Shown here: positions 1-63,892 of the stretch, in pieces
Numbering within the stretch: position 1 is the stretch's first letter
Layout of the letters: every line of letters starts with the position of its first letter
Origin: an uncultured virus (IMG/VR IMGVR_UViG_3300047552_000880)
Lineage: Duplodnaviria; Heunggongvirae; Uroviricota; Caudoviricetes
Reading direction: 5' to 3' (one strand)
Length of the DNA stretch: 63,892 nt
IMG/VR virus record: IMGVR_UViG_3300047552_000880
Location: 62,001-125,892 of that record
Position numbers and translations under genes: made by a program
Notes under the pieces: model-generated
Databases searched by the model: none
Told to the model about the DNA's origin: nothing
What the model saw: only the letters and a program-made list of their open reading frames with translations

Positions 1-33
1 GCAACTGCAAAGGGAAACGAACCAGTTGCTGCC

Positions 34-2643
34 ATGATCGATAATCTGGTCAACGAACTCAAAAAGAGCGAACAGATAAAAGATGATGCGTTTGAGAGAC
101 TTCTGAAATCAGAGAGAGAAAATACCAGACGTATTATTGATGCCCTCAATAAATGGAACGCAAAACAAGGTTATGGAACCGACAAGGAATCTATCAAAGA
201 TTCTATGCGCGAAGTCATTGAGAAGATCGAGAACTCCGAAGACAAGAAAGAACTTGCTAAGGAGTTCAAGGAATTCCATCGAGAGTTTATTGCAATCGTT
301 GATACATTAGAGGCAGAGGCTCTAAAGAGTTCACATCATCTTAGTACAATAGAGCAACATACCAAAGAATTAAAATCAATTGACAAGGTTCTTCATACAA
401 TTGATGAAGGCGAACATCAGCTTGTTAATCAAGAGCATTCCGATTCAACTGTCAAAGAATCCTATACTTCCGAGACAGAAAAAACTTCTGATTCTGAGAC
501 AGAAAAAATTTCTGTTGAAAGTTCGACCGATACGCAAAAAACTAATAAAGTCGAAGCAAAGCAGTCTTCTGATACCAATGTACTAAAAGAAACTGTTGAT
601 CAGAGTTCAAAGACAGACGCGAAATCTGAAAATAAAACAAATACCACTGGACAGAATACACCTGAGACAAAGAAAGCAGTAACTGCCAAAGAAGCATTTG
701 CCTCTGGTGTTAAACGTCATGCAGAAGATTATAACCCATATTATAGTCAGGGTATGACACATGACGTAAAAAGAATGGTAGGCGCGGGCGTTGCTAACGT
801 TCTTATTACCAAATTAGCGCAGACAGGTAAGTTTGATAAGAACGGAAATGAAATTAAGCCGAAGGAACCTGAAGTCGATTCCGATGGTAATCCGATTATA
901 AAGAAACCTTCATTCAAGGAAATGTTTGTTCAACAGGCGCAGATGCATGCTGAGAACTATAATCCTTATTTTAGTCGAGGTATCGTCGGTGATGTGATGC
1001 ACATCGGTGGTATGGCTCTGCGTGGCGCTGTCATTCATAAAATATCTGAACTGTTCCATAAAAAGACTGTCGAGAAGAATACAGAACAGAAAGACTCGCC
1101 TGAATCTTCGATTGAGCCGAAACAGCAATCTGATGTATCCGAGTTAAAAACAGCAACAGAAACCGTTTCAAAGAACACGGCAAATAATGTTGTGAATTCT
1201 TCTATTGAGAAGAAAGAATCTTCTACTGATCAAATGGTCAATATTTTGACCAAAAAATCTGATGAAATAACAACTGCACCAAGTGTTGTTATGGGCAAAC
1301 CTTTAACCAAGGCAGCTATCAGAAAACAGGAAAAAGAAAAGAATCGGGTCAACTTCACTAAAGTCAAAAAGGCAAGAGAAGCCGCGATTGCTGATCCTAC
1401 ACCTGTTATCAATACGCCAGTTGAATCAAAGAAGATCGAACAGAAGATAACAGATTCTACAACAGAAAAGCTGTCTGATGTAGCAACTAAATCAAATAAC
1501 GTTGAATCAAAGAATACAACAAGTTTACTGGAAAAGGTAAGCGTAAAGGCATCTGAATCAAATAATGTTTCTAACGTTGAATCAAAGAATACTAATTCAT
1601 CACAAGTAAAAACATTATATGATGTAAATAAAACTTCTACTGATTCTCTGTCTGATGTAGCAACTAAATCAAATAACGTTGAATCAAAGAATACAAATAA
1701 AACTTCTACTGATTCTCTGTCTGATGTAGCAACTAAATCAAATAACGTTGAATCAAAGAATACAACAAGTTTACTTTCAAAACTCAGCCAAAATACATCT
1801 AATGTAGCCAGTAATGTTTTTGGTGCGCTGAAAGAAAAATACGATCAACTAACTTCTCGTAAAGAAAATAAAACTTCTACCAACGAATCTCTAAGAGATA
1901 CTGTTATCAATTTGCGCGGAAAGACTATTGTCAATTTCATGGGTAAATTGAAACAAGATCGCAAACAGTTGGAAGCAGTAGGAGAAGTAACAAAGAAAGA
2001 GTCAGATGACAAGAAATCTTCTTTGCTGGATACGGCAAAGAATTTAGTCCTAGATAAGATCGGAAGCGTAACGAATTTGGTCAAAGGCGCTGCGCCTGCT
2101 CTTGGTGGTATTGCTAGTGCTGCTGCACCGGTTCTAGGAGTCACTGCTGCCGCTGCTGGTGGCTATATGCTTGGCGACAAAATAATCAGACCTACACTGG
2201 ATTCTTTATCAGAAAAAGTAACTGGTAAAAAAGGACAAACCCTTGGTGGCGCTATATATGATTTTTTCAATAAAGACGAGAACGCAAAAATAGAGGCGAT
2301 GCTTAATGGTGATTCAAAAGAATTATCATCCAAGTCGTCAACCGTCACTAGCAAACAGTCCGATGCAGCTAAAGTGCTCGAATCGATGAAAACGACAAGT
2401 GCAACGACCCTCAGAGAAGCATCCGAGTTCAGAGACACGCAAAAAGAAAAACTAGAAACCAATAAACTCAATGAAATTGCTAAAAACACTGCACAGAGCG
2501 TAGTGATAAATAATAGAACCAATAATGTAGGTGGTGGGAATGGTGCGCCAAATCAATTAGCACCAAGACCAATTATACGCAACCCGGATAGTACGTTCGA
2601 GAAAATGCAAATGAAGGATTATTGGGGTCGTTTTGCATTTTAA
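34..2643 (+). CDS. Large low-complexity virion protein, possibly tape-measure/baseplate-hub type; probably 5'-truncated by the window
   Basis: 869 aa, K/S/T/E-rich, with helical N-terminus, GA-rich segment (GAAPALGGIASAAAPVLG) and C-terminal VVINNRTNN. Frame is open back to base 1. Lies just upstream of the neck genes. Confidence 0.4.
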   Translation: MIDNLVNELKKSEQIKDDAFERLLKSERENTRRIIDALNKWNAKQGYGTDKESIKDSMREVIEKIENSEDKKELAKEFKEFHREFIAIVDTLEAEALKSSHHLSTIEQHTKELKSIDKVLHTIDEGEHQLVNQEHSDSTVKESYTSETEKTSDSETEKISVESSTDTQKTNKVEAKQSSDTNVLKETVDQSSKTDAKSENKTNTTGQNTPETKKAVTAKEAFASGVKRHAEDYNPYYSQGMTHDVKRMVGAGVANVLITKLAQTGKFDKNGNEIKPKEPEVDSDGNPIIKKPSFKEMFVQQAQMHAENYNPYFSRGIVGDVMHIGGMALRGAVIHKISELFHKKTVEKNTEQKDSPESSIEPKQQSDVSELKTATETVSKNTANNVVNSSIEKKESSTDQMVNILTKKSDEITTAPSVVMGKPLTKAAIRKQEKEKNRVNFTKVKKAREAAIADPTPVINTPVESKKIEQKITDSTTEKLSDVATKSNNVESKNTTSLLEKVSVKASESNNVSNVESKNTNSSQVKTLYDVNKTSTDSLSDVATKSNNVESKNTNKTSTDSLSDVATKSNNVESKNTTSLLSKLSQNTSNVASNVFGALKEKYDQLTSRKENKTSTNESLRDTVINLRGKTIVNFMGKLKQDRKQLEAVGEVTKKESDDKKSSLLDTAKNLVLDKIGSVTNLVKGAAPALGGIASAAAPVLGVTAAAAGGYMLGDKIIRPTLDSLSEKVTGKKGQTLGGAIYDFFNKDENAKIEAMLNGDSKELSSKSSTVTSKQSDAAKVLESMKTTSATTLREASEFRDTQKEKLETNKLNEIAKNTAQSVVINNRTNNVGGGNGAPNQLAPRPIIRNPDSTFEKMQMKDYWGRFAF
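1471..1775 (+). repeat. In-frame intragenic repeats (LSDVATKSNNVESKNT x3), including a 69-bp tandem duplication
   Basis: ctgtctgatgtagcaactaaatcaaataacgttgaatcaaagaatac starts at 1471, 1648 and 1717; 1626-1694 is repeated at 1695-1763. Confidence 0.9.
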
Positions 2644-2651
2644 AGGTTTAC

Positions 2652-2945
2652 ATGGCTAAGATCGAACTATTAGAATTTGTCCCTATTATTCTTGCTGTGG
2701 TCGCAATTATTTTTTCTTCTCTTAAAATGAGGAAAGTAAGAAGACTGTCTGACATGATTTATTGTATCGTTTCAGCGGTTTCTGCTATTCTTTTGATCAT
2801 AGCACAGACAAGTTGGTGGAATTCCGCTGTCATTGAAAAGAATCTAATTGGTACTTGGTTGTCAAATCAAATTTGGTTGGTGTTTAATACACTTGCAATG
2901 ATTGCAATCATATTACAAACATATCCGAGAGCAGACGGAAAATGA
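2652..2945 (+). CDS. Small 3-TM membrane protein
   Basis: Three hydrophobic stretches; ATG at 2652 follows an aagg RBS-like sequence. Confidence 0.6.
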   Translation: MAKIELLEFVPIILAVVAIIFSSLKMRKVRRLSDMIYCIVSAVSAILLIIAQTSWWNSAVIEKNLIGTWLSNQIWLVFNTLAMIAIILQTYPRADGK

Positions 2946-3316
2946 AATGCTTTTTGATGCGGGAAAGGTTTCTGATCGTAGAAATGATCAGTGCCATTTC
3001 TTTTTTTGTCATGTCTATTGCTCTGACAGGAATAAAGTATTCTTCTCCTGACGGGCAAGGCTCTTTATTTTGGGTAGTGTTGTTTACGGTGTTTGCTCTT
3101 TTGCAGGGTGCCGGAATTGCATTTCTTCGTGATATGATTTTGCTCAGAATTATTATGACATGGGTAGCAGGAAGTGTCTGGACATGGATTAGCTACGCAA
3201 ATATGAATAGTGTATTGGTTGTCCCTATGTTTCTCGTTGGGATTGCTAATTTTGTTTCTTTCGTTGACCTTTCCAATCGTGCAACAATCGATTGGAGAGA
3301 ATTTTTCCAAGAGTAA
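2942..3316 (+). CDS. Multi-pass membrane protein
   Basis: About four hydrophobic segments; ATGA overlap with the upstream gene. Confidence 0.65.
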   Translation: MKCFLMRERFLIVEMISAISFFVMSIALTGIKYSSPDGQGSLFWVVLFTVFALLQGAGIAFLRDMILLRIIMTWVAGSVWTWISYANMNSVLVVPMFLVGIANFVSFVDLSNRATIDWREFFQE

Positions 3317-3322
3317 GCCAAC

Positions 3323-4279
3323 ATGATTACCTCAAGACAAGGCTTGATAGATTATGCGCTCCGTAAATTGGGTGCACCAGTGATTGAAATCAATATCGAT
3401 GTTTCTCAGGTAGAGGATAGAGTCGATGAAGCATTACAATTTTTTCAGGACTTCCATTATGATGCTACAGAGAGATTGTACCTCAAGCACCAGATAACAG
3501 GAACAATAATTACGGTTTCGGATGCAACGAACTTTACTGTCGGCGAGAATGTTGTGTGTAGTAACGGAACTACGTTTGCGATTGATAGCAAAACACCAAC
3601 AACCCTCATCACAAAAAATTGTTATAACGCACAGGGTATTGATAAGCAGCCTGTGCCAGCATTATCAACAATTATCGGACAGACTTCTGGCGCAACCGCG
3701 ACTGTCGTATCAAAAGTTGCTGGTGACACAGAAAACGGATTTGTTACTGTCGGTGAAATGGTCACTGGTGTGACTCGGGTTCTTCCTTGGAGTGGTGCAA
3801 CCAGCAAGACTAATTATTATTTCGATCCAAAGTATCAGACAATTATTAGTTCATTTGCTAATATCAGTTCCACTTCAATGATCTATTTTGAGCAATTGCA
3901 GAGTCACATTGCTTTATTGGATCAATTACTAAAACCAATTGAGTCTATTTCTTTTAATCAGAAAATGAATAGCGTTCGCATTGACATGGATTGGAGCGAA
4001 GCGACTATTGGTGCTTTCCTGATTTTTGACTGTTTCAGAATTCTTGATCCAGAAGTATTCACGAAAATATACAATGATCGTATGCTGAAAAAGTTGGTCA
4101 CAGCAAAGATCAAATATCAGTGGGCAAGTAACACACAGAAATATCAAGGAATTCAGCTTCTTGGTGGGGTTACTATTGATGCATCAACTTTAATGGCACA
4201 GGCAGTCGCTGAAATCGAAGCCGCTGAAGCTGAGATTAGGGATTCTTATGAAATTCCTCCTATCGGGTTTATAGCATGA
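3323..4279 (+). CDS. gp13: Neck protein gp13
   Basis: LIDYALRKLGAPVIEINI, QVEDRVDEALQFF and KYQGIQLLGGVTID motifs of T4-like gp13. Confidence 0.92.
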   Translation: MITSRQGLIDYALRKLGAPVIEINIDVSQVEDRVDEALQFFQDFHYDATERLYLKHQITGTIITVSDATNFTVGENVVCSNGTTFAIDSKTPTTLITKNCYNAQGIDKQPVPALSTIIGQTSGATATVVSKVAGDTENGFVTVGEMVTGVTRVLPWSGATSKTNYYFDPKYQTIISSFANISSTSMIYFEQLQSHIALLDQLLKPIESISFNQKMNSVRIDMDWSEATIGAFLIFDCFRILDPEVFTKIYNDRMLKKLVTAKIKYQWASNTQKYQGIQLLGGVTIDASTLMAQAVAEIEAAEAEIRDSYEIPPIGFIA

Positions 4280-4797
4280 GTTCTATGTTCGCTGATTCAA
4301 ATTATCCTGAAAGACGAAAAAGAAAAAGTCGTCGCGGAGAAGACACAAAGCCAGTTGTTAAGGAACCGGCTAACATACTATATCGTAGATACGTTGTTGC
4401 TAGATTATACGTCGTTCTCTCGGTATTCACTTCAGTAGTAATGTCTATATTTGAGCCAGCAAGTATTCATCACCAAATATTTGATGCAACAGGAACAGGT
4501 TCTTTGTTGGTTCTTACTGCAATTGGTGCTATTGCAGGTATTGCATTTATGGACATTATTGTAAACGATCTTGCTCCGAATAAATATCAATTAAAGATTT
4601 TTTATGATAATAGACATATATTGTATATGGCGTTATCTCTTGGAATGTATGGCATCAGTGCGGCAATGATTTTTACATATGGGGCAAGTGCTGTTCTCAT
4701 TAGACTTTGGTTGGACGGTGGCGTTGCGGCAGCGGTAGCTGTACTTGATATATTTGCTAGACATAGGGGTGTCTCGTGGCAATCTGGTACGCCGTAA
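4276..4797 (+). CDS. Multi-pass membrane protein
   Basis: Basic N-terminus followed by about four TM segments. Confidence 0.65.
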   Translation: MSSMFADSNYPERRKRKSRRGEDTKPVVKEPANILYRRYVVARLYVVLSVFTSVVMSIFEPASIHHQIFDATGTGSLLVLTAIGAIAGIAFMDIIVNDLAPNKYQLKIFYDNRHILYMALSLGMYGISAAMIFTYGASAVLIRLWLDGGVAAAVAVLDIFARHRGVSWQSGTP

Positions 4798-5204
4798 AAG
4801 TAATTAAATTTCTTCTTCTGCTCCTATGGAGTGTGACTGTTTCTGCTGCTGTTGCGGTTGCTGATCCTACAACGAATCCGTTCGGTGAAATTAGCGGCTT
4901 GCAAATACTTGTCATGGGTGCAATAAGCACCCTTAGTGGCGTTACGGCATTGACTTTGAGGATAGATGCTGAATTGGGTAGACACAAGTCAAAATCGCTT
5001 CCTAGACCCATTCTATTCGCTTCTAGCCATATGCTCGGAAGTTGGTTAGCAGGAGTTTTGTCGTTCGCCATTTCACAGCATCTGATACTCGGTATCTGGT
5101 GGCAGATAGGTTTCATCATTGTTGCTAGTTTTACTGGAGCAAAGTTTGTTGAGCGCATGAGTGAACTCTATTCAGTGAAAATTATCAAGAGGGAGCTTCA
5201 ATGA
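4776..5204 (+). CDS. Membrane protein, holin-like candidate
   Basis: Signal-like N-terminus plus about three TM segments and a charged C-terminus; close to the endolysin. Confidence 0.5.
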   Translation: MAIWYAVKVIKFLLLLLWSVTVSAAVAVADPTTNPFGEISGLQILVMGAISTLSGVTALTLRIDAELGRHKSKSLPRPILFASSHMLGSWLAGVLSFAISQHLILGIWWQIGFIIVASFTGAKFVERMSELYSVKIIKRELQ

Positions 5205-5311
5205 TCGAAAACATCTTTATTCTTGGTGGGTTGATCCTCATAGGTTCTGTGTTTGGGGCTTACCTATTTGAATTGATCGAGGAAATGATTAAAGGGGAAG
5301 ATGAATGTTAA
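5201..5311 (+). CDS. Very small single-TM protein (36 aa, not in the ORF track)
   Basis: MIENIFILGGLILIGSVFGAYLFELIEEMIKGEDEC; overlaps both neighbours and fills the gap exactly. Confidence 0.45.
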   Translation: MIENIFILGGLILIGSVFGAYLFELIEEMIKGEDEC

Positions 5312-5847
5312 GTATACTTTCTGCTATATTGGGATTCGCGGGACCGTTTGTTCCTGAACTGATTAAATTCTTTCGCCAGAAACAAGACAACGCTCATGAA
5401 TTAGCGGTTCTACAGTTTCAGGCACAGATTGCGGCACAAGAACATGCTTATCGAATGGAAGCAATCAATATCTCGGCAGATATTCAAGAAAGTGCAATCA
5501 TTCATCAGCCGCAAATCAGCTTTGGTGTTCAGATATTAGACGCCGCAAAAGACTGGAGCAAAGTTTTTGTTCTACCAGTTTTCTATCTATTTGCATTCCT
5601 AGATTTTATCTCGGGGTTGGTTCGACCAGCGGTTACTTATGCAATTGTTGCATTTTATCTGATGTACAAATATGCGTTATTCGAAATGGCTCGTATTCAA
5701 TCGGCTGATTGGAAGAATGCAGCAACAATGGTTTGGAATGCAGACGATCTTTCGCTGTTGCTACTGACTCTTGGCTGGTACTTTGGCAACCGTGCAGTGA
5801 AGGCAACATTCGGTGGTAGCGCAAATACGGGAAGACCCGGAGCGTAA
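5305..5847 (+). CDS. Putative holin (3-TM holin-like)
   Basis: N-terminal amphipathic/TM segment, coiled coil, VRPAVTY and C-terminal GWYFGNR motifs; near the lysozyme. Confidence 0.6.
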   Translation: MLSILSAILGFAGPFVPELIKFFRQKQDNAHELAVLQFQAQIAAQEHAYRMEAINISADIQESAIIHQPQISFGVQILDAAKDWSKVFVLPVFYLFAFLDFISGLVRPAVTYAIVAFYLMYKYALFEMARIQSADWKNAATMVWNADDLSLLLLTLGWYFGNRAVKATFGGSANTGRPGA

Positions 5848-5849
5848 TA

Positions 5850-6353
5850 ATGAACATAGAAGATGGAAGATTGACTGTCTGGAAACGCGATGGTGCATTT
5901 GAAATACATCATGTCCAGAAAGACAAGAACGATCCCAATAAAAGTGTTTCAGGTGAATGGCAACACACCAATGATTACAACCACAAATTCGTTTCAACTA
6001 TGTTCAATATGGCAAAACGAATAATTGATAGCGGGAATTCCGTTCGTATTATTGGCAATCACGAAAATAAAATGTTCGATAGATATCATCGAATCGCAAG
6101 TGTATTGGCAAAAAGACACGGATATACGGTTGGTAAACCGAAATTACATCATGCGGGCGATGGCAAATATTCAGAATTCATTGTAGGCAAAAATCTTTCT
6201 GAGCACTATTTGATCAAAATGGTTCAAGAAGCCGATATGAAAAATAGGAATAAGAAGAACAATTATGGACTCACCAATTATCGTTTTTGGTTAGGAGAAA
6301 TGAGTCCTGATTATGTTTCTTTAGAAGAAATTTTGGCTAATGGAAATGCTTAA
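5850..6353 (+). CDS. Hypothetical protein
   Basis: 167 aa ORF tightly packed in the operon. Confidence 0.6.
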   Translation: MNIEDGRLTVWKRDGAFEIHHVQKDKNDPNKSVSGEWQHTNDYNHKFVSTMFNMAKRIIDSGNSVRIIGNHENKMFDRYHRIASVLAKRHGYTVGKPKLHHAGDGKYSEFIVGKNLSEHYLIKMVQEADMKNRNKKNNYGLTNYRFWLGEMSPDYVSLEEILANGNA

Positions 6354-6897
6354 ACGGATATTCGATTCTATTACGGCTCCGATGCCAAGTGTAGCGCAGC
6401 CTGAAATCCAGATAACCTCAACTGGATGTAGGCGAGTATGTGATGCCGCAATCACAATGATTAGATCATTTGAGGGCATGGCTAATGTAAAGTCTGATGG
6501 TCTGGTATATCCTTATCACGATGCGATTGGATTACCAACCATTGGTATTGGTCATCTTCTGAGTCGAAAGCCTTGGGACGATCTATCACAGTGGCAACCT
6601 ATCACGCAACAAGACGCAATTGAATTGAAATATCGTGACCTCGATAAATTCTCGAATGGCGTTTCTTTGCTGTTAAAAGTTCCTGTCACGGATAATCAAT
6701 TTGGTGCATTAGTTTCTCTTGCATTCAATATAGGTCTTGGTAATCTTCAGGGAAGCACCCTACTGAGGAAATTAAATAGAGGCGATTCGGTCAATGAAAT
6801 TGCCGAAGAATTCATCAAGTGGAACAAAGCAGGCGGTAAAATTCTCAATGGTCTGACGAGAAGAAGAAAAGCCGAAGCGAAACTATTTTTAAGCTAA
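6340..6897 (+). CDS. Endolysin, GH24 phage lysozyme
   Basis: FEG...YHDAIGLPTIGIGH catalytic region, QFGALVSLAFNIG and GLTRRRKAEAKLF motifs. Confidence 0.93.
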   Translation: MEMLKRIFDSITAPMPSVAQPEIQITSTGCRRVCDAAITMIRSFEGMANVKSDGLVYPYHDAIGLPTIGIGHLLSRKPWDDLSQWQPITQQDAIELKYRDLDKFSNGVSLLLKVPVTDNQFGALVSLAFNIGLGNLQGSTLLRKLNRGDSVNEIAEEFIKWNKAGGKILNGLTRRRKAEAKLFLS

Positions 6898-7652
6898 TGG
6901 CAACCAATTCATATTTCCGCAGCACAATAGGTGTTCCAAGTGAACAGAACATCTATGAAAACATGATCATCGAATCTATTAAGATCGCTGGCTATGATTT
7001 TATCTATATCCCAAGAACCCTTAACAAGTTTGATCAGTTGTTCGGAGAGGATGTTCTTAGTAGCTTCGAGTCTTATGTTCCAATTGAAATGTGGATAGAA
7101 GATTTTTCTGGTTATGGTGGTGAATCAGAAATGTTGGCTAAATTCGGTATGGAAATACGAGATACAGCTACTTTCATGATATCAAGAAAGAGATTCAAAG
7201 AAACGGTTTCTCCTATATTTCCTGCATCAAGAAATGCTGCTGTCATGGATAGACCGAATGAAGGAGATTTGATATTTGCTCCTTTCTCTAAGTCTCTGTT
7301 CGAGATTAAATTCGTTGAAGACGAGTACCCCGGATTTTACCAGCTTGGTAAGAAATATATATGGGCGCTTCGTTGTGAATTGGTTCAATTGAACAACGAA
7401 AAATTCAAAACCGGTAATGCTGACATAGACGAATATTTTGGAACAAATATCAATAGATTAGATCACCGTATTCTAAACGAGAACGGTGATGTTTGGACTC
7501 TTGAGGCTGGCGGGACAATCCTGAGCGAAGACTACCTTGAATCCAAACCATTTGATGAAATGATTGGGTACGGTGATATGGATATTATTAAGAAAGAATT
7601 CTCGGAAATCATGGACTTCACTGAAGATTCGCCATTTGGGGAGAATTTCTGA
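6897..7652 (+). CDS. gp14: Neck protein gp14
   Basis: EQNIYENMIIESIK, LFGED, RPNEGDLI, LFEIKFVE and FYQLGK motifs. Confidence 0.92.
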   Translation: MATNSYFRSTIGVPSEQNIYENMIIESIKIAGYDFIYIPRTLNKFDQLFGEDVLSSFESYVPIEMWIEDFSGYGGESEMLAKFGMEIRDTATFMISRKRFKETVSPIFPASRNAAVMDRPNEGDLIFAPFSKSLFEIKFVEDEYPGFYQLGKKYIWALRCELVQLNNEKFKTGNADIDEYFGTNINRLDHRILNENGDVWTLEAGGTILSEDYLESKPFDEMIGYGDMDIIKKEFSEIMDFTEDSPFGENF

Positions 7653-8443
7653 TGCTAACAAAAGTTCCTTTCTATCATGCAGTAACAAGAAAACTTGTTG
7701 TGAGTTTTGGTGGTCTGTTTGGTAATATTTTTATTCAAACAAAGAACAAAGACAACAAGACAGAAAAAATTGTCAAGGTTCCTCTGGCTTATGCCAATAA
7801 GGACAAAGTTATTGTTCGCCTGCAACAAGACCCCGGATTGCAAGAAGATGTTCAGATTCTTTTACCAAGAATGTCTTTTGAGATTGTTGGTATGTCTTAT
7901 GATGCGTCAAGACAGTTGAATAAAATTCATCGAACAACTGCTATTACAAATACACGCAATGTTTTCATGTATGCACCAGTTCCATATAACGTCGAATTTA
8001 ACCTCTATACATATACAAAGACAACAGAAGATAATTTGCAGATCATGGAGCAAATTATACCATACTTCACCCCTGACATGAATCTGACTATCAAGATGAT
8101 GGCTGACCCACCTTTGTCTCAAGATATTCCGTTGATTCTTAATTCAGTGAATACGGATGATGAATATGACGGTAGTTTTGAAGATAGGCGCTATATCATC
8201 ACTACATACTCTTTTACTATGAAGGCGTACTATTACGGTCCTCTGTTGGGTTCACTTGATCCAGAGAAACATTTTGAAGATGGTAAGCAAGTCAATGTTA
8301 TTAAGACAGTTCAGGCAACTGTTAATAACAACTTTAAATATTCTGCTGTAATCGATCCTATTTCTGCTAATGTCACTGACCCATATAACATCACCGAGTC
8401 ATGGACAAGCACACCACCAACCGTTGGAGGACAGACACTATGA
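7652..8443 (+). CDS. gp15: Tail sheath stabilizer/terminator gp15
   Basis: FGGLF, KVPLAY, LPRMSFEI, QIMEQIIPYFTP and DYDGSF-like motifs. Confidence 0.93.
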   Translation: MLTKVPFYHAVTRKLVVSFGGLFGNIFIQTKNKDNKTEKIVKVPLAYANKDKVIVRLQQDPGLQEDVQILLPRMSFEIVGMSYDASRQLNKIHRTTAITNTRNVFMYAPVPYNVEFNLYTYTKTTEDNLQIMEQIIPYFTPDMNLTIKMMADPPLSQDIPLILNSVNTDDEYDGSFEDRRYIITTYSFTMKAYYYGPLLGSLDPEKHFEDGKQVNVIKTVQATVNNNFKYSAVIDPISANVTDPYNITESWTSTPPTVGGQTL

Positions 8444-8871
8444 CCCCAAAATTAGATTCTGCTCTTGCATCGATATTTGATACAACTCTACAGGACACAG
8501 ATAAATCTATTGCTGAGATTAAGGCAGATGCTCAGGTAAGTGAAATTGACTCTCTTGAAAAACAAAGAGAATACGTCAAAGCAAACCTCGTGAAATTGAT
8601 TGAGCGCGGAATGCATGCTGTCAGTGACATGAACACGATTGCTAATAGCACAGAAAAGGCAAGAGACTTTGAAGTTCTGTCAGGAATGATCAAGACTCTT
8701 GTTGACACAAATATTCAATTACTTGATGTTGAGGTTGCTCATAAACCGAAGCTAGATGTTAAGGCTGGTGGGCAGGAAGCAAACACAATTAACAATAATA
8801 CTGTTTTTGTTGGCTCAACCAAGGATTTACAATCTTACTTAAAATCGCAAACTATTGATGAAATTAAATAG
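8440..8871 (+). CDS. gp16: Terminase small subunit gp16
   Basis: ARDFEVLSGMIKTL and NNNTVFVGSTKDLQ motifs; follows gp15; ATG at 8440 overlaps the gp15 stop. Confidence 0.85.
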   Translation: MTPKLDSALASIFDTTLQDTDKSIAEIKADAQVSEIDSLEKQREYVKANLVKLIERGMHAVSDMNTIANSTEKARDFEVLSGMIKTLVDTNIQLLDVEVAHKPKLDVKAGGQEANTINNNTVFVGSTKDLQSYLKSQTIDEIK

Positions 8872-8898
8872 TCTAGTTCACAAATAAACGATTGAGTC

Positions 8899-10095
8899 AT
8901 GACAAAAAAACTTAGAGAACAATACTTCGCAAATGAAATTTTCAAGATAGGTGATATCGTTGAAGATTCAGAAACAGGCGCTCAACTAAAAATTATTGAT
9001 CGCGGAAGCAATTATATTACCGTTATTGCTGAAGGCGGAGAAGTGTCGAAGAAATGGCTCAACGCAGTTTCTATTGTTGCTGAAAAAGAAAAGGATACAG
9101 AACCTTCTAGTGAGTTCCGTATCACTGAGTCTGGTCAGATTGCAATGTTTGGTGGCGAGACAAAGAATTTTGATATTGACTTGTCTACATTTGTTCTTGA
9201 ACAATTTACTGAGTTCGATGATTCGTATGCCAAACACCAGATAATTCAATTGCTGGATTTGGCTCTACAGGAATCTAACGAAGATACTCAATATGAGTTA
9301 TTGGAAAAAGTTTCTGCTCTATATGACAAGAAAGACATTTGGTGTCCAATTGTTGTTGAAGGGCTGAAAAACGATGTTGAGAGAAAAAGAATTGCGGCAG
9401 TGATTGCTAGTGTGGCTAACATAAAGGTAACAGGTTCACCGTATAACACTGTATCGACAGCAATCAAAGTTCTTAAAACAAAATACAAGAAAAAAGAACA
9501 ATGGGAAGCCTTGCTACCAATTTTCCGTGTCGCAAGAAAAGCCGGTCTAATGAGTACAACATCAAATCTTCCGTATGATCTGGATAATTCAAGATTATCA
9601 GAGGATTCATTAGATGATATCCATGAATCAATCGAAACTCTGATATCAGAGAATGTAGATGAATTCATTGAGTCACTGGAAATTGATGATATTCAAGAAG
9701 CATTCGAGACAGAATTTACCGAAACTATTTTGTCAGAAGAACAATTGAATGAAGTTTTGTCTCCGGCAATAAGATCAAAATTGGCAGCGAAGATGCGTCA
9801 ACACGAGGCTCTGTTGCAAGTCAATCGAGCAAGGGCGCTAACTCGTGCCGCAACGACTTCTGTTCTTCAGGATCGTGCTCGTAAATTAGCAGAGACAATG
9901 CTGAAGCGCAAGATGTTCAAAAAAGATGCCAAGGATATGACTCGACAAGAAAAAGAACGGTTCGAGGCAGGCGCAGCAAGACGCAAAGCATTGGTTGCTA
10001 AATTGACACAGAAACTTATTGCTAAGGTCAGATTGCTTCAGGTCGCAAGAATGCATGCAGCGCATACTGCTGCTGATCAAACAGGTGCTGCATGA
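8899..10095 (+). CDS. Probable internal head/prohead-core-like protein
   Basis: N-terminal small beta domain (IFKIGDIVE...IIDRGSNYITV), acidic middle with LSE/LNE motifs and a very basic C-terminal helix region. Confidence 0.5.
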   Translation: MTKKLREQYFANEIFKIGDIVEDSETGAQLKIIDRGSNYITVIAEGGEVSKKWLNAVSIVAEKEKDTEPSSEFRITESGQIAMFGGETKNFDIDLSTFVLEQFTEFDDSYAKHQIIQLLDLALQESNEDTQYELLEKVSALYDKKDIWCPIVVEGLKNDVERKRIAAVIASVANIKVTGSPYNTVSTAIKVLKTKYKKKEQWEALLPIFRVARKAGLMSTTSNLPYDLDNSRLSEDSLDDIHESIETLISENVDEFIESLEIDDIQEAFETEFTETILSEEQLNEVLSPAIRSKLAAKMRQHEALLQVNRARALTRAATTSVLQDRARKLAETMLKRKMFKKDAKDMTRQEKERFEAGAARRKALVAKLTQKLIAKVRLLQVARMHAAHTAADQTGAA

Positions 10096-10532
10096 TAGAT
10101 CATCTTAAAGTAATGCTTGCTAACAACATTGAGGCAAGCAACATCGCATCAACATTACACTGGAATGTTACTGGTGTAAATTTTGAACAATATCATTCCT
10201 TTTACGGCGATGTTTATGAAGCATTCTACTCTAAACAAGACCGTATTGCTGAATACGTAAGAATTATTTCCGGCGCAACAGAAAATGTCAGCGCCCTGAC
10301 TTCTGTTACAAAATCAAATAAAACATTACCAGAAATAGTTCCTGTCAATGGCAACGACACGCCAAAGCAAATTAAACAGCTTATCACTGTTACCAATCAT
10401 CTGATTGCGGATAATAAAAAGTTGTTTAATCTTTCGCAAGAACAAAATGAACAGGGAGTCGCAAATTTTGCGGCTGACTGCCAAGATGAATTTGCCAAAA
10501 TTCTCTGGAAACTACAATCAATGATCCTCTGA
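10092..10532 (+). CDS. dps: Dps/ferritin-like protein
   Basis: HWNVTGVNFEQYHSFY...DRIAEYVR and terminal KILWKL match the Dps signature. Confidence 0.85.
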   Translation: MIDHLKVMLANNIEASNIASTLHWNVTGVNFEQYHSFYGDVYEAFYSKQDRIAEYVRIISGATENVSALTSVTKSNKTLPEIVPVNGNDTPKQIKQLITVTNHLIADNKKLFNLSQEQNEQGVANFAADCQDEFAKILWKLQSMIL

Positions 10533-10540
10533 GGCTAAAA

Positions 10541-11461
10541 ATGGAAATCGACAAACTACATAAAATTATCAATCTACAAAAGCACGGAGACACAACAGTA
10601 GTGTCTATTGGCGGTCTGGTTGCACTTGAAATCACCGGCAAAGAAGGAAGTTTCTTTGCGCAGATCAATCCTGTGTTTGCTAAATTGGCATATGGCGCAT
10701 CGAAAGTTTGGGTTGATGTGCCCCACCTCGGATTGTCAGAAACTCTGCCAGATGCAATTGCTGCTGGTCTTACTGCATTGCACGATAAAGGCGCTTTTTC
10801 TACAATGGTTGATCTACCAGATGATAGCACAACCATCAATGAATCTTCGTCCGATCTGATTGCAAGCTATATTCAGAAACGCAAAGAACAAATGAAGGGG
10901 CTGCAAAAAGATATGCTGACTCCAAGAAATGTTCTTCCCGGCGATGCAAATGACGTTAAAGCAAAGGCTGCTGCCGCAAAGTGGGTTAAGCATGCCGCAA
11001 ATGTTGCTAAGGCAGAAATCAAGAAGAACAAGAAAGATTATCAGAAAGAATTGTCAGAGGCAGAAATTATTGCTATTTCAGAAATTTTTTCTGACTGCGA
11101 AGAATTCGGGCTGAAGTGTGCTGATACTGTTCTGGAAGCAAATGAAATTGCCGAAGAAATGTTCAAGTATATCGCAGAAGGTCGCCGTAGCGATGGTAAG
11201 ACAAAAGACGAATTGTTCGATGTAGTTAAGACCAACATCGAGGCAGGTCGCCGCGCAACACATGGAATGGATCGCAACGAGAAACTTCGTGCTATTCGTG
11301 CAGGCGTCTTTGATCATCCTGACTTCAAGGAACACAAACCTGTTGCTGGTCGCCCTACATTGGACAAAGCAATTAAAGATGATGAGAGTCGTGAAAACGA
11401 ACCAAAGATTAAATCTTCCAAAGAATTGAATAACGTGTTTTCTATGTGGGCAGCAAAATGA
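10541..11461 (+). CDS. Hypothetical protein, probable internal head protein
   Basis: 306 aa with INE/LSE/IAE motifs separating basic blocks. Confidence 0.55.
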   Translation: MEIDKLHKIINLQKHGDTTVVSIGGLVALEITGKEGSFFAQINPVFAKLAYGASKVWVDVPHLGLSETLPDAIAAGLTALHDKGAFSTMVDLPDDSTTINESSSDLIASYIQKRKEQMKGLQKDMLTPRNVLPGDANDVKAKAAAAKWVKHAANVAKAEIKKNKKDYQKELSEAEIIAISEIFSDCEEFGLKCADTVLEANEIAEEMFKYIAEGRRSDGKTKDELFDVVKTNIEAGRRATHGMDRNEKLRAIRAGVFDHPDFKEHKPVAGRPTLDKAIKDDESRENEPKIKSSKELNNVFSMWAAK

Positions 11462-12681
11462 ACCAAGAACAAAAAGACAAAAGAGAAGAAATCGTCAAGG
11501 CTCTGAAAAAGAAAAAGAGCGACTTCGTTAAACGATATGGCGATGAAGCAGAAAACGTTATGTACGCAACAGCAACCAAACAAGCTCTGACAGAAATCTC
11601 AACAGAGAAGCTGGCGAAGTACAAAGAAGCTGCTGGTCAATCAGCAAGAGAAGCTGATAAGAAGGGTGATTACGAACTCGGCAACAAGCGTTTCCGTAAT
11701 ATCCTGAAAGCAACTCGCAAACAATTTGACAACGACAAGAAGCAAACTGTTATTGTACACGAATCTGCTGAAGTTTTGTTGACAGAAAATCTTGATGTAT
11801 ATGGTAAGTATACACTGAGACAAGGTTCGGTTGTACGAGATATGCCAGAAGGTCATCCAAGCCATGTGGTTGCTCGTAAGAATAAATTGAGCCAGCTTAG
11901 TGTTAAAGCCGATGCAAGCGATGAGTCCAATGGGTATGGTACGACACATCGAATTTCTGTTCGCAATAATGAAACCGGCGAAACTAGCCATCATCACATC
12001 TATCAAAGTGGTGTGAGTAACAATCGCCCTGTGTTCTCAGTAAGATCAACGGGTAATTTGGATAACCCAAAGGCAAAAGAACATAATCAGGTTTTGATGG
12101 ACTATCTTGCTGGCAAGAAAACTGATACCAAAGTTGTTCAAGAAGCATTCGCTATCAAAGACCCATCTGGTCATACCATTCATGTTTCAAAGACAGAAGA
12201 AAACGCAAGAGAAAAAGCAAAAGAGTTTTCCGTAAAGACAGGACAGGAACATTATATTCTTCCGATCAATGAAGCCAATAAGCACACTTTGATGACTCAC
12301 TTGGCAAAACAAAAAAAGATCGAACACGAAGATGAGGAAGCCATTGAGGAATCCTATAAGTCTTGTGTAGATAAGAATGGAAGAACAAAACTGAGCGCCG
12401 AGGCTGTTATCAAGAAGGCAAGAGAAATTGCTGCACAGGATATTGTTGCAAATCCACCTAAAGCAAGAAAACTGACAGTAAATAGAGAGCATATGGATGC
12501 TGCGCGTAAATTCTTCCTGCAAGAGCGTATTGATAAACCACAGGGCATTGAAGTTGGCGATCCAATTTCAAAGGACTCAAAAGAAGGAAATGGTCGAGTC
12601 AAAAAACAGATGGGAAATAAAGCTCCTGTTGAAGCCATCGTTTCTCTGTTAACACACAAATTGAAGAAAGAAAAACTGTAA
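11458..12681 (+). CDS. Hypothetical protein, probable internal head protein
   Basis: KREEIVKALKK...FVKRYG...VMYATATK motif seen in T4-like structural regions; repeated LTE/VHE/VQE/INE/LQE motifs. Confidence 0.6.
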   Translation: MNQEQKDKREEIVKALKKKKSDFVKRYGDEAENVMYATATKQALTEISTEKLAKYKEAAGQSAREADKKGDYELGNKRFRNILKATRKQFDNDKKQTVIVHESAEVLLTENLDVYGKYTLRQGSVVRDMPEGHPSHVVARKNKLSQLSVKADASDESNGYGTTHRISVRNNETGETSHHHIYQSGVSNNRPVFSVRSTGNLDNPKAKEHNQVLMDYLAGKKTDTKVVQEAFAIKDPSGHTIHVSKTEENAREKAKEFSVKTGQEHYILPINEANKHTLMTHLAKQKKIEHEDEEAIEESYKSCVDKNGRTKLSAEAVIKKAREIAAQDIVANPPKARKLTVNREHMDAARKFFLQERIDKPQGIEVGDPISKDSKEGNGRVKKQMGNKAPVEAIVSLLTHKLKKEKL

Positions 12682-12983
12682 TGTCATTGCTTAAAACAAA
12701 ACCATCATATTGCCCAACTGCTGTTGCAACCTCGCGTGGTTGGGTAAATCCTGCTACCGGCGAAGTTCTGGTTGCTATTGGTAATCTGGACAAAATGCTT
12801 GCTGCCGAAGCGCCCGTACAAGTTTCTGCTCATGTATTAAACATTCCAGCAACCCCCGTAGAAGCCCCTAAAACGACTTCTGAGCCGACTTTGAAGGAAG
12901 TGCATACTCCTAGGCTCAAACGCAAGCAAAAGCTGTTAGGCGAGGTTGTAGAGGCTCCTAGCGATAATCTGTTGGCAGAATAA
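12681..12983 (+). CDS. Hypothetical protein (paralog of 13924-14193)
   Basis: N-terminal KP..P.A.AT..GWV.P..G..LV.I.NL motif shared with the downstream ORF. Confidence 0.65.
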   Translation: MSLLKTKPSYCPTAVATSRGWVNPATGEVLVAIGNLDKMLAAEAPVQVSAHVLNIPATPVEAPKTTSEPTLKEVHTPRLKRKQKLLGEVVEAPSDNLLAE

Positions 12984-13372
12984 TGGCAGATACAAAATTA
13001 TCACAGCTTCCGGTCGCAACAGCGGCTGCTCAGGCTGATCTGATTCCAATACTTTCTGGTGGTGCAAATAAATGTGTCACCAGAAGTGTTCTGTTCACTG
13101 ATACTACATTGAATGGTTCACATAAAGTTTCTGTGTCTTCCCCTACATCACTGTCTATCCCTCTGAATACGGCAGTATGTAACCTTACTGCAACCGACAC
13201 ATATACTTTGGGGTTAGGATCAGAGAATCAGTTGCTGACGATCATATCGTCTGTTTCAGCAACTGTATCAGGAACCATCAATGCAACATTTTCTGCAAAT
13301 GGTACTCTACAACTATTATTCATTTCTGGTAGCTGGTTTGTATTGTCAGCAAGAAACGTCACATTAGCATGA
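12983..13372 (+). CDS. Small beta-rich virion protein
   Basis: MADTKLSQLPVA N-terminus typical of phage structural proteins; S/T-rich. Confidence 0.6.
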   Translation: MADTKLSQLPVATAAAQADLIPILSGGANKCVTRSVLFTDTTLNGSHKVSVSSPTSLSIPLNTAVCNLTATDTYTLGLGSENQLLTIISSVSATVSGTINATFSANGTLQLLFISGSWFVLSARNVTLA

Positions 13373-13719
13373 TCAGAACAGACTCAGAGTATCTTCAGTA
13401 TGCATTAAAGAATTATGACAATCCTTTGATGCAAAGTGTCTCTGAGTTCGAGAATGATCTTAGGCGAGTCATCTATATCAATAACCTCTTGACACGGTAT
13501 CGAAATGATTCCGATGATCTTAAAGACAGACTTCTTCTGAATCATATTGTTATTGTTGGCAATTGTTTTGGCGTTTCTTCTTCAATAGAAATGCTTTATT
13601 ATAAAATCGATTCAGAAAACATTAAATATCTTGAAACTGCTCTTTTCTATATTGGTTGGATACAAACAGCGAAGACAGAGCTTGATTTTGAACTTTTAAA
13701 TAAATTTGAGCAATTATGA
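13369..13719 (+). CDS. Conserved T4-like hypothetical protein
   Basis: YALKNYDNP...EFENDL...RLLLNHIVI motif recurrent in environmental T4-like phages. Confidence 0.7.
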   Translation: MIRTDSEYLQYALKNYDNPLMQSVSEFENDLRRVIYINNLLTRYRNDSDDLKDRLLLNHIVIVGNCFGVSSSIEMLYYKIDSENIKYLETALFYIGWIQTAKTELDFELLNKFEQL

Positions 13720-13922
13720 TTAAAGAAGATGCTGTTCCGTTGAACGTCACCGCTGGTATAGAAGGACCAAAACTACCGATCAAAATCCAGAAAGTGGATT
13801 CCTCTGTTATTAAGAGAGCAGCACTTTTGAAGAAGAAAAAGGTCGTCGCCGAAGAATTGAATATTATTGCGGATACACTTTTCTGTGAAGAAGATGGTAC
13901 TGCACTTTTTCTGGAAGATTAA
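13716..13922 (+). CDS. Small hypothetical protein
   Basis: 68 aa, ATGA-coupled, begins MIKED. Confidence 0.55.
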   Translation: MIKEDAVPLNVTAGIEGPKLPIKIQKVDSSVIKRAALLKKKKVVAEELNIIADTLFCEEDGTALFLED

Positions 13923-13923
13923 A

Positions 13924-14193
13924 ATGAGTTTTCTTAATACGAAGCCAAGGAGTCATCCTTGGGCAATAGCAACTGAAAATGGATGGGTAGACCCAACTAA
14001 CGGGACTCTGTTGGTTAATATACCTAATTTGAAATCAATTATAGAGGGTAAATTTATTAACTACGCTCCAATTGTAATTGAGCAACCGATAATTGATGTT
14101 AGCAGCACACATATTGAATTGGATGTGGTTGATGCAGTGATCGTTGAGGAAGAATTAAATAAACCTCCGCGAAATAAGAAGAAACATAAATAA
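13924..14193 (+). CDS. Hypothetical protein (paralog of 12681-12983)
   Basis: MSFLNTKPRSHPWAIATENGWVDPTNGTLLVNIPNL; ATG immediately after the upstream stop. Confidence 0.65.
   Translation: MSFLNTKPRSHPWAIATENGWVDPTNGTLLVNIPNLKSIIEGKFINYAPIVIEQPIIDVSSTHIELDVVDAVIVEEELNKPPRNKKKHK
14186..14192 (+). promoter_or_regulatory. T4-like late promoter (ATAAATA) for gp18
   Basis: ATAAATA about 50 nt before the sheath start; the same motif precedes gp22, gp23, gp3 and gp32. Confidence 0.6.
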
Positions 14194-14241
14194 TAAAAGC
14201 GATCATAAGATCAAACAATTTAATTAACACAAGGAGTCTTA

Positions 14242-16212
14242 ATGGCTACATTTATGCAATCCCCCGGAGTGCAAGTTATTGAAAAGAACGTTTCAGCAAC
14301 TGTTCCCGGCGCATCTTCAACAATAGGCGCAACTGTTGGCGTATTCAATTGGGGTCCAGTGATGGTTCCACAAATGATCGGTACAGAATCTGAATTGGTT
14401 TCCGTTTTCGGTAAACCAAATGATGTTACTGCTCCATATTTCTTCTCGGCAGCAAACTTTCTGTCATATTCGAATGCAATGTACGTTGTTCGTGCTGATG
14501 CAAATGCAAAGAACGCTACTGCTGATGGTACTGGTTTGAAAATCAATAACCTCGAAGCATATCAGGCTGGTTTCGAAACTGGTCAAGGTAGTGTAGGATG
14601 TTGGGCTGCTCGTTATCCCGGTGCGTTGGGTAACAGTTTGGCAGTCTATGTGGTTGATTCCGGTACATGGTCAGCATTTACTACTGCCCATCCAGATTTG
14701 GCTGCTCAGTTCCGTGGCGCTCCCGGCACATCTGAATTTGCTCGTGCTAAGGCAGGTAGCAACACATTCAATGCATATGACGAATTGCATGTTCTGGTTG
14801 TTGATCGTGCTGGTTTGTTCACAGGTACTCCCGGTGCTACTCTGGAAAAATATGAATACCTGAGTAAAGCATCTGATGCATTGTCTTATCAAGGCACTAG
14901 CAACTATTATGCTAACGTCATCACTAATAAGTCACAGTACATCTACTGGATGGATCATCCTACAGCACAATCTTTGGTTGTGACCGCTGGTTCTGTTTCT
15001 GGTTCGATTGCTACGCTGACATTCAGTGATCAGGGCGCTGCACCTTATGTTGTTGGCGGTAAAGTTGTTGTTGCTGGCATGACTCCTGCTGAATACAACG
15101 GCACATTCACCGTCACTGCTGTTACATCGACTTCTGTTTCATATGCATCTACTGCAACCGGTGTTGCTACTGTTGTTGGCACTGTTACCGGTTCGTATCG
15201 TTGGGGTGATGCAATGTTGGACGTTGCAACTGCTCAACCAACTGTGTTCGCTCAGTTGCAAGACTTGGCTGGTGGTTCTTACGACTATAAGTATACACTG
15301 ACTGGCGGTACTGACCCTGTGTTGGGTGTTGGTCTGGATTCTGCTCTGACAAACGGTTATGACCTGTTCCAAGACAGTCAGACATATGATATTTCTTTGG
15401 TCGTTACTGGTGGCGTGAATTCAACTGTCGGTAAGTATGTTGTTGACAACATCGCTGAAGTTCGCCGCGATTGTGTTGCTTTCTTGTCTATCGTTAAGGT
15501 AGCTGACGGTACTATCATTACTGGCACAAGCGAAACTCGACTGACAGACGCCAAGGCATATAAGACTGCCATCGGTAATTCTACCTATGCTGTTATTGAC
15601 TCCGGTTTCAAATATCAGTATGACAAATACAACGACAAGTATCGCTGGATTGCTCTGAACGCTGATGTTGCTGGTCTGTGTGCCCGTACTGATGCTGCAT
15701 GGTTCTCTCCTGCTGGTTTGGCTAAAGGTCAGATCAAAGGTGCAATCAAGCTGGCATGGAATCCTAAACAATCTGAACGCGATATTCTGTATCCTGTTGC
15801 AATCAATCCAGTGGTGACATTCCCTGCTATTGGCACAGTTCTGTTTGGTGATCGTACCGCAACCACAGTGCCATCTGCATTTGACCGTATTAACGTGCGT
15901 CGTCTGTTCTTGGTTCTGGAAAAATCCATTGCAAATAGCGCGAAATATCAACTGTTTGAAATCAATGATATTGTGACTCGTACACAATTCATTTCTTCTG
16001 TTGAACCATTCTTGCGTGATGTACAGGGTCGCCGTGGCATCGAAGCATTCAAAGTGATTGCAGATGAAACAGTTAACACACCAACCGTTGTTGCTGCAAA
16101 CGAATTCCGTGGAACTATTTTGGTCAAGCCAACATACTCGATCAATTATATCACACTGACATTCACTGCCGTTGGTCCAGAAGTTAGCTTCTCGGTAGCT
16201 GCTGGCGCTTAA
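14242..16212 (+). CDS. gp18: Tail sheath protein gp18 with an inserted beta domain
   Basis: SPGVQVIE, FNWGP, YQYDKYNDKYRW, WFSPAG and FDRINVRRLF motifs. Confidence 0.97.
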   Translation: MATFMQSPGVQVIEKNVSATVPGASSTIGATVGVFNWGPVMVPQMIGTESELVSVFGKPNDVTAPYFFSAANFLSYSNAMYVVRADANAKNATADGTGLKINNLEAYQAGFETGQGSVGCWAARYPGALGNSLAVYVVDSGTWSAFTTAHPDLAAQFRGAPGTSEFARAKAGSNTFNAYDELHVLVVDRAGLFTGTPGATLEKYEYLSKASDALSYQGTSNYYANVITNKSQYIYWMDHPTAQSLVVTAGSVSGSIATLTFSDQGAAPYVVGGKVVVAGMTPAEYNGTFTVTAVTSTSVSYASTATGVATVVGTVTGSYRWGDAMLDVATAQPTVFAQLQDLAGGSYDYKYTLTGGTDPVLGVGLDSALTNGYDLFQDSQTYDISLVVTGGVNSTVGKYVVDNIAEVRRDCVAFLSIVKVADGTIITGTSETRLTDAKAYKTAIGNSTYAVIDSGFKYQYDKYNDKYRWIALNADVAGLCARTDAAWFSPAGLAKGQIKGAIKLAWNPKQSERDILYPVAINPVVTFPAIGTVLFGDRTATTVPSAFDRINVRRLFLVLEKSIANSAKYQLFEINDIVTRTQFISSVEPFLRDVQGRRGIEAFKVIADETVNTPTVVAANEFRGTILVKPTYSINYITLTFTAVGPEVSFSVAAGA

Positions 16213-16224
16213 TTAAAAAAGATC

Positions 16225-16255
16225 GGATGATGTGGGTTAAATATTCACATCATCC
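16225..16255 (+). promoter_or_regulatory. Inverted repeat enclosing a late-promoter-like TTAAATA
   Basis: ggatgatgtg / cacatcatcc perfect 10-bp stem, with TTAAATA at 16237-16243. Confidence 0.5.
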
Positions 16256-16278
16256 TAAAAGGATAAAAGGAAAAATAA

Positions 16279-16824
16279 ATGGCACGTATAGATGATTTTC
16301 GGGCAATGCTGGCACAGGGCGGTGCGCGTCCTTCGCAATTCCAAGTTTTGCTGAATTTCCCATCATGGGTAAATGCCGGTGAATCTACGACAAAAGGTAT
16401 CTTCTTGGTCAAGGCAGCTTCTTTGCCTGCATCAACAATTTCTCCGATTGAAGTTGCTTACCGTGGTCGTATCACTAAAGTTGCGGGTGAACGTCAATTC
16501 GGTAATTGGAACGTCACTGTTATCAATGATAATGACTTTACAATCCGCGATGCAATGGAACGCTGGAGTCAAGGTATTTTGGAGCATGGAGCAACTACTG
16601 GTCGTTTGGCTCAGTCGGACTATCAAACCGACATGTGGGTTCATCAGTTGGATCGCAACAATAATATCGTTAAGGAATATCGTTTCCACAACTGCCATCC
16701 ACAGATCGTTTCTGAAATCGGGCTGGACTTCGGCAACACCAATCAGATCGAAGAATTCAACGTTGAATTCTCTGTCGATTACTGGACAGCAACCAATCCG
16801 CTGACCGGCAAAGCAATCGTCTAA
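16279..16824 (+). CDS. gp19: Tail tube protein gp19
   Basis: GGARPSQF, KAASLPAS, RGRITKVAGERQF, WNVTVIND and IEEFNVEFSVDYW motifs. Confidence 0.96.
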   Translation: MARIDDFRAMLAQGGARPSQFQVLLNFPSWVNAGESTTKGIFLVKAASLPASTISPIEVAYRGRITKVAGERQFGNWNVTVINDNDFTIRDAMERWSQGILEHGATTGRLAQSDYQTDMWVHQLDRNNNIVKEYRFHNCHPQIVSEIGLDFGNTNQIEEFNVEFSVDYWTATNPLTGKAIV

Positions 16825-18455
16825 TGGCAGTATTCGATAACAATGAACTGAATATTTTTGGGTTCACTATCAGAAAAAAATCTGATAGTACCCAAGAGTT
16901 AAATTCGTTCGTACCAAAGGCAGATGATACGGGCGGTATTGAAAATATCGTAACTGGCTCTGGTGCAGCATATAACTCATATTCAATTGATCTTGATCCC
17001 TCTGGTATTAAGAAGGAATCCGATCTTGTTCAGCGTTATCGTGAGTTGTCTTTAGTTGCTGATGTTGACAATGCAATATCAGAGATTGTTGACGAGTTTA
17101 TTGTCAACGATGAAGATGTTGCGTTGTCTCTTGATTTTACTGAAAAATTCGTTGAAAAATATTCAGAGAAGACTCGTGAATTGATTATAAACGAGTTTGA
17201 GAATATTTTGTCCATGATGAATTTCGATTTGAATTCTCAGGACATTTTTAGAAATTGGTATGTTGATGGAAGACTCGCATATCACAAGGTTATTGATGCC
17301 AAAAACCCAAAATCAGGTATCGTTGAATTACGTCCAATTGATGTAGCCAAACTTAAACGTATCGTAGAAGTAATAAAAGAAAAAGATACGAAGACACAGG
17401 CGACAATTATCAAGGGACAGAAAGAATATTACATCTACTCTGATACAGGGTTTGATGGTGACAATAAAACTGGACTGAAGATTGCAACAGATGCAATTAC
17501 TTATGTTACCAGTGGTCTATATGATCGTCTGACCAATATGCCTCTGTCATATCTGCATAAAGCGATTCGTCCAATGAATCAAGTCAGAATGATGGAAGAC
17601 AGCGATGTTATCTATAGAATGACTCGTGCGCCAGAGCGTAGGGTATTCTATATCGATACAAGCGGCATGAATCGTACCAAGGCAGAACAATACATCAAAG
17701 ATGTGATGGCTCGGTATAAGAACAAACAAGTATATGATGCCACAACTGGAACACTCAAGGATGACAAAAAGCATCTGAGTATTCTTGAAGATTTCTGGCT
17801 CCCTCGCGCAAACGGCGGAAAGGGTACAGAAATCACAACACTTCCTTCTGGTGGTGGTCTTGGTTCACTTGAGAATACAGAATATTTCCAAACTAAATTG
17901 TGGCGTGCACTGAATATTCCTCTGTCAAGAATGCAGCAAGGACAGGGTACATTCAATCTTGGTCGTGGTAATGAAATTACTCGCGATGAAATTAAATTCA
18001 ACAAGTTCATTCTTAAACTGAGAAGACGGTTCAATTTACTTTTCCTTGATCTGCTGAAGACTCAATTACTATTAAAAGGAATTGCGACTCAAGAAGATTG
18101 GGACATAATTAAGGATCAATTAGTCTTTAAATATGGCAAGGACAATTTCTTTGCTGAATTGAAAGAAATTGATATGTGGCGCGAACGCATGACAAGTGTT
18201 CAATTGGCAGATCAATTTGTTGGGAAATATTTCAGCAAACGATATATCCAAAGAACTCTGTTGAGAATGACCGACGAAGAAATTAAGACAATGGACGAAC
18301 AGATCGATGAGGAAACTCCTGATGAACCTGTTGAACCAGAAATGCAAGATCAACAGAATCAAGATCAGGCTCCACAGGAACAGGATCAACAAGAACCTCA
18401 GAATGCATATGATGCATATGATTCAAACACAGAATATGGTAAGGGTGAAAAATGA
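16824..18455 (+). CDS. gp20: Portal protein gp20
   Basis: WYVDGR, SYLHKAI, RAPERRVFYID, EDFWLPR, GTEITTL and EITRDEIKF motifs. Confidence 0.97.
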   Translation: MAVFDNNELNIFGFTIRKKSDSTQELNSFVPKADDTGGIENIVTGSGAAYNSYSIDLDPSGIKKESDLVQRYRELSLVADVDNAISEIVDEFIVNDEDVALSLDFTEKFVEKYSEKTRELIINEFENILSMMNFDLNSQDIFRNWYVDGRLAYHKVIDAKNPKSGIVELRPIDVAKLKRIVEVIKEKDTKTQATIIKGQKEYYIYSDTGFDGDNKTGLKIATDAITYVTSGLYDRLTNMPLSYLHKAIRPMNQVRMMEDSDVIYRMTRAPERRVFYIDTSGMNRTKAEQYIKDVMARYKNKQVYDATTGTLKDDKKHLSILEDFWLPRANGGKGTEITTLPSGGGLGSLENTEYFQTKLWRALNIPLSRMQQGQGTFNLGRGNEITRDEIKFNKFILKLRRRFNLLFLDLLKTQLLLKGIATQEDWDIIKDQLVFKYGKDNFFAELKEIDMWRERMTSVQLADQFVGKYFSKRYIQRTLLRMTDEEIKTMDEQIDEETPDEPVEPEMQDQQNQDQAPQEQDQQEPQNAYDAYDSNTEYGKGEK

Positions 18456-18604
18456 ACATCATTGATACAATCATGACAAATCCAGATGAAGCTAAACAGG
18501 CACTGATTGATTCTATCAATCGTAAATGTATGGATATTCTGGATCAGATGGCAAGTGAACCAAATATTAGTTCGGATACGGAAGATTTAGATGGCGCTGA
18601 ATAA
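18452..18604 (+). CDS. Small acidic protein at the gp67 position (50 aa, not in the ORF track)
   Basis: MNIIDTIMTNPDEAKQALIDSINRK...; ATGA overlap with the gp20 stop; syntenic with the T4 prohead core gene. Confidence 0.55.
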   Translation: MNIIDTIMTNPDEAKQALIDSINRKCMDILDQMASEPNISSDTEDLDGAE

Positions 18605-18959
18605 AACGATAATTAAAGCTGATCCAAGAGAAGTCATTGTTAAATGGGTCGGAAGTGGTACAGATACACTTACCCTTGCCTCTCTTGTTAGTACAGGTCA
18701 GACATTGACAGGAACCGTTGTACCTACAGTGGATATCCTAGCTGTTAGTACAAGCATCAGTGCTGCCGGTGAATGCACCATTACTCGTAACGGGCAGGAT
18801 GTTCTGAAGGTTCATGATAATTACGAATTCCAGACAGATGGAATTATCACTGCTGTATTAAAAGAAAACTCTAGTCATGACATTGCTGTGAATCTTGCTG
18901 CTGCCGGTACTCTGATCATGAGACTGCGTAAGACACAAGGCTATAGTTTAGGCGAATAA
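18591..18959 (+). CDS. Hypothetical virion-associated protein
   Basis: 122 aa beta-rich ORF between portal and protease. Confidence 0.6.
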   Translation: MALNKTIIKADPREVIVKWVGSGTDTLTLASLVSTGQTLTGTVVPTVDILAVSTSISAAGECTITRNGQDVLKVHDNYEFQTDGIITAVLKENSSHDIAVNLAAAGTLIMRLRKTQGYSLGE

Positions 18960-20737
18960 TGAAATTCATTACAGAAACATTCAATGATCCACTGAGTCTC
19001 TTGCTTGAAGCCGATGAGACTGGTAAGAAATTCTTACATATTCAAGGACCATTTGCTGTTGCGGAACAGAAGAATAAGAACGGTCGTATCTATCCAAAGC
19101 ACGTTATGGAAAGTGCGGTAGACAGATATACCAACGATTATATTTCTCCTAGAAAAGCATTGGGGGAAATGAACCACCCTTGTTTCAAACCCGGAGCGAA
19201 GGTTTTTGTTTACAAAAAAGGTCTTATTAACATAGAAGATGTTAGTAAGGGAGATTATGTATATGGCACGACAAAGGAAGGTATTAGTAAACTTTCCCTA
19301 GTCATCGACACGACAGAAACGCTGTTTTCAGGGGAATTGTATAATTTTGATTCTAGAGCGTTTAAAGCAACAGTCACTCCATATCATAGATTCTATTTGA
19401 AAAATAGAAATGGCGAGTTCTCGGTTGTCACCGCAAATGACATTTTATCCGATTTTGAATCTGGTAGTAGAAAGTTATCGCATTCTTATATCCCAAGAAC
19501 ACTTGAAAATTGGCAGGGAGACGAAGAAGAATATATCGAATTATTTCCAACAAGAGAAAGAAAAAATACTTATAATAAATCTTCTCTTGTGATGAAATTT
19601 AAAGATTTCTGTGCTTTCATGGGTATATATCTTTCAGAGGGTAATATAGATTATTACACGAGGAAGGACGATTCGAGAACTTATGGTGAAATAACAATTA
19701 CACAAAATATAGGAACGAACCTCGATCTAATAATAGATTTGGTTTCTAAACTTGGTGTAGATTCTACGAATATTAGATTGAAAAGAAACGGAAAAAGTAC
19801 GGGGGTCGTAATTTCTGACAATCGTTTAGCCGATTATCTTTCTCAGTTCGGAGACTGTTATACAAAATTTGTACCAGATATAATACTGAACGCATCAAAG
19901 GAAAATATTAAAGAATTTCTTGATTGGTATCAGTTAGGCGATGGTTCCAGTGTAACTATAAACCAAAAAGGAAAAGATTACACCAGAAATGATGTATTCA
20001 CAGTTTCCGAAAAACTAGCAGACGGTCTAATCGAATGTATTATAAAATTGGGGTTTAGTACAACAAAGAGAGTACAACTTTCAAATGAAGATTATATGTT
20101 TGCCGGTAGAATTATAAAATGCGAGTCAAAATCTCCTTTGTTTAGAATGACCATTGGTAAAGGCGTTGGAAAATATGTTGACGAAAGATTTACTAAAATA
20201 AATAAAGAACAATATACAGGAAATGTATACTGTCTTGTAACAGAGACAGACAATTTTATGGTTGAACAAAACGGAACTGTATTTCTTAGTGGTAATTGCA
20301 GACTTAACATTGATTACGAAAGAGCCACACATCTTATCACAGAAATGAAACAGGATGGTAATGTGTGGATCGGTAAAGCTAAAGTTCTCAAGACCCCTAT
20401 GGGTAAGGTTCTTGAAGGATTGTTGGAATCTGGTGTTGCTGTAGGTGTTTCTACTCGCGGTGCCGGTTCTATCACAGAGTCGAATGGCGCTAAAATGGTA
20501 GGAGATGATTTTTTCATGACTTCCGTTGATGTTGTTTCAGACCCATCTGGTCCCGGATGTGTTGTTAATTCTATCATGGAAGGCAGAGAATTCGATCTAG
20601 ATGGGTTCGGCAATGCAATAGTCGAAGATTTAGCTGCAATCGCAAAAAAAGAATATGACAAAAAGCGATTGACAGAGCAAAGAAAAGTTGAATTGTTTAA
20701 CCAATTCATTAAAAGTGTCCAAATTGGGCGCAAATAA
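18959..20737 (+). CDS. gp21: Prohead protease gp21, intein-containing
   Basis: KNKNGRIYP, ALGEMNHP | intein | CRLNID...TPMGK...GVSTRGAGS...DVVSDPS. Confidence 0.95.
   Translation: MKFITETFNDPLSLLLEADETGKKFLHIQGPFAVAEQKNKNGRIYPKHVMESAVDRYTNDYISPRKALGEMNHPCFKPGAKVFVYKKGLINIEDVSKGDYVYGTTKEGISKLSLVIDTTETLFSGELYNFDSRAFKATVTPYHRFYLKNRNGEFSVVTANDILSDFESGSRKLSHSYIPRTLENWQGDEEEYIELFPTRERKNTYNKSSLVMKFKDFCAFMGIYLSEGNIDYYTRKDDSRTYGEITITQNIGTNLDLIIDLVSKLGVDSTNIRLKRNGKSTGVVISDNRLADYLSQFGDCYTKFVPDIILNASKENIKEFLDWYQLGDGSSVTINQKGKDYTRNDVFTVSEKLADGLIECIIKLGFSTTKRVQLSNEDYMFAGRIIKCESKSPLFRMTIGKGVGKYVDERFTKINKEQYTGNVYCLVTETDNFMVEQNGTVFLSGNCRLNIDYERATHLITEMKQDGNVWIGKAKVLKTPMGKVLEGLLESGVAVGVSTRGAGSITESNGAKMVGDDFFMTSVDVVSDPSGPGCVVNSIMEGREFDLDGFGNAIVEDLAAIAKKEYDKKRLTEQRKVELFNQFIKSVQIGRK
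19181..20296 (+). mobile_element. Intein (372 aa) with LAGLIDADG endonuclease in gp21
   Basis: Starts CFKPGAKV, block B VTPYHRF, FMGIYLSEG and LDWYQLGDG motifs, ends YTGNVYCL...VFLSGN followed by +1 Cys. Confidence 0.93.
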
Positions 20738-20758
20738 TTGATGCAATTCGTGAATTAA

Positions 20759-20765
20759 ATAAATA
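20759..20765 (+). promoter_or_regulatory. Late promoter (ATAAATA) for gp22
   Basis: Intergenic ATAAATA upstream of the ggag RBS. Confidence 0.55.
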
Positions 20766-20791
20766 ATTAAAAACCAATTTTGGAGTTCTAT

Positions 20792-21658
20792 ATGACATTG
20801 GAAGAACGTATTAAACAGATGCTGGAAGAAGCAAACAAGACTGTGGCAGAAGAAACCACAACCATTGTTGCTGAAACCACTACAACCACAGAAACTGTCG
20901 AACAACCTACAGAGAATATTGTTGAGAACAAAGACAACAAAGTAAGTTCACAGGTTTCTGCTCTGCTTGAAGCAGAAGGGTTGAGCGAAGATTTTAAACT
21001 TCAGGCTGTTACTATTTTTGAAGCCGCTGTTGCTGATCGCACCATGCAAATTCAAGAACAGTTGCAAGAAGAATTTGAAACAAAACTGCAAGAAGCGCAA
21101 GCTGAATTGGCAGATCATATTGATGGATATTTGACTGAAATTGCTCAGGAATGGGCAGCTAATAATGAAGTAGCTATTCGTGCTAACTTCAAGACAAAAC
21201 TGGCAGAAAGTTTTATTGATGGCTTGCAGGCTCTCCTGTCTGAGCATAACATTGATTTGCCAGAAGATCAAGAAAACGCACTCGAATTGGCGCTGGAGCA
21301 AGTTACTGAATTGGAAGATGCAGTTGCTGCTGAAAAGGCTAAACAAACTTCTTTGCAAGAAGAAATCAATGCGCTCAAGGCTACTGCTATCATGGAATCC
21401 TTCAAGGACAAAATGGCAGCAACAGAATTTGATCGCTTTAAGCAACTGACAGAATCTGTCAAATTCACTAACGAAACTCAATACGCAAAACAACTGAATA
21501 TCGTATTGGAAAACTTTGGTAAGCTGGCAAAAGAATTCACAAAAGAGACAACTCAAATTGTGGAAGACGTTCAAGAAGTCGCAACAACTAAAATTGTGAC
21601 TGAATCGAACGATTCCGTGAATTTTTACGCTGATTTTATCAAATCAAGCCGAATCTAA
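20792..21658 (+). CDS. gp22: Prohead core scaffold gp22
   Basis: LSEDFKLQAVTIFEAAV and LAESFIDGL motifs; acidic coiled coil between gp21 and gp23. Confidence 0.92.
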   Translation: MTLEERIKQMLEEANKTVAEETTTIVAETTTTTETVEQPTENIVENKDNKVSSQVSALLEAEGLSEDFKLQAVTIFEAAVADRTMQIQEQLQEEFETKLQEAQAELADHIDGYLTEIAQEWAANNEVAIRANFKTKLAESFIDGLQALLSEHNIDLPEDQENALELALEQVTELEDAVAAEKAKQTSLQEEINALKATAIMESFKDKMAATEFDRFKQLTESVKFTNETQYAKQLNIVLENFGKLAKEFTKETTQIVEDVQEVATTKIVTESNDSVNFYADFIKSSRI

Positions 21659-21675
21659 ACGAGATTATCATTTCA

Positions 21676-21682
21676 ATAAATA
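21676..21682 (+). promoter_or_regulatory. Late promoter (ATAAATA) for gp23
   Basis: Intergenic ATAAATA 46 nt upstream of the capsid ATG with taagga RBS. Confidence 0.6.
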
Positions 21683-21727
21683 ATTTCGTATTACGATAAT
21701 TTCTCAATATCCATTAAGGAATAAAAA

Positions 21728-23029
21728 ATGAAAACTGTACAACAACTCTTGGAAAAATGGGCACCCGTTCTGGATGCAGAAGGCGTTCCTACCATTGCTA
21801 ACCGTCATCGTCGCGAAGTGACTGCTGTTCTGTTGGAAAACACAGAAAACGACATGAGCGAGCGTCGTCAACTGAACGAAGCTGCTCCTGTTACTCAAAC
21901 TCAAGGCTATCCTACCGATGGTTCCGGTTTGGCTAAATTCGATCCAGTGTTGATCAGCATGGTTCGCCGTTCTGCTCCACAGATGATTGCTTATGACGTT
22001 TGCGGCGTTCAGCCACTGCGTCAACCTACTGGTCTGGTGTTTGCTCTGCAAGCTCGTTATGGCAACCAATCTGGTGCCGAAGCTCTGTTCGGTGAAGCTA
22101 ACTCCGGTTTCGGCGGCACTGGTACTCATGCTGGCACTGATCCTACTGCTGACTTCGTTGACCAAGACGCAGGTACTGCTGGCGACCAATTCGGTACAGT
22201 GACAACTGGCACCGGTATGTCAACAGCAACTGCTGAAAGTTTGGGCGGTGGTGTTAATGCTTTCGGTGAAATGTCTTTCACTGTTGCTCAGATGACCGTT
22301 TCTGCTAAGAGCCGTGCTCTGCGTGCTGGTTACTCTGTTGAATTCGCTCAGGATATCAAGAACCTGCATGGTCTGGATGCTGATGCTGAGTTGTCTAGCA
22401 TTCTGTCAACAGAATTGCTGGCAGAAGTGAACCGCGAAGTTCTGCGTACAATCTACTCTGGCGCTAAAGTTGGTGCTCAAGACGCTACCAAAGCTGGTGT
22501 GTTTGACCTGTTGACTGACAGCGATGGTCGTTGGTTGGCAGAGCGTCACAAAGGTCTGTTGTTCCAGATCGAGCGTGAAGCTAACCGTATTGCTCAGACA
22601 ACTCGTTTGGGTAAAGGTAACATCCTGATTTGTTCTTCTGACGTTGCTTCTGCTTTGGCTCTGGCTGGTGTGTTGGATTATGCTCCTGCTCTGGATGCAG
22701 CTAACAGCATCAACGTTGATGAGTCTAGCGCAACTTTCGCTGGTGTTCTGAACAAGAAGATCAAAGTATATGTTGACCCATATGCTGGCGCTGCTGGTAC
22801 ACAAAACCAATTCTTCTGCGTTGGTTACAAAGGTGACAGCGCATGGAAAGCCGGTTTGTTCTATTGCCCATATGTTCCTCTGCAACTGGTTCGTACAACT
22901 GATCCAGCTACAATGACCCCAACAATGGCTTACCGGATGCGGTACGGTATCGCCCGTCACCCTCTGTTCCAAGGTGCCGGTCGTACCAATGAGTTCTATC
23001 GCATTGCGGCAGTTCGTAACGTTTTGTAA
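21728..23029 (+). CDS. gp23: Major capsid protein gp23
   Basis: LLEKWAPVL, FDPVLISMVRR, CGVQP, AKSRALRA, EVNREV and FYCPYVPL motifs. Confidence 0.98.
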   Translation: MKTVQQLLEKWAPVLDAEGVPTIANRHRREVTAVLLENTENDMSERRQLNEAAPVTQTQGYPTDGSGLAKFDPVLISMVRRSAPQMIAYDVCGVQPLRQPTGLVFALQARYGNQSGAEALFGEANSGFGGTGTHAGTDPTADFVDQDAGTAGDQFGTVTTGTGMSTATAESLGGGVNAFGEMSFTVAQMTVSAKSRALRAGYSVEFAQDIKNLHGLDADAELSSILSTELLAEVNREVLRTIYSGAKVGAQDATKAGVFDLLTDSDGRWLAERHKGLLFQIEREANRIAQTTRLGKGNILICSSDVASALALAGVLDYAPALDAANSINVDESSATFAGVLNKKIKVYVDPYAGAAGTQNQFFCVGYKGDSAWKAGLFYCPYVPLQLVRTTDPATMTPTMAYRMRYGIARHPLFQGAGRTNEFYRIAAVRNVL

Positions 23030-23044
23030 AATACAAAACTTAAC

Positions 23045-23069
23045 AAAAGGGCACTTCGGTGCCCTTTTT
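23045..23069. terminator. Bidirectional rho-independent terminator
   Basis: aaaagggcac-TTCG-gtgccctttt(t) between convergent gp23 and the endonuclease gene. Confidence 0.9.
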
Positions 23070-24709
23070 CATTTCTTTATCCCATAAACTTTGTTTCCGA
23101 AGTCATAAATCTTTGAATACCCCAATTGTACCATAATATCTTCTGTTTTCATTGAAGAAAATTCAGGGTATTTTTCAATAAGTTTCCAGCGCTGAAACGT
23201 CATTCTGGAGTAACGCTTGCCGCCCTTATACCAACTGAACCCTTGCTCTGTTTGTTTTAGTTCAGTGAACCCCATATTTTCATATAGTTTTCCTGTTCCC
23301 CACCGAAGATCACAATAAGAAATAATAGAGTCTGGTTTAGCGGATGACATAAAATGTTTTAGCAGTTTAGATGCACCGCCGATAACATTCGTATCGTTCA
23401 ATGAGCAAAATCGGAGCAATTCATACTGGTACTCTTTATTGAATCTAGACAAACCAAATGTCATTACAGCAACGAGTTCACCTGAATGTATTAGACCATA
23501 TCTATGTTTTGATTGACACCAGCCCTGTATGTGATTTGTTTCAATAAATTCTCTACACTCAGTTTCTGTTAATTCAATGACAGAACATTTTCTTGCATGA
23601 ATCTTTTTTTCTGTGATACCAAATATAGAACGAAGTCTTGAATAAACAATGTCTTCATTTTCGTCATCAAAGATTTTAATCAATCTGATACCAATTGAAT
23701 CGCACATAACTTTCTTGTGGTAATCGTCTTTATCTCGATGGAAGTAAAGACCATCATATTCAATCGCAATATTTTTCTCTGGAACAACTATATCCAACTC
23801 ATATGGAGCAATAAGTGTTCTGTCGTTTACCAAACAATTGAAACCGGCGTTCTGTAACATATCAACGATTCTTTTCTGTGGAACCGATCTGATGTTGCAT
23901 TTAGGACAGAATAATTCTTTTTTACTGAGAATGCTAGCCGAAAATTCAGTTGAACAGCAATTACATTTCCAGTTATATTTCTGATATCGAATATCCGATT
24001 CAATATACTTTTCAACTGTATCAAGACATTTTATGTTGCATGTAGTTTCAAGTAATGAAACCTTTTCTTTAAACCAAGGTATCGCAACATTCTGGTTATA
24101 GGTATCATTCAGTTTTCTTGACCCGAGCCTTTGTTGACGAATATTGTCTCTGTATTCTAAATTTGCATCTTTACAATCAACTGAACAGAAATCAGCAATA
24201 CTTTTACCATAAGGAGTTTGACTGACATTGTGAACAGGAATGATATCACCACACTCTTTACATTTCCGAATCAATTCGGAGCCATATTTTTCTATCTGAA
24301 GTAATGTCTTGATATCATTGAAATCGTGTTTCTCTTTAAGAGAGTCAACCGTTGCTTTTGACAGAAACTTATCTACCTTGCTCCATGAAAGATTACCATT
24401 CTGATCATATAGAATAGAAAAATCTTCCAATATCGGTAAAGAAGAATCTTTTGTAGCAGAATACTCGTATTTACATTTCAATGAACAAGTTGATCCAAAA
24501 GACCCTTTCTTGAAATTGAGTCGGTCGAATACATCACCACATACCTTACATGTAGGAATCTCACCATGAATAACACCGGCTATCAGAGTCATTGCAGATA
24601 GCCCCTTGCGAACACCAAGGTAGGATTCAACCATTTCTCTATCTTCTGAAAAGGAAGATAACACATTGCTATTCAAGCCGCCCTGTTTGTTCAAATACTT
24701 TTCTAACAT
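23069..24709 (-). CDS. Free-standing Hef-like homing endonuclease (Zn fingers, PD-(D/E)xK/Vsr-like domain, C-terminal domain)
   Basis: Several CxxC pairs, YELDIVVPEKNIAIEYDGLYFH, IHARKC, NHIQG and YELLRFC motifs; the only long minus-strand ORF. Start may be 24709 or 24733. Confidence 0.8.
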   Translation of the reverse strand: MLEKYLNKQGGLNSNVLSSFSEDREMVESYLGVRKGLSAMTLIAGVIHGEIPTCKVCGDVFDRLNFKKGSFGSTCSLKCKYEYSATKDSSLPILEDFSILYDQNGNLSWSKVDKFLSKATVDSLKEKHDFNDIKTLLQIEKYGSELIRKCKECGDIIPVHNVSQTPYGKSIADFCSVDCKDANLEYRDNIRQQRLGSRKLNDTYNQNVAIPWFKEKVSLLETTCNIKCLDTVEKYIESDIRYQKYNWKCNCCSTEFSASILSKKELFCPKCNIRSVPQKRIVDMLQNAGFNCLVNDRTLIAPYELDIVVPEKNIAIEYDGLYFHRDKDDYHKKVMCDSIGIRLIKIFDDENEDIVYSRLRSIFGITEKKIHARKCSVIELTETECREFIETNHIQGWCQSKHRYGLIHSGELVAVMTFGLSRFNKEYQYELLRFCSLNDTNVIGGASKLLKHFMSSAKPDSIISYCDLRWGTGKLYENMGFTELKQTEQGFSWYKGGKRYSRMTFQRWKLIEKYPEFSSMKTEDIMVQLGYSKIYDFGNKVYGIKK

Positions 24710-24714
24710 AAATA
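24708..24714 (+). promoter_or_regulatory. Late promoter (ATAAATA) upstream of the gp3 unit
   Basis: ATAAATA overlapping the likely start codon of the opposite-strand endonuclease. Confidence 0.45.
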
Positions 24715-24741
24715 CCCCAACAAAATAATTCATAGTATATC

Positions 24742-24945
24742 ATGGAATCAAGAACACATCAATTGGATAACACAAAACTCTCGGGTAACATCTTTGAAAG
24801 CATTCTAGCTGCTTCTCATGATTGCTATATGAGTCGAAGAAGGGAAAACAGAAACATAGAACTCGGGGCAGATGCACCAAGAGGAAAAGAATCTGCTTTC
24901 ATTGGTGGCTGTGTAACGAGTCTTCTGAAGGTACAAAATGGCTGA
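24742..24945 (+). CDS. Small hypothetical protein
   Basis: 67 aa ORF overlapping the gp3 start; no recognisable motif. Confidence 0.3.
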   Translation: MESRTHQLDNTKLSGNIFESILAASHDCYMSRRRENRNIELGADAPRGKESAFIGGCVTSLLKVQNG

Positions 24946-25420
24946 TGCTGGTTTTAACCATCTACAGACAAATGCATTCACGTTTACTTTACAGAGGATG
25001 CAAGCAACTACCTTTAGAATAACTTCAGCCGAGGTGCCATCAATTACTGTTCCTCCACCAAGTACAGGAACACAGGGAGCAACACAATATCATCCCGGTA
25101 GTTTCACTGAGTTTGATGAATTGTCTCTGAGATTTATTGTTGATGAAGACCTTCAGAATTACGAAGAAATATATCATTGGATAACACAACAGAGATATGC
25201 TATTGGCACTGCATATCAGCCAAAGTCAGATGCAGAGAAATTATTAGTGAGTGATGGGTTTCTAACGACTCTGACTAATAAGAGCAATCCAAATAGAACA
25301 ATCTATTTTAAGGATATGTTTCCTATTGCATTAGGTAGTCTTGCATTCAATGTTCAAGAGACACCAGAACCATTGACATGTTGGGTAACATTTAGATTCA
25401 GTTACTTTGAGTTGAGGTGA
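24938..25420 (+). CDS. gp3: Tail completion protein gp3
   Basis: FDELSLRFIVDEDLQNYEEIYHWI, FKDMFPIAL and VTFRFSYF motifs. Confidence 0.9.
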   Translation: MADAGFNHLQTNAFTFTLQRMQATTFRITSAEVPSITVPPPSTGTQGATQYHPGSFTEFDELSLRFIVDEDLQNYEEIYHWITQQRYAIGTAYQPKSDAEKLLVSDGFLTTLTNKSNPNRTIYFKDMFPIALGSLAFNVQETPEPLTCWVTFRFSYFELR

Positions 25421-25465
25421 TCATCATTACAGGTACTCTGTACTCATAAGGATTCATTAGACTCT

Positions 25466-26270
25466 GTTTGGGTAAACCAAACCATAGTGTGCTCCGCACA
25501 TCGCTACGCGATCATCCTTTATTTTTCTTTTTTCTTTTCGCGACTCCCTCCGGTCATACAGCGGTTGAGAAAAACAAAGTTACCCCGTTTCCGGGGGTAA
25601 GACGATGTTTCTCCCAACCACCGTATGATTTAAATCAGCATAGCTGATCATACATCGGCGTCGAATGAACTTAGTTTGATTTACAACCCCATTCCTATCT
25701 CAGAATGTTTAGGTAGCGCGGTGATTAAACGCTTTACGTAGTTACCTCTATCACTGTGGGTACTGACAAGAAATCAAACGTCTTCCGGGTTACTCAGTGT
25801 TCTACAGAACAAAATTCACTCCGGTTGTCAATACCGTGGCACGCCCGCAGGTGCCTCTGCCCACCCTATTTCAGATCATAGTGAGCTTACCCTACTCTTT
25901 CTTTCACCACCCGTTATCTACGATAAACTGAATTCGTGTTTTTCGGGAGGAACCATATCCTCTTGTGGTCTACTCGATTAGATGTAGTCAATCCATTTAG
26001 CTATGTGGTCAACCCATAGCCTAAGTCATCAATGCTTCGTTACGCTGCCATTGACACCAGCTACAGACAGTTTAAGGAGTAGATTGCGGCTCCATCAACA
26101 GAACAGTAGTTTTAAGTGGTACTCGTCACTGATAAATAAAATGCAGTTTAGTGAGTATGCGGCTCAACAGATGGTACAGCAGAACAGTAGTTTTAAGTGG
26201 TACTCGTCACTAACTTGGATATTTATGTTTTCGATGAACTGGTATTTTAACGTGGTACTCGGCACGAACA
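25466..26270 (-). ncRNA. Candidate large structured non-coding RNA, family unassigned; boundaries approximate
   Basis: No credible ORF; many helices whose mismatches become G-U pairs only on the minus strand; GAAA-capped long hairpin; minus-strand promoters at the right end. Confidence 0.6.
26099..26266. repeat. 32-bp exact direct repeat x2 plus a degenerate third copy
   Basis: cagaacagtagttttaagtggtactcgtcact at 26099-26130 and 26180-26211; gaactggtattttaacgtggtactcggcacg at 26236-26266. Confidence 0.9.
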
Positions 26271-26286
26271 GATGCTATTTATCAAC

Positions 26287-26314
26287 ACTATAACACAGAA
26301 AACGTTTGAGTCAA
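26287..26314 (-). promoter_or_regulatory. Sigma70-like promoter pointing into the non-coding region
   Basis: Minus strand TTGACT-16 nt-TATAGT with a TG extension. Confidence 0.55.
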
Positions 26315-26349
26315 CACATTGGTTGACACATTTTGAAAATAAATTATTT

Positions 26350-26790
26350 ATGCTTGATCATGAACAGCTTTTGACCGAATGGGAAACCGATTGTAAGGTT
26401 CCCTCTGATGCTCTGTTAGAGCGCATGTACAGACACCCCATCCTTCATAGCAAGTATCTTGGCTACCTACAGTCTTATAAGATCAGTAGTCGTAAGGTCA
26501 CACTTCGCTATCAGAAACTCCGGCTCCTGAAGACCCGTTACTATAACGGAGAACTGTCAGAAGAAGAACTAATTGAGAACAATCTTAAACAGTACCTGTA
26601 TAAGCGACCTTTGAAGTCGGAAATGGAATCTCTACTGGATGCCGATGCTGATCTTCAGAAACTTCAGGAACAGATTCTGTATATCGAGACTTTGATTCAG
26701 AGTACCGAGGCTATCATGAAAGAGTTGACTAACCAACACTATCTGTTCAAAAATATCATTGAACAGACCAAATATCTTACAGGGAATTGA
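26350..26790 (+). CDS. uvsY: Recombination mediator UvsY
   Basis: EWETDC, PILHSKYL, RYYNGE, LKSEMESLLDAD and KNIIE motifs; upstream of uvsW. Confidence 0.88.
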   Translation: MLDHEQLLTEWETDCKVPSDALLERMYRHPILHSKYLGYLQSYKISSRKVTLRYQKLRLLKTRYYNGELSEEELIENNLKQYLYKRPLKSEMESLLDADADLQKLQEQILYIETLIQSTEAIMKELTNQHYLFKNIIEQTKYLTGN

Positions 26791-26791
26791 A

Positions 26792-27064
26792 ATGTTTAGA
26801 GGCGCAGTAACACTTGACAAAAATACTGTTATCAATTTTTTGAACTCACATGGAGTCGATCTTGTTCAATGGGTAGCGGATAAACTGGATAACCCAAAGA
26901 TCGTTTACATGCACAGTAACATTTTTGTGGTCGGCGAATCAACAGAATTTTCTGTTGCCAAATCTAGTATGGAATCTTACCCTCTTTACTCACTGAGATT
27001 TTTTGGTGTTGATTTACTTGACTACGCTTTTGAGGAACTGAGATTTCAATCAGTGGTTCTATGA
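26792..27064 (+). CDS. Hypothetical protein
   Basis: Fills the uvsY-uvsW gap with an ATGA overlap. Confidence 0.5.
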   Translation: MFRGAVTLDKNTVINFLNSHGVDLVQWVADKLDNPKIVYMHSNIFVVGESTEFSVAKSSMESYPLYSLRFFGVDLLDYAFEELRFQSVVL

Positions 27065-28545
27065 CAGACATTATTATTCGTAAGGTCAATGAGACATATC
27101 TTGAAGTCGTATCTGACATGGATACGGCTTTCGTTATCTCTGATAGTTATAGTTTCAGACCAGATGGGTATCGATTCATGCCAGAGTATAAGGCAGGTCG
27201 ATGGGATGGGTATATCAGAATGTTCAATATGGGAACCCGCAGAATGTTATTGGGTCTGAAAAATGATCTGATTCAATTCTGTGAACAAAGAAATTACTCA
27301 TATTCCCTTGAAAACTTCGACGATCAGTCACTGAATCTCTCTGACAGTGATGTAGATGCCTTTATTTCGCGTTTAAACGCCTTTGGAGGCGATAAACCGT
27401 TACAGGTAAGGGGATACCAGCGGTATGCCATTAAAACGGCTCTAAACGCCTCTAGATCGATTTTAAAGGCAACTACTGGCGCAGGTAAATCTTTTATTCA
27501 ATACGCGCTATCAAGATACCTTTCCGAAGAACTTGGACTAAAGGTTCTGATTCTTGTTCCAACAGTGGCGCTTACTACTCAGATGAAGAATGATTTTGCT
27601 GATTATTCTTCTCGGTCTGATTGGTCTGCCGAAAAGAATGTTCATACAATCAGTGCTGGTCTTGATAAAGACACAGATAAACCAATTGTGGTCAGCACAT
27701 TCCAATCTATCTATAAGATGCCAGTGGAATGGTATGAGCAGTTTGGGGCAATTATTGGCGATGAAGGTCATAAGATAAAGTCTTCTACAATATCTTCGAT
27801 CTTCATGAATTCAACTAAATGTAGATTCAAGATCGCCTGCACAGGCACATTGCACGATATGAAGTGTCACCTGAAGCAGATGATTGGGTTGACAGGCGAT
27901 GTAGTTGAAGTTGCTGATGCAAAGGATTTGATTGCCGAGGGTCAGTTGGTTCCATTGAAAGTATCTGGAATTATATTGACCTATGACAAAGAAGTTGCAA
28001 AAGCAATGAAAAAAGCTGACTATGAAACGGAGATAAAATACATTGTCACGAACACCAAGCGGAACAAGTTCATTGCGAATCTGGCGCTGAAATGTAAGGG
28101 AACTACTTTACTTCTATATAGGTTCATTGATCTTCAGGGTGATCCGCTGTATAAGATGTTATGTGAAAGAACAGATAGAACTGTTCACTTCATTGATGCC
28201 GATGTTGATAGAGAGACAAGAGAAGAAATCCGTCAGAGCGCAAATAAATCTGATGACGATATTATTGTTGGTAGCTACGGATGTATGAGCACTGGCATCA
28301 ATCTTCCTGCGATTGAAAACATCATTTTCTGTCATCCAGTGAAGTCCAAGATCACGGTTCTTCAGAGCATTGGTAGGGGTCTGCGGCTGAAGGAAGGTAA
28401 GACACACTGTAATCTCTATGACATTACCGATAATATGACGTATAATAGAAAGCAGAACACAACTTTCTCGCACTTCAGTGAGCGTGTTGGTATGTACGGC
28501 TCAGAAGGGCACTCTGTTAAACTTATTACGATTCCATTTGAATGA
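27061..28545 (+). CDS. uvsW: SF2 helicase UvsW
   Basis: WDGYIRMF, TGAGKS, DEGH, STGIN and LQSIGRGLR motifs. Confidence 0.95.
   Translation: MTDIIIRKVNETYLEVVSDMDTAFVISDSYSFRPDGYRFMPEYKAGRWDGYIRMFNMGTRRMLLGLKNDLIQFCEQRNYSYSLENFDDQSLNLSDSDVDAFISRLNAFGGDKPLQVRGYQRYAIKTALNASRSILKATTGAGKSFIQYALSRYLSEELGLKVLILVPTVALTTQMKNDFADYSSRSDWSAEKNVHTISAGLDKDTDKPIVVSTFQSIYKMPVEWYEQFGAIIGDEGHKIKSSTISSIFMNSTKCRFKIACTGTLHDMKCHLKQMIGLTGDVVEVADAKDLIAEGQLVPLKVSGIILTYDKEVAKAMKKADYETEIKYIVTNTKRNKFIANLALKCKGTTLLLYRFIDLQGDPLYKMLCERTDRTVHFIDADVDRETREEIRQSANKSDDDIIVGSYGCMSTGINLPAIENIIFCHPVKSKITVLQSIGRGLRLKEGKTHCNLYDITDNMTYNRKQNTTFSHFSERVGMYGSEGHSVKLITIPFE
27368..27465. repeat. Dispersed bipartite element, copy A (inside uvsW)
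   Basis: cgcgtttaaacgcctttggaggcg...aaaacggctctaaacgc; similar to the copies near 43000 and 52830. Confidence 0.55.
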
Positions 28546-28961
28546 AACCAACATTACTGTCACTACTCACTGTCAATAGTGAGCAAATTCTTGGCGACTA
28601 TCTTTTCGAGGAAACAGAACTGGATAAGGACACAGGCGAAAGTCTTGGCTATATCTATCTTCTGTTTCCGATTCGGATCATGCAACAGAGCATGGTTCAT
28701 CAGTCTTCAAAGGTGTCAACAATATTTGTTCCGCAACTGATGTTACCGTTCGGTAAGTCGAATGTTCATAAGTTCCGTAAAGACTTCTTTGTTCACATGA
28801 CCATTTGTAGCGATTATGACCGCCGCTACTATAATAGCATCCTTGAGGAAATCCTTGCTGTTGAGACAAAGCGAAAATTGTTGTCTAGTTCTTACTTTGA
28901 TCAGGTAGAATACGCATACAAGAAATTTGATATGCACCACGGAACCACAACAATTCAATGA
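28542..28961 (+). CDS. Hypothetical protein downstream of uvsW
   Basis: 139 aa, coupled to both neighbours; C-terminal TIQ is similar to the T4-like ORF usually found at this position. Confidence 0.6.
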   Translation: MKPTLLSLLTVNSEQILGDYLFEETELDKDTGESLGYIYLLFPIRIMQQSMVHQSSKVSTIFVPQLMLPFGKSNVHKFRKDFFVHMTICSDYDRRYYNSILEEILAVETKRKLLSSSYFDQVEYAYKKFDMHHGTTTIQ

Positions 28962-29971
28962 CAGCACTTTATATAGAAATCTCCTACTCAAAACAAGTAG
29001 GGGCTGCTCTTGAGCGTTTTCGTGTAAAACGTGAATCTCCTTTTCTGGCAGCGGCTCGATGCCCAATCTGTGGCGACTCAGCTAAAAGTAAGTCAAAGAC
29101 TCGTTTCATCTTCTATGAGCGAGAAAGTCATATCAATGTGATGTGTCATAATTGTGGCTACAGTAGCTCTGTTGTCACATTTCTGAAGAATCATTACAAC
29201 AGTCTCTATAACGAATATATCATTGAGAAATATAGAGTAACCGGAAATGATAGAGAAAAAGAAACATTTAAAATACCTGTCTCTGCGCCTGTCATTAAAC
29301 CAAATTCATTAGATTTACCTCTGGTTAAAAATCTTCCGGTAACTCATATTGCGAGACAATATGTTGATTCAAGAAACTTGCCTGAATATGGGTTTCAATT
29401 TGCAGAAGACTTTTATGGGTTCTGTCAGCAATATAATAGTTCTATACCCGAGACTAAAAACAAAGAACCTAGACTCATAATTCCTTTCTTTGATCGGAAA
29501 GGAAACGTATTTGCATTTCAGGGGCGCGATCTAACAGGAAAGAGCAAGCAAAAATATATTACCATCACGATTGATGACAAGACACCAAAAATATTTGGTA
29601 TAGATCGTCTTGATGTTAAGCAGCCTGTTATCATTGTCGAGGGTCCAATTGATTCGTTGTTTCTTCCGAATTGCATTGCATCCGTGAATGCTTCTTTGGT
29701 TGCCACTGCCAAAAAGTTGACCGGAGTAATAAATAAAACCTCCACCACACTAGTCTATGATAATGAACCGAGAAATAAAATTATCGTAGAGCAGTATCAG
29801 AAGGCTATTGATGCCGGATATCCAATAGTCATATGGAGTAAAGAGTGCGAGGGGCTTAAAGATGTTAATGACATGATTCTTGCTGGAATCGATGTTAAGA
29901 AGGTGATCAAAAAGAACACTTTTAGTGGTATAATGGCGAAGATAAAATTTTTGGAGTGGAAAAAGGTATGA
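28958..29971 (+). CDS. gp61: DNA primase gp61
   Basis: RCPICGDS, CHNCG, RLIIPF, FQGR, VEGPIDSLF, DNEPRN and KDVNDM motifs. Confidence 0.96.
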   Translation: MTALYIEISYSKQVGAALERFRVKRESPFLAAARCPICGDSAKSKSKTRFIFYERESHINVMCHNCGYSSSVVTFLKNHYNSLYNEYIIEKYRVTGNDREKETFKIPVSAPVIKPNSLDLPLVKNLPVTHIARQYVDSRNLPEYGFQFAEDFYGFCQQYNSSIPETKNKEPRLIIPFFDRKGNVFAFQGRDLTGKSKQKYITITIDDKTPKIFGIDRLDVKQPVIIVEGPIDSLFLPNCIASVNASLVATAKKLTGVINKTSTTLVYDNEPRNKIIVEQYQKAIDAGYPIVIWSKECEGLKDVNDMILAGIDVKKVIKKNTFSGIMAKIKFLEWKKV

Positions 29972-32748
29972 CAGATATTGTGATCGACACATCACGTGAT
30001 GAATTGTTTGATGAAATTTCCTTGGCGCGACTCAAGGACTCGTATATGATCGAAGGAGAAACAACTCCGCAAGAGCGTTATGCGTTTGTTTCAAAACAGT
30101 TTGGGTCAAACCCAGAGCACGCACAGCGATTATATGACTATGCGTCAAAACATTGGTTTGGATATTCAACCCCTATTCTTTCGTTTGGTCGAAATAAAGG
30201 TGGTTTACCCATCAGTTGTTTCTTGGTATCTGTTCCTGATACTAAAGCTGGATTAGTTGATTCTTTGTCCGAAACAAATTGGCTTTCGATGCTCGGTGGC
30301 GGCGTTGGTGTTTATTTTGCGACTCGTGGCGCAGACGAAAAATCTGTTGGGGTGATTCCTCATTTGAAAGTATATGATGATTCTTGCCTTGCGTTCAAAC
30401 AGGGTTCGACCCGCCGTGGTTCATATGCTGCATATCTTGATATCAGTCATCCAGATATTATGGATTTTCTTGATATGCGCAAAGAAACCGGTGATCAGCG
30501 CCGCCGTTGTTTGAATCTCCACAATGCAGTGAATATTCCTGATTCTTTCATGAAATTGGTTGAGGGTCGAATGCTTGATCCTAAATTTGATGATACATGG
30601 GAATTGAAAGACCCTGTGTCCGGTAAAGTACACGAAAAGGTCAGTGCTTCGGAATTGTGGATTAAACTGCTTGATCTTCGTGCAGGAGTCGGTCGTGGTG
30701 AGCCTTATATTCTTTTCACTGACAATGTTAATAATCAGGTGAAACCTGTTTTGCGTGAACGTGGATATAAAGTCAATCAATCAAATCTTTGTGTTGCGCC
30801 AGAAACTCAAATTTTGACAGAAAACGGATATGAAACAATATCTGATCTGGAAAACGAAACTGTATCTGTGTGGAATGGACAGGAATTTTCTAATGTTATT
30901 GTTCGCAAGACCGGAGAAAATCAGAAACTGATCCGTGTTATCACAGATTCTGGGTTTGAACTTGAATGCACCCCATATCATAAGTTTTATGTCCATCAAT
31001 ATGTCAATGGCAAGAAAACTACTGTTGAAAAACGCGCTGGCGAATTGCTTCCCGGCGACAAGTTGATCAAGAGCGATTACCCTGTCATTGAGGGAACAGA
31101 GACTCTGGAATATGCCTATGACAACGGTTTTTATACAGCCGATGGTTGTCTTGAGGCTAGAGGTCAGCGCGTTTATCTCTATGGCGAGAAACAAAAATTG
31201 AAACCATTCTTGTCGGATATCTATGGGAATTGGTGTGAGTCAAGTAACTGTGATCGTATAACTGCTACTACCAGAAAACTGAAGGACAAATATTTTGTTC
31301 CTAATGGAGATTATACGATTAAATCTAAATTAGATTGGTTTGCTGGTTTGTGTGATGGTGATGGCACGGTTTGTCGGAACGGAGAATCTCAATCTATTCA
31401 AGTTTGTTCTGTTCGTAAAGAATTCTTACAACAGGTTCAATTGATGCTGCAAACACTTGGTGTGTATTCAAAGGTAACAAAATCAGTTGATGCAGGCTTT
31501 CGCCAGCTTCCAAAGAATGACGGTTCAGGAGAAAAAGGTGACTATTTCTGTCAGACAACGTATCGTCTGATGATTGGTCAACGTTATATTGAAAAACTCA
31601 TTTCTCTTGGTTTTAAGACACATCGATTGGTTCTGACCAATCATACTGGCAATCGTGAGTGTACCCATTTCATTAAGGTTGAAGCCATCATCGATGATGG
31701 TCGTTATGATGATACATATTGTTTCACCGAGCCAAAGCGACATATGGGCATGTTCAATGGTATGTTGACAGGTCAGTGCAACGAAATCATGTTGCATACC
31801 GATGCACAGAATACCGCTGTTTGCTGTTTGTCTTCGATCAACTTGGATCGTTGGGATGAATACAAAGACAATTATCAGTTTTTCCTTGATCTGATGGAAA
31901 TGCTTGACAATGTGTTACAATACTTCATTGACAACGCACCTGACACAATTTCTCGGGCAAAATATTCTGCGATTCGAGAGCGTTCTGTCGGTCTTGGTGT
32001 GATGGGTTATCATTCATACTTGCAACAAAAAGGCGTTGCATTTGACAGTGCAGTTGCAAAGGCATATAACAAAAAGATTTTCAAAACATTCAAGGAAATG
32101 CTTGATCGTGCTAACATTGATCTTGGTTCTTCTCGCGGTTCTCCTGCTCTTTTAGAAGGAACTGGATTGAGATTCGCGCATTGTAGTGCATTGGCACCAA
32201 CAGCATCGAATGCATTGATTTGCGGTAATGTGTCGCCTTCTATTGAGCCTTGGCATGCGAATGCTTTCCGTCAAGATACTTTGTCAGGTACTTTCATTCA
32301 GAAGAATAAGTATCTGAACCAGATTATCATTGAACTGGAAGCCGCAGGAAAATGTGATGCAGATGATGTGTGGAAGCAGATTGTTGCCGCAGATGGTTCT
32401 ATTCAAAATATTGATGTATTTGATGATCATACGAAGGAAGTCTTTAAGACAGCACCGGAGATTGAACAATTGATGTTAGTTGAACAGTTGACAGATCGAC
32501 AGCCATATATTGATCAAGGACAGTCTTTTAACATTTTTATTCGTCCAGACATTTCTATTCCTAAACTCCATGCGATACACTTCAACGTATGGAAAAAAGG
32601 TGGAAAGGGAATGTATTATGTAAGGTCAGAGAAATTGGCTAATGCAGAGAAAGTGAATGCAAAGGTAGTTCGAGTAAAATTGGAAGATGAAATAGATATG
32701 AAGGCAGTTGCCAATGGTGATTTGGAATGTTTGGTGTGTAGTGGATAG
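29968..32748 (+). CDS. nrdA: Class Ia ribonucleotide reductase alpha subunit, intein-containing
   Basis: PISCF, QGSTRRGS, SNL|intein|CNEI, VCCLSSINL, APTAS, YYVR and terminal CLVCSG motifs. Confidence 0.96.
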   Translation: MTDIVIDTSRDELFDEISLARLKDSYMIEGETTPQERYAFVSKQFGSNPEHAQRLYDYASKHWFGYSTPILSFGRNKGGLPISCFLVSVPDTKAGLVDSLSETNWLSMLGGGVGVYFATRGADEKSVGVIPHLKVYDDSCLAFKQGSTRRGSYAAYLDISHPDIMDFLDMRKETGDQRRRCLNLHNAVNIPDSFMKLVEGRMLDPKFDDTWELKDPVSGKVHEKVSASELWIKLLDLRAGVGRGEPYILFTDNVNNQVKPVLRERGYKVNQSNLCVAPETQILTENGYETISDLENETVSVWNGQEFSNVIVRKTGENQKLIRVITDSGFELECTPYHKFYVHQYVNGKKTTVEKRAGELLPGDKLIKSDYPVIEGTETLEYAYDNGFYTADGCLEARGQRVYLYGEKQKLKPFLSDIYGNWCESSNCDRITATTRKLKDKYFVPNGDYTIKSKLDWFAGLCDGDGTVCRNGESQSIQVCSVRKEFLQQVQLMLQTLGVYSKVTKSVDAGFRQLPKNDGSGEKGDYFCQTTYRLMIGQRYIEKLISLGFKTHRLVLTNHTGNRECTHFIKVEAIIDDGRYDDTYCFTEPKRHMGMFNGMLTGQCNEIMLHTDAQNTAVCCLSSINLDRWDEYKDNYQFFLDLMEMLDNVLQYFIDNAPDTISRAKYSAIRERSVGLGVMGYHSYLQQKGVAFDSAVAKAYNKKIFKTFKEMLDRANIDLGSSRGSPALLEGTGLRFAHCSALAPTASNALICGNVSPSIEPWHANAFRQDTLSGTFIQKNKYLNQIIIELEAAGKCDADDVWKQIVAADGSIQNIDVFDDHTKEVFKTAPEIEQLMLVEQLTDRQPYIDQGQSFNIFIRPDISIPKLHAIHFNVWKKGGKGMYYVRSEKLANAEKVNAKVVRVKLEDEIDMKAVANGDLECLVCSG
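30790..31776 (+). mobile_element. Intein (329 aa) with LAGLIDADG endonuclease in NrdA, Gln-terminated
   Basis: Starts CVAPETQILT, ECTPYHKF, GFYTADG and WFAGLCDGDG motifs, ends DTYCF...FNGMLTGQ followed by +1 Cys. Confidence 0.93.
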
Positions 32749-32768
32749 CTGTTAAGGTTAAATAGTTC

Positions 32769-33540
32769 ATGAAAGAGAAATTCATGAACTATTTAAAACT
32801 GTATACACAACTTGTTACAACTCGTAAACAAACTAGGAATGTCAAGAAAGAAGTAAATTATGAGGTACATCACATAATACCACGTTGTCTTGGTGGTAGT
32901 GATTGTGCTGAAAATCTTGTGAAGCTGACATATCGAGAACATTTTTTTATGTCATAGATTGCTGGCGAAGTTATATCCATCAAATTCAAAAATACAATAT
33001 GCATTTTTGTGTATGTTGCGTGATCCGCATAACAAGCGCAACCTATCACCTCGAATGTATTCAACGATAAAAACATATTTTTCAAAGTTTAAGAAACAGC
33101 AGAGTATAGAAATGAACCCCGGAAAACATCAAAATTCTAGGAATGCTGCCAGATCACGTATGTTATCAGCGGAAAACCCCTCAAAAAAGAATCCGCACAA
33201 AATTCATTCTGTGAAATCATGTTATATTGTAACTAACGATGGTATTATTGTGAGATTCCGTATGAAAAAAGATATGATTTCTTATTTTATGGAAATAACT
33301 GGACTATCACATGGTTCTATTAAAACTTATATACTGGATCGTAGGCTTGATAAGTTGAATGTAGTTGATATTGTCGTAGAAGAAAAAGAAAATAACTCAG
33401 ATACAGCGTCAATTGGTAGAAGATGGTACACAAATGGTTCAGAAAATCAATTTGTGTTTCCAGGAAACGAATCTTTTGGTTTTATACCTGGGTTGCATAA
33501 AAAATCTCACAGACGAAAGAAAGGCATTCCTGTGATATGA
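32769..33540 (+). pseudogene. HNH homing endonuclease split by a frameshift
   Basis: YEVHHIIPRCLGGSD...NLVKLTYREH then stop; removing one T from the T7 run at 32942-32948 gives HFLCHRLLAKLYP continuing into ORF 32959-33540. Confidence 0.8.
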
Positions 33541-33572
33541 TACCCACTCATCCCAATTAAAAAGGAAAATAA

Positions 33573-34577
33573 ATGAACACACACCCCAGAAAACAAAAAA
33601 CTAAACTGACAGATAAACGTAACACGTTTAAGCCATTTGCTTATCCTAAGTGTTATGACATTTGGCTCCAGCATGAACAAATTCATTGGCTACATTCGGT
33701 GGTCAATATGCAGCAAGATGTTACTGATTTTAAAAAGCGTCTTACTCCGAGCCAGAAAAACTTTTTGACTCAGATTCTACGCCTTTTTACTCAGGGTGAT
33801 ATTGATGTTGCCTCTGGTTATGTCAATAATTATCTGCCAGTTTTTTCTCAACCAGAAGTGCGAATGATGCTTCTTGGATTCGCTTCGCGAGAGGCTGTTC
33901 ATATTGCGGCATATAGTCATTTACTTGAAACTCTTGGGTTTCCTGACACCACATATAACGAGTTCTTGAACTACAAAGAAATGGTGGATAAACATGAGTT
34001 TATTGAACAGTTGACCTCTAATACCGATTCAAATCATATTGTCCAACAGATGTGTGCTATTAGTGCATTTACAGAAGGGATGCAACTTTTTAGTTCTTTT
34101 GTGATGCTGTTGAACTACGGTCGTAACAACCTGATGCCGGGTACAACGAAAATTGTGACTTGGAGTATTATTGACGAAACAAAACATTGTGAAGGAATGA
34201 CATATCTTTTCCGAGAGTTTATCAAGGAAAACAAGGATATCTGGAATGATGAGTTGAAGTCGCAACTCTATGCAATTGCAACGAAAATGGTTGAATTAGA
34301 AGATGCCTTCATCGATTTGGCTTATAAAGAAATGGATGGTTCTGAATTCCAACAGCCTCTGTTAAAAGAAGATATGCATACATATATTAGATATATCGCA
34401 GATCGTAGATTGATTGGGTTGGGGTTAAAGGGCATCTTCAAACAGAAGAAAAATCCTTTGCCTTGGGTAGATGAAATGACTTCTTTACCATCACATTCAA
34501 ACTTCTTTGAACAAGAGGAATCTTCTTACTCTAAGGGGGCTTTGACAGGAGACTGGTCGATGGTATTCCCTCAATAA
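33573..34577 (+). CDS. nrdB: Ribonucleotide reductase beta subunit
   Basis: FTQGDIDV, REAVHIAAYS, EGMQLFSSF, DETKH, YIADRRL and NFFE motifs. Confidence 0.96.
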   Translation: MNTHPRKQKTKLTDKRNTFKPFAYPKCYDIWLQHEQIHWLHSVVNMQQDVTDFKKRLTPSQKNFLTQILRLFTQGDIDVASGYVNNYLPVFSQPEVRMMLLGFASREAVHIAAYSHLLETLGFPDTTYNEFLNYKEMVDKHEFIEQLTSNTDSNHIVQQMCAISAFTEGMQLFSSFVMLLNYGRNNLMPGTTKIVTWSIIDETKHCEGMTYLFREFIKENKDIWNDELKSQLYAIATKMVELEDAFIDLAYKEMDGSEFQQPLLKEDMHTYIRYIADRRLIGLGLKGIFKQKKNPLPWVDEMTSLPSHSNFFEQEESSYSKGALTGDWSMVFPQ

Positions 34578-34617
34578 ATCTACACATATTTTTCTCTGTG
34601 ATACAATAACTCCATCG
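34575..34617 (+). promoter_or_regulatory. Repeated early promoter, copy 1
   Basis: aatctacacat...gtgaTACAATaactccatcg. Confidence 0.75.
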
Positions 34618-34641
34618 CAACAAACTTAAAGAGGTTTACAA

Positions 34642-34905
34642 ATGACAGCATCACGTACACTCGCAACAATGATTGATAGTTCCAACGGTAAAATCGTTTC
34701 CGTTGTATTCATCAAAAAAGATGGTAGCCAACGTAATCTGGTTGGTCGTCTTGGTGTAACAAAGGCTCTCAAAGGTGGAGTAAAACAAGTGGATGAAAAT
34801 AAATTCATCACTATCTTTGATATGCAGAAAAATGATTATCGCAACATCAACCGCGACACAATCATTTCAATTAAAATGAATGGAATCGAAGCCATTGCTG
34901 CCTAA
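34642..34905 (+). CDS. Small SH3/WYL-like hypothetical protein
   Basis: VSVVFIKKDGSQR...IFDMQKNDYRNIN motif common in phages; gagg RBS. Confidence 0.65.
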   Translation: MTASRTLATMIDSSNGKIVSVVFIKKDGSQRNLVGRLGVTKALKGGVKQVDENKFITIFDMQKNDYRNINRDTIISIKMNGIEAIAA

Positions 34906-35410
34906 ATTCTATGCAGGTATAGGAAGTAGAAGAACTCCTGATAATGTTCTGAGGATAATGGAGCATTTTGGGAGTTCTTTGTCATCTGCTTATGTACTTC
35001 GTAGTGGCGGAGCAGATGGCGCAGACAGTGCATTTGAAAGAGGTTGTGATTCCGAGTCTGGCGTAAAAGAAATTTATCTGCCTTGGTATAATTTCAATTA
35101 CAAGACAGGCATCGTGGTGCATAATAAATCTGTTCTTGATAAGGCAGATCAGATAGTTCAACGGTTGCACCCAAAGTACCGATCTTTATCAATCGGAGCC
35201 AGAAAATTACACATCAGAAACTGTTTCCAGATTCTGGGTGCTGATCTAAAGACTCCTGTTGATTTTGTTCTGTGTTGGTATCCAGACTCTTTTCCTAGCG
35301 GCGGAACAGCAACTGCTGTGAATCTTGCTCATAGACTCAAGATTCCTGTCTATGTTCTGAAGACAGAGGCGGATGTTGAATTGGTTAGAAATAATCTACA
35401 CATACTCTGA
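34880..35410 (+). CDS. DprA/SLOG-family nucleotide-binding protein
   Basis: YAGIGSRRTP, LRSGGADGADSAFE and GGTATA motifs. Confidence 0.8.
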   Translation: MESKPLLPKFYAGIGSRRTPDNVLRIMEHFGSSLSSAYVLRSGGADGADSAFERGCDSESGVKEIYLPWYNFNYKTGIVVHNKSVLDKADQIVQRLHPKYRSLSIGARKLHIRNCFQILGADLKTPVDFVLCWYPDSFPSGGTATAVNLAHRLKIPVYVLKTEADVELVRNNLHIL

Positions 35411-35434
35411 GTTTCTGTTACAATAACTCCATCG
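35389..35434 (+). promoter_or_regulatory. Repeated early promoter, copy 2
   Basis: aaataatctacacat...tgtTACAATaactccatcg. Confidence 0.75.
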
Positions 35435-35455
35435 ACAACGAACCGGAGATTCAAA

Positions 35456-35647
35456 ATGACACTTACTCAAGCGCAGACCCGTTATGTTGAACGTGTTAAC
35501 AATTGCCATCCCGGTCACTTTAACCGTGTTCGTGCATCAGCCGCAAAAGAATTGAAATTATGGGCAGCTAAACACGGTTACGATGCATCGGTTGTGTGGA
35601 AGGATGCGCGTGATATCGCGGAACTTGAGCGTAATTCAGAAGATTGA
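35456..35647 (+). CDS. Small early hypothetical protein
   Basis: ggag RBS directly after promoter copy 2. Confidence 0.65.
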   Translation: MTLTQAQTRYVERVNNCHPGHFNRVRASAAKELKLWAAKHGYDASVVWKDARDIAELERNSED

Positions 35648-35662
35648 TTGGAAAGGATAATA

Positions 35663-35854
35663 ATGTACATAACAAAGAAAAATGTAATAGACATTCTTGA
35701 TGCAATGGAAGACTTCGAGGATGCCACCAGCTTTAAATTGGTAAACGATAACTCAAGTGGCATTGGTGGAATTTTGAGTCTTATTGTGACTACCGTGGTT
35801 AAGAATCGTCCTGTTGAGATCAAGATTGAAATCTCGGGCGTCGAAAATTGGTAA
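35663..35854 (+). CDS. Small hypothetical protein
   Basis: aagga RBS before the ATG at 35663. Confidence 0.55.
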   Translation: MYITKKNVIDILDAMEDFEDATSFKLVNDNSSGIGGILSLIVTTVVKNRPVEIKIEISGVENW

Positions 35855-35860
35855 TAACTT

Positions 35861-36133
35861 ATGTCACTGTCCTATAAAAAGAAACTGGAAATCTCGGTCG
35901 TCTGCTATGCCAATGTGTCGGGTTCTTTTGCACATTTCAGCAACCAAAAGAACCGAGTTAAAGATTTTACTTTGGATTGGGACGGATGGATTCGACATTG
36001 TGTGGATGAAGCCGATCTTTGGATGACGATTCATCTTGTTCGTGGAAACAAGAAACTTATTAACGAAACCGCGAGGGAATTTACAAGAGAAATTGCGGAA
36101 ACTCTGGTAGAGCGCTATGAATGCGAGAATTAA
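35861..36133 (+). CDS. Hypothetical protein
   Basis: 90 aa ORF in the operon. Confidence 0.5.
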   Translation: MSLSYKKKLEISVVCYANVSGSFAHFSNQKNRVKDFTLDWDGWIRHCVDEADLWMTIHLVRGNKKLINETAREFTREIAETLVERYECEN

Positions 36134-36305
36134 AGAACTTTATGAGGTCTACCAATGAAGGGACCTCGTGAAATGAAACATTACGTGGCAAAGTGGCGTA
36201 AGCAGCTTAACAAAATGCATTGGGACGATTTGATGATTTTCAAATGGGAGAAATGTAAGAAATGGTTTAAGCGAGATAAAAAGGTGGATTGGAAAGAATG
36301 GGAGT

Positions 36306-36346
36306 AAAATAATCTACACATAAAGTTTCTTTATGATACAATAACT
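36306..36346 (+). promoter_or_regulatory. Repeated early promoter, copy 3
   Basis: aaaataatctacacata...atgaTACAATaact. Confidence 0.75.
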
Positions 36347-36367
36347 GCAACAGAAAAGGAAACTAAA

Positions 36368-37465
36368 ATGACATTCCTCGGACACACCTCGTTACAGTCG
36401 CTGCTCGATGCAGCAAAAGAGAAGAACATCTCAATTAAGGACTACGAAAACTTCGTACTCCTGAAGTATGATCAGATTTTCAGTCCCGCGACCGATCCAT
36501 TGGTCATGCAGTGTCGTGGTATCATCATTGACAAAGCGACTGGTCATATCATTGGTCGCGCATACCCTCGATTCTTCAATTATGGTCAGTATCCTGACAT
36601 AACCGAAAAATTTGAATTTGATGGCTCAACTATCTATGAAAAACTCGATGGATCGGTCATTAAGATTTGGTTCAATTGCTATTCTGATCGTTGGGAAATT
36701 GCAACCAACGGAACTGCATTAGGTGAATCCGAACAAGCCTTCTTCCCATCTTTCCGTGAGGCTGTTTTGCGCGATGGATTCGGTCTAACAGAAGACGAGT
36801 TTCAGTCCCGTTTCGCGAACATGGATCGTGCTTATTCACATGTGTTCGAGTATTGCAGTAACTATAACCAGATCGTTACATTTTACGAATCTGGTCGTAT
36901 GTACTACATCACCAGTTTCAATAACGAGACTGGCGCAGAATCTTACTTCAATAAAGTTTTTGATTCGGTGAAAGCATTACCATGCCCTGTCTATAACTTC
37001 AATTCAAAGCAAGACATGCTTAACATGGCAGAGGCGCTGACTGACCTGAAAGAAGGGTTTGTTACGCAGGATGTGAATGGTCTTCGTATCAAGATCAAAT
37101 CCAGTGCTTATGTTCGTGCTCACCATATGCGAGGTGAAGGAGCGCTGAATCAAAAACGAATTGCCGAGTGTGTCGTTCAGAATGAACAGGATGAATTCCT
37201 GACCTATTTCCCGAACTCAAAAGAAATGTTCGAACCAGTGATCGATGAAGTGGGTTCTCTGTTGACTGAAATGAGTCAACTTTATGATCGCGTGAAATTC
37301 ATTGAGGATCAGAAGGAATTTGCTATGTCGATTCGGAATTGTTCTTTCAGCGGTGTCTTGTTCGAGGCGCGTAAAAAGAAGATTGATGTTCTGCACGCAT
37401 GGGGCGAATCGAAATTAGAGTTCAAAGTCAAGATTGTGTTGGGGCGGCTTTCGTCAACCACCTAA
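36368..37465 (+). CDS. rnlA: RNA ligase 1 (T4 RnlA-like)
   Basis: QCRGIII, RFFN, EKLDGS (motif I), FE, EGFV and KIKSSAY motifs. Confidence 0.88.
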   Translation: MTFLGHTSLQSLLDAAKEKNISIKDYENFVLLKYDQIFSPATDPLVMQCRGIIIDKATGHIIGRAYPRFFNYGQYPDITEKFEFDGSTIYEKLDGSVIKIWFNCYSDRWEIATNGTALGESEQAFFPSFREAVLRDGFGLTEDEFQSRFANMDRAYSHVFEYCSNYNQIVTFYESGRMYYITSFNNETGAESYFNKVFDSVKALPCPVYNFNSKQDMLNMAEALTDLKEGFVTQDVNGLRIKIKSSAYVRAHHMRGEGALNQKRIAECVVQNEQDEFLTYFPNSKEMFEPVIDEVGSLLTEMSQLYDRVKFIEDQKEFAMSIRNCSFSGVLFEARKKKIDVLHAWGESKLEFKVKIVLGRLSSTT

Positions 37466-37487
37466 CAGCTAAAGACAGTTAGGCTTG
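37453..37487 (+). mobile_element. Possible IS200/IS605 (HEARO/IscB-type) end remnant
   Basis: gtcaaccacctaacagctaaagacagttaggcttg follows the GTCAAC.ACC-stem-CTAAAG-stem-GGCTTG pattern; no transposase nearby. Confidence 0.4.
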
Positions 37488-37548
37488 CTTGCTCCCCATT
37501 ACAACGGAATCACGAAAGAAGAATTCGAGTCCGTAGTAATTGACTGAC

Positions 37549-37595
37549 AAAATAATCTACACATAAAATTTAGTTGTGATACAATAACTCCATCG
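37549..37595 (+). promoter_or_regulatory. Repeated early promoter, copy 4
   Basis: aaaataatctacacataaaatttagttgtgaTACAATaactccatcg. Confidence 0.8.
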
Positions 37596-37616
37596 CAGCA
37601 AACTTAGGAGTCCAAA

Positions 37617-37877
37617 ATGGCTAAAACTTTCAAATTCTATTCTGATGCAGGTCACGGTTGGTTGGCAGTGAAACGAGAATTTCTCGTTAACCTTGGTGTT
37701 CAAGATAAAATTTCTTCTTACAGCTACCAGAGAGGTAAAACTGTTTATCTTGAAGAAGATTGTGATTGTTCTGTTTTAATCTCTGCCTTGCGTCAATCTG
37801 GCGTAGAATTTTCGATCAAAGAAGGAAAATTTGCTGAACGTTCTCCAATTCGTTCTTATGAAAGTTACCATGCGTAA
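37617..37877 (+). CDS. Conserved small phage protein
   Basis: FYSDAGHGWLAV...ISSYSYQ...VYLEEDCD motif; aggag RBS. Confidence 0.7.
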   Translation: MAKTFKFYSDAGHGWLAVKREFLVNLGVQDKISSYSYQRGKTVYLEEDCDCSVLISALRQSGVEFSIKEGKFAERSPIRSYESYHA

Positions 37878-38325
37878 ACTTATTATTCTCGTTGGACTCC
37901 CATGTACAGGGAAGTCTACCTATGCAAGAAACCTGACAAAAGATGGTGGTGTAGTCATTTCAACTGATGATTACATCGAAAGAGTAGCAAAAGAACAAGG
38001 TAAGACTTATTCCGATGTTTTCATGGACACAATCGGTTTCGCTATCGATGACATGGAAACTAAAATAAAACTTAATCAGGAAACTGATCTTGTTGTCATC
38101 GATCAAACAAATCTGTCGCGTAAGAAGCGAATGAAATTGATTGGGCAATTCCCTAATCACGAGCCTTGCATTGTTGTGTTCGGTAGTAGATTGTCTCTGT
38201 TCGCTTGGCTCCTTAATGTTTCAAGTCGTCCAGAGAAAGTCATTTCACTCAACATTGTTACTAAGATGTTTTCTTCTTATGAGGAACCTTCTTTCGACGA
38301 AGGCGCGAAAATAATCTACACATAA
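37870..38325 (+). CDS. P-loop kinase (AAA_33/polynucleotide kinase-like)
   Basis: LVGLPCTGKST, ISTDD and IDQTNL motifs. Confidence 0.8.
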   Translation: MRKLIILVGLPCTGKSTYARNLTKDGGVVISTDDYIERVAKEQGKTYSDVFMDTIGFAIDDMETKIKLNQETDLVVIDQTNLSRKKRMKLIGQFPNHEPCIVVFGSRLSLFAWLLNVSSRPEKVISLNIVTKMFSSYEEPSFDEGAKIIYT

Positions 38326-38354
38326 AAATTAGTTGTGATACAATAACTCCATCG
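38308..38354 (+). promoter_or_regulatory. Repeated early promoter, copy 5
   Basis: One mismatch to copy 4 over 47 bp. Confidence 0.8.
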
Positions 38355-38380
38355 ACAACGAAATGTGAATGGAGTTCAAA

Positions 38381-38809
38381 ATGACTGGTTACATCAAACC
38401 AACGTCTTTCGGTCAATCTCGTGCAGGTGAGTGCAATGATTGTACAGTTCGTGCCCTCGCAAATACAGGAGTGATGAGTTACGATGCTGCGTTTACTCAC
38501 ATGAAAGACTTCGGTCGTTCAAACAATCGCGGAGCAAACCAATCCACTTTGTTTTCTGCTTATGAAGCTGCTGGCTATAAAGCAAAAATTTTTGGTACAA
38601 CACGCACCGCTAAAGCATTCGCAAGAACCACTGGCTTAACAAAAGAAAAAGGAATGACAGTAAAAACTATGTTACAATCACCTGAATACAAAGGCAAGAC
38701 CTTTATTGCTGTTATTAAGGGTCATGCTTTTGCTGTCGTCAATGGCGGCATTGTTGATACATCTTATATCAAAGAAAACAGTCGTGTAACATCAATCTTC
38801 ATGAAATGA
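38381..38809 (+). CDS. Hypothetical protein (DCTVRALA...HAFAVVNG family)
   Basis: Cys and His motifs suggest a papain-like fold; ggag RBS. Confidence 0.6.
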   Translation: MTGYIKPTSFGQSRAGECNDCTVRALANTGVMSYDAAFTHMKDFGRSNNRGANQSTLFSAYEAAGYKAKIFGTTRTAKAFARTTGLTKEKGMTVKTMLQSPEYKGKTFIAVIKGHAFAVVNGGIVDTSYIKENSRVTSIFMK

Positions 38810-39000
38810 AATCTTTCATCTACAAAGTAACTTTACCGGAAGGCAAGACTATTCAGGGAAACCTGAATGTCTTTACTATCAGCGTAATTGCTGTCAACTC
38901 TACTACTGCAAAGGAATGGGTGAACCAAACCTTTGCTGGCGCAACAATGAACTACGTTGGTTCAACTGACCATGTACATCAGATTCCCAACCATGCATAA
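38806..39000 (+). CDS. Small hypothetical protein
   Basis: ATGA-coupled 64 aa ORF. Confidence 0.5.
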   Translation: MKSFIYKVTLPEGKTIQGNLNVFTISVIAVNSTTAKEWVNQTFAGATMNYVGSTDHVHQIPNHA

Positions 39001-39012
39001 ATAAATGCATGA

Positions 39013-39045
39013 GTCAGAAGCCATCGCTGACAATAACCAGATGGC
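39013..39045 (+). promoter_or_regulatory. H-type pseudoknot in the gene 32 leader (autoregulatory operator candidate)
   Basis: S1 GUCAG/CUGAC, S2 GCCAUC/GAUGGC; ATAAATA late promoter at 38997-39003. Confidence 0.7.
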
Positions 39046-39062
39046 ATTTTTAAAGGTGTAAA

Positions 39063-39929
39063 ATGAAAATTGATTTTAGTAAACTTCTCAAAGAAATTGA
39101 TCCAGCGAATCAAAAGAAAACTTTTGAGCGCGATGACGCACATTTCTGGCGTCTTAAGACCGATGAATCTGGTAATGGTAGTGCCGTGATTCGATTCCTT
39201 CCTGATGCCGAACCAACAAACATCCCATACTTCAAATTCTTTAAGTATGCATTCAAGAATCCAAAGACAGGTCGTTGGTACATCGAAAACAGTCCCACCA
39301 CAATTAGCAACAGTACACCTGACCCTGTTTATGAAGCAAATGGTAAGCTGACTGATTCTGCGGCGGATGTTGCTATCAAGAAACTGCGTAAGCGGAAAGT
39401 TTACTATCTCAGCAACATTCTGGTTGTCAAAGACCCTGCTAATCCAGAAAATAATGGTAAGGTTTTTCCATTCCAGTATGGGCAGAAAATCTATGATAAA
39501 ATCATGGCAGCAATCTATCCAGACGAAGCATTGGGCGAAGAATCGTTCATTCCATTTGATCCTGTTGGTGGCGCTGATTTCCTTCTGAAGCAGACCGTTG
39601 TTGGGGATTTCCCGAATTTCGATCAATCCAAGTTCAGTCGTATTAAGCCTATCACTGATGATGAAGATCGGTTGGCTGAGATTCTGTCTCAGTGTTATTC
39701 TCTGAAAGATCAGATCAAGATTAAGCCATATGACATTCTGAAGAAAAATTTTGATCGAGTCAATGGTGTTGCTGATACACCAGCGAAACCCGCTGATGAC
39801 GAAGATGAATTCGATACATTAGCAGAGTTGGCAAAGCCAGCCGCGAAACCCGCTGTCGAAAAGAAAGCGCCGACCGTCACTGCCGAAGATGACGATGAAG
39901 CATTCTTTAAATCTCTTTTGAACGACTAA
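39063..39929 (+). CDS. gp32: ssDNA-binding protein gp32
   Basis: GNGSAVIRFLP, WYIENS, NILVVKDPANPENNGKVF, GQKIYDKI motifs and an acidic tail. Confidence 0.96.
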   Translation: MKIDFSKLLKEIDPANQKKTFERDDAHFWRLKTDESGNGSAVIRFLPDAEPTNIPYFKFFKYAFKNPKTGRWYIENSPTTISNSTPDPVYEANGKLTDSAADVAIKKLRKRKVYYLSNILVVKDPANPENNGKVFPFQYGQKIYDKIMAAIYPDEALGEESFIPFDPVGGADFLLKQTVVGDFPNFDQSKFSRIKPITDDEDRLAEILSQCYSLKDQIKIKPYDILKKNFDRVNGVADTPAKPADDEDEFDTLAELAKPAAKPAVEKKAPTVTAEDDDEAFFKSLLND

Positions 39930-39936
39930 GAAAATA

Positions 39937-39952
39937 GGGGGCATATGCCCCC
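39937..39952. terminator. GC-rich palindrome after gene 32, possible terminator
   Basis: gggggcatatgccccc; weak U tract. Confidence 0.5.
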
Positions 39953-39960
39953 AATTGATT

Positions 39961-40896
39961 ATGAAAAATAAAAAATATGAAGGTAAGAACGGAATCTGGT
40001 GTAGAATCATTGCAGATTCGATTTCTCTTGGTGGTCATCGTATAACTACATTCGAAACTAATTTCCCTCGGTGGATTTTGGCGGAAGTTAATACGCACCG
40101 TGAACTGTCTAAGAATGCTGCGTCTTCTCGCGCTGTTCCTGTTGGTAGTTCTATTGACATGATTCTTGAGAATCCGGCTGTTCCTGTTCACTTTGGTGCA
40201 AACAATCCCGGAATGGTTTCCAATGTTGCCCTTGAAGGAATTCAGTTAGAGGGCGCAAAGGGGATGTGGGATTCAGCAATGCGATCTGCTGTCAATTTTG
40301 CTCGGGTCATGTCCGATAAGGCAGGCATCAATGGTCATAAGCAGTGGGTAAATCGTGTTATTGAAAATTACACATTTACCCGACAGGTCATTACTGGAAC
40401 CAAGTGGAATAATTTTTTCTGGCTCCGCGATCACCCTGATGCACAACCAGAGTTTCGAGAATTAGCTCATTGTATGCATACGGCATATAAAGAGACTACT
40501 CCGAGTGTATTGGAAGCTGGTCAATGGCACCTTCCATATGTTGACTTTGATGGTTCTAACTATCTTGTTGGTGATGAAGTCTATGATCTTGATACCGCAA
40601 TCAAAATCTCTGCGTCATGCTGTGCTCAGGTAAGTTATCGTAAACTGGATATGTCAATTGACAAGGTGACTTCTATCTACGATAAATTGAATATCGGGTC
40701 TACTGATAAGCCGCAACATGTTTCACCAACAGAACACCAAGCAACGCCGATTCCATTGAATGTTAAACCTTTTGAAACAAATACTTGGGTTGATGGTATC
40801 ACTCATGTTCGTCGTGATGGTATACTGTGCTCTGGTAATTTGACTGGCTGGATTCAGTATCGTCAACTGATCCCCGGACATACTAGAATGGGTTAA
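39961..40896 (+). CDS. thyX: Flavin-dependent thymidylate synthase
   Basis: AEVNTHRELSKNAASSRA, NFFWLR...AQPEF, CAQVSY and HVSPTEHQA motifs. Confidence 0.85.
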   Translation: MKNKKYEGKNGIWCRIIADSISLGGHRITTFETNFPRWILAEVNTHRELSKNAASSRAVPVGSSIDMILENPAVPVHFGANNPGMVSNVALEGIQLEGAKGMWDSAMRSAVNFARVMSDKAGINGHKQWVNRVIENYTFTRQVITGTKWNNFFWLRDHPDAQPEFRELAHCMHTAYKETTPSVLEAGQWHLPYVDFDGSNYLVGDEVYDLDTAIKISASCCAQVSYRKLDMSIDKVTSIYDKLNIGSTDKPQHVSPTEHQATPIPLNVKPFETNTWVDGITHVRRDGILCSGNLTGWIQYRQLIPGHTRMG

Positions 40897-40897
40897 C

Positions 40898-41221
40898 ATG
40901 AAAAAACTTATTGCAATTGCTCTACTGGCATCATCTTCTGCTTCTTTTGCTCTAACGGATGGGCAGGCTGCATTGATTGGTATTATTGTTGGTAGTCAGA
41001 TTAACAAAACGACTGCATACCAATATCAACCGCAATCGTTTGACTCACTGAAATATTATCGAAATGTACCTTCTCCAATTATTAGTTCTGCAACGGATGT
41101 TTGCTCAGGTATTTCTGACTCCATTGAGTTGGCTTATTGCCGGGGAGCAGCGCAAAGAGCAGAAATTGAACGCCGCCGAGCAGAGCAAGAGGCATACAAT
41201 CGAGGATTGAATGGTCGGTAA
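40898..41221 (+). CDS. Hypothetical secreted protein
   Basis: Sec-type signal peptide MKKLIAIALLASSSASFA. Confidence 0.65.
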   Translation: MKKLIAIALLASSSASFALTDGQAALIGIIVGSQINKTTAYQYQPQSFDSLKYYRNVPSPIISSATDVCSGISDSIELAYCRGAAQRAEIERRRAEQEAYNRGLNGR

Positions 41222-41414
41222 AATTTTTCACTGGATATCTCATAAGACCGGAAATTATTCCGGTCGAGTAATCTCTTGGAGAGACGATAAATACATTTTT
41301 ATTGGTTTCCAGTGCGACAAGTGTGGTGAAGTCGATAAAAAAACCATCAACGTTATTGAAAGTGTGATTGAAAATTATGAGCGAACAGACGATTCTTGTT
41401 ATGAAACTGATTAG
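41211..41414 (+). CDS. Small hypothetical protein
   Basis: 67 aa with CDKC; overlaps both neighbours. Confidence 0.5.
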   Translation: MVGKIFHWISHKTGNYSGRVISWRDDKYIFIGFQCDKCGEVDKKTINVIESVIENYERTDDSCYETD

Positions 41415-41679
41415 TGGCGAAGAACTGATTGCCACTGTGACCGAAGATTCTGGTCAATACATTGCAACTGATGTATTGCAGATCATGAGTGTTCCTGATG
41501 AACAGACCTCTACTATGCGAATGGGGTTGGTTGACTTCATGCCATACTCCAACGGAAAAGGTATTGCTATCCCTGCTGCGATGTGCATCGTTTCCTTTCC
41601 TTCCGAAGATTTCCTGAATCATTACAAACAGAAATTTGGGCGAATTATTACTCCATCAAGTAAGATTCAGTTGTCTTGA
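41377..41679 (+). CDS. Conserved T4-like Sm-fold-type hypothetical protein
   Basis: KLISGEELIA...FMPYS...YKQKFGRIITP motif. Confidence 0.7.
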   Translation: MSEQTILVMKLISGEELIATVTEDSGQYIATDVLQIMSVPDEQTSTMRMGLVDFMPYSNGKGIAIPAAMCIVSFPSEDFLNHYKQKFGRIITPSSKIQLS

Positions 41680-41897
41680 AATACATCAAGAGAAGCTCCG
41701 TTGAGTCTCAGCGGCTTTCCATAAAAGATCATCTTGCGGTGATCTTTTATAGTCTTTTTTTGATTCCTATTGTGATGGTGACATTTTGCTTTCAGAGTCT
41801 ATATCAATTGATTCTGATACCACATACAGTGATAAGCGATGTTTTCCTTGCAAGGCAATTCAAAATATTTTTGAGGGATAATGATGCCGACATATGA
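41676..41897 (+). CDS. Small hydrophobic hypothetical protein
   Basis: TTG start overlapping the upstream stop; TM-like segment. Confidence 0.4.
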   Translation: MKYIKRSSVESQRLSIKDHLAVIFYSLFLIPIVMVTFCFQSLYQLILIPHTVISDVFLARQFKIFLRDNDADI

Positions 41898-42150
41898 ATA
41901 TAAGTGTCAGGAGTGCGGAAACGTCAGGGACATGATCAAGTCTATCTCCACAAGGGATGAAACTGAGTCTGATGTTTGTCAAGAATGTGGATCGGTCGGT
42001 AAATACTCAAGACAAGTAGGGGCAGCAATGGTTGCTTATACTGTCACAGTAAACGGTTCTGGTAAGCCCCCATCTGGTTTTCGTGAAGTGTTAAAAAATA
42101 TTCAAAAGCGTTCTCCGGGAGCTAACCCGAACATGAGTAGCCACATCTAG
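41881..42150 (+). CDS. FmdB-family zinc-ribbon protein
   Basis: MPTYEYKCQECG...CQECG and GFREVLKNI; precedes phoH as in other T4-likes. Confidence 0.85.
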   Translation: MMPTYEYKCQECGNVRDMIKSISTRDETESDVCQECGSVGKYSRQVGAAMVAYTVTVNGSGKPPSGFREVLKNIQKRSPGANPNMSSHI

Positions 42151-42163
42151 AACGGATATTATT

Positions 42164-42985
42164 TTGACACGAAGCATTCGCACACCAAGAAAATCTATCA
42201 CAAACTCGTCTGCACAGAATGAGCGCACTGCAAAGAGACTGGCAAGGCAACAAAAGCGCCTTGAAAGAGAATTGTTGTGTGATATGGGGCAGATGACACA
42301 GGCTCAGGTCAAACCAATCAGAATCGATAATCTTAAGAACATCGATCCACTGACAGATACACAAACCGATTTTTTTGAGTGTTATGAGTCGAATCAGGCA
42401 GATGCTTTTGTTCTGTATGGTTCTGCTGGCACAGGTAAAAGTTATCTTGCAATGTATCATGCCCTTCAGGATGTTCTGTCAGGTGAGACAAGACAAAATC
42501 GTATTGTCATCGTAAGAACGACTGTTAGTGCAAGGGATATGGGAGCATTACCGGGAGTTGAGTCAGAAAAACTTGCTCCATATGAAGCGCCCTATATCGA
42601 CATTTGCCGTGACTTGCTTGGTCGAAAAGATGCATACGAAAAACTCAAAGATATGGGTGTTGTTGAATTCTATTCAACTGCATTCATTCGCGGAGTGACA
42701 TTCGATAATGCGATTGTGATTTTTGATGAAGTTCAAAACAGCACATTCCAAGAAACATCAAGTGTCGTAACACGTACTGGTAGAGACACAAAATTGATTA
42801 TCTGTGGTGACGGTAAGCAAGATGACCTGCATTACAAAAAGACTGATGTATCTGGTTTCCGTGACTTTCTGGCTGTGTCCAAAAATATGCCAGAATTCAG
42901 ACACTTTAGATTCGGTCCCGAAGATATCGTAAGGTCAGGAATCGTTAAATCTTGGATTCTTGCTTCAGAGAAACTAGGATTGTAA
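42164..42985 (+). CDS. phoH: PhoH-like ATPase
   Basis: GSAGTGKS, FIRGVTFDNA, DEVQN, ICGDGKQDD and DIVRSGIVK motifs. Confidence 0.93.
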   Translation: MTRSIRTPRKSITNSSAQNERTAKRLARQQKRLERELLCDMGQMTQAQVKPIRIDNLKNIDPLTDTQTDFFECYESNQADAFVLYGSAGTGKSYLAMYHALQDVLSGETRQNRIVIVRTTVSARDMGALPGVESEKLAPYEAPYIDICRDLLGRKDAYEKLKDMGVVEFYSTAFIRGVTFDNAIVIFDEVQNSTFQETSSVVTRTGRDTKLIICGDGKQDDLHYKKTDVSGFRDFLAVSKNMPEFRHFRFGPEDIVRSGIVKSWILASEKLGL

Positions 42986-43000
42986 TCAGGAATAGCCCTA

Positions 43001-43090
43001 GAACGCATTTAAACGGCTTTTGGGGCGTTTTTTCAATAAACTAAGGGGTAGATAACTCTTTACCCCATTTCTTCCTCTAAGGGCTTTATA
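43001..43090. repeat. Dispersed bipartite element, copy B (intergenic)
   Basis: aacgcatttaaacggcttttggggcg...ctctaagggctttata. Confidence 0.55.
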
Positions 43091-44644
43091 ATGATAAGTT
43101 GTAATGAGTGTGGTTCAACCAATTTGATCAAGAAGGGTACGTACACAACGGCATCCGGTGATTTCAAACAAAGATATAAATGCAATAACTGCGGCAGTCC
43201 TTTACGAGTGTCCAGCGAAAAGTTTTCAGAAGAAACAGAGATTGCGGTCGATTCGATCTACGATGAACCTACAAATGCAGGAATCAAGCGATATGTGATT
43301 ACCTCGGTTCAGAATAACTCTGATATCAATGAAGATTTTCTTTCTAGCCTTGATACATACTGCTCTTATAATGAGGCACAGTTGATGATCGTTCCGTTTG
43401 TCTATAACGGAGAGGGAACCATTGTTGAATATAATGTGAGTCCAAGGCACCGAGAATGCTTCGTCAATTCTCGCGTCAAACTACATGATGAACTGTTTGT
43501 GATGGGGCATTTCAATTTCTCGCCTACCACAGTCAACCCATTTGCTGGAATGGAGCCAATTTCAAAGGGAAATTCTCTGATCATTCCATCACCTCAGTTG
43601 CGAATGAAGTCTCTGGCAATGTCATCGAATCAACATCCAGCAATCTTGATTACAACAGGTGCAATCAGCGTCCCTAACTATTTGCCATCAAAGACAGGTG
43701 AACGCGCCTCGTTTAATCATTCATTCTCTGCGGTTGTGGTTGAAATTGATTCTGATAACGATTATCATATTCGTGTTCTGAATGCCGATATCACTGGCGG
43801 GTTCTATGATCTAGATGCATACTATACCCCCTATGGTGAAGTTTCAACCAATAATAACATCACATGTCTTGTTACGGGCGATGAACATGCTATCTTTGCT
43901 TGTCCTGATGTTGAGAGCGCAACATATACTGCCGCAGACTCGATTGTTAATATTTTGAATCCAAAGGTTGTTGTTCGTCATGATCTATTGGACTGCTATT
44001 CTGTGAGCCATCATCACCGGAAAGATTCTATTCTCTCTGTTGGTAAGTACCTATATGGAAATAACAGCATTCAAAGTGAATTGGATGCTACAATAGATTA
44101 TCTTGAGCGCACGACAGGAGATTTTGATAACGTTATCGTTTCATCGAATCACAACGATCATTTGACCAAGTGGCTCAAGGAAGTTGACATTAAATCAGAG
44201 CCTTGGAATGCATTGTTGTATCATCAACTGATGTACCTTACTCTTGCGAGTATTGAGAAGACCGATGTTGGTATCAGCTATGCAAACCCATTTGAAACAT
44301 ATTTCCGCGATTCAGAGGTATCAAATACAACGAATGTCAAGTTTCTTGGTAGAGACGAGTCATTCACCGTACATGGGATTGAACTGAATGCGCATGGTGA
44401 TGTTGGTGTGAATGGTTCTCGTAGTAGCCTTGCTCAGTATTCCAATCTGGCTCAGAAATATGTGATTGGTCATTCGCATACACCGGGAATTATTTGGGGT
44501 GCATATCAAGTAGGAACCAGTTCTCGCTTGAAATTAGAGTATAATCGGGGACCGTCTAGCTGGATGAATACGCACTGTATCATTCACGAAAACGGAAAAC
44601 GTCAGCTTATTAACATTATTAACGGAAAGTGGAGAGCTAAATGA
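43091..44644 (+). CDS. Zn-ribbon plus metallophosphoesterase-like protein (T5 A1-like)
   Basis: N-terminal CNEC/CNNC; GDEH, HD, SNHNDH, HGD and GHSH metal-binding motifs. Confidence 0.7.
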   Translation: MISCNECGSTNLIKKGTYTTASGDFKQRYKCNNCGSPLRVSSEKFSEETEIAVDSIYDEPTNAGIKRYVITSVQNNSDINEDFLSSLDTYCSYNEAQLMIVPFVYNGEGTIVEYNVSPRHRECFVNSRVKLHDELFVMGHFNFSPTTVNPFAGMEPISKGNSLIIPSPQLRMKSLAMSSNQHPAILITTGAISVPNYLPSKTGERASFNHSFSAVVVEIDSDNDYHIRVLNADITGGFYDLDAYYTPYGEVSTNNNITCLVTGDEHAIFACPDVESATYTAADSIVNILNPKVVVRHDLLDCYSVSHHHRKDSILSVGKYLYGNNSIQSELDATIDYLERTTGDFDNVIVSSNHNDHLTKWLKEVDIKSEPWNALLYHQLMYLTLASIEKTDVGISYANPFETYFRDSEVSNTTNVKFLGRDESFTVHGIELNAHGDVGVNGSRSSLAQYSNLAQKYVIGHSHTPGIIWGAYQVGTSSRLKLEYNRGPSSWMNTHCIIHENGKRQLINIINGKWRAK

Positions 44645-44841
44645 AAGTCGAAACCAATCAGCGATTCGTTTCAAAGAAAACCGGAAACAACATTCTGGTC
44701 AAGAAAGTTTTCCGAACCGGAACTAATCGCAAACATGATATTGTGGTTGTGGTTGATGTTCAGCGAGGTGTCGGGAAAATTGAGACTGCCCGTATTATGG
44801 AGTCTGATAGTATTCGTCGTCGTTACCGTGAAATTTTGTGA
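44641..44841 (+). CDS. Small basic hypothetical protein
   Basis: 66 aa, coupled to the upstream gene. Confidence 0.55.
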   Translation: MKVETNQRFVSKKTGNNILVKKVFRTGTNRKHDIVVVVDVQRGVGKIETARIMESDSIRRRYREIL

Positions 44842-44850
44842 AGGAAAATA

Positions 44851-45480
44851 ATGAAAGCAGATGCAGAAGAAGTTGAAATCGTTGAAATTCTGAATCAGGC
44901 GCAACAAAGCGGGATGATTCGAGTCAATAAACAGGTCATTACTCAATATAACGTTTTTCTGGATCGACAGATCGGAGCACCTTCTGAGTATCGTGATCTG
45001 ATCAATGCTCTATATAACGCAGGGGAAGGCGATATTTTCAATATCGTTATTAATTCTCCGGGCGGTTATCTGAGTTCAGCAATGGCGATTATTGAGGCAA
45101 TCAATAACACAGAAGCATTGGTTCGTGCTATCATGGTCGGGGAGTGTCACTCTGCTGCCAGTCTGATTGCCCTGAAGTGTCATGAAATTGTTTTGGGTCA
45201 ATACTCTCATATGATGTGTCATACCGCTGATTATGTCAGTGGCGGAAACACACATAATGTTCAGGCTCATGCAAACTTTAGTACATCATATATCAATCGA
45301 ATCATTGATGATGTTTATAAAGACTTCCTGACAGAGACTGAGTTGAGTGATTTGCGTAAGGGAGCCGAAGTTTGGCTAGATTATGATGAACTAGAAAAGC
45401 GAATGCTGAAACGACAGGAACTGTTAGTGAAGGCAGCAAAAGAAGAAGCCAAAATACCGAACAAAGGTAAAAAGGCTTAA
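44851..45480 (+). CDS. clpP: ClpP-like serine protease
   Basis: INSPGG, CHSAASLI, MMCH and EVWL motifs. Confidence 0.85.
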   Translation: MKADAEEVEIVEILNQAQQSGMIRVNKQVITQYNVFLDRQIGAPSEYRDLINALYNAGEGDIFNIVINSPGGYLSSAMAIIEAINNTEALVRAIMVGECHSAASLIALKCHEIVLGQYSHMMCHTADYVSGGNTHNVQAHANFSTSYINRIIDDVYKDFLTETELSDLRKGAEVWLDYDELEKRMLKRQELLVKAAKEEAKIPNKGKKA

Positions 45481-45484
45481 AAAG

Positions 45485-45525
45485 AATGGCAAGTGACCCT
45501 TGCCATTTTTATTTTGTGATATAAT
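45485..45525 (+). promoter_or_regulatory. Terminator hairpin followed by an extended -10 promoter
   Basis: aatggcaag/cttgccatt stem plus T run, then TGaTATAAT; the same TGTGATATAAT occurs at about 48580-48590. Confidence 0.55.
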
Positions 45526-45531
45526 TTTGTT

Positions 45532-47238
45532 ATGACAAAAATTCTACGTGAACAACATATCATTGATGCATACAATTTTCTTGGATTCTCTCCCCGAGAT
45601 TCTCAGATGAAGATTGTTGATAACATCGTTCATTCCTTTCTTGATAAGAAGAAAAGGAATGTTATTCTATCTGCGCCAACAGGATCAGGTAAATCTATTA
45701 TCGCGGCAGTGGTCGCAAGAGTTCTGGATACCATAACTAATGGTAATGGTCAGTCTGCTATTTTCATGTCCAGTACCAACGCGCTTGTAAACCAATACGC
45801 GGATACATTCAATCATCACAACGAATCTGAGTTCTTCCGTATCAAGGGAGCCTCAAATTATCCTTGCAACTATTTCATTAGTAAGGGCAATACGACTGCA
45901 ACAGGAGAAGAATGCGCCAAGAATGATCTTGATGTTATGGAGCAGACTCATTTCTGTAATAAATGCTCATATGACAAGGCAAAGGGGCTTGCAAAGACAA
46001 CGAACAACCTGATCACAAATTATGCGTTGTTCATGACTTCTGCGACCACGAATCGAACCCATTGCTCTCGTAATCTTCAGGTGTTTGATGAAGCGCATTT
46101 GATCAATGATGTTTATTGTGAGTTTGTTGCTGTTACCATTGATGTGACGAATTTGGATGCTATCATCAAAATTTTGAACAATCTGGCATCAAAATTTTCT
46201 TCTCATGTTGATGCCATTCAAGGTATTCGCGCAGAGATACAAAACCAGATGGTTACGGATAGTAACTATATCAAATTCTTTGATCGAGCAAGAAGTATAT
46301 TTACAGAAACTGCAAAGGAAGCCGCAAGACTTGCTGATCTACATACGGATGTAAGAGAGAAAGCCAGATATTTGAAAATCTCTAAGCGAGTCGCAAACAT
46401 CGCTCACAAAATCAAAGAGTTTCTTAAAAACGATTACGAACATGTTTTTGATAACTCTACTGTTGGTATAGTAAGTGTTAAACCGATTTTCGTTTCAGAA
46501 ATGATGGAAGCCTTGTTAGGTAAATACAACCTGTTTATGTCAGCAACACTTTCAGTTGATTTTGCTGCAACGACAATGAATCTCGATCCAGACGAAACGG
46601 ATTATATTGATGTTGGGGTAGTATTTCCGCCAGAGAATCTTCCGCTGTTCTTTGTTGGTACAACTGCCCTGAATTATCATCAGATGCAGATGCCCGAGAC
46701 TTTCGTGAACCTTGGTAAATTGTGTGCCAATATCATTGCTTCACATGGAAACGACAAAGGAATCATTTTGACGCCTTCCTTTGCTGTTACGAAGAAGATT
46801 GTTGACAACCTCGGTCGGTTTAAGAGCATATATTCGAAAAACTCCGATGTTAAGATATTCGAACATCAGTCAGGTAAGCAGGCATCAGAGATAGTCACTG
46901 AATTCAAAGAATATGAGGGCGCAGCGGTTCTGTTGTCGCCTTCTATCTTTGAGGGAATTGATTTTGCTGATGATCATAGTCGGTATCAGATCATCCTAAA
47001 AACACCTTTCGCGAGCCTTGGTGACAAGAGAATGTCAAAGATCGCAAAAGATTACCCTGAAATATATCGTTCAATTGGTCTACTTAAAATTATTCAGGGC
47101 ATCGGTAGAAGTGTTCGCAGTAGCACAGATACCGCCGCTACATATTTCACTGACAAGAGCAGTGAAACATTGTATAATTCTAAACTGAACATCTGGAAAA
47201 ATCGATTTAGTGTCCAGTACAGTAGTTCAACTCGTTAA
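45532..47238 (+). CDS. DinG/XPD-family helicase
   Basis: APTGSGKS, KGASNYPC Fe-S-type cysteines, DEAH, SATL, EGIDF and QGIGRSVR motifs. Confidence 0.88.
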   Translation: MTKILREQHIIDAYNFLGFSPRDSQMKIVDNIVHSFLDKKKRNVILSAPTGSGKSIIAAVVARVLDTITNGNGQSAIFMSSTNALVNQYADTFNHHNESEFFRIKGASNYPCNYFISKGNTTATGEECAKNDLDVMEQTHFCNKCSYDKAKGLAKTTNNLITNYALFMTSATTNRTHCSRNLQVFDEAHLINDVYCEFVAVTIDVTNLDAIIKILNNLASKFSSHVDAIQGIRAEIQNQMVTDSNYIKFFDRARSIFTETAKEAARLADLHTDVREKARYLKISKRVANIAHKIKEFLKNDYEHVFDNSTVGIVSVKPIFVSEMMEALLGKYNLFMSATLSVDFAATTMNLDPDETDYIDVGVVFPPENLPLFFVGTTALNYHQMQMPETFVNLGKLCANIIASHGNDKGIILTPSFAVTKKIVDNLGRFKSIYSKNSDVKIFEHQSGKQASEIVTEFKEYEGAAVLLSPSIFEGIDFADDHSRYQIILKTPFASLGDKRMSKIAKDYPEIYRSIGLLKIIQGIGRSVRSSTDTAATYFTDKSSETLYNSKLNIWKNRFSVQYSSSTR

Positions 47239-47247
47239 AGGAAAAAC

Positions 47248-47625
47248 ATGACAAATGAAAAATTCGTATACCAAACTGATACGACAGGAGTGGTTTACTC
47301 TACACCAACGACTGGAATCAATTACGGTATTCCGAAACCCGTTATCACAGCCCCGGTTATCAACACAAAAATAGAATTGCGAACCGAGGCGCGTAAACAC
47401 AATCATTATTTCAAAGATGTGTCGAAGCTACAAACAATTGATGTTTATCGTGTATTGTCTCTATTCAATGTGACCGATCCGTGTATTCAACATGCAGTAA
47501 AGAAATTGCTTGTTGCTGGCGGTCGCGGCGCAGGAAAAGATATCAAGCGCGATATCAAAGAGGCAATCGATACATTGAGCCGTTGGGTAGAAATGCAGGG
47601 CGAAAATGAATCACGTAATGGTTGA
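47248..47625 (+). CDS. Conserved phage hypothetical protein
   Basis: IDVYRVL...HAVKKLL.AGGRGAGKD motif widespread in phages. Confidence 0.7.
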   Translation: MTNEKFVYQTDTTGVVYSTPTTGINYGIPKPVITAPVINTKIELRTEARKHNHYFKDVSKLQTIDVYRVLSLFNVTDPCIQHAVKKLLVAGGRGAGKDIKRDIKEAIDTLSRWVEMQGENESRNG

Positions 47626-48127
47626 TATCGAAACAATGGACGTAGTACCAACTGCTGCCATTGTCTCAATCGGTGCTGTCAAATTTGACACTAATACAGG
47701 TGAGTTAGGTGAAACTTTTAAAGTCAACCTAGATATCACGGAACAAAAGAAACTTGGGTTATCTTTCAGTAACTCTACTGTTGAATGGTGGAAAGAACAG
47801 CCGCCAGAAGTATGGAAGGGAATTCGTGAGAATTCCGTTTCGATCACAGAAGGTATGGAACGTTTCAAAAATTTCTGTGGAAAATCTGAGTTCTATTGGG
47901 GTAATGGCGCTGGTTTCGACATGCCAATTATTCGTAATGCGTGTCATGTTATTGGTATGGAACCTTGGTGGAAATACTATAATCTTATGTGTTATCGAAC
48001 CCTAATCAATCTTCATGGGTTGGATAACAAAAAACTCTCGGCAGGTCGAGAAGGATACCACGACTCTGTTTCTGATGCTATTTTTCAGGCAGAGACTTTA
48101 TTGAAAATTATGAAAGGTGAACTGTAA
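47606..48127 (+). CDS. DEDD 3'-5' exonuclease (DexA/exonuclease VIII-like)
   Basis: VMVDIETM, SIGAVKF, WGNGAGFD and HDSVSDA motifs. Confidence 0.85.
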   Translation: MNHVMVDIETMDVVPTAAIVSIGAVKFDTNTGELGETFKVNLDITEQKKLGLSFSNSTVEWWKEQPPEVWKGIRENSVSITEGMERFKNFCGKSEFYWGNGAGFDMPIIRNACHVIGMEPWWKYYNLMCYRTLINLHGLDNKKLSAGREGYHDSVSDAIFQAETLLKIMKGEL

Positions 48128-48576
48128 TGACAAATTTTGATCGCGTATCTAGTTGGTTGGAAACCGCTGGTAAAGAGCGCAACCAAACAAACTTCTCTGT
48201 TCAATGTGGTGTTCACATCGAAGAATTCTGTGAATTCCTAACTGAGATTGATGTTCAGGATACTGTATCTAACGATCAATTGGTTACAGCAATTGCTGTT
48301 CTTTCTACGGTTGCGAATCGTTTGAAGAAAGAAGGCGCACAGGTTGATATTAGAAATCGTCTGAATCTGTTAGATGCCCTTTGTGACACTGATGTTACTG
48401 GTAATGGCGTTGCATATTTCGCTGGTTTCAATAAGAACGGCGCGGATAAGGAAGTGCTAGATTCCAATGACAGTAAATTTGAAGATGGTAAGGCTGTCAT
48501 TCTTCCGGGCGGTAAAATCGGCAAGGGGAAAAATTATAAAGCGCCTGACCTAACAAATTTTGTTTGGTTGGAATGA
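48127..48576 (+). CDS. MazG-like nucleotide pyrophosphohydrolase
   Basis: EEFCE, LDALCD, EVLDSNDSK and GKIGKG..Y..PDL motifs. Confidence 0.82.
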   Translation: MTNFDRVSSWLETAGKERNQTNFSVQCGVHIEEFCEFLTEIDVQDTVSNDQLVTAIAVLSTVANRLKKEGAQVDIRNRLNLLDALCDTDVTGNGVAYFAGFNKNGADKEVLDSNDSKFEDGKAVILPGGKIGKGKNYKAPDLTNFVWLE

Positions 48577-48596
48577 TTCTGTGATATAATTCATTC

Positions 48597-48824
48597 ATGG
48601 AAAAAATTCTCTCACAAATTCTGTATCTTCACGATCCTTGCAACATTGCTTATGCCGAGGATGAATATGATGTTATTGCGAGGATGACTCTTTGTGTGAT
48701 GTTCAAACGTCGCATTAAATTGTCTGCCGCGTTCAAGAACGTGGTGAGAAAATATGTCTATAAAGGCATAGAAGTTAAAAACATGGATAAAGTAGATGCA
48801 GAGTTTTATTCAATTTGTAAATGA
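48597..48824 (+). CDS. Hypothetical protein
   Basis: 75 aa with DP...DEYD; preceded by an extended -10 element. Confidence 0.55.
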   Translation: MEKILSQILYLHDPCNIAYAEDEYDVIARMTLCVMFKRRIKLSAAFKNVVRKYVYKGIEVKNMDKVDAEFYSICK

Positions 48825-49161
48825 AGCCAACCTCAATAAACTGTATATCAATGGATGGACAGTTTATTCTTATGGTCACTCAAAGGATCGCTCAAATGAG
48901 CGTAGAAATGAATTTGAATACCCTGAATGGAAACATTTACATAACAAGGCAACTGAATACATCAACAAAAATAAACTTGATGACGGTGAACATCTTTTCT
49001 ATTCTAGGCTGAAGCGGCAGGGGTATGTCGCTCGACTTGCGAACAAGAATAGGCAGTTACATTTGATTACTGTCTTACCTGAAGGTAGTTCAAGAGCAAA
49101 AGAAGGGACGCAAAAACACATCATTGAGTCCAAAGAGTATGATATAATCATCGTTGATTAA
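48796..49161 (+). CDS. Hypothetical protein with capsid-targeting-like N-terminus
   Basis: MQSFIQFVNEA; HSKDRSNER and LITVLP motifs. Confidence 0.6.
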   Translation: MQSFIQFVNEANLNKLYINGWTVYSYGHSKDRSNERRNEFEYPEWKHLHNKATEYINKNKLDDGEHLFYSRLKRQGYVARLANKNRQLHLITVLPEGSSRAKEGTQKHIIESKEYDIIIVD

Positions 49162-49166
49162 CAAAT

Positions 49167-49243
49167 GCGCCTGTAGCTCAGTTGGACAGAGCAACAGCCT
49201 TCTAAGCTGTGGGTCAGAGGTTCGAATCCTCTCAGGCGCACCA
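49167..49243 (+). tRNA. tRNA-Arg(UCU)
   Basis: Cloverleaf: gcgcctg/caggcgc acceptor, anticodon loop cttctaa, GTTCGAATC, encoded CCA. Confidence 0.96.
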
Positions 49244-49269
49244 ATTTTAGTAATGAAAGTGAGTGAAAT

Positions 49270-49929
49270 ATGCAATTGAGCAAACAAACCATTGAAGTCC
49301 TTAAAAACTTCGCCTCTATTAACCAGAACATTCTGATCCGTGCTGGCAACAAACTGACAACTCGGACAGTTGCTAAGAATATCTATGTAGAGGCAACTGT
49401 TCCTGATACATTTGAACAGGAATTTGGTATCTATAATCTGAGCGAGTTTCTTGGTATCACTACTCTGTTTAGTGAGCCTGTATTTGAGTTGTCAGATTCC
49501 TGTGTCTATATCTCTCAGGGAAAGAATCGAGTTCAATACATGTTCGCTTCACCAGAAGTTTTGGACTATCCCGATAAACCGATTCCTACTCTGGAAACCG
49601 ATGCCCAATTCTTGATGAATGAGGATGTTCTTAAGAGTCTGTTGAAGGCAGGCGCAGTTTTATCTAGTACAGACCTGCGTATTACTGGTGCAGATGGTAT
49701 TATCACTTGTACTGTTCTTGATCCAAAGAATCCTAGTAGTAATACATTCAGTGTCGAAGTCGGTACAACTGATCGAACATTTGACGTTTATATTAAACTG
49801 TCGAACCTGAAAATGCCAGCGGGTTCATATGATGTTCTTTTGACAAGCAAGCGGGTTGCCAATTTCAAGAACACTGCAATGGATTATTCTATCTTCATTG
49901 CAAACGAGAAAAATACTAGCTGGTCTTGA
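49270..49929 (+). CDS. gp45: Sliding clamp gp45
   Basis: LSKQTIEVLKNFASINQNI and FGIYNLSEFL motifs. Confidence 0.95.
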   Translation: MQLSKQTIEVLKNFASINQNILIRAGNKLTTRTVAKNIYVEATVPDTFEQEFGIYNLSEFLGITTLFSEPVFELSDSCVYISQGKNRVQYMFASPEVLDYPDKPIPTLETDAQFLMNEDVLKSLLKAGAVLSSTDLRITGADGIITCTVLDPKNPSSNTFSVEVGTTDRTFDVYIKLSNLKMPAGSYDVLLTSKRVANFKNTAMDYSIFIANEKNTSWS

Positions 49930-49934
49930 TTCTC

Positions 49935-50009
49935 TCGGGGATAGCTCAATGGTAGAGCAGGGAACTCATAATTCCTTGGTTGTCGGTTCGAGTCCGGCTC
50001 CCCGAACCA
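49935..50009 (+). tRNA. tRNA with CAU anticodon (Met or Ile2)
   Basis: tcgggga/tccccga acceptor, loop ctcataa, GTTCGAGTC, encoded CCA. Confidence 0.92.
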
Positions 50010-50022
50010 ATAAGGTTTAATT

Positions 50023-50958
50023 ATGTTAGAAAATTTAGTTTGGGAACAAAAGTACCGTCCCAAAAAAATTGATGATGTTATTCTTCCGGCAACTACAAAG
50101 AAGATGATTAAGGATTCCATTACTTCTGGTAAGGTTCCTAATTTTTTATTTGCTGGTTCTGCTGGAACAGGGAAGACGACAACTGCATATGCGATTGCAA
50201 ATGAGTTGGGCGCAGACATTCTGTTCATCAATGCTAGTCTTGAGGGAAACATGGATACTTTGCGAACAAAGATTTCGCAGTTTGTTAGTACAGTTTCTTT
50301 CACGGACTCCAAGAAGGTTGTGTTATTGGACGAGTGTGATTATCTGTCAACCTCTGGTGTGATGCCAGCTTTGCGCGGATTTCTTGATACATTTAGTGAC
50401 AACGCTATTTTCATCTTTACTTGTAACTATCCGAATCGTCTGATTGACCCTCTGTTGTCTCGCTTGACTCGCGTAGATTTCAAATTCAGTAAAGAAGAAA
50501 CTCAACCTGCCTGTGTTGGTATGTTGCGCCGTATTTGTCAGATTCTGGAAACAGAATCAGTTGAATATGACAAGAAAGCTGTTGCTTCTTTGGTAACAAG
50601 AAACTTTCCTGATTTTCGCCGTACTCTTGTTGATCTTCAGCGTTATTCAGCCGGTGGTGTGATTGATAGTGGGATTCTTGCTACAATCGATGAAACCGGA
50701 ATAGATACACTTGTGGATCACTTGCGTAACAAGAAATTCACTGAAGTGCGCCAGTGGATCGCAAATAACACAATGGATGCACAACACTTTTATCGGCTGT
50801 TCTATGATAAGGTTTCACCATATCTGGTTCCGATGAGTGTTCCTCAGATGATTTTGTTGATCGCTGATTCTGAATTCAAGGCTTCTCATAGTGTTGACCC
50901 CGAGATTAACCAAGTTGCTTTCTGTATTCAGTTCATGCAAAGCTGTGCATTCAAATGA
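50023..50958 (+). CDS. gp44: Clamp loader large subunit gp44
   Basis: WEQKYRP, GSAGTGKTT, LDECD, PLLSR and FPDFRR motifs. Confidence 0.96.
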   Translation: MLENLVWEQKYRPKKIDDVILPATTKKMIKDSITSGKVPNFLFAGSAGTGKTTTAYAIANELGADILFINASLEGNMDTLRTKISQFVSTVSFTDSKKVVLLDECDYLSTSGVMPALRGFLDTFSDNAIFIFTCNYPNRLIDPLLSRLTRVDFKFSKEETQPACVGMLRRICQILETESVEYDKKAVASLVTRNFPDFRRTLVDLQRYSAGGVIDSGILATIDETGIDTLVDHLRNKKFTEVRQWIANNTMDAQHFYRLFYDKVSPYLVPMSVPQMILLIADSEFKASHSVDPEINQVAFCIQFMQSCAFK

Positions 50959-51368
50959 GTAGCCCATTTGACTATATCAAGTCAGTGACTCAGACAAAGG
51001 AAGACCTGTTCACGAATGACGAGATATTCAAGAAAGAATATAACGCATTTATTGTGAACCGAGGTCTTTCTAATTCAGAGACAACTGCTCTATTTGCTGA
51101 TGCAATGAATCAACATCCTAATCTTGATCCATATCTTCAATATAAATTCTATTTGACCGGAATACCTAAAAGTAGAAATTATTCAAAATGGATTAAAAAA
51201 GAAGCGATAAATAAAGATGAAAATGAATTACAATTTATCGCAGAACAATTAAATGTATCCATAAAAAGGGCTTTAATTCTCCATGACCTAATTGGGTCAG
51301 AAAAGATTAAAGAATTGATTGACCTGCGAGGTGGCAAGGCAATCAATAATGGAAAACAAAAAATTTGA
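50955..51368 (+). CDS. gp62: Clamp loader small subunit gp62
   Basis: PFDYIKSV, YNAFIVNRGLS and SKWIK motifs; follows gp44. Confidence 0.9.
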   Translation: MSSPFDYIKSVTQTKEDLFTNDEIFKKEYNAFIVNRGLSNSETTALFADAMNQHPNLDPYLQYKFYLTGIPKSRNYSKWIKKEAINKDENELQFIAEQLNVSIKRALILHDLIGSEKIKELIDLRGGKAINNGKQKI

Positions 51369-51756
51369 AGATATCGGAGTACCTGTTAAACTTGGTAAGC
51401 CAGATGATTTTAATATTCTGATCGAAACGCTGTCTCGTATCGGTATCGCATCAAAGAAGACAAAGACTCTTTATCAGAGTTGTCATCTTCTGCATAAGAG
51501 GGGTGAATATAGAATCGTTCACTTCCTTGAAATGTTTGCTCTTGATGGAAAACCGACTTCTCTGACAGAAGATGATATTAAAAGAAGAAACACTATTGCC
51601 AAACTGATTGATCAATGGAAATTGGCAACTGTATTGGACAAGACGCTGATTGAAACTGCGCCAGTTACTGATATCAAGATCGTTCCGTTCAAAGAGAAAA
51701 AAGAATGGACACTGATCAGTAAATACACATTGGGTACAAAGAAACGTACTCACTAG
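51349..51756 (+). CDS. regA: Translational repressor RegA
   Basis: ETLSRIGIAS, LYQSCHLLHKRG, VHFLEMFALDGK and RRNTIA motifs. Confidence 0.95.
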   Translation: MENKKFEDIGVPVKLGKPDDFNILIETLSRIGIASKKTKTLYQSCHLLHKRGEYRIVHFLEMFALDGKPTSLTEDDIKRRNTIAKLIDQWKLATVLDKTLIETAPVTDIKIVPFKEKKEWTLISKYTLGTKKRTH

Positions 51757-51835
51757 AATTTGCTGCAATTGTGTAGCAAATACGATGATGCTTCGGGTCA
51801 TCGGTTAATTTTAAACTTGCTTTATGGAGTTAAAA

Positions 51836-52270
51836 ATGTCAAAAATCAATTTCGCCACAGTTTTCCCTGATTATGTTGGTGGGCAACGCCTACTGGACAA
51901 GATCAATGAATTCTATGATGATGCAAAGAAAGCCACTTCCTTTCCGCCATATAACATCATTGAATCCGATGATGGTATGAAGTACACAGTTGAATTGGCT
52001 GTTGCTGGCTATAACAAGGATGAGTTACAGGTGAAGTATCAGGACAACAGTCTGATCATCACTGGTAACAAGGTGCAAACAACACTGTCGGTAACTGATA
52101 CCGAAACTTATTTGCATCGTGGTATCGCTTCACGCGACTTTACTCGAAAATTCTTGTTGGGCGATGATATCGTCATCGACTCGGTTAAGGTTGATAACGG
52201 GATTCTTACTGCAAAGATGACAAGAATCGTACCGGATGCTAAAAAACCACGTATAATCGATATCGCTTAA
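51836..52270 (+). CDS. hsp20: Small heat shock protein (Hsp20/IbpA)
   Basis: FPPYNI, ELAVAGY, YLHRGIASRDFTRKF and NGIL motifs. Confidence 0.93.
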   Translation: MSKINFATVFPDYVGGQRLLDKINEFYDDAKKATSFPPYNIIESDDGMKYTVELAVAGYNKDELQVKYQDNSLIITGNKVQTTLSVTDTETYLHRGIASRDFTRKFLLGDDIVIDSVKVDNGILTAKMTRIVPDAKKPRIIDIA

Positions 52271-52304
52271 CTGAATATCCCAAATAAATAAAGATTTGGG
52301 GTTC

Positions 52305-52529
52305 ATGATGGCTAAGAAACAAGACAACCTTGCTGATTTTTTGACTTCACATCCAACTGAGTTGATTAACAACAGGTTTCTTGTGAAAGCGTCTGTACTC
52401 AATACGGGCGCTTTCAAACCGACCATAATGCTAGTGATTTATGATCTTATTGAACGTAACTTCAAACTTACGTACTATAATGATGTTGATCTTGCTAGCA
52501 ACATGATCAAACTTTTGAAACAAACCTGA
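52305..52529 (+). CDS. Hypothetical protein
   Basis: Preceded by ATAAATA at 52284-52290. Confidence 0.55.
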   Translation: MMAKKQDNLADFLTSHPTELINNRFLVKASVLNTGAFKPTIMLVIYDLIERNFKLTYYNDVDLASNMIKLLKQT

Positions 52530-52542
52530 AAGAACCTTTATT

Positions 52543-52827
52543 ATGATGATCGAAACTTCTCAAGTAGTTATCCCTAGTGATCCAGCAACACAAAAACGCA
52601 TTCGCGATGCATGTGCCGAATTCTCTGCTTCCGCTACTCGTGTTGAGGGCGAGAAAGACTTTCAGAAAGAACTGATCAGTTCTCTGGCAGAAGACACCGA
52701 TCTTCCTAAGAAATACCTTCGTAAGCTCTGTGCTGTGTATCACAAACAGAATCTGGCAGAGGTCGAGGGCGATGCAGAAACAATTTCTGAGATTTACAAC
52801 AAAGTCTTTGGTGACGATGCCTCTTAA
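52543..52827 (+). CDS. dsbA: dsDNA-binding protein (T4 DsbA-like)
   Basis: EFSASATRVEGEKD...KYLRKLCAVYHKQN motif. Confidence 0.75.
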   Translation: MMIETSQVVIPSDPATQKRIRDACAEFSASATRVEGEKDFQKELISSLAEDTDLPKKYLRKLCAVYHKQNLAEVEGDAETISEIYNKVFGDDAS

Positions 52828-52922
52828 ACGCATTTAAACCAGTTTTGTGCCGTTTTCTGGACAAGTTGATACCAACACATAGGTAACAGCTAAAAACGGC
52901 TCTAATCGCTTTATAATCAATT
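52826..52922. repeat. Dispersed bipartite element, copy C (intergenic)
   Basis: aacgcatttaaaccagttttgtgccg...aaaacggctctaatcgctttata. Confidence 0.55.
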
Positions 52923-52960
52923 CGCTGTGCTTCAACTATCAGCACGGAAATGCGGAATCA

Positions 52961-55429
52961 ATGACCAATCTCTGTTATACCTTCGTTGGAAGGAAATCCA
53001 ACAAAATACTTTTCCGTGGCTACAAAGACGGAAAACGAATCCAATCCGGCGAAATCGCATACAAACCTTCGCTATACACGCCACTTGAATCTGGCGCTCA
53101 ATCGGATTATCAGACCATCTATGGTGAACCTCTGAAGAAGATCGAGTTTTCTTCTATTCGTGATGCCAACAACTTTATCCGTGACTATAAAGATGTTTTC
53201 CGTATTCATGGCAACACTCAATTTGAATATGATTTTCTTCATTCCAATTTTCCTGATACGATCAATGCATCAATTGAGGATATCAATGTAGTCTCTGTTG
53301 ACATAGAAACGAAGGTCACTGACGGAGAGTTTCCGAATCCAGAATTGGCAAAAGAAGAAATCACTGTCATCACCATCATTGACCGTAAGACAAAGAAAGT
53401 TACCGCCCTCGGCACACTTGCTGCTAGCCACGATGGGTACACTAGGTACGCTACTGAATCTGAAATGCTTTTGGCATTCATTGACCACATTCGTGTCTCT
53501 GACCCAGATATCATTACTGGCTGGAACGTAGATTACTTTGACTTCGCTTATCTCTGTACTCGAATCAATAATGTTCTTGGTGAGTCTGCAATGGAAAGAC
53601 TTTCCCCATTCGGTGAGGTCAGAAAAAAAATTGATGTGATCAATGAACGTGAACAGATGCGGTTTGAGATTGTTGGTCGAACTATCTTGGATATGATGGA
53701 CTTGTATAAGAAGTTTCGTCTTATCACCCGCGCCTCATATAAATTGGATTACATTGCTGAGATTGAATTGGGTGAGAATAAAGTCTCGAACCCATATGGC
53801 TCTTTCCGTGAGTTCTATGAGAAAGACCCTCAATTGTTTCTTCAGTACAACATTCATGATGCAATGCTTGTTGATCGACTGGAAACAAAACTTGGGTTCG
53901 TTTATCTGTCCGTGGTTCTTGCTTACTTGACCAAATGTAATTTTGCTGATGTTTTCTCGCCGGTTAAGATGTGGGAAAACTACATCACTTCTATTCTGAA
54001 GAATGAGAATACATTTGTTGCACGTAAATCCATGAGCAATTCCGGGTTTACTCCAATTGAGGGCGGCTATGTTAAGCAGCCTGTTCCCGGTATATATGAG
54101 TGGTTGGTTTCTCTTGACTTTGGTAGCCTTTACCCAAGTATCATTATGGCGCTCAATATGTCGCCAGAGACATTGATTGATTATGATCCTGAATTTACGG
54201 TTGATGAATTTCTTGCCGGGAAATATGTCGCCGACTCGGATAAATGTCTTGCTGTCAATGGAACGACATATCGAAAAGATAAATTGGGTGTTGTGCCTCG
54301 CCTCACGAAAGTCGTGTTCGATCTTCGTAAGAGCGCCAAGAAAGAAATGCTTTCTAATAAAAGGATGTATGAAGAAACTCACGACATAAAATATAAAGCA
54401 GAAGCTGATCGTTTAAATGTTTTGCAGCAATCTGCAAAAGTTTTGGGCAACGCATTATATGGTTCGCTTTCCAACGAGTATTTTATGTTCTTTGATACTC
54501 GAATCGCGGAAGGTGTTACGAAGACAGGGCAATATCTGATTCGCAAATCAGGTAAAGAATTGTCTGATTATGTCAATAAACTTGTTGGAACAGATAGCGT
54601 TGACTATAATGTTTACTCTGATACCGACTCGTGTTACATTGTCTGTAATTCTCTGGTGGAAAAATACCTTTCCAGTATTACGGATGAACAAAAGATTGTC
54701 GATGCACTAGATAAGATCGTTAAGAATAAACTTCAGGTCTGTGTTGATGCTGCTATTGAAGATGCAGCCAAGACAATGAATGTTTATGAAAATGTTCTGA
54801 CAATCAAACGAGAAGCCATTTCATCATCTGCTGTATGGGTTGCCAAGAAAAGATATGCGCAGCGTGTGCTTGACAATGAAGACGTGCGATATTCTGAGCC
54901 TGAATATAAGGTTACTGGTATTGAAACTAATCGCAGTAGTACGCCTGACTTGGTACGAGGTTGGTTGATGGATGCAATCAAGATCATGCTAGACACCAAT
55001 GATGTTGAACAGGTGAAGTCTTTTGTTGATAAATGTCGCACTGAGTTCACGAAAAAGCGAGTAGAGGAAATATCTTTCCCTCGTGGAGTCAATAATCTCG
55101 CTAAGTGGCAAGGATATCCTAGTGGAACCCCTATTGCGGTTCGTGCTGCTATGCTGCACAATGATATGGTCAAAAAGAAAAATCTTACTGGTAAGGTAAG
55201 AGAGATTTCTGAGGGCGATAAGATCAAGTACACTTATCTGATCGAACCGAATCCATTGAGGGCAAATGTTATTGGTTTTGTTGACGAGTTGCCACAGGAG
55301 TTTGGTCTGCATCGTTATGTGGATTACGACAAGCAGTTCGACAAAGCGTTCTTTGGTCCATTGAAGAACATTACCGACGCGGCGTCTTGGAAATTGGTTG
55401 AGGAAGCTGTGTTAGAAGGATTTTTTTAA
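52961..55429 (+). CDS. gp43: Family B DNA polymerase gp43
   Basis: DIET, TGWN, DFGSLYPS, K...NALYG, YSDTDS and KKRY motifs. Confidence 0.97.
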   Translation: MTNLCYTFVGRKSNKILFRGYKDGKRIQSGEIAYKPSLYTPLESGAQSDYQTIYGEPLKKIEFSSIRDANNFIRDYKDVFRIHGNTQFEYDFLHSNFPDTINASIEDINVVSVDIETKVTDGEFPNPELAKEEITVITIIDRKTKKVTALGTLAASHDGYTRYATESEMLLAFIDHIRVSDPDIITGWNVDYFDFAYLCTRINNVLGESAMERLSPFGEVRKKIDVINEREQMRFEIVGRTILDMMDLYKKFRLITRASYKLDYIAEIELGENKVSNPYGSFREFYEKDPQLFLQYNIHDAMLVDRLETKLGFVYLSVVLAYLTKCNFADVFSPVKMWENYITSILKNENTFVARKSMSNSGFTPIEGGYVKQPVPGIYEWLVSLDFGSLYPSIIMALNMSPETLIDYDPEFTVDEFLAGKYVADSDKCLAVNGTTYRKDKLGVVPRLTKVVFDLRKSAKKEMLSNKRMYEETHDIKYKAEADRLNVLQQSAKVLGNALYGSLSNEYFMFFDTRIAEGVTKTGQYLIRKSGKELSDYVNKLVGTDSVDYNVYSDTDSCYIVCNSLVEKYLSSITDEQKIVDALDKIVKNKLQVCVDAAIEDAAKTMNVYENVLTIKREAISSSAVWVAKKRYAQRVLDNEDVRYSEPEYKVTGIETNRSSTPDLVRGWLMDAIKIMLDTNDVEQVKSFVDKCRTEFTKKRVEEISFPRGVNNLAKWQGYPSGTPIAVRAAMLHNDMVKKKNLTGKVREISEGDKIKYTYLIEPNPLRANVIGFVDELPQEFGLHRYVDYDKQFDKAFFGPLKNITDAASWKLVEEAVLEGFF

Positions 55430-55439
55430 AAGGAAACTT

Positions 55440-56486
55440 ATGAGTAAATTATTGGATAAAATTTTGAAGGCATCATCTGTTAAGAATACATCTATTCTAT
55501 CAGAATCAATTCTTTTCACTGATCGTGATGTAATCACAACAGAGATTCCTATTATCAATGTTGCATATTCTGGTGAGTTGAATGGTGGTATTCCGGCGGG
55601 TGTTAATTTGTGGGCAGGACCATCGAAGTCATATAAAACACTTGGTACATTGATGTGTGTAAAGGCATATCTGAACAAATATGAAGATGGTGTTTGTATT
55701 TTATATGATTCCGAAGGTGGAGTTACTCCTGACTACCTGAAGAACATTGGTATTGACCCGGCTCGTGTTGTACACATCCCAATTGAACATATCGAAATGC
55801 TGAAGTTTGATATGGTCAAACAGCTTAAAGAATTAGACCGCGACGACAAAGTTATCATGGTCATTGATTCCATTGGTAACACAGCATCGCTCAAGGAATT
55901 GGAAGACGCACAGAACGAAAAGACTGTTGCTGATATGCAACGAGCAAAGAGCATCAAAGCTCTGTTTCGTATGATCACCCCTTCTCTGGTCGCAAAAGAT
56001 ATTCCTTGTATGGTGGTGGCTCATACTTATGCTGAAATGACCTTGTATCCTCGACAGATCATTTCTGGTGGAACCGGATTGATCTATAGTGCTAACTCGG
56101 CTTTCATTCTGTCTAAGTCACAGGAAAAGGACGGTGATGAAATCGTTGGCTGGAATTTCACCATTAACATCGAGAAATCAAGATTCGTCAAAGAGAAATC
56201 TAAACTTATCTTCACAGTGAAGTATGATGGTGGTATTGATAAGTATTCAGGTATTCTTGATCTTGCAATGGAATTTGGTTTTGTGGTTAAACCGAAAAAT
56301 GGTTGGTATCAGTTAGTTGATATGGATACCGGAGAGATGGTTGGTAAGATGTATCGCGCCGCCGAAACGGGGTGCGATGAATTCTTGGGTAAAGTGCTCA
56401 CACACCCCAAATTCGCACAGGAAGTGAAGAAGAAATATTCTCTTGCTGCACCAAAACCTGTTACAATCGAAGATTCAGACGAATAA
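55440..56486 (+). CDS. uvsX: RecA-like recombinase UvsX
   Basis: AGPSKSYKT, YDSE, IDSIGN, ADMQRAK and IEKSRFVKEKS motifs. Confidence 0.95.
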   Translation: MSKLLDKILKASSVKNTSILSESILFTDRDVITTEIPIINVAYSGELNGGIPAGVNLWAGPSKSYKTLGTLMCVKAYLNKYEDGVCILYDSEGGVTPDYLKNIGIDPARVVHIPIEHIEMLKFDMVKQLKELDRDDKVIMVIDSIGNTASLKELEDAQNEKTVADMQRAKSIKALFRMITPSLVAKDIPCMVVAHTYAEMTLYPRQIISGGTGLIYSANSAFILSKSQEKDGDEIVGWNFTINIEKSRFVKEKSKLIFTVKYDGGIDKYSGILDLAMEFGFVVKPKNGWYQLVDMDTGEMVGKMYRAAETGCDEFLGKVLTHPKFAQEVKKKYSLAAPKPVTIEDSDE

Positions 56487-56526
56487 ACAAACTAGATCGC
56501 TAAAACGCGACAACAACTAAAACACG

Positions 56527-57918
56527 ATGCGAACAGAATCCCTTATCTTCAGTCAACTACTCAGCAATGAAACCTATACCAGAAAAGTTACACCGCATCT
56601 GAAAGAAGACTACTTCCAGACACAGGAAGATAAGGTTTTCTATAAAATCTTTCATCGTTTCTTTACGAAACACAATGCCATTCCTAGTAAACAGGCGATG
56701 GCAGTTGAGATAGACAATCTTCGTAGCAACGCTGATCTTCATAAAAGTATTTTAAACGTACTGAATGAAACCAGTGAATTCACGGAGTCAATGGAATATC
56801 TCGTTGATACAACAGAAAAGTATTGCAAAGAACGGGCGCTCTTTAATGCACTAAAAGAATCTGTGATGATCGTTGATGGTCAGAGTAAAATGACACCAGA
56901 AGCGATACCAACAATTCTTCAACAGGCTCTCTCGGTTTGCTTTAATACAGAAATCGGTCACGATTACATTGATGATGCTGAGTCTCGGTATGATTATTAT
57001 CATTCATCTGAATTTAGAATCCCGATGGGGTTGAAAACTTTTGATGATGCGACTAAGGGTGGTATACCAAGAAAGACGCTGAATGTATTGCTGGCTCCGC
57101 CTCATGGTGGTAAGTCTCTTGTTATGGTAAACATGGCAGCAGGTGCATTGGCAGCAGGATTCAATGTTCTGTATATCACGATGGAAATGGCAGAAGAAGA
57201 AATCGGCAAGCGGTTCGATGTGAATCGTTTTAATGTTGATTTTGATACCCTCGAAACTTTACCAAAACAATTGTTCATGAACAAGATCACGGGTATCATG
57301 AATTCTAGTCAAGGTAAGTTGAAGATTCAAGAATACCCAACTGGCGGGGCGCATGCAGGACATTTTAAAAGTCTTATTCAGGAATTAAAACAGAAACAAA
57401 ACTGGACACCTGATCTGATTGTTGTTGATTACATGGGTATCTGTTCAAGTGAGCGTTATAAGGCTTCCTCTGGCGCAAATTCTTATACAATCATGAAATC
57501 TGTTGGAGAAGAATTAAGGTCACTTGCAATTGAAACCAATACAGCGATCATTACTGCGGTACAAACAAATCGTAGCGGTGTTGGTAACAGTGATGTTGAT
57601 ATGACTTCAACAAGTGAATCTTTGGGTATCCCTGCGATTGCTGACTTGTTTTGGGCTATCATCAATACAGATGAATTGAAAGACCTTCGACAACTCATGT
57701 TTAAGCAGTTGAAGAATCGATATAAAAGTCTCGATGATCCAGAAAGATTTGTGGTTGGTGTGGATACATCAAGAATGAAGTTACATGATCTTGAAAACGC
57801 TGTTGCACAAAAGCCAGCAAAGAAAGGTTCTAAATTAAATACTAACGAAAATCTTAATGTGGATATGTTACACACAATTCCACAATCAAAGGCATCGTTT
57901 GACGAATTTAATTTTTAA
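56527..57918 (+). CDS. gp41: Replicative helicase gp41
   Basis: APPHGGKS, YITMEMAEE, EYPT, VVDY, QTNRSG, SESLG and KQLKNRY motifs. Confidence 0.96.
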   Translation: MRTESLIFSQLLSNETYTRKVTPHLKEDYFQTQEDKVFYKIFHRFFTKHNAIPSKQAMAVEIDNLRSNADLHKSILNVLNETSEFTESMEYLVDTTEKYCKERALFNALKESVMIVDGQSKMTPEAIPTILQQALSVCFNTEIGHDYIDDAESRYDYYHSSEFRIPMGLKTFDDATKGGIPRKTLNVLLAPPHGGKSLVMVNMAAGALAAGFNVLYITMEMAEEEIGKRFDVNRFNVDFDTLETLPKQLFMNKITGIMNSSQGKLKIQEYPTGGAHAGHFKSLIQELKQKQNWTPDLIVVDYMGICSSERYKASSGANSYTIMKSVGEELRSLAIETNTAIITAVQTNRSGVGNSDVDMTSTSESLGIPAIADLFWAIINTDELKDLRQLMFKQLKNRYKSLDDPERFVVGVDTSRMKLHDLENAVAQKPAKKGSKLNTNENLNVDMLHTIPQSKASFDEFNF

Positions 57919-57920
57919 TC

Positions 57921-58340
57921 ATGCAAATTGCATTTTATAAAGCCAATCGTGGGAATCTTCTGGATAAGCTGATTGGCGTCTTCACGTTTGGAAAATATTC
58001 TCACTGTGAATTGATACTTGACGATGGTCTATGGGCAACCAGTTCTCCGCGTGACGGTGGCGTAGTGATGCGGTATTTAGAACCATCTGATAAATGGGAC
58101 ATATTTGATCTATATGTACCTTATGATGTTAATACCGATCTGGTTAAAAAGTGGTTTGATGCGAATGATGGCGATGCGTATGATTATCTTGGTGCATTTG
58201 GGAGTGCATTTGGTCTTGATCTAGTTTCTACTCAGAAAAAATATTGTAGTCAGACATGCGCAATTATTCTTGGAATAGATTCGACCATATCGCCGTCATC
58301 ACTTTACAGAAAACTTAAAAAGATCGGATATATCAGGTGA
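57921..58340 (+). CDS. Permuted papain-like (NlpC/P60, YiiX-type) protein
   Basis: YSHCEL...YDYLG...YCS order, with His before Cys. Confidence 0.65.
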   Translation: MQIAFYKANRGNLLDKLIGVFTFGKYSHCELILDDGLWATSSPRDGGVVMRYLEPSDKWDIFDLYVPYDVNTDLVKKWFDANDGDAYDYLGAFGSAFGLDLVSTQKKYCSQTCAIILGIDSTISPSSLYRKLKKIGYIR

Positions 58341-59149
58341 CTGGATTAAACGACTTCGCTGAACTGATTCGCAAGGCGAACGAAGAAAAAAGACTCAGAG
58401 AAGCGGCTGAGATAGAAAGAAAGAAGACAGAGGTTGCTCCACTTCTGTCAGAACTTTTCGGTGCAGTTGCGAAAGCAAAGGAAGAAAAACAAGAGATTGC
58501 TCTGACAGAGGCTCCTTTATTGGATGAACTCCGAACTGCTCTTGCTGATCCAGAGTCGATTAAGCTAAAGAAGGAAGAAACTAAACAGCAGATTGTTGCG
58601 CTGGTTCAGCAAGTCGAAGAAAAGGCTAACTCAATTTCAGAGATTGATATTGACAAAAAGCTGTCTGAACTCGATGAAAAGTTTCTTTCTCTGTATAAGA
58701 AGCTATCCAATGAGTTTGAAGTGCTCAAGAAGGTGCTTAATAGCGTTTCTAAGCCGACTTCTACAACCCCGATGTGGGGTAGTACCTCTGGTAGCGGAGA
58801 AGTCCGTATAACGCGAATGGATGACTTTCAGAACGAGAATCTTGTTAATGGCGCTGCATTGGTGTGGGACTCGGTTCTCAAGAAATTTAAACCTGTTGTG
58901 TTAAATACGACAGGACAAACACAACAAATTACAGACGAAGAAATGCCATTCTCGAAACGAGTAGACTTTATTACTGATGACGTTCTTTATCGCGGAGAGG
59001 CAGTTGTTGGTGCATCGGAATCTGCGCCTTTGTGGAGAATACGACAGATCACCATTGGTGCCGACAATGACGTAACAGAACTGTGGGCATCTGGTAGTTC
59101 TGACTACAATAAAGTGTGGGCAAATCGAGCGAATTATACTTACTCATAA
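58337..59149 (+). CDS. Hypothetical virion-associated protein
   Basis: Coiled coil, GSGEV linker and C-terminal YRGEA...WRIRQI...WANR domain. Confidence 0.6.
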   Translation: MTGLNDFAELIRKANEEKRLREAAEIERKKTEVAPLLSELFGAVAKAKEEKQEIALTEAPLLDELRTALADPESIKLKKEETKQQIVALVQQVEEKANSISEIDIDKKLSELDEKFLSLYKKLSNEFEVLKKVLNSVSKPTSTTPMWGSTSGSGEVRITRMDDFQNENLVNGAALVWDSVLKKFKPVVLNTTGQTQQITDEEMPFSKRVDFITDDVLYRGEAVVGASESAPLWRIRQITIGADNDVTELWASGSSDYNKVWANRANYTYS

Positions 59150-59150
59150 A

Positions 59151-59441
59151 ATGATCAAATTAGATTCAAACGTCATCATTTTTCACAAGAAGGGTATTCT
59201 TTTTGAGAAATGGGAATTGACACCACAAACTTGCATAGAACTGGAGTCTCTGTTTAAGCAAATGAACAGTCGCAAAAGACCTGCCGGAGAATATACAATT
59301 TTCAACGGTGAAACAAAAATCATCTTTAACTCGATCACAAAGGCAGTTAATGTCTATATCTCGGGTCAACCAACTATTATGTTGAACAAAGCAGACACAG
59401 CAACTATTCGACGCCTCATGAAAGAAATTAAAAATGTCTAA
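59151..59441 (+). CDS. Hypothetical protein
   Basis: 96 aa ORF in the operon. Confidence 0.55.
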   Translation: MIKLDSNVIIFHKKGILFEKWELTPQTCIELESLFKQMNSRKRPAGEYTIFNGETKIIFNSITKAVNVYISGQPTIMLNKADTATIRRLMKEIKNV

Positions 59442-59973
59442 TCTTACTTACTACGCTCTGTTTGAAAATGGTTCTCCTGTTTCGTTGACAGTCATTGTTG
59501 CGGGTCAAGCTGCTCCCATTGGTTATACCGAAATTTCATATGCTGATTACGAGAATTATCAAAATGACATGGGCAATCTTGATGCCCTTCGTCTTTCTTG
59601 TCTAGATCAGATTGATGCGCATGCAGGCGATGTTCGTATGGATTTCATAACCTCGGTTCCGGGACAAGAGTCTACCTATCTGATGAAGGCACAGGAAGCA
59701 CGAGAAGTTAAGGCAGCGGGTTATGTTGCTGATATGCTGCTATATCCGTTGATTGCAGCAGAGATTGCGGCGCAGAATAACGCTTCTATTCAAGCGGTTG
59801 TTGATGACATTTTGACTACCGAGAATCAATGGCGTCAACTTGCGGCGATCATTGAAAAGGAACGCAGGTTGGGTAAAATTGCAGTTAAAACATCTACCAC
59901 AACGGTTGACATTCTTTTAGCAAAAAATGCTGCTCTTGGTGCATTGGAATCTATTCGCGCTACTTACAAATAA
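59434..59973 (+). CDS. Tail-fibre assembly/chaperone-like protein
   Basis: IDAHAGDVR...PGQESTYLMKAQEA...YPLIAAE...IEKERRLGK motif; directly upstream of a large tail-type gene. Confidence 0.55.
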   Translation: MSNLTYYALFENGSPVSLTVIVAGQAAPIGYTEISYADYENYQNDMGNLDALRLSCLDQIDAHAGDVRMDFITSVPGQESTYLMKAQEAREVKAAGYVADMLLYPLIAAEIAAQNNASIQAVVDDILTTENQWRQLAAIIEKERRLGKIAVKTSTTTVDILLAKNAALGALESIRATYK

Positions 59974-59982
59974 GGCAATTAA

Positions 59983-62900
59983 ATGGCAGCAATTACCGTT
60001 GACTCAAATGCTAACTACGATCTTTGCTCTGGTCAAACGACTGGCGCAACGATGGATACTATTACAGTTAACAACGGTCAATTGTTGGTTAACACTGATA
60101 CCAAATTTTGTGCTGGTCATACTACAACAGCCACAGCTTCTAATGGTTCGCTTGATAACGTCACCGTTGCGGCAACCGCAATTGGCGGAGAACTGAAACT
60201 TGACGGAACAAACGTCAAGATTATTCCCTATAATGGAGGATCAGGAACTGCTCCGACACAGATAGCTACTGCACTTGTTCCTACTGCCGCAACATGGTCA
60301 GCGGGTCTGGTGACATTAACATTCGCGGCAGCACATGGTTATCTTGCGGGTGATAGAATCGGTGTCGGTTCGATTAAAGGGCTTGATGAACTGAACGGTT
60401 ACTGTGGTGTTTTCACGATCAACACAGTACCAACAACGACCACGCTTACCTATGCCGTTGCCGAGAACCCCGGCACATCAACAATTACTAACGGTAAGGT
60501 CATCAAGTATTTTACATGTAGTCAGGTACACACATATAACGTAACTGCTGCATCTTGGTCAACTAACACCATAACCTTTACTACAACCGATACTACCTAC
60601 CTCGCTGTTGGCAATAGTGTTGTGATTGCTGGTGCTGCACCTACCGGTTATAACGGTACTTATACGATTACTTCAGTTCCTACTTCGACCACATTTACTG
60701 TTGCTCAGGTAACGAATCCGGGTCCATGGACTTCTGGTGGAACAATTACTAAAACAGTTGTTGGAACTTATCTCGGCGCATGGAGTTCGTTTACCGCTGG
60801 TCCAACAACAGCGACTATTGGTGCATCCGGGTATATCAAAGTCAAGGATGTTGTCAACGGTCCATATAAACCCGGCGCATTGACTATTCAGGGCGGAACA
60901 ACGCCCGTTGCAAAAGCGATCACCAAAGAAACCACTGGATGGATTGAGGTTGTTGGGGCAGAACTCTCAACGACCCCTGCTACATATAGTATCCCTCGAT
61001 TGGGTAAATTTACGGTTACAGGTGAATGGTTCTATCCATTATCATTGCCATTTACTCTGACCACTGGCACAGCATGGGCAGCTAACGTCACCACATACAC
61101 CACGACCGCTGCTCATGGTCTTGCTGTTGGGTCAACTGTACAGATTGATGGCGCAACACCAACAGGTTATAATGGTACTTATACCATTGTCAGCGTACCT
61201 ACTACGACCACATTTACTGTTGCTCAGACTGTCAACCCCGGTACATGGACTTCTGGTGGTGCTGGTTATGCACAGATGAAAACTAACGGTGTTGCTCAAC
61301 AGACAATTCAGCTTCCTGCCTCGGGCGGTACAACTGTTGGTACAACCCCATATGCAGGGGTTTGGGTGGAAACTTCTCCGGGGTCAGGTACTTACGAATT
61401 CTATGCCAATGCCTCGAACATGACTGCAACGGCATCACTTTTCGCAACAGATCAATATAGAGGAAAAGTGTGCTACATGGGTGCTGCTGGTCTGTTGAGA
61501 TTCGGTGGCGACGGTACTAACGCATGGGGATATTTGCCTCCTGCCGGTTGTGCAATTCGTTTTGGTAATGTCATTACTGTGCATGCAACAAAAGTTGTTA
61601 CTAACGGAGTATCAACACAAACTGTTCCGAACGCAACACTGACTAATAGACCAAAATTCGTCACAACATCGGCTGGTGTTGTGAATATCGATAAATGGAT
61701 GACTGCATGGTATCCGATATTTCAACAGGCTTTCTCGGTCAACATTACCAACACTGGTATTTGTGACAACTTGACGATATCAGAGTGTGCGTCACCTTTT
61801 GTTCTTAATAACATCGGAACAGGTATATCGGTTATCGCGTCTTCTGCGCAATCGACTGTTCTGAACATATCCGTTTGTTTTGCTGGCGGAACAATCAGTA
61901 ACTGTTACTGGAATAAGTTTCATAACGGAACGTCTGGGCAATATAATCAGATTTTATCTGATATTCAGAACCTAACTGTCACAAATGATTTCGGACGTGT
62001 GATGACAATTACAACTGGCGGTGGCGGTACAGCAAGGAACGCCACCTCTGGTGTAATTTCTCTGACTCGCGTTGCCAATTCTACATGGAATAATTCTACC
62101 TTCATTGGCGGTAGATGTATCACGTTTACTTGTTCTAATCTGACATTCACGAATACTCATTACGCAGACTCAACTGCCGTTGCAACGACTACCACAACTG
62201 GTATGTATGCATACTCAGTTGAATCTAACTCATCCAACATCAAAATTGATGGGATTGATTTTAATGGATTGTTGAACGTACATCCATATGCCGGATTAGT
62301 TGCTGTTCTGAGTGCGTCATATAATGTTAAAATACGAAATATCGGATCAGTTCTGGCTCCACTTAACTTAGGATCAGCTAACGCATCCGGTGTCGTTATA
62401 TCGGGTGCAGCGGGTGGTTCTTGCACCAATATTGAAGTGAAGCGAGTTTATTGTACTAACGCGAGAACAGGTGTTATTGCATCGGCAGATAACAGTTATT
62501 CGGGTGTTGTACTTGAAAACGTGTGGGCAGGCGCTGCCTTAGCGAACACAAACATCACATTGAATACCTACTTCAAGAATATCGGCGGAACAAACTCGAC
62601 TACCGGACAGACTTCTGTTTATGGTCACACTTGGCAGGATTTCTTTACTCCTGTTGGTGCAACATTGACCACAGGAACTGCATGGTCAGCAGGAACCACT
62701 ACATATACCACGACAGCGGCTCATGGTTTGCTGGCAGGGGATACTGTTACTATATCAGGAGTTGTTGCAACACCGTTTAATGTCTCTGGCGGGTTTAATG
62801 GCACATATACAGTTGCCACAGTTCCTACCTCAACGACATTCACGGTTGCAATGGCATCGACTCCCGGTACATGGACTTCTGGTGGAACTACCAATCCGTT

Positions 62901-63892
62901 GAATGGTAAGATCGTTCTTCAGATGAACGAAAAGACTGCTGCAACTGATTCTCTGTACACACTCGGAAATAATGCCGATGGTTCTGGATTTACTTCGGTT
63001 GGCACATTATTGTTGCTTAACGTTGGTGATAATATTACATGGTCAACCCCTTATAAGATTCTTGGTCATAAAGGATTCACAACAGGAACCGCGTCTGCGC
63101 TACCAACTTTCACGTCAACTAACCCAAACAACCATGACTTCTTCTATAAAATAGACAAAGGCGCTGGTTATGGTAGTACATGGAAGAATCTGAAATACAC
63201 AAAGACTTCTGCATCAATAACTGCTGCATCAAAAAACATTACCATTACTACTACCGCTGCATCAGTCACAGGATCAATTGCAGGGGATGTTCTTACTGTC
63301 ACGGGAGTTACATCAGGTTCATTGTATGAAGGTATGGTATTATCGGGGACAGGTATTACTGCTAACACGGTAATTCTTGCTCAGACTTCTCAGACAGCCA
63401 GTTCAACTGGTCGAACCGGTACTTATACCGTTGGTATCATGAACTTCGCTGGTGGAACCTATACTATATCGGCTTCTAGTCAGACAGTTGCATCGACCGC
63501 TATCAGTGCCATTCAATCAACTTATGGAATTAACATCGGTGACACTGTTTTTGATGTAACGACTCCTGCCAACATGACTCTTGGAACAAAGGTCGCTTCC
63601 ATTACATCAGCAACAGTTTTTGTTACTGATACCAATACGGTCACAACGGCGACTGCGCAGGTATTAGCATTTTCTGCTATACACTCGGAGACAGGAATTG
63701 CTGCTGCAACTGGATTGTCGTTACAAATAAAGGCAGTATGCGGTGTTGCTGCAACTACCAACAGACTTACTACTATTGCGATACCAACTAAAACGGATTC
63801 GATATACCAACAGGCGCAGTATCCTTTGGAAGTTGTTACTCTGACATTGACAGGATTACAGGCAGGATCGACTGTGTATGCATTTCAGGGAA
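59983..63892 (+). CDS. Large T/G-rich virion appendage (tail fibre/spike-like) protein, 3'-truncated by the window
   Basis: Starts MAAITVDSNANYDLC after taagg; no stop noticed before the window end (>1300 codons); four ~70-aa repeats and a beta-helix-like middle. Confidence 0.8.
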   Translation, partial: MAAITVDSNANYDLCSGQTTGATMDTITVNNGQLLVNTDTKFCAGHTTTATASNGSLDNVTVAATAIGGELKLDGTNVKIIPYNGGSGTAPTQIATALVPTAATWSAGLVTLTFAAAHGYLAGDRIGVGSIKGLDELNGYCGVFTINTVPTTTTLTYAVAENPGTSTITNGKVIKYFTCSQVHTYNVTAASWSTNTITFTTTDTTYLAVGNSVVIAGAAPTGYNGTYTITSVPTSTTFTVAQVTNPGPWTSGGTITKTVVGTYLGAWSSFTAGPTTATIGASGYIKVKDVVNGPYKPGALTIQGGTTPVAKAITKETTGWIEVVGAELSTTPATYSIPRLGKFTVTGEWFYPLSLPFTLTTGTAWAANVTTYTTTAAHGLAVGSTVQIDGATPTGYNGTYTIVSVPTTTTFTVAQTVNPGTWTSGGAGYAQMKTNGVAQQTIQLPASGGTTVGTTPYAGVWVETSPGSGTYEFYANASNMTATASLFATDQYRGKVCYMGAAGLLRFGGDGTNAWGYLPPAGCAIRFGNVITVHATKVVTNGVSTQTVPNATLTNRPKFVTTSAGVVNIDKWMTAWYPIFQQAFSVNITNTGICDNLTISECASPFVLNNIGTGISVIASSAQSTVLNISVCFAGGTISNCYWNKFHNGTSGQYNQILSDIQNLTVTNDFGRVMTITTGGGGTARNATSGVISLTRVANSTWNNSTFIGGRCITFTCSNLTFTNTHYADSTAVATTTTTGMYAYSVESNSSNIKIDGIDFNGLLNVHPYAGLVAVLSASYNVKIRNIGSVLAPLNLGSANASGVVISGAAGGSCTNIEVKRVYCTNARTGVIASADNSYSGVVLENVWAGAALANTNITLNTYFKNIGGTNSTTGQTSVYGHTWQDFFTPVGATLTTGTAWSAGTTTYTTTAAHGLLAGDTVTISGVVATPFNVSGGFNGTYTVATVPTSTTFTVAMASTPGTWTSGGTTNPLNGKIVLQMNEKTAATDSLYTLGNNADGSGFTSVGTLLLLNVGDNITWSTPYKILGHKGFTTGTASALPTFTSTNPNNHDFFYKIDKGAGYGSTWKNLKYTKTSASITAASKNITITTTAASVTGSIAGDVLTVTGVTSGSLYEGMVLSGTGITANTVILAQTSQTASSTGRTGTYTVGIMNFAGGTYTISASSQTVASTAISAIQSTYGINIGDTVFDVTTPANMTLGTKVASITSATVFVTDTNTVTTATAQVLAFSAIHSETGIAAATGLSLQIKAVCGVAATTNRLTTIAIPTKTDSIYQQAQYPLEVVTLTLTGLQAGSTVYAFQG

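Follow-up and report, generated by a model that had tools for sequence, protein, structure and literature searches.

The phage is freshwater and T4-like, and the window (the whole stretch of DNA that was analysed, 63,892 nt) carries its recombination gene uvsY and tail gene gp3. Between gp3 on the left (24938-25420; phrog_45) and uvsY on the right (phrog_231; true start 26350) lies a spacer of 929 bp, whose features are collected in Table 1. A sequence-only reading of this DNA had described a gap of about 930 bp without a credible ORF, and this is borne out, as the ORFs within it are all short or of low quality. In T4-like phages genes normally follow one another without gaps, and the retention of 0.9 kb of gene-free DNA needs explaining. 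Immediately left of gp3, a 554-aa homing endonuclease is encoded on the minus strand. An apparent 2-kb gap at the right end of the window is an open-ended 1303-aa ORF and no gap. Our literature searches turned up no description of non-coding elements at the gp3/uvsY junction.

Table 1. Sequence features of the gp3/uvsY spacer, in window coordinates; functional names denote predictions.
Feature	Coordinates	Strand	Remarks
ORF-free spacer gp3/uvsY	25421-26349		Probable lineage-specific insert
Terminator-like signal after gp3	25488-25540	plus	Long T-rich run preceded by two small hairpins
Very stable hairpin	25554-25628	minus	23-bp lower stem, internal loop, GAAA-capped GC top stem
Intrinsic-terminator-like core	25567-25600	minus	Stem-loop 25600-25580, then U-rich run 25579-25567
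Predicted RNA body	25629-26095	minus	GC 44-47%, purine-rich on minus, ORF-free, ordinary folding
Direct repeat, copy 1	26096-26130		35 nt; 16-nt core AGTG-N8-CACT read on minus
GATAAATA late-promoter-like box	26131-26138	plus	212 nt ahead of the uvsY start
Direct repeat, copy 2	26177-26211		97% to copy 1
ATAAATA late-promoter-like box	26220-26226	minus	
Direct repeat, copy 3	26232-26266		66%; core CGTG-N8-CACG
Composite promoter	26276-26314	minus	TTGACT, 16-nt spacer ending TGT, TATAGT, 3 nt, GATAAATA
Palindrome GTCAAC-N6-GTTGAC	26310-26327	both	One -35-like TTGAC hexamer per strand
ATAAATA box	26345-26351	minus	Overlaps the uvsY start codon

Coding was rejected for every frame of the spacer. 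Codon-usage log-odds are negative in all six (-131 to -270), compared with +12 for gp3, +26 for uvsY and +89 for the endonuclease gene. Searches of Pfam and PHROGs with the six frames read through stops returned no family and a single chance match of 10.8 bits, the three minus frames had no tblastn match among 50,697 phage records, and protein searches with the stop-poor frame and a 96-aa ORF found no homolog. Small ORFs of at least 15 aa preceded by a Shine-Dalgarno-like motif are absent from the minus strand of the spacer, whose three minus frames contain 19-28 stops each, near random. The frame of gp3, continued through the spacer on the plus strand, holds 7 stops against 19-28 elsewhere (P ~0.012, as the minimum of three frames), a depletion that may be the trace of a former plus-strand gene. 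Reassignment of a stop codon was rejected because the stop-poor frame mixes three TAA, three TAG and one TGA, and the other genes read the standard code.

The GC content of the body, 44-47%, compares with 30-42% in the neighbouring endonuclease gene and 40% in the genome. Plus-strand GC skew runs from -0.08 to -0.24 over 25400-26100 and from +0.07 to +0.15 at 26000-26300. The sense strand of this genome is G-rich, with skews of +0.04 to +0.15 in plus-strand genes and negative values in the minus-strand block. These values support a minus-sense skew in the spacer, with G exceeding C as on the sense strand of the genome's genes.

Signals for leftward transcription cluster at the right end of the spacer. 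The minus-strand promoter proposed there was recovered by a promoter scan (TTGACT-16-TATAGT, with TG), and its host-type part, matching 10 of 12 positions plus the TG, is the best of the six promoter-like sites in 24700-27100, a stretch for which shuffles give 6.5. With its hexamers within the 16-18 nt range and a TG one base upstream of the -10, it has the layout of a putative sigma-70 extended -10 promoter. The composite arrangement, searched as TTGAC-N15-19-TAnnnT-N0-6-ATAAATA, occurs exactly twice in the 125,892-bp genome, both strands counted: in the spacer, and before R1, a conserved, covarying non-coding element of related freshwater T4-like phages that we define in this analysis. The TGTGTTAnAnT signature has seven sites in the 125.9-kb genome, six of them on the minus strand; four of these six belong to the block of minus-strand genes spanning 1-24.7 kb, and the rest are the spacer promoter and the site preceding R1.

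Passages of PMC2984593 report NATAAATA as the late promoter of T4-like cyanophages without MotA, and overlapping early and late promoters ahead of genes homologous to the middle genes of T4. As the window has no copy of the T4 consensus TATAAATA, late boxes were sought with the looser ATAAATA. In the genome, ATAAATA occurs 19 times on the plus strand and four times on the minus strand, and three of the four minus copies lie within 26220-26351, with one outside the spacer; the clustered box at 26282-26276 is part of the composite promoter. Plus-strand copies stand 52 nt ahead of the major head gene and 21 nt ahead of the ORF preceding it. By motif and by this use before the phage's own late genes, the minus boxes at 26351, 26282 and 26226 are putative late promoter boxes of the T4 type. 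The box at 26131-26138 would be a candidate late promoter of uvsY, its motif class being taken from the same passages of PMC2984593. The phage encodes a sigma-like gene (Sigma70_r2, 23.7 bits, just under the cut-off of 24). We take this gene to be of the gp55 type.

Three direct repeats with palindromic ends, unique to this locus, are interspersed with the boxes. Copy 2 begins 9 nt downstream of the minus box 26226-26220 and copy 3 begins 10 nt downstream of 26282-26276; the box at 26351 has no repeat copy at such a distance downstream. In copy 3 the core is altered at both ends with its inverted symmetry kept. Between 26210 and 26249, GC content falls to 25-35%, a stretch lying 30-70 nt downstream of the predicted transcription start.

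At the left end stands the strongest structure of the spacer. The hairpin at 25554-25628 exists as it had been described, with a GAAA (GNRA) cap and G-U pairs on the minus strand. Its basal stem is indeed fully paired on that strand; the claimed 14 bp with two G-U pairs are in fact 23 uninterrupted pairs, 19 Watson-Crick and four G-U. All four internal non-Watson-Crick positions are G-U on the minus strand and A-C mismatches on the plus strand, and at the extreme base two additional G-U pairs form on the plus strand only. The minus-strand hairpin folds at -47.5 kcal/mol (z -6.4), a value that none of 200 shuffles reached, and the plus-strand version at -33.4 kcal/mol (z -3.8), reached by 1 of 200.

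Within this hairpin, at 25600-25567, a GC-rich stem-loop is directly followed by a U-rich run on the minus strand, giving two overlapping terminator-like sites (25596-25583 and 25600-25580) with the tails TAACTTTGTT and CTTTGTTTTT. Intrinsic terminators of this type are evidently in use in this phage, since a canonical one stands after gp23, and the spacer's GC-rich stem, tetraloop and U-run resemble it, which makes the core at 25567-25600 the predicted 3' end of a minus-strand RNA. It differs from ordinary terminators in that the stem-loop sits within the 23-bp extension, whose 3' arm covers and outruns the U-run. An RNA terminated at the U-run would be without the basal stem, which is located 3' of that run, and the basal G-U pattern thus argues for a read-through RNA or for another role. 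Facing this core, directly after gp3, is a putative plus-strand terminator of that gene at 25488-25540, comprising a stem at 25500-25512 with its T-run and a TTTTTCT repeat at 25522-25538.

The gap as a whole had been described as dense with helices, and outside the big hairpin the sequence does not stand out in this respect. The 652-nt body at 25629-26280 has a z of +0.63 on the minus strand (equalled or bettered by 14 of 20 shuffles) and of -1.11 on the plus strand (by 3 of 20). Among 150-nt sliding windows on the minus strand, two over the big hairpin reach z -7.9 and -5.5, and the remaining ones across the gap range from -1.05 to +3.05. Folded whole, 25421-26100 gives z -3.4 / -4.3, values carried by the single hairpin, because the body and the other windows are ordinary. 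The corresponding fold energies are -202.1 on the minus strand and -182.5 on the plus strand, with shuffle means of -182.9 and -155.9, so that the overall difference between strands is as base composition predicts. An 11-bp helix pairing 25759-25769 with 25825-25835, with one minus-strand G-U, is present in the sequence and folds, and the smaller hairpins listed by the sequence-only reading are found in minimum-energy folds. The test is able to detect structured RNAs here, since R1 in the same genome folds well (z -3.9) and covaries. With a minus-strand body that shuffled sequence matches in stability, folding lends no support to a functional RNA.

GOLLD and ROOL are large structured RNAs of phages or bacteria and are represented as Rfam families. 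The comparison drawn with them extends to size class and to phage genomes as a setting; unlike them, the spacer has no Rfam match, no conserved homologs in the collections searched and no excess folding energy in its body, which does not lie clearly below dinucleotide shuffles along the molecule. At the gathering score, Rfam finds two tRNAs and nothing else in the whole window. The spacer has no match at that score or at E up to 10, apart from three matches to snoRNA models in 25300-26450 at 13.6-15.8 bits against cut-offs of 45-80; GOLLD, ROOL, tmRNA, RNase P and group I/II introns are among the families that gave no spacer match. A large non-coding RNA of a new family, with a function that depends on its fold, could be suspected from the minus-strand unit signals, from a body GC 4-7 points over the genome mean, from the internal wobble pairs of the hairpin and the one in the longer-range helix, all of which favour the minus strand, and from the fact that phages of this group carry, at the corresponding site, an element that is both conserved and structured. 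That element is R1, and its covariance model (355 positions, 48 pairs; true members score 287-365 bits), run with filters off against 24000-28000, gave a top score of 6.7 bits (E 0.1) in an alignment that skips 306 model positions, the core being deleted. Together with the ordinary body and sliding windows and the lack of an Rfam match, this makes a new structured-RNA family very improbable, and the likening of the spacer to GOLLD or ROOL as a large structured RNA is not supported.

Taken together, the signals are most consistent with a lineage-specific non-coding insert that has its own leftward (minus) transcription unit, a reading to which we assign a probability of roughly 0.5. The predicted unit is bracketed by promoter signals at 26351-26276 and by the terminator-like hairpin top and U-run at 25600-25567. 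Transcription would start at the composite promoter, 36-74 nt upstream of uvsY and divergent from it, where a host sigma-70 promoter with an extended -10 (TTGACT-16-TGT-TATAGT) is directly followed by the T4-late-type GATAAATA, with two further minus ATAAATA boxes near by. The transcript would cross about 0.45 kb of purine-rich body, ORF-free and not specially folded, and would stop within the 75-nt hairpin, where the GC stem with its GAAA cap is followed by the U-run, facing the plus terminator of gp3. The expected product is a non-coding RNA of 0.65-0.77 kb with the 3' hairpin as its sole strong structure. Of the minus-strand RNA of about 550-800 nt proposed earlier, the strand and rough size find partial support, the promoter and terminator signals giving about 650-770 nt, and the large fold does not. 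The signals themselves are present and rare in the genome, and the sequence has neither coding capacity nor excess structure; that the promoter fires, that the hairpin terminates and that the unit has any function is what we infer from them.

As to what such a unit would do, we tentatively prefer action in cis, by an RNA antisense to the whole spacer. It would also be antisense to the leader of about 200 nt of a uvsY transcript from the plus GATAAATA box at 26131, and the antisense RNA and face-to-face terminators might uncouple uvsY from the late gp23-gp3 operon, with the repeats tuning the promoters, either as operators or as RNA hairpins. The spacer might instead be read on the plus strand only, as a gp3 3' trailer joined to a uvsY 5' leader or control region, with the minus-strand signals incidental. 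The box at 26131 could yield a uvsY leader of about 205 nt containing repeat copies 2 and 3, the body folds slightly better on the plus strand (z -1.1 vs +0.6), and stops are depleted in the gp3 frame; however, the hairpin is 14 kcal/mol weaker on that strand with four internal mismatches, a plus terminator-like site comes directly after gp3, the skew is minus-sense, and ATAAATA in antisense orientation is otherwise nearly absent from the genome, with one copy outside the spacer. We regard this alternative as improbable.

The spacer is an orphan, lineage-specific and known from one phage. It is identical in the only other assembly of this phage and present once in the complete 178-kb genome. 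Searches with blastn against 50,697 phage records gave no match, 22 related loci searched by sensitive blastn and by nhmmer yielded chance matches of 13-27 nt only, and the whole records of five relatives (two at least 99% complete) gave at best E 0.03 over 16 nt. Exact-pattern scans of IMG/VR recovered, for an 18-mer from the window, the same phage and three contigs otherwise without resemblance, and for the repeat motif the same phage alone. A metagenome scan with UvsY yielded 17 loci, all at most 64% identical, with the spacer in none. The sequencing runs listed included none of RNA. Among contigs of four DNA runs from three studies, X3 and X4 each contained one spacer-identical piece (193 or 151 nt) and one short unlike piece, and no variant of the spacer appeared in the four runs. 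In relatives, the gp3/uvsY junction measures 0-125 bp in most and holds inserted genes in others: a DenV-like gene and a 194-aa HNH gene in L011, the latter on the minus strand and divergent from uvsY, and a 501-aa ORF, also minus and divergent, in L009.

Such insertions make the junction a hot spot, and with the homing endonuclease adjoining gp3 on the same minus strand they suggest that the spacer could be a decayed or replaced promoter-ORF-terminator cassette, its leftover signals having no present function. The distance of about 640 nt from promoter to terminator would suit a gene of about 200 aa, and orphan status and a body without excess structure agree with decay. A gene remnant might be expected to keep some protein similarity or codon signal, yet neither is found in any frame, and stops in the minus frames are near random. 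Furthermore, both the promoter (10/12, with TG) and the stem of 23 bp have stayed intact, the GC of the body departs from that of the endonuclease gene and the genome, and three boxes and three repeats within 250 bp are unlike products of decay. A relic of this kind therefore appears unlikely.

The position beside uvsY also invites comparison with a replication origin, and the sequence-only reading had itself named an origin, with a function at the DNA level only, as its alternative. Passages of PMC3016281 place T4 oriF at uvsY, describe R-loop formation there as independent of specific sequences, report that UvsW takes these R-loops away, and mention iterons in the oriE region. In an origin of the oriF or ori(uvsY) type, the transcript of the composite promoter would remain annealed to the A+T-rich stretch immediately downstream and prime the leading strand; the promoter would represent the 'middle mode' equivalent of MotA-less T4-like phages, and the repeats would be sites for accessory proteins. 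The spacer promoter adjoins uvsY and uvsW, the low-GC stretch lies just downstream of the predicted start, the three repeats are unique to the locus, the transcript body is unstructured, and the other composite promoter lies near a strand switch and the cumulative GC-skew minimum, at about 21-26 kb. According to those passages, T4 oriF is likewise at uvsY and beside uvsW, with a non-coding transcript as product, and it depends on an A+T-rich stretch behind a promoter of the class that serves genes for replication and recombination. T4's element is, however, about 100 bp with a MotA-dependent promoter transcribed toward uvsY, whereas the predicted spacer unit spans 0.9 kb, is directed away from uvsY, ends in a strong terminator and has no sequence similarity to it. 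For an origin about 100 bp should be enough, but 900 bp and a strong terminator are retained; the transcript near the promoter would be C-rich rather than G-rich (plus-strand skew at 26000-26300), and cumulative skew shows no local switch other than the block that the endonuclease gene and spacer form. An origin is accordingly a rather doubtful reading of the locus.

For the leftward transcription unit that we favour, a described parallel is CfrI of cyanophage S-PM2, which passages of PMC2984593 present as a non-coding RNA of a T4-like phage running against the direction of its neighbouring genes, in a region shaped by homing-endonuclease insertion. Unlike the spacer unit, predicted at about 0.7 kb and confined to the spacer, CfrI has a length of about 225 nt and lies across coding sequence, namely psbA and the gene for the endonuclease. 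If transcribed as predicted, the spacer RNA would be among very few long non-coding RNAs of T4-like phages, and it would offer a handle on the timing of recombination genes without MotA or on replication start sites. We give this modest weight, as the spacer is an orphan from one phage whose fold is limited to one hairpin.

R1, like the predicted spacer unit, is non-coding. In L015, L016 and L037 it lies on the minus strand 260-380 nt ahead of uvsY and diverges from that gene, and in the present genome its copy is found elsewhere, not at gp3/uvsY, and is preceded by the sole other composite early-plus-late promoter. Unlike the spacer body, R1 folds well, and the two have no sequence or model similarity; beyond the promoter core, the spacer resembles neither the sequence without ORFs that precedes uvsY in L015 and L037 nor the second gap of its own genome. 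It is conceivable, if speculative, that the spacer unit and R1 belong to an undescribed class of promoter-driven non-coding units which freshwater T4-like phages carry in association with their recombination/replication module. The RNAs of such units might share a role as primer or R-loop RNAs of origins, or as regulators of uvsY. R1, which occupies the same junction in relatives and another site here, is a more useful by-product of this analysis than the spacer.

Judged from its sequence, the spacer between gp3 and uvsY (window 25421-26349) carries signals that together are those of a gene-like minus-strand unit without a gene, and we put at about even odds that this unit is transcribed as a discrete non-coding RNA. 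The lack of a credible ORF, proposed in the sequence-only reading, is borne out across the whole interval. Codon-usage log-odds, with 29 long window ORFs as training set, run from -131 to -270 across the six spacer frames and are +12 for gp3, +26 for uvsY and +89 for the homing endonuclease gene. Read through stops, none of the six frames resembles a Pfam or PHROGs family, a search of 50,697 phage records with the three minus frames gave no match, and neither the stop-poor plus frame nor a 96-aa ORF has a homolog in a large protein collection. The plus frame shared with gp3 contains 7 stops vs 19-28 in the other five (P about 0.012, as the minimum of three frames); all three stop kinds are represented, and its codon score is still strongly negative. 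This depletion may go back to a former reading frame or be due to chance.

The minus-strand promoter suggested at the right end was recovered by a promoter scan as TTGACT-16-TATAGT with an upstream TG (26314-26287). GATAAATA lies 3 nt past it on the same strand, and the sigma-70-type promoter and late-type box together form a putative composite promoter (26314-26276). According to PMC2984593, NATAAATA is the late promoter of T4-like cyanophages, and phages that lack MotA have overlapping early and late promoters before their homologs of T4 middle genes. The window has no exact copy of the T4 late consensus, TATAAATA. In the phage's 125.9-kb genome record, ATAAATA is present 19 times on the plus and four times on the minus strand; three of the four minus copies lie at 26351, 26282 and 26226, and plus-strand copies stand 52 nt ahead of the head gene and 21 nt ahead of the preceding ORF. 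A 35-nt direct repeat, present three times at spacings of 81 and 55 nt, has a copy starting 9-10 nt downstream of each of the boxes at 26282 and 26226. Its 16-nt core, found nowhere else in the genome, has inverted ends, both of which are altered jointly in the divergent third copy (AGTG..CACT to CGTG..CACG). The composite pattern has two occurrences in the genome, one in the spacer and one before R1, a conserved non-coding element defined here. An extended -10, TGTGTTAnAnT, flags minus-strand sites within the 1-24.7 kb gene block of the whole genome.

At the far end from the promoter, the top of a 75-nt hairpin (25554-25628) together with a U-run is called terminator-like on the minus strand and faces a plus-strand terminator-like site after gp3; canonical terminators are used by this phage, for example after gp23. 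C exceeds G on the plus strand of the spacer, and in this genome the sense strand is marked by G over C. Beside this strand bias and the plus-strand site after gp3, a spacer that is a plus-strand leader or trailer only seems quite improbable. An oriF-like origin, for which PMC3016281 provides background and in which the repeats would be accessory protein sites, appears rather unlikely. If the spacer is transcribed, the predicted RNAs would be about 650-770 nt, their size set by the start used, and their most likely role would be cis action on the uvsY leader with insulation from the late operon. The literature consulted, PMC2984593, PMC3016281 and PMC2993671 included, contains no description of the spacer element.

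The hairpin is as first described and stronger, with 23 uninterrupted minus-strand pairs (4 G-U); two further G-U pairs at its base form on the plus strand only. Its energy is -47.5 kcal/mol on the minus strand (z -6.4, equalled by 0 of 200 shuffles) and -33.4 on the plus (z -3.8), a ranking that DNA-parameter folding leaves unchanged. The small hairpins and 11-bp helix listed in the sequence-only reading are present; its description of the gap as dense with helices does not hold beyond chance, which only the hairpin exceeds. In a sliding scan (150-nt windows, 50-nt step, 21000-30000), the two windows covering the hairpin are the most extreme (minus z -7.9 and -5.5), and z ranges from -1.05 to +3.05 in the remaining minus-strand windows of the gap. 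For the 652-nt body (25629-26280), z is +0.63 on the minus and -1.11 on the plus strand, the strand energy difference for 25421-26100 is as base composition predicts, and a positive control from this genome, a non-coding element with covariation, gives z -3.9. The suggested Rfam check gave two tRNAs as its only matches in the window, and relaxing the cut-off to E 10 brought up no meaningful hit within the interval. A large structured RNA, a class that includes GOLLD and ROOL, had been the initial proposal; with its one hairpin beyond chance, the spacer is very improbably such an RNA.

A second assembly is identical to the spacer across the whole interval, and short identical contigs occur in two other studies. 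Similar DNA is absent from 22 of 22 viral loci and from five whole related records (two at least 99% complete), and among 17 metagenome loci the closest UvsY identity is 64%; the spacer is an orphan. Most relatives (UvsY 34-64% identity) have 0-125 bp between gp3 and uvsY. The junction in the related locus L011 (2564-3894) holds a DenV-like glycosylase gene and a minus-strand HNH endonuclease gene, and that in L009 (1221-2726) a minus-strand ORF of 501 aa with no Pfam family. Among relatives the junction is a hot spot for insertions. A mobile cassette, since decayed, would suit such a site; beside the ordered minus-strand signals we consider it unlikely, and a discrete non-coding RNA is the reading we prefer.

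In three related loci, L015 (twin L036), L016 and L037, an ORF-free stretch of 0.85-1.07 kb precedes uvsY. L016 and L037 share 89.7% identity in this region vs 83.8% across the uvsW segment, and hairpin stems there are swapped through compensatory changes. R1, which has its own promoter, lies upstream of uvsY in divergent orientation in three relatives and upstream of a sigma-like gene, which we read as the gp55 type, in the phage studied. With a covariance model of the ~350-nt core, the six R1 loci score 287-365 bits, and neither the 34 other sources nor the spacer gives a hit. Among four sequences, both sides change in 18 of the 48 pairs, compared with 7.3 ± 1.9 for shuffles and 1-5 for slid controls, a comparison that favors R1 because these sequences also supplied the structure. 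R1 has no Rfam family and is absent from five other related records. As a candidate for a new structured phage RNA, it is stronger than the spacer.

Coordinates of genes and of R1 (window positions unless a locus is named)
Feature	Position	Strand	Source or remark
Major head protein	21728-23029		PHROGs
Homing endonuclease, 554 aa	23069-24733	minus	PHROGs, phrog_3339, E 6e-94
gp3-like tail protein	24938-25420		PHROGs
UvsY	26350-26790		PHROGs
UvsW-like helicase	27061-28545		PHROGs
Phage tRNA-Arg(TCT)	49167-49243		Rfam
Phage tRNA-Met(CAT)	49935-50009		Rfam
R1, conserved non-coding, ~350 nt	G000:C1:21548-21893 (phage's own genome, outside window; = L048:549-894)	minus	behind second composite promoter
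R1	L037:2140-2502	minus
R1	L016:110-470	minus
R1	L015:3348-3703	minus

The window makes up the right half of an IMG/VR virus record of 125,892 bp, and a second assembly of the same phage (178,209 bp, terminal repeats) is rated complete; sequencing runs containing the sequence come from freshwater or aquatic metagenomes. In the phage database, gp3 is closest to proteins of cyanophages and other T4-like phages, none above 35% identity. The true uvsY start matches relatives, and the ATG at 26272 in the ORF list is an upstream extension. No Shine-Dalgarno-like motif precedes uvsY (26330-26352); homologs in L010, L011 and L037 have one, and it is also missing from many genes of this phage. The homing endonuclease gene is an insertion that separates the major head gene from gp3 and comes with a promoter-like site of its own on the minus strand (24762-24734); L003 and L019 carry related endonucleases at the equivalent position. 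L016 has a 355-aa ORF between uvsY and uvsW (1287-2351), with none in L037. In L010 (4297-7066), the UvsW-like helicase matches as two pieces, residues 4-398 and 409-494, 1.3 kb apart, which suggests an insertion inside the gene (intron, intein or endonuclease gene).

What the first reader, a model, noticed from the sequence alone, without database searches (positions are those of the whole stretch)
26067..26266. Array of five mini hairpin/pseudoknot units, possibly antitoxin-mimic or protein-decoy RNAs
Seen on the minus strand, 5' to 3': CGUG-CCGAGUAC-CACG-UUAAAAUAC (26266-26242); AGUG-ACGAGUAC-CACU-UAAAACUACU (26211-26186); UGAG-CCGCAUA-CUCA-CUAAACUGC (26166-26143); AGUG-ACGAGUAC-CACU-UAAAACUACU (26130-26105); GGAG-CCGCAAUCUA-CUCC-UUAAACUGU (26093-26067). 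All share a 4-bp stem, a loop starting (A/C)CG, a UAAA linker and a tail complementary to the loop (AGUA/UACU, GUA/UAC, GCA/UGC, GCA/UGU). Stems show compensatory changes between copies (C-G vs A-U; U-A vs G-C). Known: type III ToxI antitoxins are tandem ~35-nt H-type pseudoknots, and phage phiTE uses pseudo-ToxI repeats to evade ToxIN. Inference: processed small pseudoknot RNAs acting as anti-defence decoys, nuclease blocks or tandem ligand/protein sites at the 5' end of the large RNA. The loop-tail pairings are only 3-4 bp.
Basis: partly seen in the sequence, partly recalled or inferred. Interest (0 to 1): 0.75.

Follow-up and report, generated by a model that had tools for sequence, protein, structure and literature searches.

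The report
Repeated start-site modules of phage RNA
The five small hairpin units are real repeats at the start of an untranslated RNA region beside the uvsY gene of a freshwater T4-like phage, but they look like amplified copies of a promoter-proximal module rather than antitoxin-like pseudoknots, and what they do is still unknown.

Summary
All five units are in the sequence as described, on the minus strand. They are two repeat families, not one: A (three copies) and B (two copies). There is no regular tandem array. The 4-bp hairpins and the 3-4-bp loop-tail pairings are no better than chance, and the array RNA folds worse than shuffled sequence. No Rfam family matches, so ToxI and preQ1 membership fail.

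The array lies in a 930-bp ORF-free gap between a tail-tube-family gene and uvsY of an uncultured freshwater T4-like phage. A promoter of the phage's over-represented extended -10 class points leftward into the gap. An intrinsic terminator lies about 700 nt downstream.

All three minus-strand ATAAATA (late-promoter-like) boxes of the window fall within 26220-26351. A1 and A2 each begin 8-9 nt after one.

The same composite (promoter, ATAAATA, GTTAGTGAC) heads a second noncoding locus in this phage. That locus belongs to a covarying structured RNA family, which in three related contigs sits upstream of uvsY.

My best reading, at confidence 0.3, is reiterated 5'-proximal recognition modules of an untranslated phage RNA. 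The main rival is a functionless product of recombination between promoter cassettes. No homologue of the array exists outside an identical twin record.

The parts
26287..26314 (-). P1: sigma-70-type promoter, TTGACT, 16 nt, TGtTATAGT (extended -10). The inferred start is near 26280.
   Evidence: scores it 10 of 12 with TG. Its -10 region belongs to the motif class TGTG[AT]TAnAnT, found 20 times in the 125.9-kb record against 4.27 +/- 2.0 in shuffles, with many copies directly upstream of same-strand ORFs by my reading, untallied. The start site is inferred, not mapped.
26276..26282 (-). ATAAATA box (late-promoter-like), 9 nt upstream of unit A1
   Evidence: The minus strand of the window holds only 3 such boxes against 12.2 +/- 3.6 expected, and all three lie within 26220-26351.
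26232..26266 (-). Unit A1 (CGUG-CCGAGUAC-CACG-UUAAAAUAC...), the diverged A copy
   Evidence: 44.4 bits.
26220..26226 (-). ATAAATA box, 8 nt upstream of unit A2
26177..26211 (-). Unit A2 (AGUG-ACGAGUAC-CACU-UAAAACUACUGUUCUG)
   Evidence: 48.5 bits. Its flank GTTAGTGAC is shared with the second locus, P2.
26143..26166 (-). Unit B1 (UGAG-CCGCAUA-CUCA-CUAAACUGC). Read on the + strand it is GTTTAGTGAG..., lying 7 nt after a + strand ATAAATA box.
   Evidence: (D6, I4).
26132..26138 (+). ATAAATA box on the + strand, pointing toward uvsY (218 nt upstream of its ATG) and back to back with unit A3
   Evidence: Its role as a uvsY late promoter is inferred.
26096..26130 (-). Unit A3, 34 of 35 nt identical to A2
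   Evidence: 32-nt exact repeat; 47.5 bits.
26067..26093 (-). Unit B2 (GGAG-CCGCAAUCUA-CUCC-UUAAACUGU)
25575..26280 (-). Predicted untranslated transcript of about 0.7 kb (P1 RNA). The array is its first ~220 nt (C 23.5%, G 16.3%).
   Evidence: Promoter and terminator. No minus-strand ORF of >=40 aa and no small ORF of >=25 codons preceded by an SD-like motif; the two SD-preceded minus-strand ORFs are 12 and 13 codons. Folding z = +0.52 for the whole RNA, +2.03 for the array and -1.39 for the 3' 491 nt. Composition. Expression not shown.
25580..25600 (-). Intrinsic-terminator-like hairpin UUACCCCCGGAAACGGGGUAA followed by CUUUGUUUUU
26350..26790 (+). uvsY (146 aa from the ATG at 26350), divergent from P1
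   Evidence: Pfam UvsY and PHROG 231 matches. Relatives align from residue 1 of the 146-aa form.
24938..25420 (+). Tail-tube-family gene (160 aa) that bounds the gap on the left
   Evidence: PHROG 45, E = 1.3e-27.

Best explanation
The array is the 5' domain of an untranslated leftward RNA of about 0.7 kb (P1 RNA). It starts at an early-class promoter beside uvsY and ends at an intrinsic terminator.

The 'units' are locally amplified copies of one start-site-proximal module: three direct A copies, plus two B copies that read better as inverted partial copies. The module is an ATAAATA box, then 5-14 nt, then GUU(A/C)GUG(A/C)C, and in the A copies a further ...CUUAAAAC.

The same module occurs once at the head of a second noncoding locus of this phage (P2). 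Its RNA part corresponds to the apical part of the 5' hairpin of the conserved structured RNA made there.

I infer that the copies act as reiterated 5'-proximal recognition sites for a factor that reads this element on the RNA. The mini-hairpins are at most weak presentation scaffolds. They are not ToxI-like or preQ1-like pseudoknots.

Shown: the repeats, the context, the promoter class, the box distribution, and the shared module between P1 and P2.
Inferred: transcription, the start sites, and any binding.
For: Context:
- The window is a T4-like phage. Pfam or PHROG matches identify gp23, gp22, the prohead protease, UvsY, UvsW, primase, NrdAB, gp32, RegA, gp43-45, UvsX and gp41.
- The 930-bp gap at 25421-26349 has no credible ORF. 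The 96-aa + strand ORF scores -0.167 on codon usage. Eight real genes score 0.12-0.32, and spurious antisense frames score -0.07 +/- 0.10.
- Reading TGA or TAG as sense gives nothing convincing.
- No neighbour's protein leaves a trace in the gap.

Transcription unit:
- P1 scores 10 of 12 with an extended -10, and a minus-strand terminator lies about 700 nt downstream.
- The motif class TGTG[AT]TAnAnT occurs 20 times against 4.27 +/- 2.0 in shuffles (maximum 11 in 100 shuffles).
- ATAAATA lies 21-66 nt upstream of the gp23, gp22, sheath and gp32 genes. It occurs 13 times on the + strand of the window but only 3 times on the minus strand, where 12.2 +/- 3.6 are expected and 0 of 200 shuffles give <=3. 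All three minus-strand boxes fall within 26220-26351.
- The only other minus-strand box in the 125.9-kb record directly follows P2.

Shared module:
- GTT(T)AGTGA occurs 8 times in 251.8 kb. Three of those lie 5-10 nt after an ATAAATA box: at 26226 (-), 26132 (+) and P2. A1 carries the variant GTTCGTGCC.
- TGTTAnnnT-N0-6-ATAAATA occurs only at P1 and P2 in the complete 178-kb twin genome, and 0 times in four related records.
- Alignments show the collinear module in A1, A2, P2, and B1 read on the + strand.

The P2 RNA is a real structured family:
- Its z-score is -3.21, and 0 of 100 shuffles fold as well.
- It has homologues in L009, L010 and L028.
- 12 of 31 predicted pairs change on both sides, 0 of 500 shuffles reach this, and slid controls give <=2 such pairs.
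- In those contigs the RNA lies upstream of uvsY and is read away from it, like P1 RNA.

Constraint at the analogous position in relatives: the L010 and L028 gaps are 89.6% identical, against 74.1% at third codon positions of the adjacent uvsY.
Against: - No expression data exist; no RNA run holds the stretch.
- No homologue of the array exists beyond an identical twin record, so conservation cannot be tested.
- Hairpins and loop-tail pairings are at chance level and thermodynamically marginal.
- B units are not found by the A-unit model.
- The body of P1 RNA does not match the P2-family core model at E<=10 or an nhmmer profile.
- A plain local alignment of P1 against P2 scores 24, against a shuffle mean of 21.3 and a maximum of 32. 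The P1/P2 relationship therefore rests on composite motifs that I defined after seeing them.
- Sigma-70-like matches of >=10 of 12 occur 26 times in the record.
- The module could equally act on DNA, as a promoter or operator, rather than on RNA.
Confidence: 0.3

Rival explanations
1. The array is a by-product without a function of its own. The gap is a lineage-specific insertion built by recombination between the phage's repeated promoter cassettes (PeSL-like shuffling). The units are duplicated and inverted cassette fragments, and the small hairpins are incidental.
For: - The gap is lineage-specific. In 10 of the 15 non-twin loci, a same-strand ORF of >=157 aa ends within 61 nt of uvsY (I did not check the families of those ORFs).
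- The phage carries many near-identical promoter cassettes, such as TTCTGTGATACAATAACATCATCAACAAAACTTGA in three early gaps.
- A2 and A3 share an exact 32-nt repeat 81 nt apart, which breaks short-read contigs.
- The hairpin and pseudoknot statistics are at chance level.
- Passages of PMC2839356 and PMC4122927 describe promoter/stem-loop cassettes that mediate indels in T4-type phages.
Against: - This is the largest noncoding gap of a compact genome, yet it keeps an intact promoter and terminator.
- ATAAATA is strongly avoided on the minus strand elsewhere but occurs three times here.
- The stems are kept through two compensatory outer-pair changes.
- A noncoding region at the analogous position in L010 and L028 is more conserved than synonymous sites.
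Confidence: 0.3
2. The region is a replication origin of the T4 ori(uvsY)/oriF kind. The P1 transcript would form an R-loop that primes leading-strand synthesis, and the repeats would lie in the primer or unwinding region, or serve as oriE-like direct repeats.
For: - The position beside uvsY matches T4 oriF. T4 origins are a promoter plus a downstream unwinding element, and oriE carries direct repeats of unknown role (passages of PMC3016281).
- An untranslated transcription unit has no obvious coding purpose.
- The divergent promoter region at 26300-26374 is 74% A+T, the 99th percentile of 50-nt windows.
- L009 and L010/L028 (the latter two ~90% identical to each other) also have ORF-poor gaps of about 0.9 kb upstream of uvsY.
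Against: - The stretch downstream of P1 is not A+T-rich: 56-68% against a genome median of 60%. The easily melted stretch lies upstream of P1.
- The array RNA is G-poor, with 46.6% purine.
- The repeats are neither evenly spaced nor helically phased.
- There is no change in cumulative GC skew beyond that caused by the minus-strand genes.
- In the relatives the gap holds a covarying structured RNA, which an R-loop primer does not need.
Confidence: 0.12
3. The units are a type III antitoxin mimic (pseudo-ToxI-like) or another RNA decoy. The units would be cut at their A-rich tracts and would neutralise a host ToxN/AbiQ-type endoribonuclease.
For: - The RNA would be made from an early-class promoter.
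- It is multi-copy, and each unit carries UAAA(A), the kind of A-rich site that ToxN-family enzymes cut (AA/AU, A/AAAA and A/AAA in passages of PMC5086642).
- Phage TE escapes ToxIN by expanding a pseudo-ToxI repeat (search listing and abstract of PMC3475682; review passage).
- Three of the spacings (36, 37 and 45 nt) fall near known monomer sizes.
Against: - There is no uniform tandem array, and there are two unrelated unit types.
- The pseudoknot pairing is at chance level.
- No Rfam match appears at E<=10.
- The A-unit core has 0 matches in one genome each of 185,579 species. This argues against a near-identical host antitoxin, but the pattern was strict.
- The host is unknown.
Confidence: 0.04
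4. The stretch is protein-coding: the 96-aa + strand ORF at 26003-26293 that spans the array.
For: - The ORF is on the same strand as the neighbouring genes.
- A2 and A3 are 81 nt (27 codons) apart, so they are in frame.
- An AAGGAG lies upstream of an internal TTG.
Against: - The codon score of -0.167 is below all eight real genes tested and within the spurious-frame distribution.
- There are no Pfam or PHROG hits.
- A1, B1 and B2 would be read in different frames from their sister copies (by my reading).
- The ORF overlaps the P1 promoter.
Confidence: 0.03

Closest known systems
PeSL (promoter-early stem-loop) regulatory cassettes of T4-type phages (Arbiol et al. 2010, PMC2839356; Comeau et al. 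2014, PMC4122927; passages read)
   Same: Both are repeated intergenic cassettes built on a strong sigma-70-like promoter with an adjacent small stem-loop. Both are present at several places in one genome and are associated with lineage-specific insertions. A stem-loop just downstream of the -10 is one of the described subclasses.
   Different: PeSL stem-loops are stable, G/C-tract terminators. Here the stems are 4 bp (-1.2 to -2.4 kcal/mol). The module also carries an ATAAATA box, is reiterated five times within 200 nt, and heads untranslated RNAs rather than ORFan genes.
Type III antitoxin RNAs (ToxI, AntiQ, CptI) and the pseudo-ToxI of phage TE (review PMC5086642, passages read; PMC3475682, listing only)
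   Same: Both are several short units in one untranslated RNA, each with an A-rich tract, and both have proposed small pseudoknots. The phage-borne version would be an anti-defence decoy.
   Different: Here there is no uniform head-to-tail repeat, no terminator-plus-toxin gene, no sequence or Rfam similarity, and no statistical support for the pseudoknot.
T4 replication origins oriF/ori(uvsY), oriG and oriE (review PMC3016281, passages read)
   Same: Both are a noncoding promoter-driven element next to uvsY. oriE carries direct repeats of unknown role.
   Different: Here the promoter faces away from uvsY, no A+T-rich unwinding element lies downstream of it, and the repeats are irregular. T4 has no comparable 0.9-kb gap (that last point is recalled, not tested).
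preQ1-I riboswitch aptamer (topology recalled; Rfam 15 models tested)
   Same: The proposed topology is the same: a short stem, an A-rich linker, and a 3' tail pairing to the loop.
   Different: There is no Rfam match at E<=10 on 241 nt. The stem is 4 bp, the units are shorter than the smallest known aptamer, there is no downstream ORF or expression platform, and the pairing is at chance level.
The covarying structured RNA found here (P2 RNA of this phage; L009, L010 and L028)
   Same: The promoter type, the ATAAATA box (P2 only), the 5' element GUUNGUKRC..CUYA, a similar length (0.6-0.75 kb), and the position and orientation relative to uvsY as in the relatives.
   Different: The body of P1 RNA does not match the family core. 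The outer 9-bp stem of the family's 5' hairpin is missing, and the 5' element is reiterated.

Membership tests
Type III antitoxin RNA (ToxI-like) | Head-to-tail tandem array of near-identical repeats of one length (34-36 nt in the ToxIN family, per PMC5086642) | tested here: not met
   TRF finds no array. Spacings are 55, 45, 36 and 37 nt. There are two unit families.
Type III antitoxin RNA (ToxI-like) | Array followed by a terminator and a ToxN/AbiQ-type endoribonuclease gene | tested here: not met
   There is no minus-strand ORF of >=40 aa between the array and the terminator. The next minus-strand gene is an HNH homing endonuclease with no ToxN-type Pfam hit.
Type III antitoxin RNA (ToxI-like) | Each monomer folds into an H-type pseudoknot | tested here: inconclusive
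   Loop-tail helices of 2-4 bp are reached by 6-99% of shuffles. No pseudoknot energy model or probing was available.
Type III antitoxin RNA (ToxI-like) | A-rich toxin cleavage site in every repeat | tested here: met
   Every unit has UAAA or UAAAA. This is a non-specific feature in a genome that is 60% A+T.
Type III antitoxin RNA (ToxI-like) | For a mimic: sequence likeness to a host antitoxin, or a match to a catalogued antitoxin RNA | tested here: not met
   0 matches of GTGNCGAGTACCACNTNAAANTAC in genome contigs. No Rfam 15 family matches at E<=10.
preQ1-I riboswitch | Match to the Rfam covariance model, and a regulated gene or expression platform downstream | tested here: not met
   No match at E<=10. 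No ORF lies downstream on the minus strand.
PeSL cassette | Strong sigma-70-like promoter, repeated at several intergenic places in the genome | tested here: met
   P1. The class motif occurs 20 times against 4.27 expected. The P1/P2 composite is unique to these two sites.
PeSL cassette | Adjacent stable stem-loop that works as a terminator | tested here: not met
   The unit hairpins are 4 bp, -1.2 to -2.4 kcal/mol, with pair probability 0.02-0.42.
PeSL cassette | Lies at sites of insertion, deletion or replacement between related phages | tested here: met
   The 930-bp gap is absent from most relatives, and none of them has similar sequence.
T4 R-loop origin (oriF/oriG type) | [quoted passage not shown] | tested here: not met
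   The stretch downstream of P1 is 56-68% A+T against a genome median of 60%. The least stable 100 nt begin at 26275 and run upstream of P1.
T4 R-loop origin (oriF/oriG type) | Persistent R-loop and replication start | not testable with these tools
   This needs infected cells.
T4 oriE-type iterons | Cluster of evenly spaced short direct repeats | tested here: not met
   The spacing is irregular and there are two repeat types.
P2-type structured phage RNA (defined here) | Match to the 202-position core model (31 pairs) | tested here: not met
   No hit in 25570-26280 at E<=10 with filters off. The nhmmer profile gives no hit. The twin genome has one member only, 169 bits.
P2-type structured phage RNA (defined here) | Promoter-proximal 5' element, and position and orientation beside uvsY | tested here: met
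   for the element. For position: L009:3040-3790 lies upstream of uvsY at 3964, and L028:1600-2240 lies upstream of uvsY at 2501.

The most novel reading that the evidence does not exclude
P1 RNA is a neofunctionalised sister of a conserved structured phage RNA. Its recognition element has been amplified into a multi-site 5' domain that acts as a decoy. It would titrate either a host RNA-targeting defence factor or the factor that normally binds the 5' hairpin of the P2-family RNA, early in infection.
Probability: 0.12. Interest if true: 0.7.

Novelty: new variant of a known kind. Interest (0 to 1): 0.35.

Why it matters
If the module is a real recognition element, this locus shows a phage amplifying the 5' signal of one of its own noncoding RNAs. 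That would give an entry point to an undescribed structured RNA family that sits beside uvsY in several freshwater T4-like phages, which is the position of T4 oriF. If it is only debris from promoter-cassette recombination, it is a clear example of how such cassettes create long noncoding gaps and hairpin arrays that look functional. That would be a useful caution for scans that read small stems by eye.

Tried and rejected
- Rfam: gathering thresholds on the window gave two tRNAs only. E<=10 on 1151 nt and on 241 nt gave only chance-level snoRNA and plant-virus pseudoknot hits.
- Relatives by UvsY: viral contigs and metagenome contigs gave an identical twin plus relatives at 32-64% identity. 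None has sequence like the gap or clusters of the motif.
- Pattern scans for the A unit: searches found the twin only. One search found 0 in genome contigs. One search found 0 with <=3 mismatches in four related records, including two that are 99-100% complete.
- BLAST of the 929 bp against five related records gave only 14-26-nt chance matches.
- The phage collection in 'distant' mode gave no match.
- Sequencing runs: no RNA holder is listed. The DNA holders are the probable source sample and one other sample with a small share.
- Laying contigs added only that contigs break at the 32-nt A2/A3 repeat. The second sample does not cover the gap.
- Decayed gene: tblastn of all stop-to-stop ORFs of the related loci and of the window against the gap gave <=23.5 bits.
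- Alternative genetic codes gave nothing convincing.
- Small minus-strand ORFs with an SD: none credible.
- Analogous repeat arrays in the relatives' gaps: none.
- P1 RNA as a member of the P2 family: rejected for the body.
- A structure-aware alignment of all five units for pair counting could not be obtained from MAFFT, so the stems were read directly.
- Small pseudoknots after early-gene stop codons (a lead from earlier notes): the early-block gaps hold promoter cassettes, not the units, and there are no look-alikes by sequence.
- An 11-of-14 likeness of B2 to the -30 box of the phage's promoter class (AATCTACACATAAA) is expected by chance about once in four such regions by my estimate, so I dropped it.
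Full report
**Observation.** I wrote a strict descriptor after seeing them: a 4-bp Watson-Crick stem, a loop of 6-11 nt starting [AC]CG, 0-1 nt, then TAAA. It hits only these five sites on both strands of the whole 125,892-bp virus record that contains the window. Block shuffles give a mean of 2.07 hits genome-wide.

The five are not independent examples. The repeat finder gives a 35-nt family with three copies (A3 100%, A2 97%, A1 66%) and a separate 14-nt pair, B2/B1, at 86%. A2 plus B1 and A3 plus B2 align as a duplicated di-unit. A covariance model built from A1-A3 with the 4-bp stem recovers only the three A copies, at 44-48 bits. It does not report B1 or B2 at E<=10 in the window with filters off. 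Tandem Repeats Finder sees no array. The spacings are 55, 45, 36 and 37 nt.

**Is the structure more than chance?** It is not, by the tests I could run.
- A 4-bp hairpin with a 3-11-nt loop appears in 39-54% of shuffles of each unit.
- The best loop-tail helix (2-4 bp) is reached by 6-99% of shuffles.
- The isolated hairpins are worth -1.2 to -2.4 kcal/mol. In a 241-nt context their pair probabilities are 0.02-0.42 on the minus strand.
- The 226-nt array RNA folds worse than shuffles: z = +2.03, with 198 of 200 shuffles folding at least as well. The + strand gives z = +0.54.

What remains in favour of hairpins is one compensatory change of the outer pair within A (C-G to A-U) and one within B (U-A to G-C). 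By my rough estimate the two together have a chance probability of about 0.01-0.1. That is suggestive, not decisive.

**Context.** The window is part of an uncultured freshwater T4-like myovirus.
- Left of the gap: prohead protease, scaffold, gp23, a minus-strand HNH homing endonuclease, and a tail-tube-family gene.
- Right of the gap: UvsY, UvsW, primase and NrdAB.
- Further on: gp32, RegA, clamp and clamp loader, gp43, UvsX and gp41.

uvsY most likely starts at the ATG at 26350. Its Pfam match begins at residue 36 of the longer frame, and relatives align from residue 1 of the 146-aa form.

The 930 bp at 25421-26349 are therefore intergenic, and they do not code.
- The 96-aa + strand ORF over the array has a codon score of -0.167. 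Eight real genes score 0.12-0.32, and spurious antisense frames score -0.07 +/- 0.10.
- There are no family hits.
- The sister units would be read in different frames.
- No credible small minus-strand ORF exists.
- Reading TGA or TAG as sense adds nothing convincing.
- No trace of a neighbour's protein is left in the gap.

**A leftward transcription unit.** A promoter TTGACT-16-TGtTATAGT lies at 26314-26287. An intrinsic-terminator-like hairpin with a U-run lies at 25600-25580 on the same strand. Generic sigma-70 matches of this quality are common, 26 in the record. But the -10 region belongs to a class, TGTG[AT]TAnAnT. That class occurs 20 times in the record against 4.27 +/- 2.0 in shuffles, and many copies sit directly upstream of same-strand ORFs, by my reading (untallied).

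The heptamer ATAAATA resembles the core of T4-type late promoters (recalled). It lies 21-66 nt upstream of the gp23, gp22, sheath and gp32 genes. It occurs 13 times on the + strand of the window but only three times on the minus strand, where 12.2 +/- 3.6 are expected and 0 of 200 shuffles give three or fewer. All three minus-strand boxes fall within 26220-26351. A1 starts 9 nt after one box and A2 starts 8 nt after another. A + strand box at 26132 abuts A3 and points toward uvsY.

Transcription itself is not shown. No RNA run holds the stretch.

**The units are copies of a promoter-proximal module.** The only other minus-strand ATAAATA in the 125.9-kb record sits right after a second strong extended -10 promoter, P2, at G000:22001.
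- P1 and P2 share TTGAC, then TTTTCtTGTGTTAnAnT, then GATAAATA, then GTT(A/C)GTG(A/C)C.
- TGTTAnnnT-N0-6-ATAAATA occurs only at these two sites in the complete 178-kb twin genome, and nowhere in four related records.
- GTT(T)AGTGA occurs eight times in 251.8 kb. Three of those lie 5-10 nt after an ATAAATA box: before A2, before the + strand reading of B1, and at P2.
- Against this, a plain local alignment of the two loci scores 24, against a shuffle mean of 21.3 and a maximum of 32. I defined the composite motifs after seeing them.

**What P2 heads.** P2 is followed by 586 ORF-free nucleotides that fold far better than shuffles: z = -3.21, with 0 of 100 shuffles folding as well. There is no Rfam match. 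The same RNA is present in three contigs of related phages, L009, L010 and L028. A 202-position core has 31 predicted pairs.
- 12 of the 31 pairs change on both sides.
- 91.7% of cells are paired.
- 0 of 500 shuffles reach the observed values.
- Slid controls give 25-45% pairing and at most two such pairs.
- The caveat is that the structure was derived from these four sequences.

In those contigs the RNA lies just upstream of uvsY and is read away from it. That is the position and orientation of P1 RNA in the window. In the L010/L028 pair this region is 89.6% identical, against 74.1% at third codon positions of uvsY.

By my reading, the family's 5' hairpin has a 7-9-bp outer stem that covaries between P2 and L028. 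Its apical sequence (UAGUGACACUU, UGGUUGUGCUU, GUUCGUUGCAC) aligns with the start of the A units.

The body of P1 RNA is not a detectable member of this family. The core model gives no hit in 25570-26280 at E<=10, and an nhmmer profile gives none. The twin genome holds one member only.

**Comparison with known systems.**
- *Type III antitoxins.* According to passages of the review PMC5086642, these are uniform tandem repeats of 34-36 nt, followed by a terminator and a ToxN-type gene, and each monomer is an H-type pseudoknot flanked by A-rich cleavage sites. Only the A-rich tract is met here.
- *preQ1-I.* It fails on the Rfam match and on the lack of any regulated gene.
- *T4 oriF/oriG.* Passages of PMC3016281 describe a promoter plus a downstream A+T-rich unwinding element. 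P1 has the promoter and the uvsY position. However, the A+T peak (74% at 26300-26374) lies upstream of it, and the stretch downstream is ordinary.
- *PeSL cassettes.* Passages of PMC2839356 and PMC4122927 describe the closest known kind: repeated strong promoters with adjacent stem-loops at indel sites. Their stem-loops, though, are stable terminators.

**Verdict.**
It is over-read as structure.
- The ToxI and preQ1 interpretations are not supported.
- The best-supported description is a cluster of reiterated, partly inverted copies of a start-site-proximal module at the head of an untranslated leftward RNA beside uvsY.
- The module is shared with a second locus, which makes a conserved structured RNA.
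- Whether the copies act on RNA (my preferred reading, confidence 0.3), act on DNA, or are recombination debris (0.3) cannot be settled without expression data or closer relatives. Neither exists in the collections I could search.

**Limits.** No large protein search was run for the 96-aa ORF. I did not try to identify the host. I did not search the literature for this specific element.

Noticed in passing
Outside the window: G000:C1:21386-21998 (= L047:687-1299, minus strand); homologues at L009:3040-3790(-), L028:1600-2240(-) and L010:1-590(-): An undescribed structured noncoding RNA family of about 0.6-0.75 kb. The copy in this phage has z = -3.21 and no Rfam match. 12 of 31 core pairs covary across four sequences. 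In the three related contigs it lies divergently upstream of uvsY and is more conserved than uvsY third codon positions (89.6% against 74.1%). Only four members were found, and none in two complete related genomes.
   Followed up: partly
Whole record G000, for example window 34597, 37575, 38334, 45515 and 48580 (+) and G000 2327, 4992, 5477, 14883, 18014 and 21394 (-): A phage promoter class with an extended -10, TGTG[AT]TAnAnT. It occurs 20 times against 4.27 expected. Several copies carry a conserved upstream box AATCTACACATAAA in place of a -35. Three early gaps carry the near-identical cassette TTCTGTGATACAATAACATCATCAACAAAACTTGA. This looks like a middle- or early-promoter system with PeSL-like repetition.
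   Followed up: partly
window 1-63892, both strands: ATAAATA shows strong strand asymmetry: 13 on the gene strand and 3 on the other, against 12.2 expected on the other strand. This fits a late-promoter core that is selected against in antisense.
   Followed up: partly
window 18959-20737 and 29956-32748: The prohead protease gene (592 aa) shows a weak intein-splicing match (E = 0.006). NrdA (930 aa) carries an intein with a LAGLIDADG domain.
   Followed up: no
window 23069-24733 (-): A 554-aa HNH-type homing endonuclease lies between gp23 and the tail-tube-family gene. L013 has a 530-aa minus-strand ORF in the same slot, and L003 has a 501-aa minus-strand ORF between the tail-tube-like ORF and uvsY. 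I did not examine either ORF.
   Followed up: no
window 26101-26209: Short-read contigs of the two runs of the probable source sample break at the exact 32-nt A2/A3 repeat. The 109-nt piece between has depth 45.1 against about 52 in one run and 97.5 against about 64 in the other. Copy-number variation of the di-unit cannot be told from this.
   Followed up: no
window 38990-39062 (+): The gp32 leader holds an ATAAATA box and a 6-bp hairpin (GCCAUC...GAUGGC), followed by AUUUUUAAAGGUGUAAAAUG. This resembles, from recall, the layout of the T4 gene 32 operator: a structured element followed by a UUAAA-rich leader.
   Followed up: no
window 26796-26830 (+) and 26903-26924 (+): A weak A-unit-like sequence lies on the + strand at the 3' end of uvsY (model R1, 11.8 bits, E = 2.7). 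It is part of a 22-nt direct repeat pair at 82% (D4). It is probably chance.
   Followed up: no
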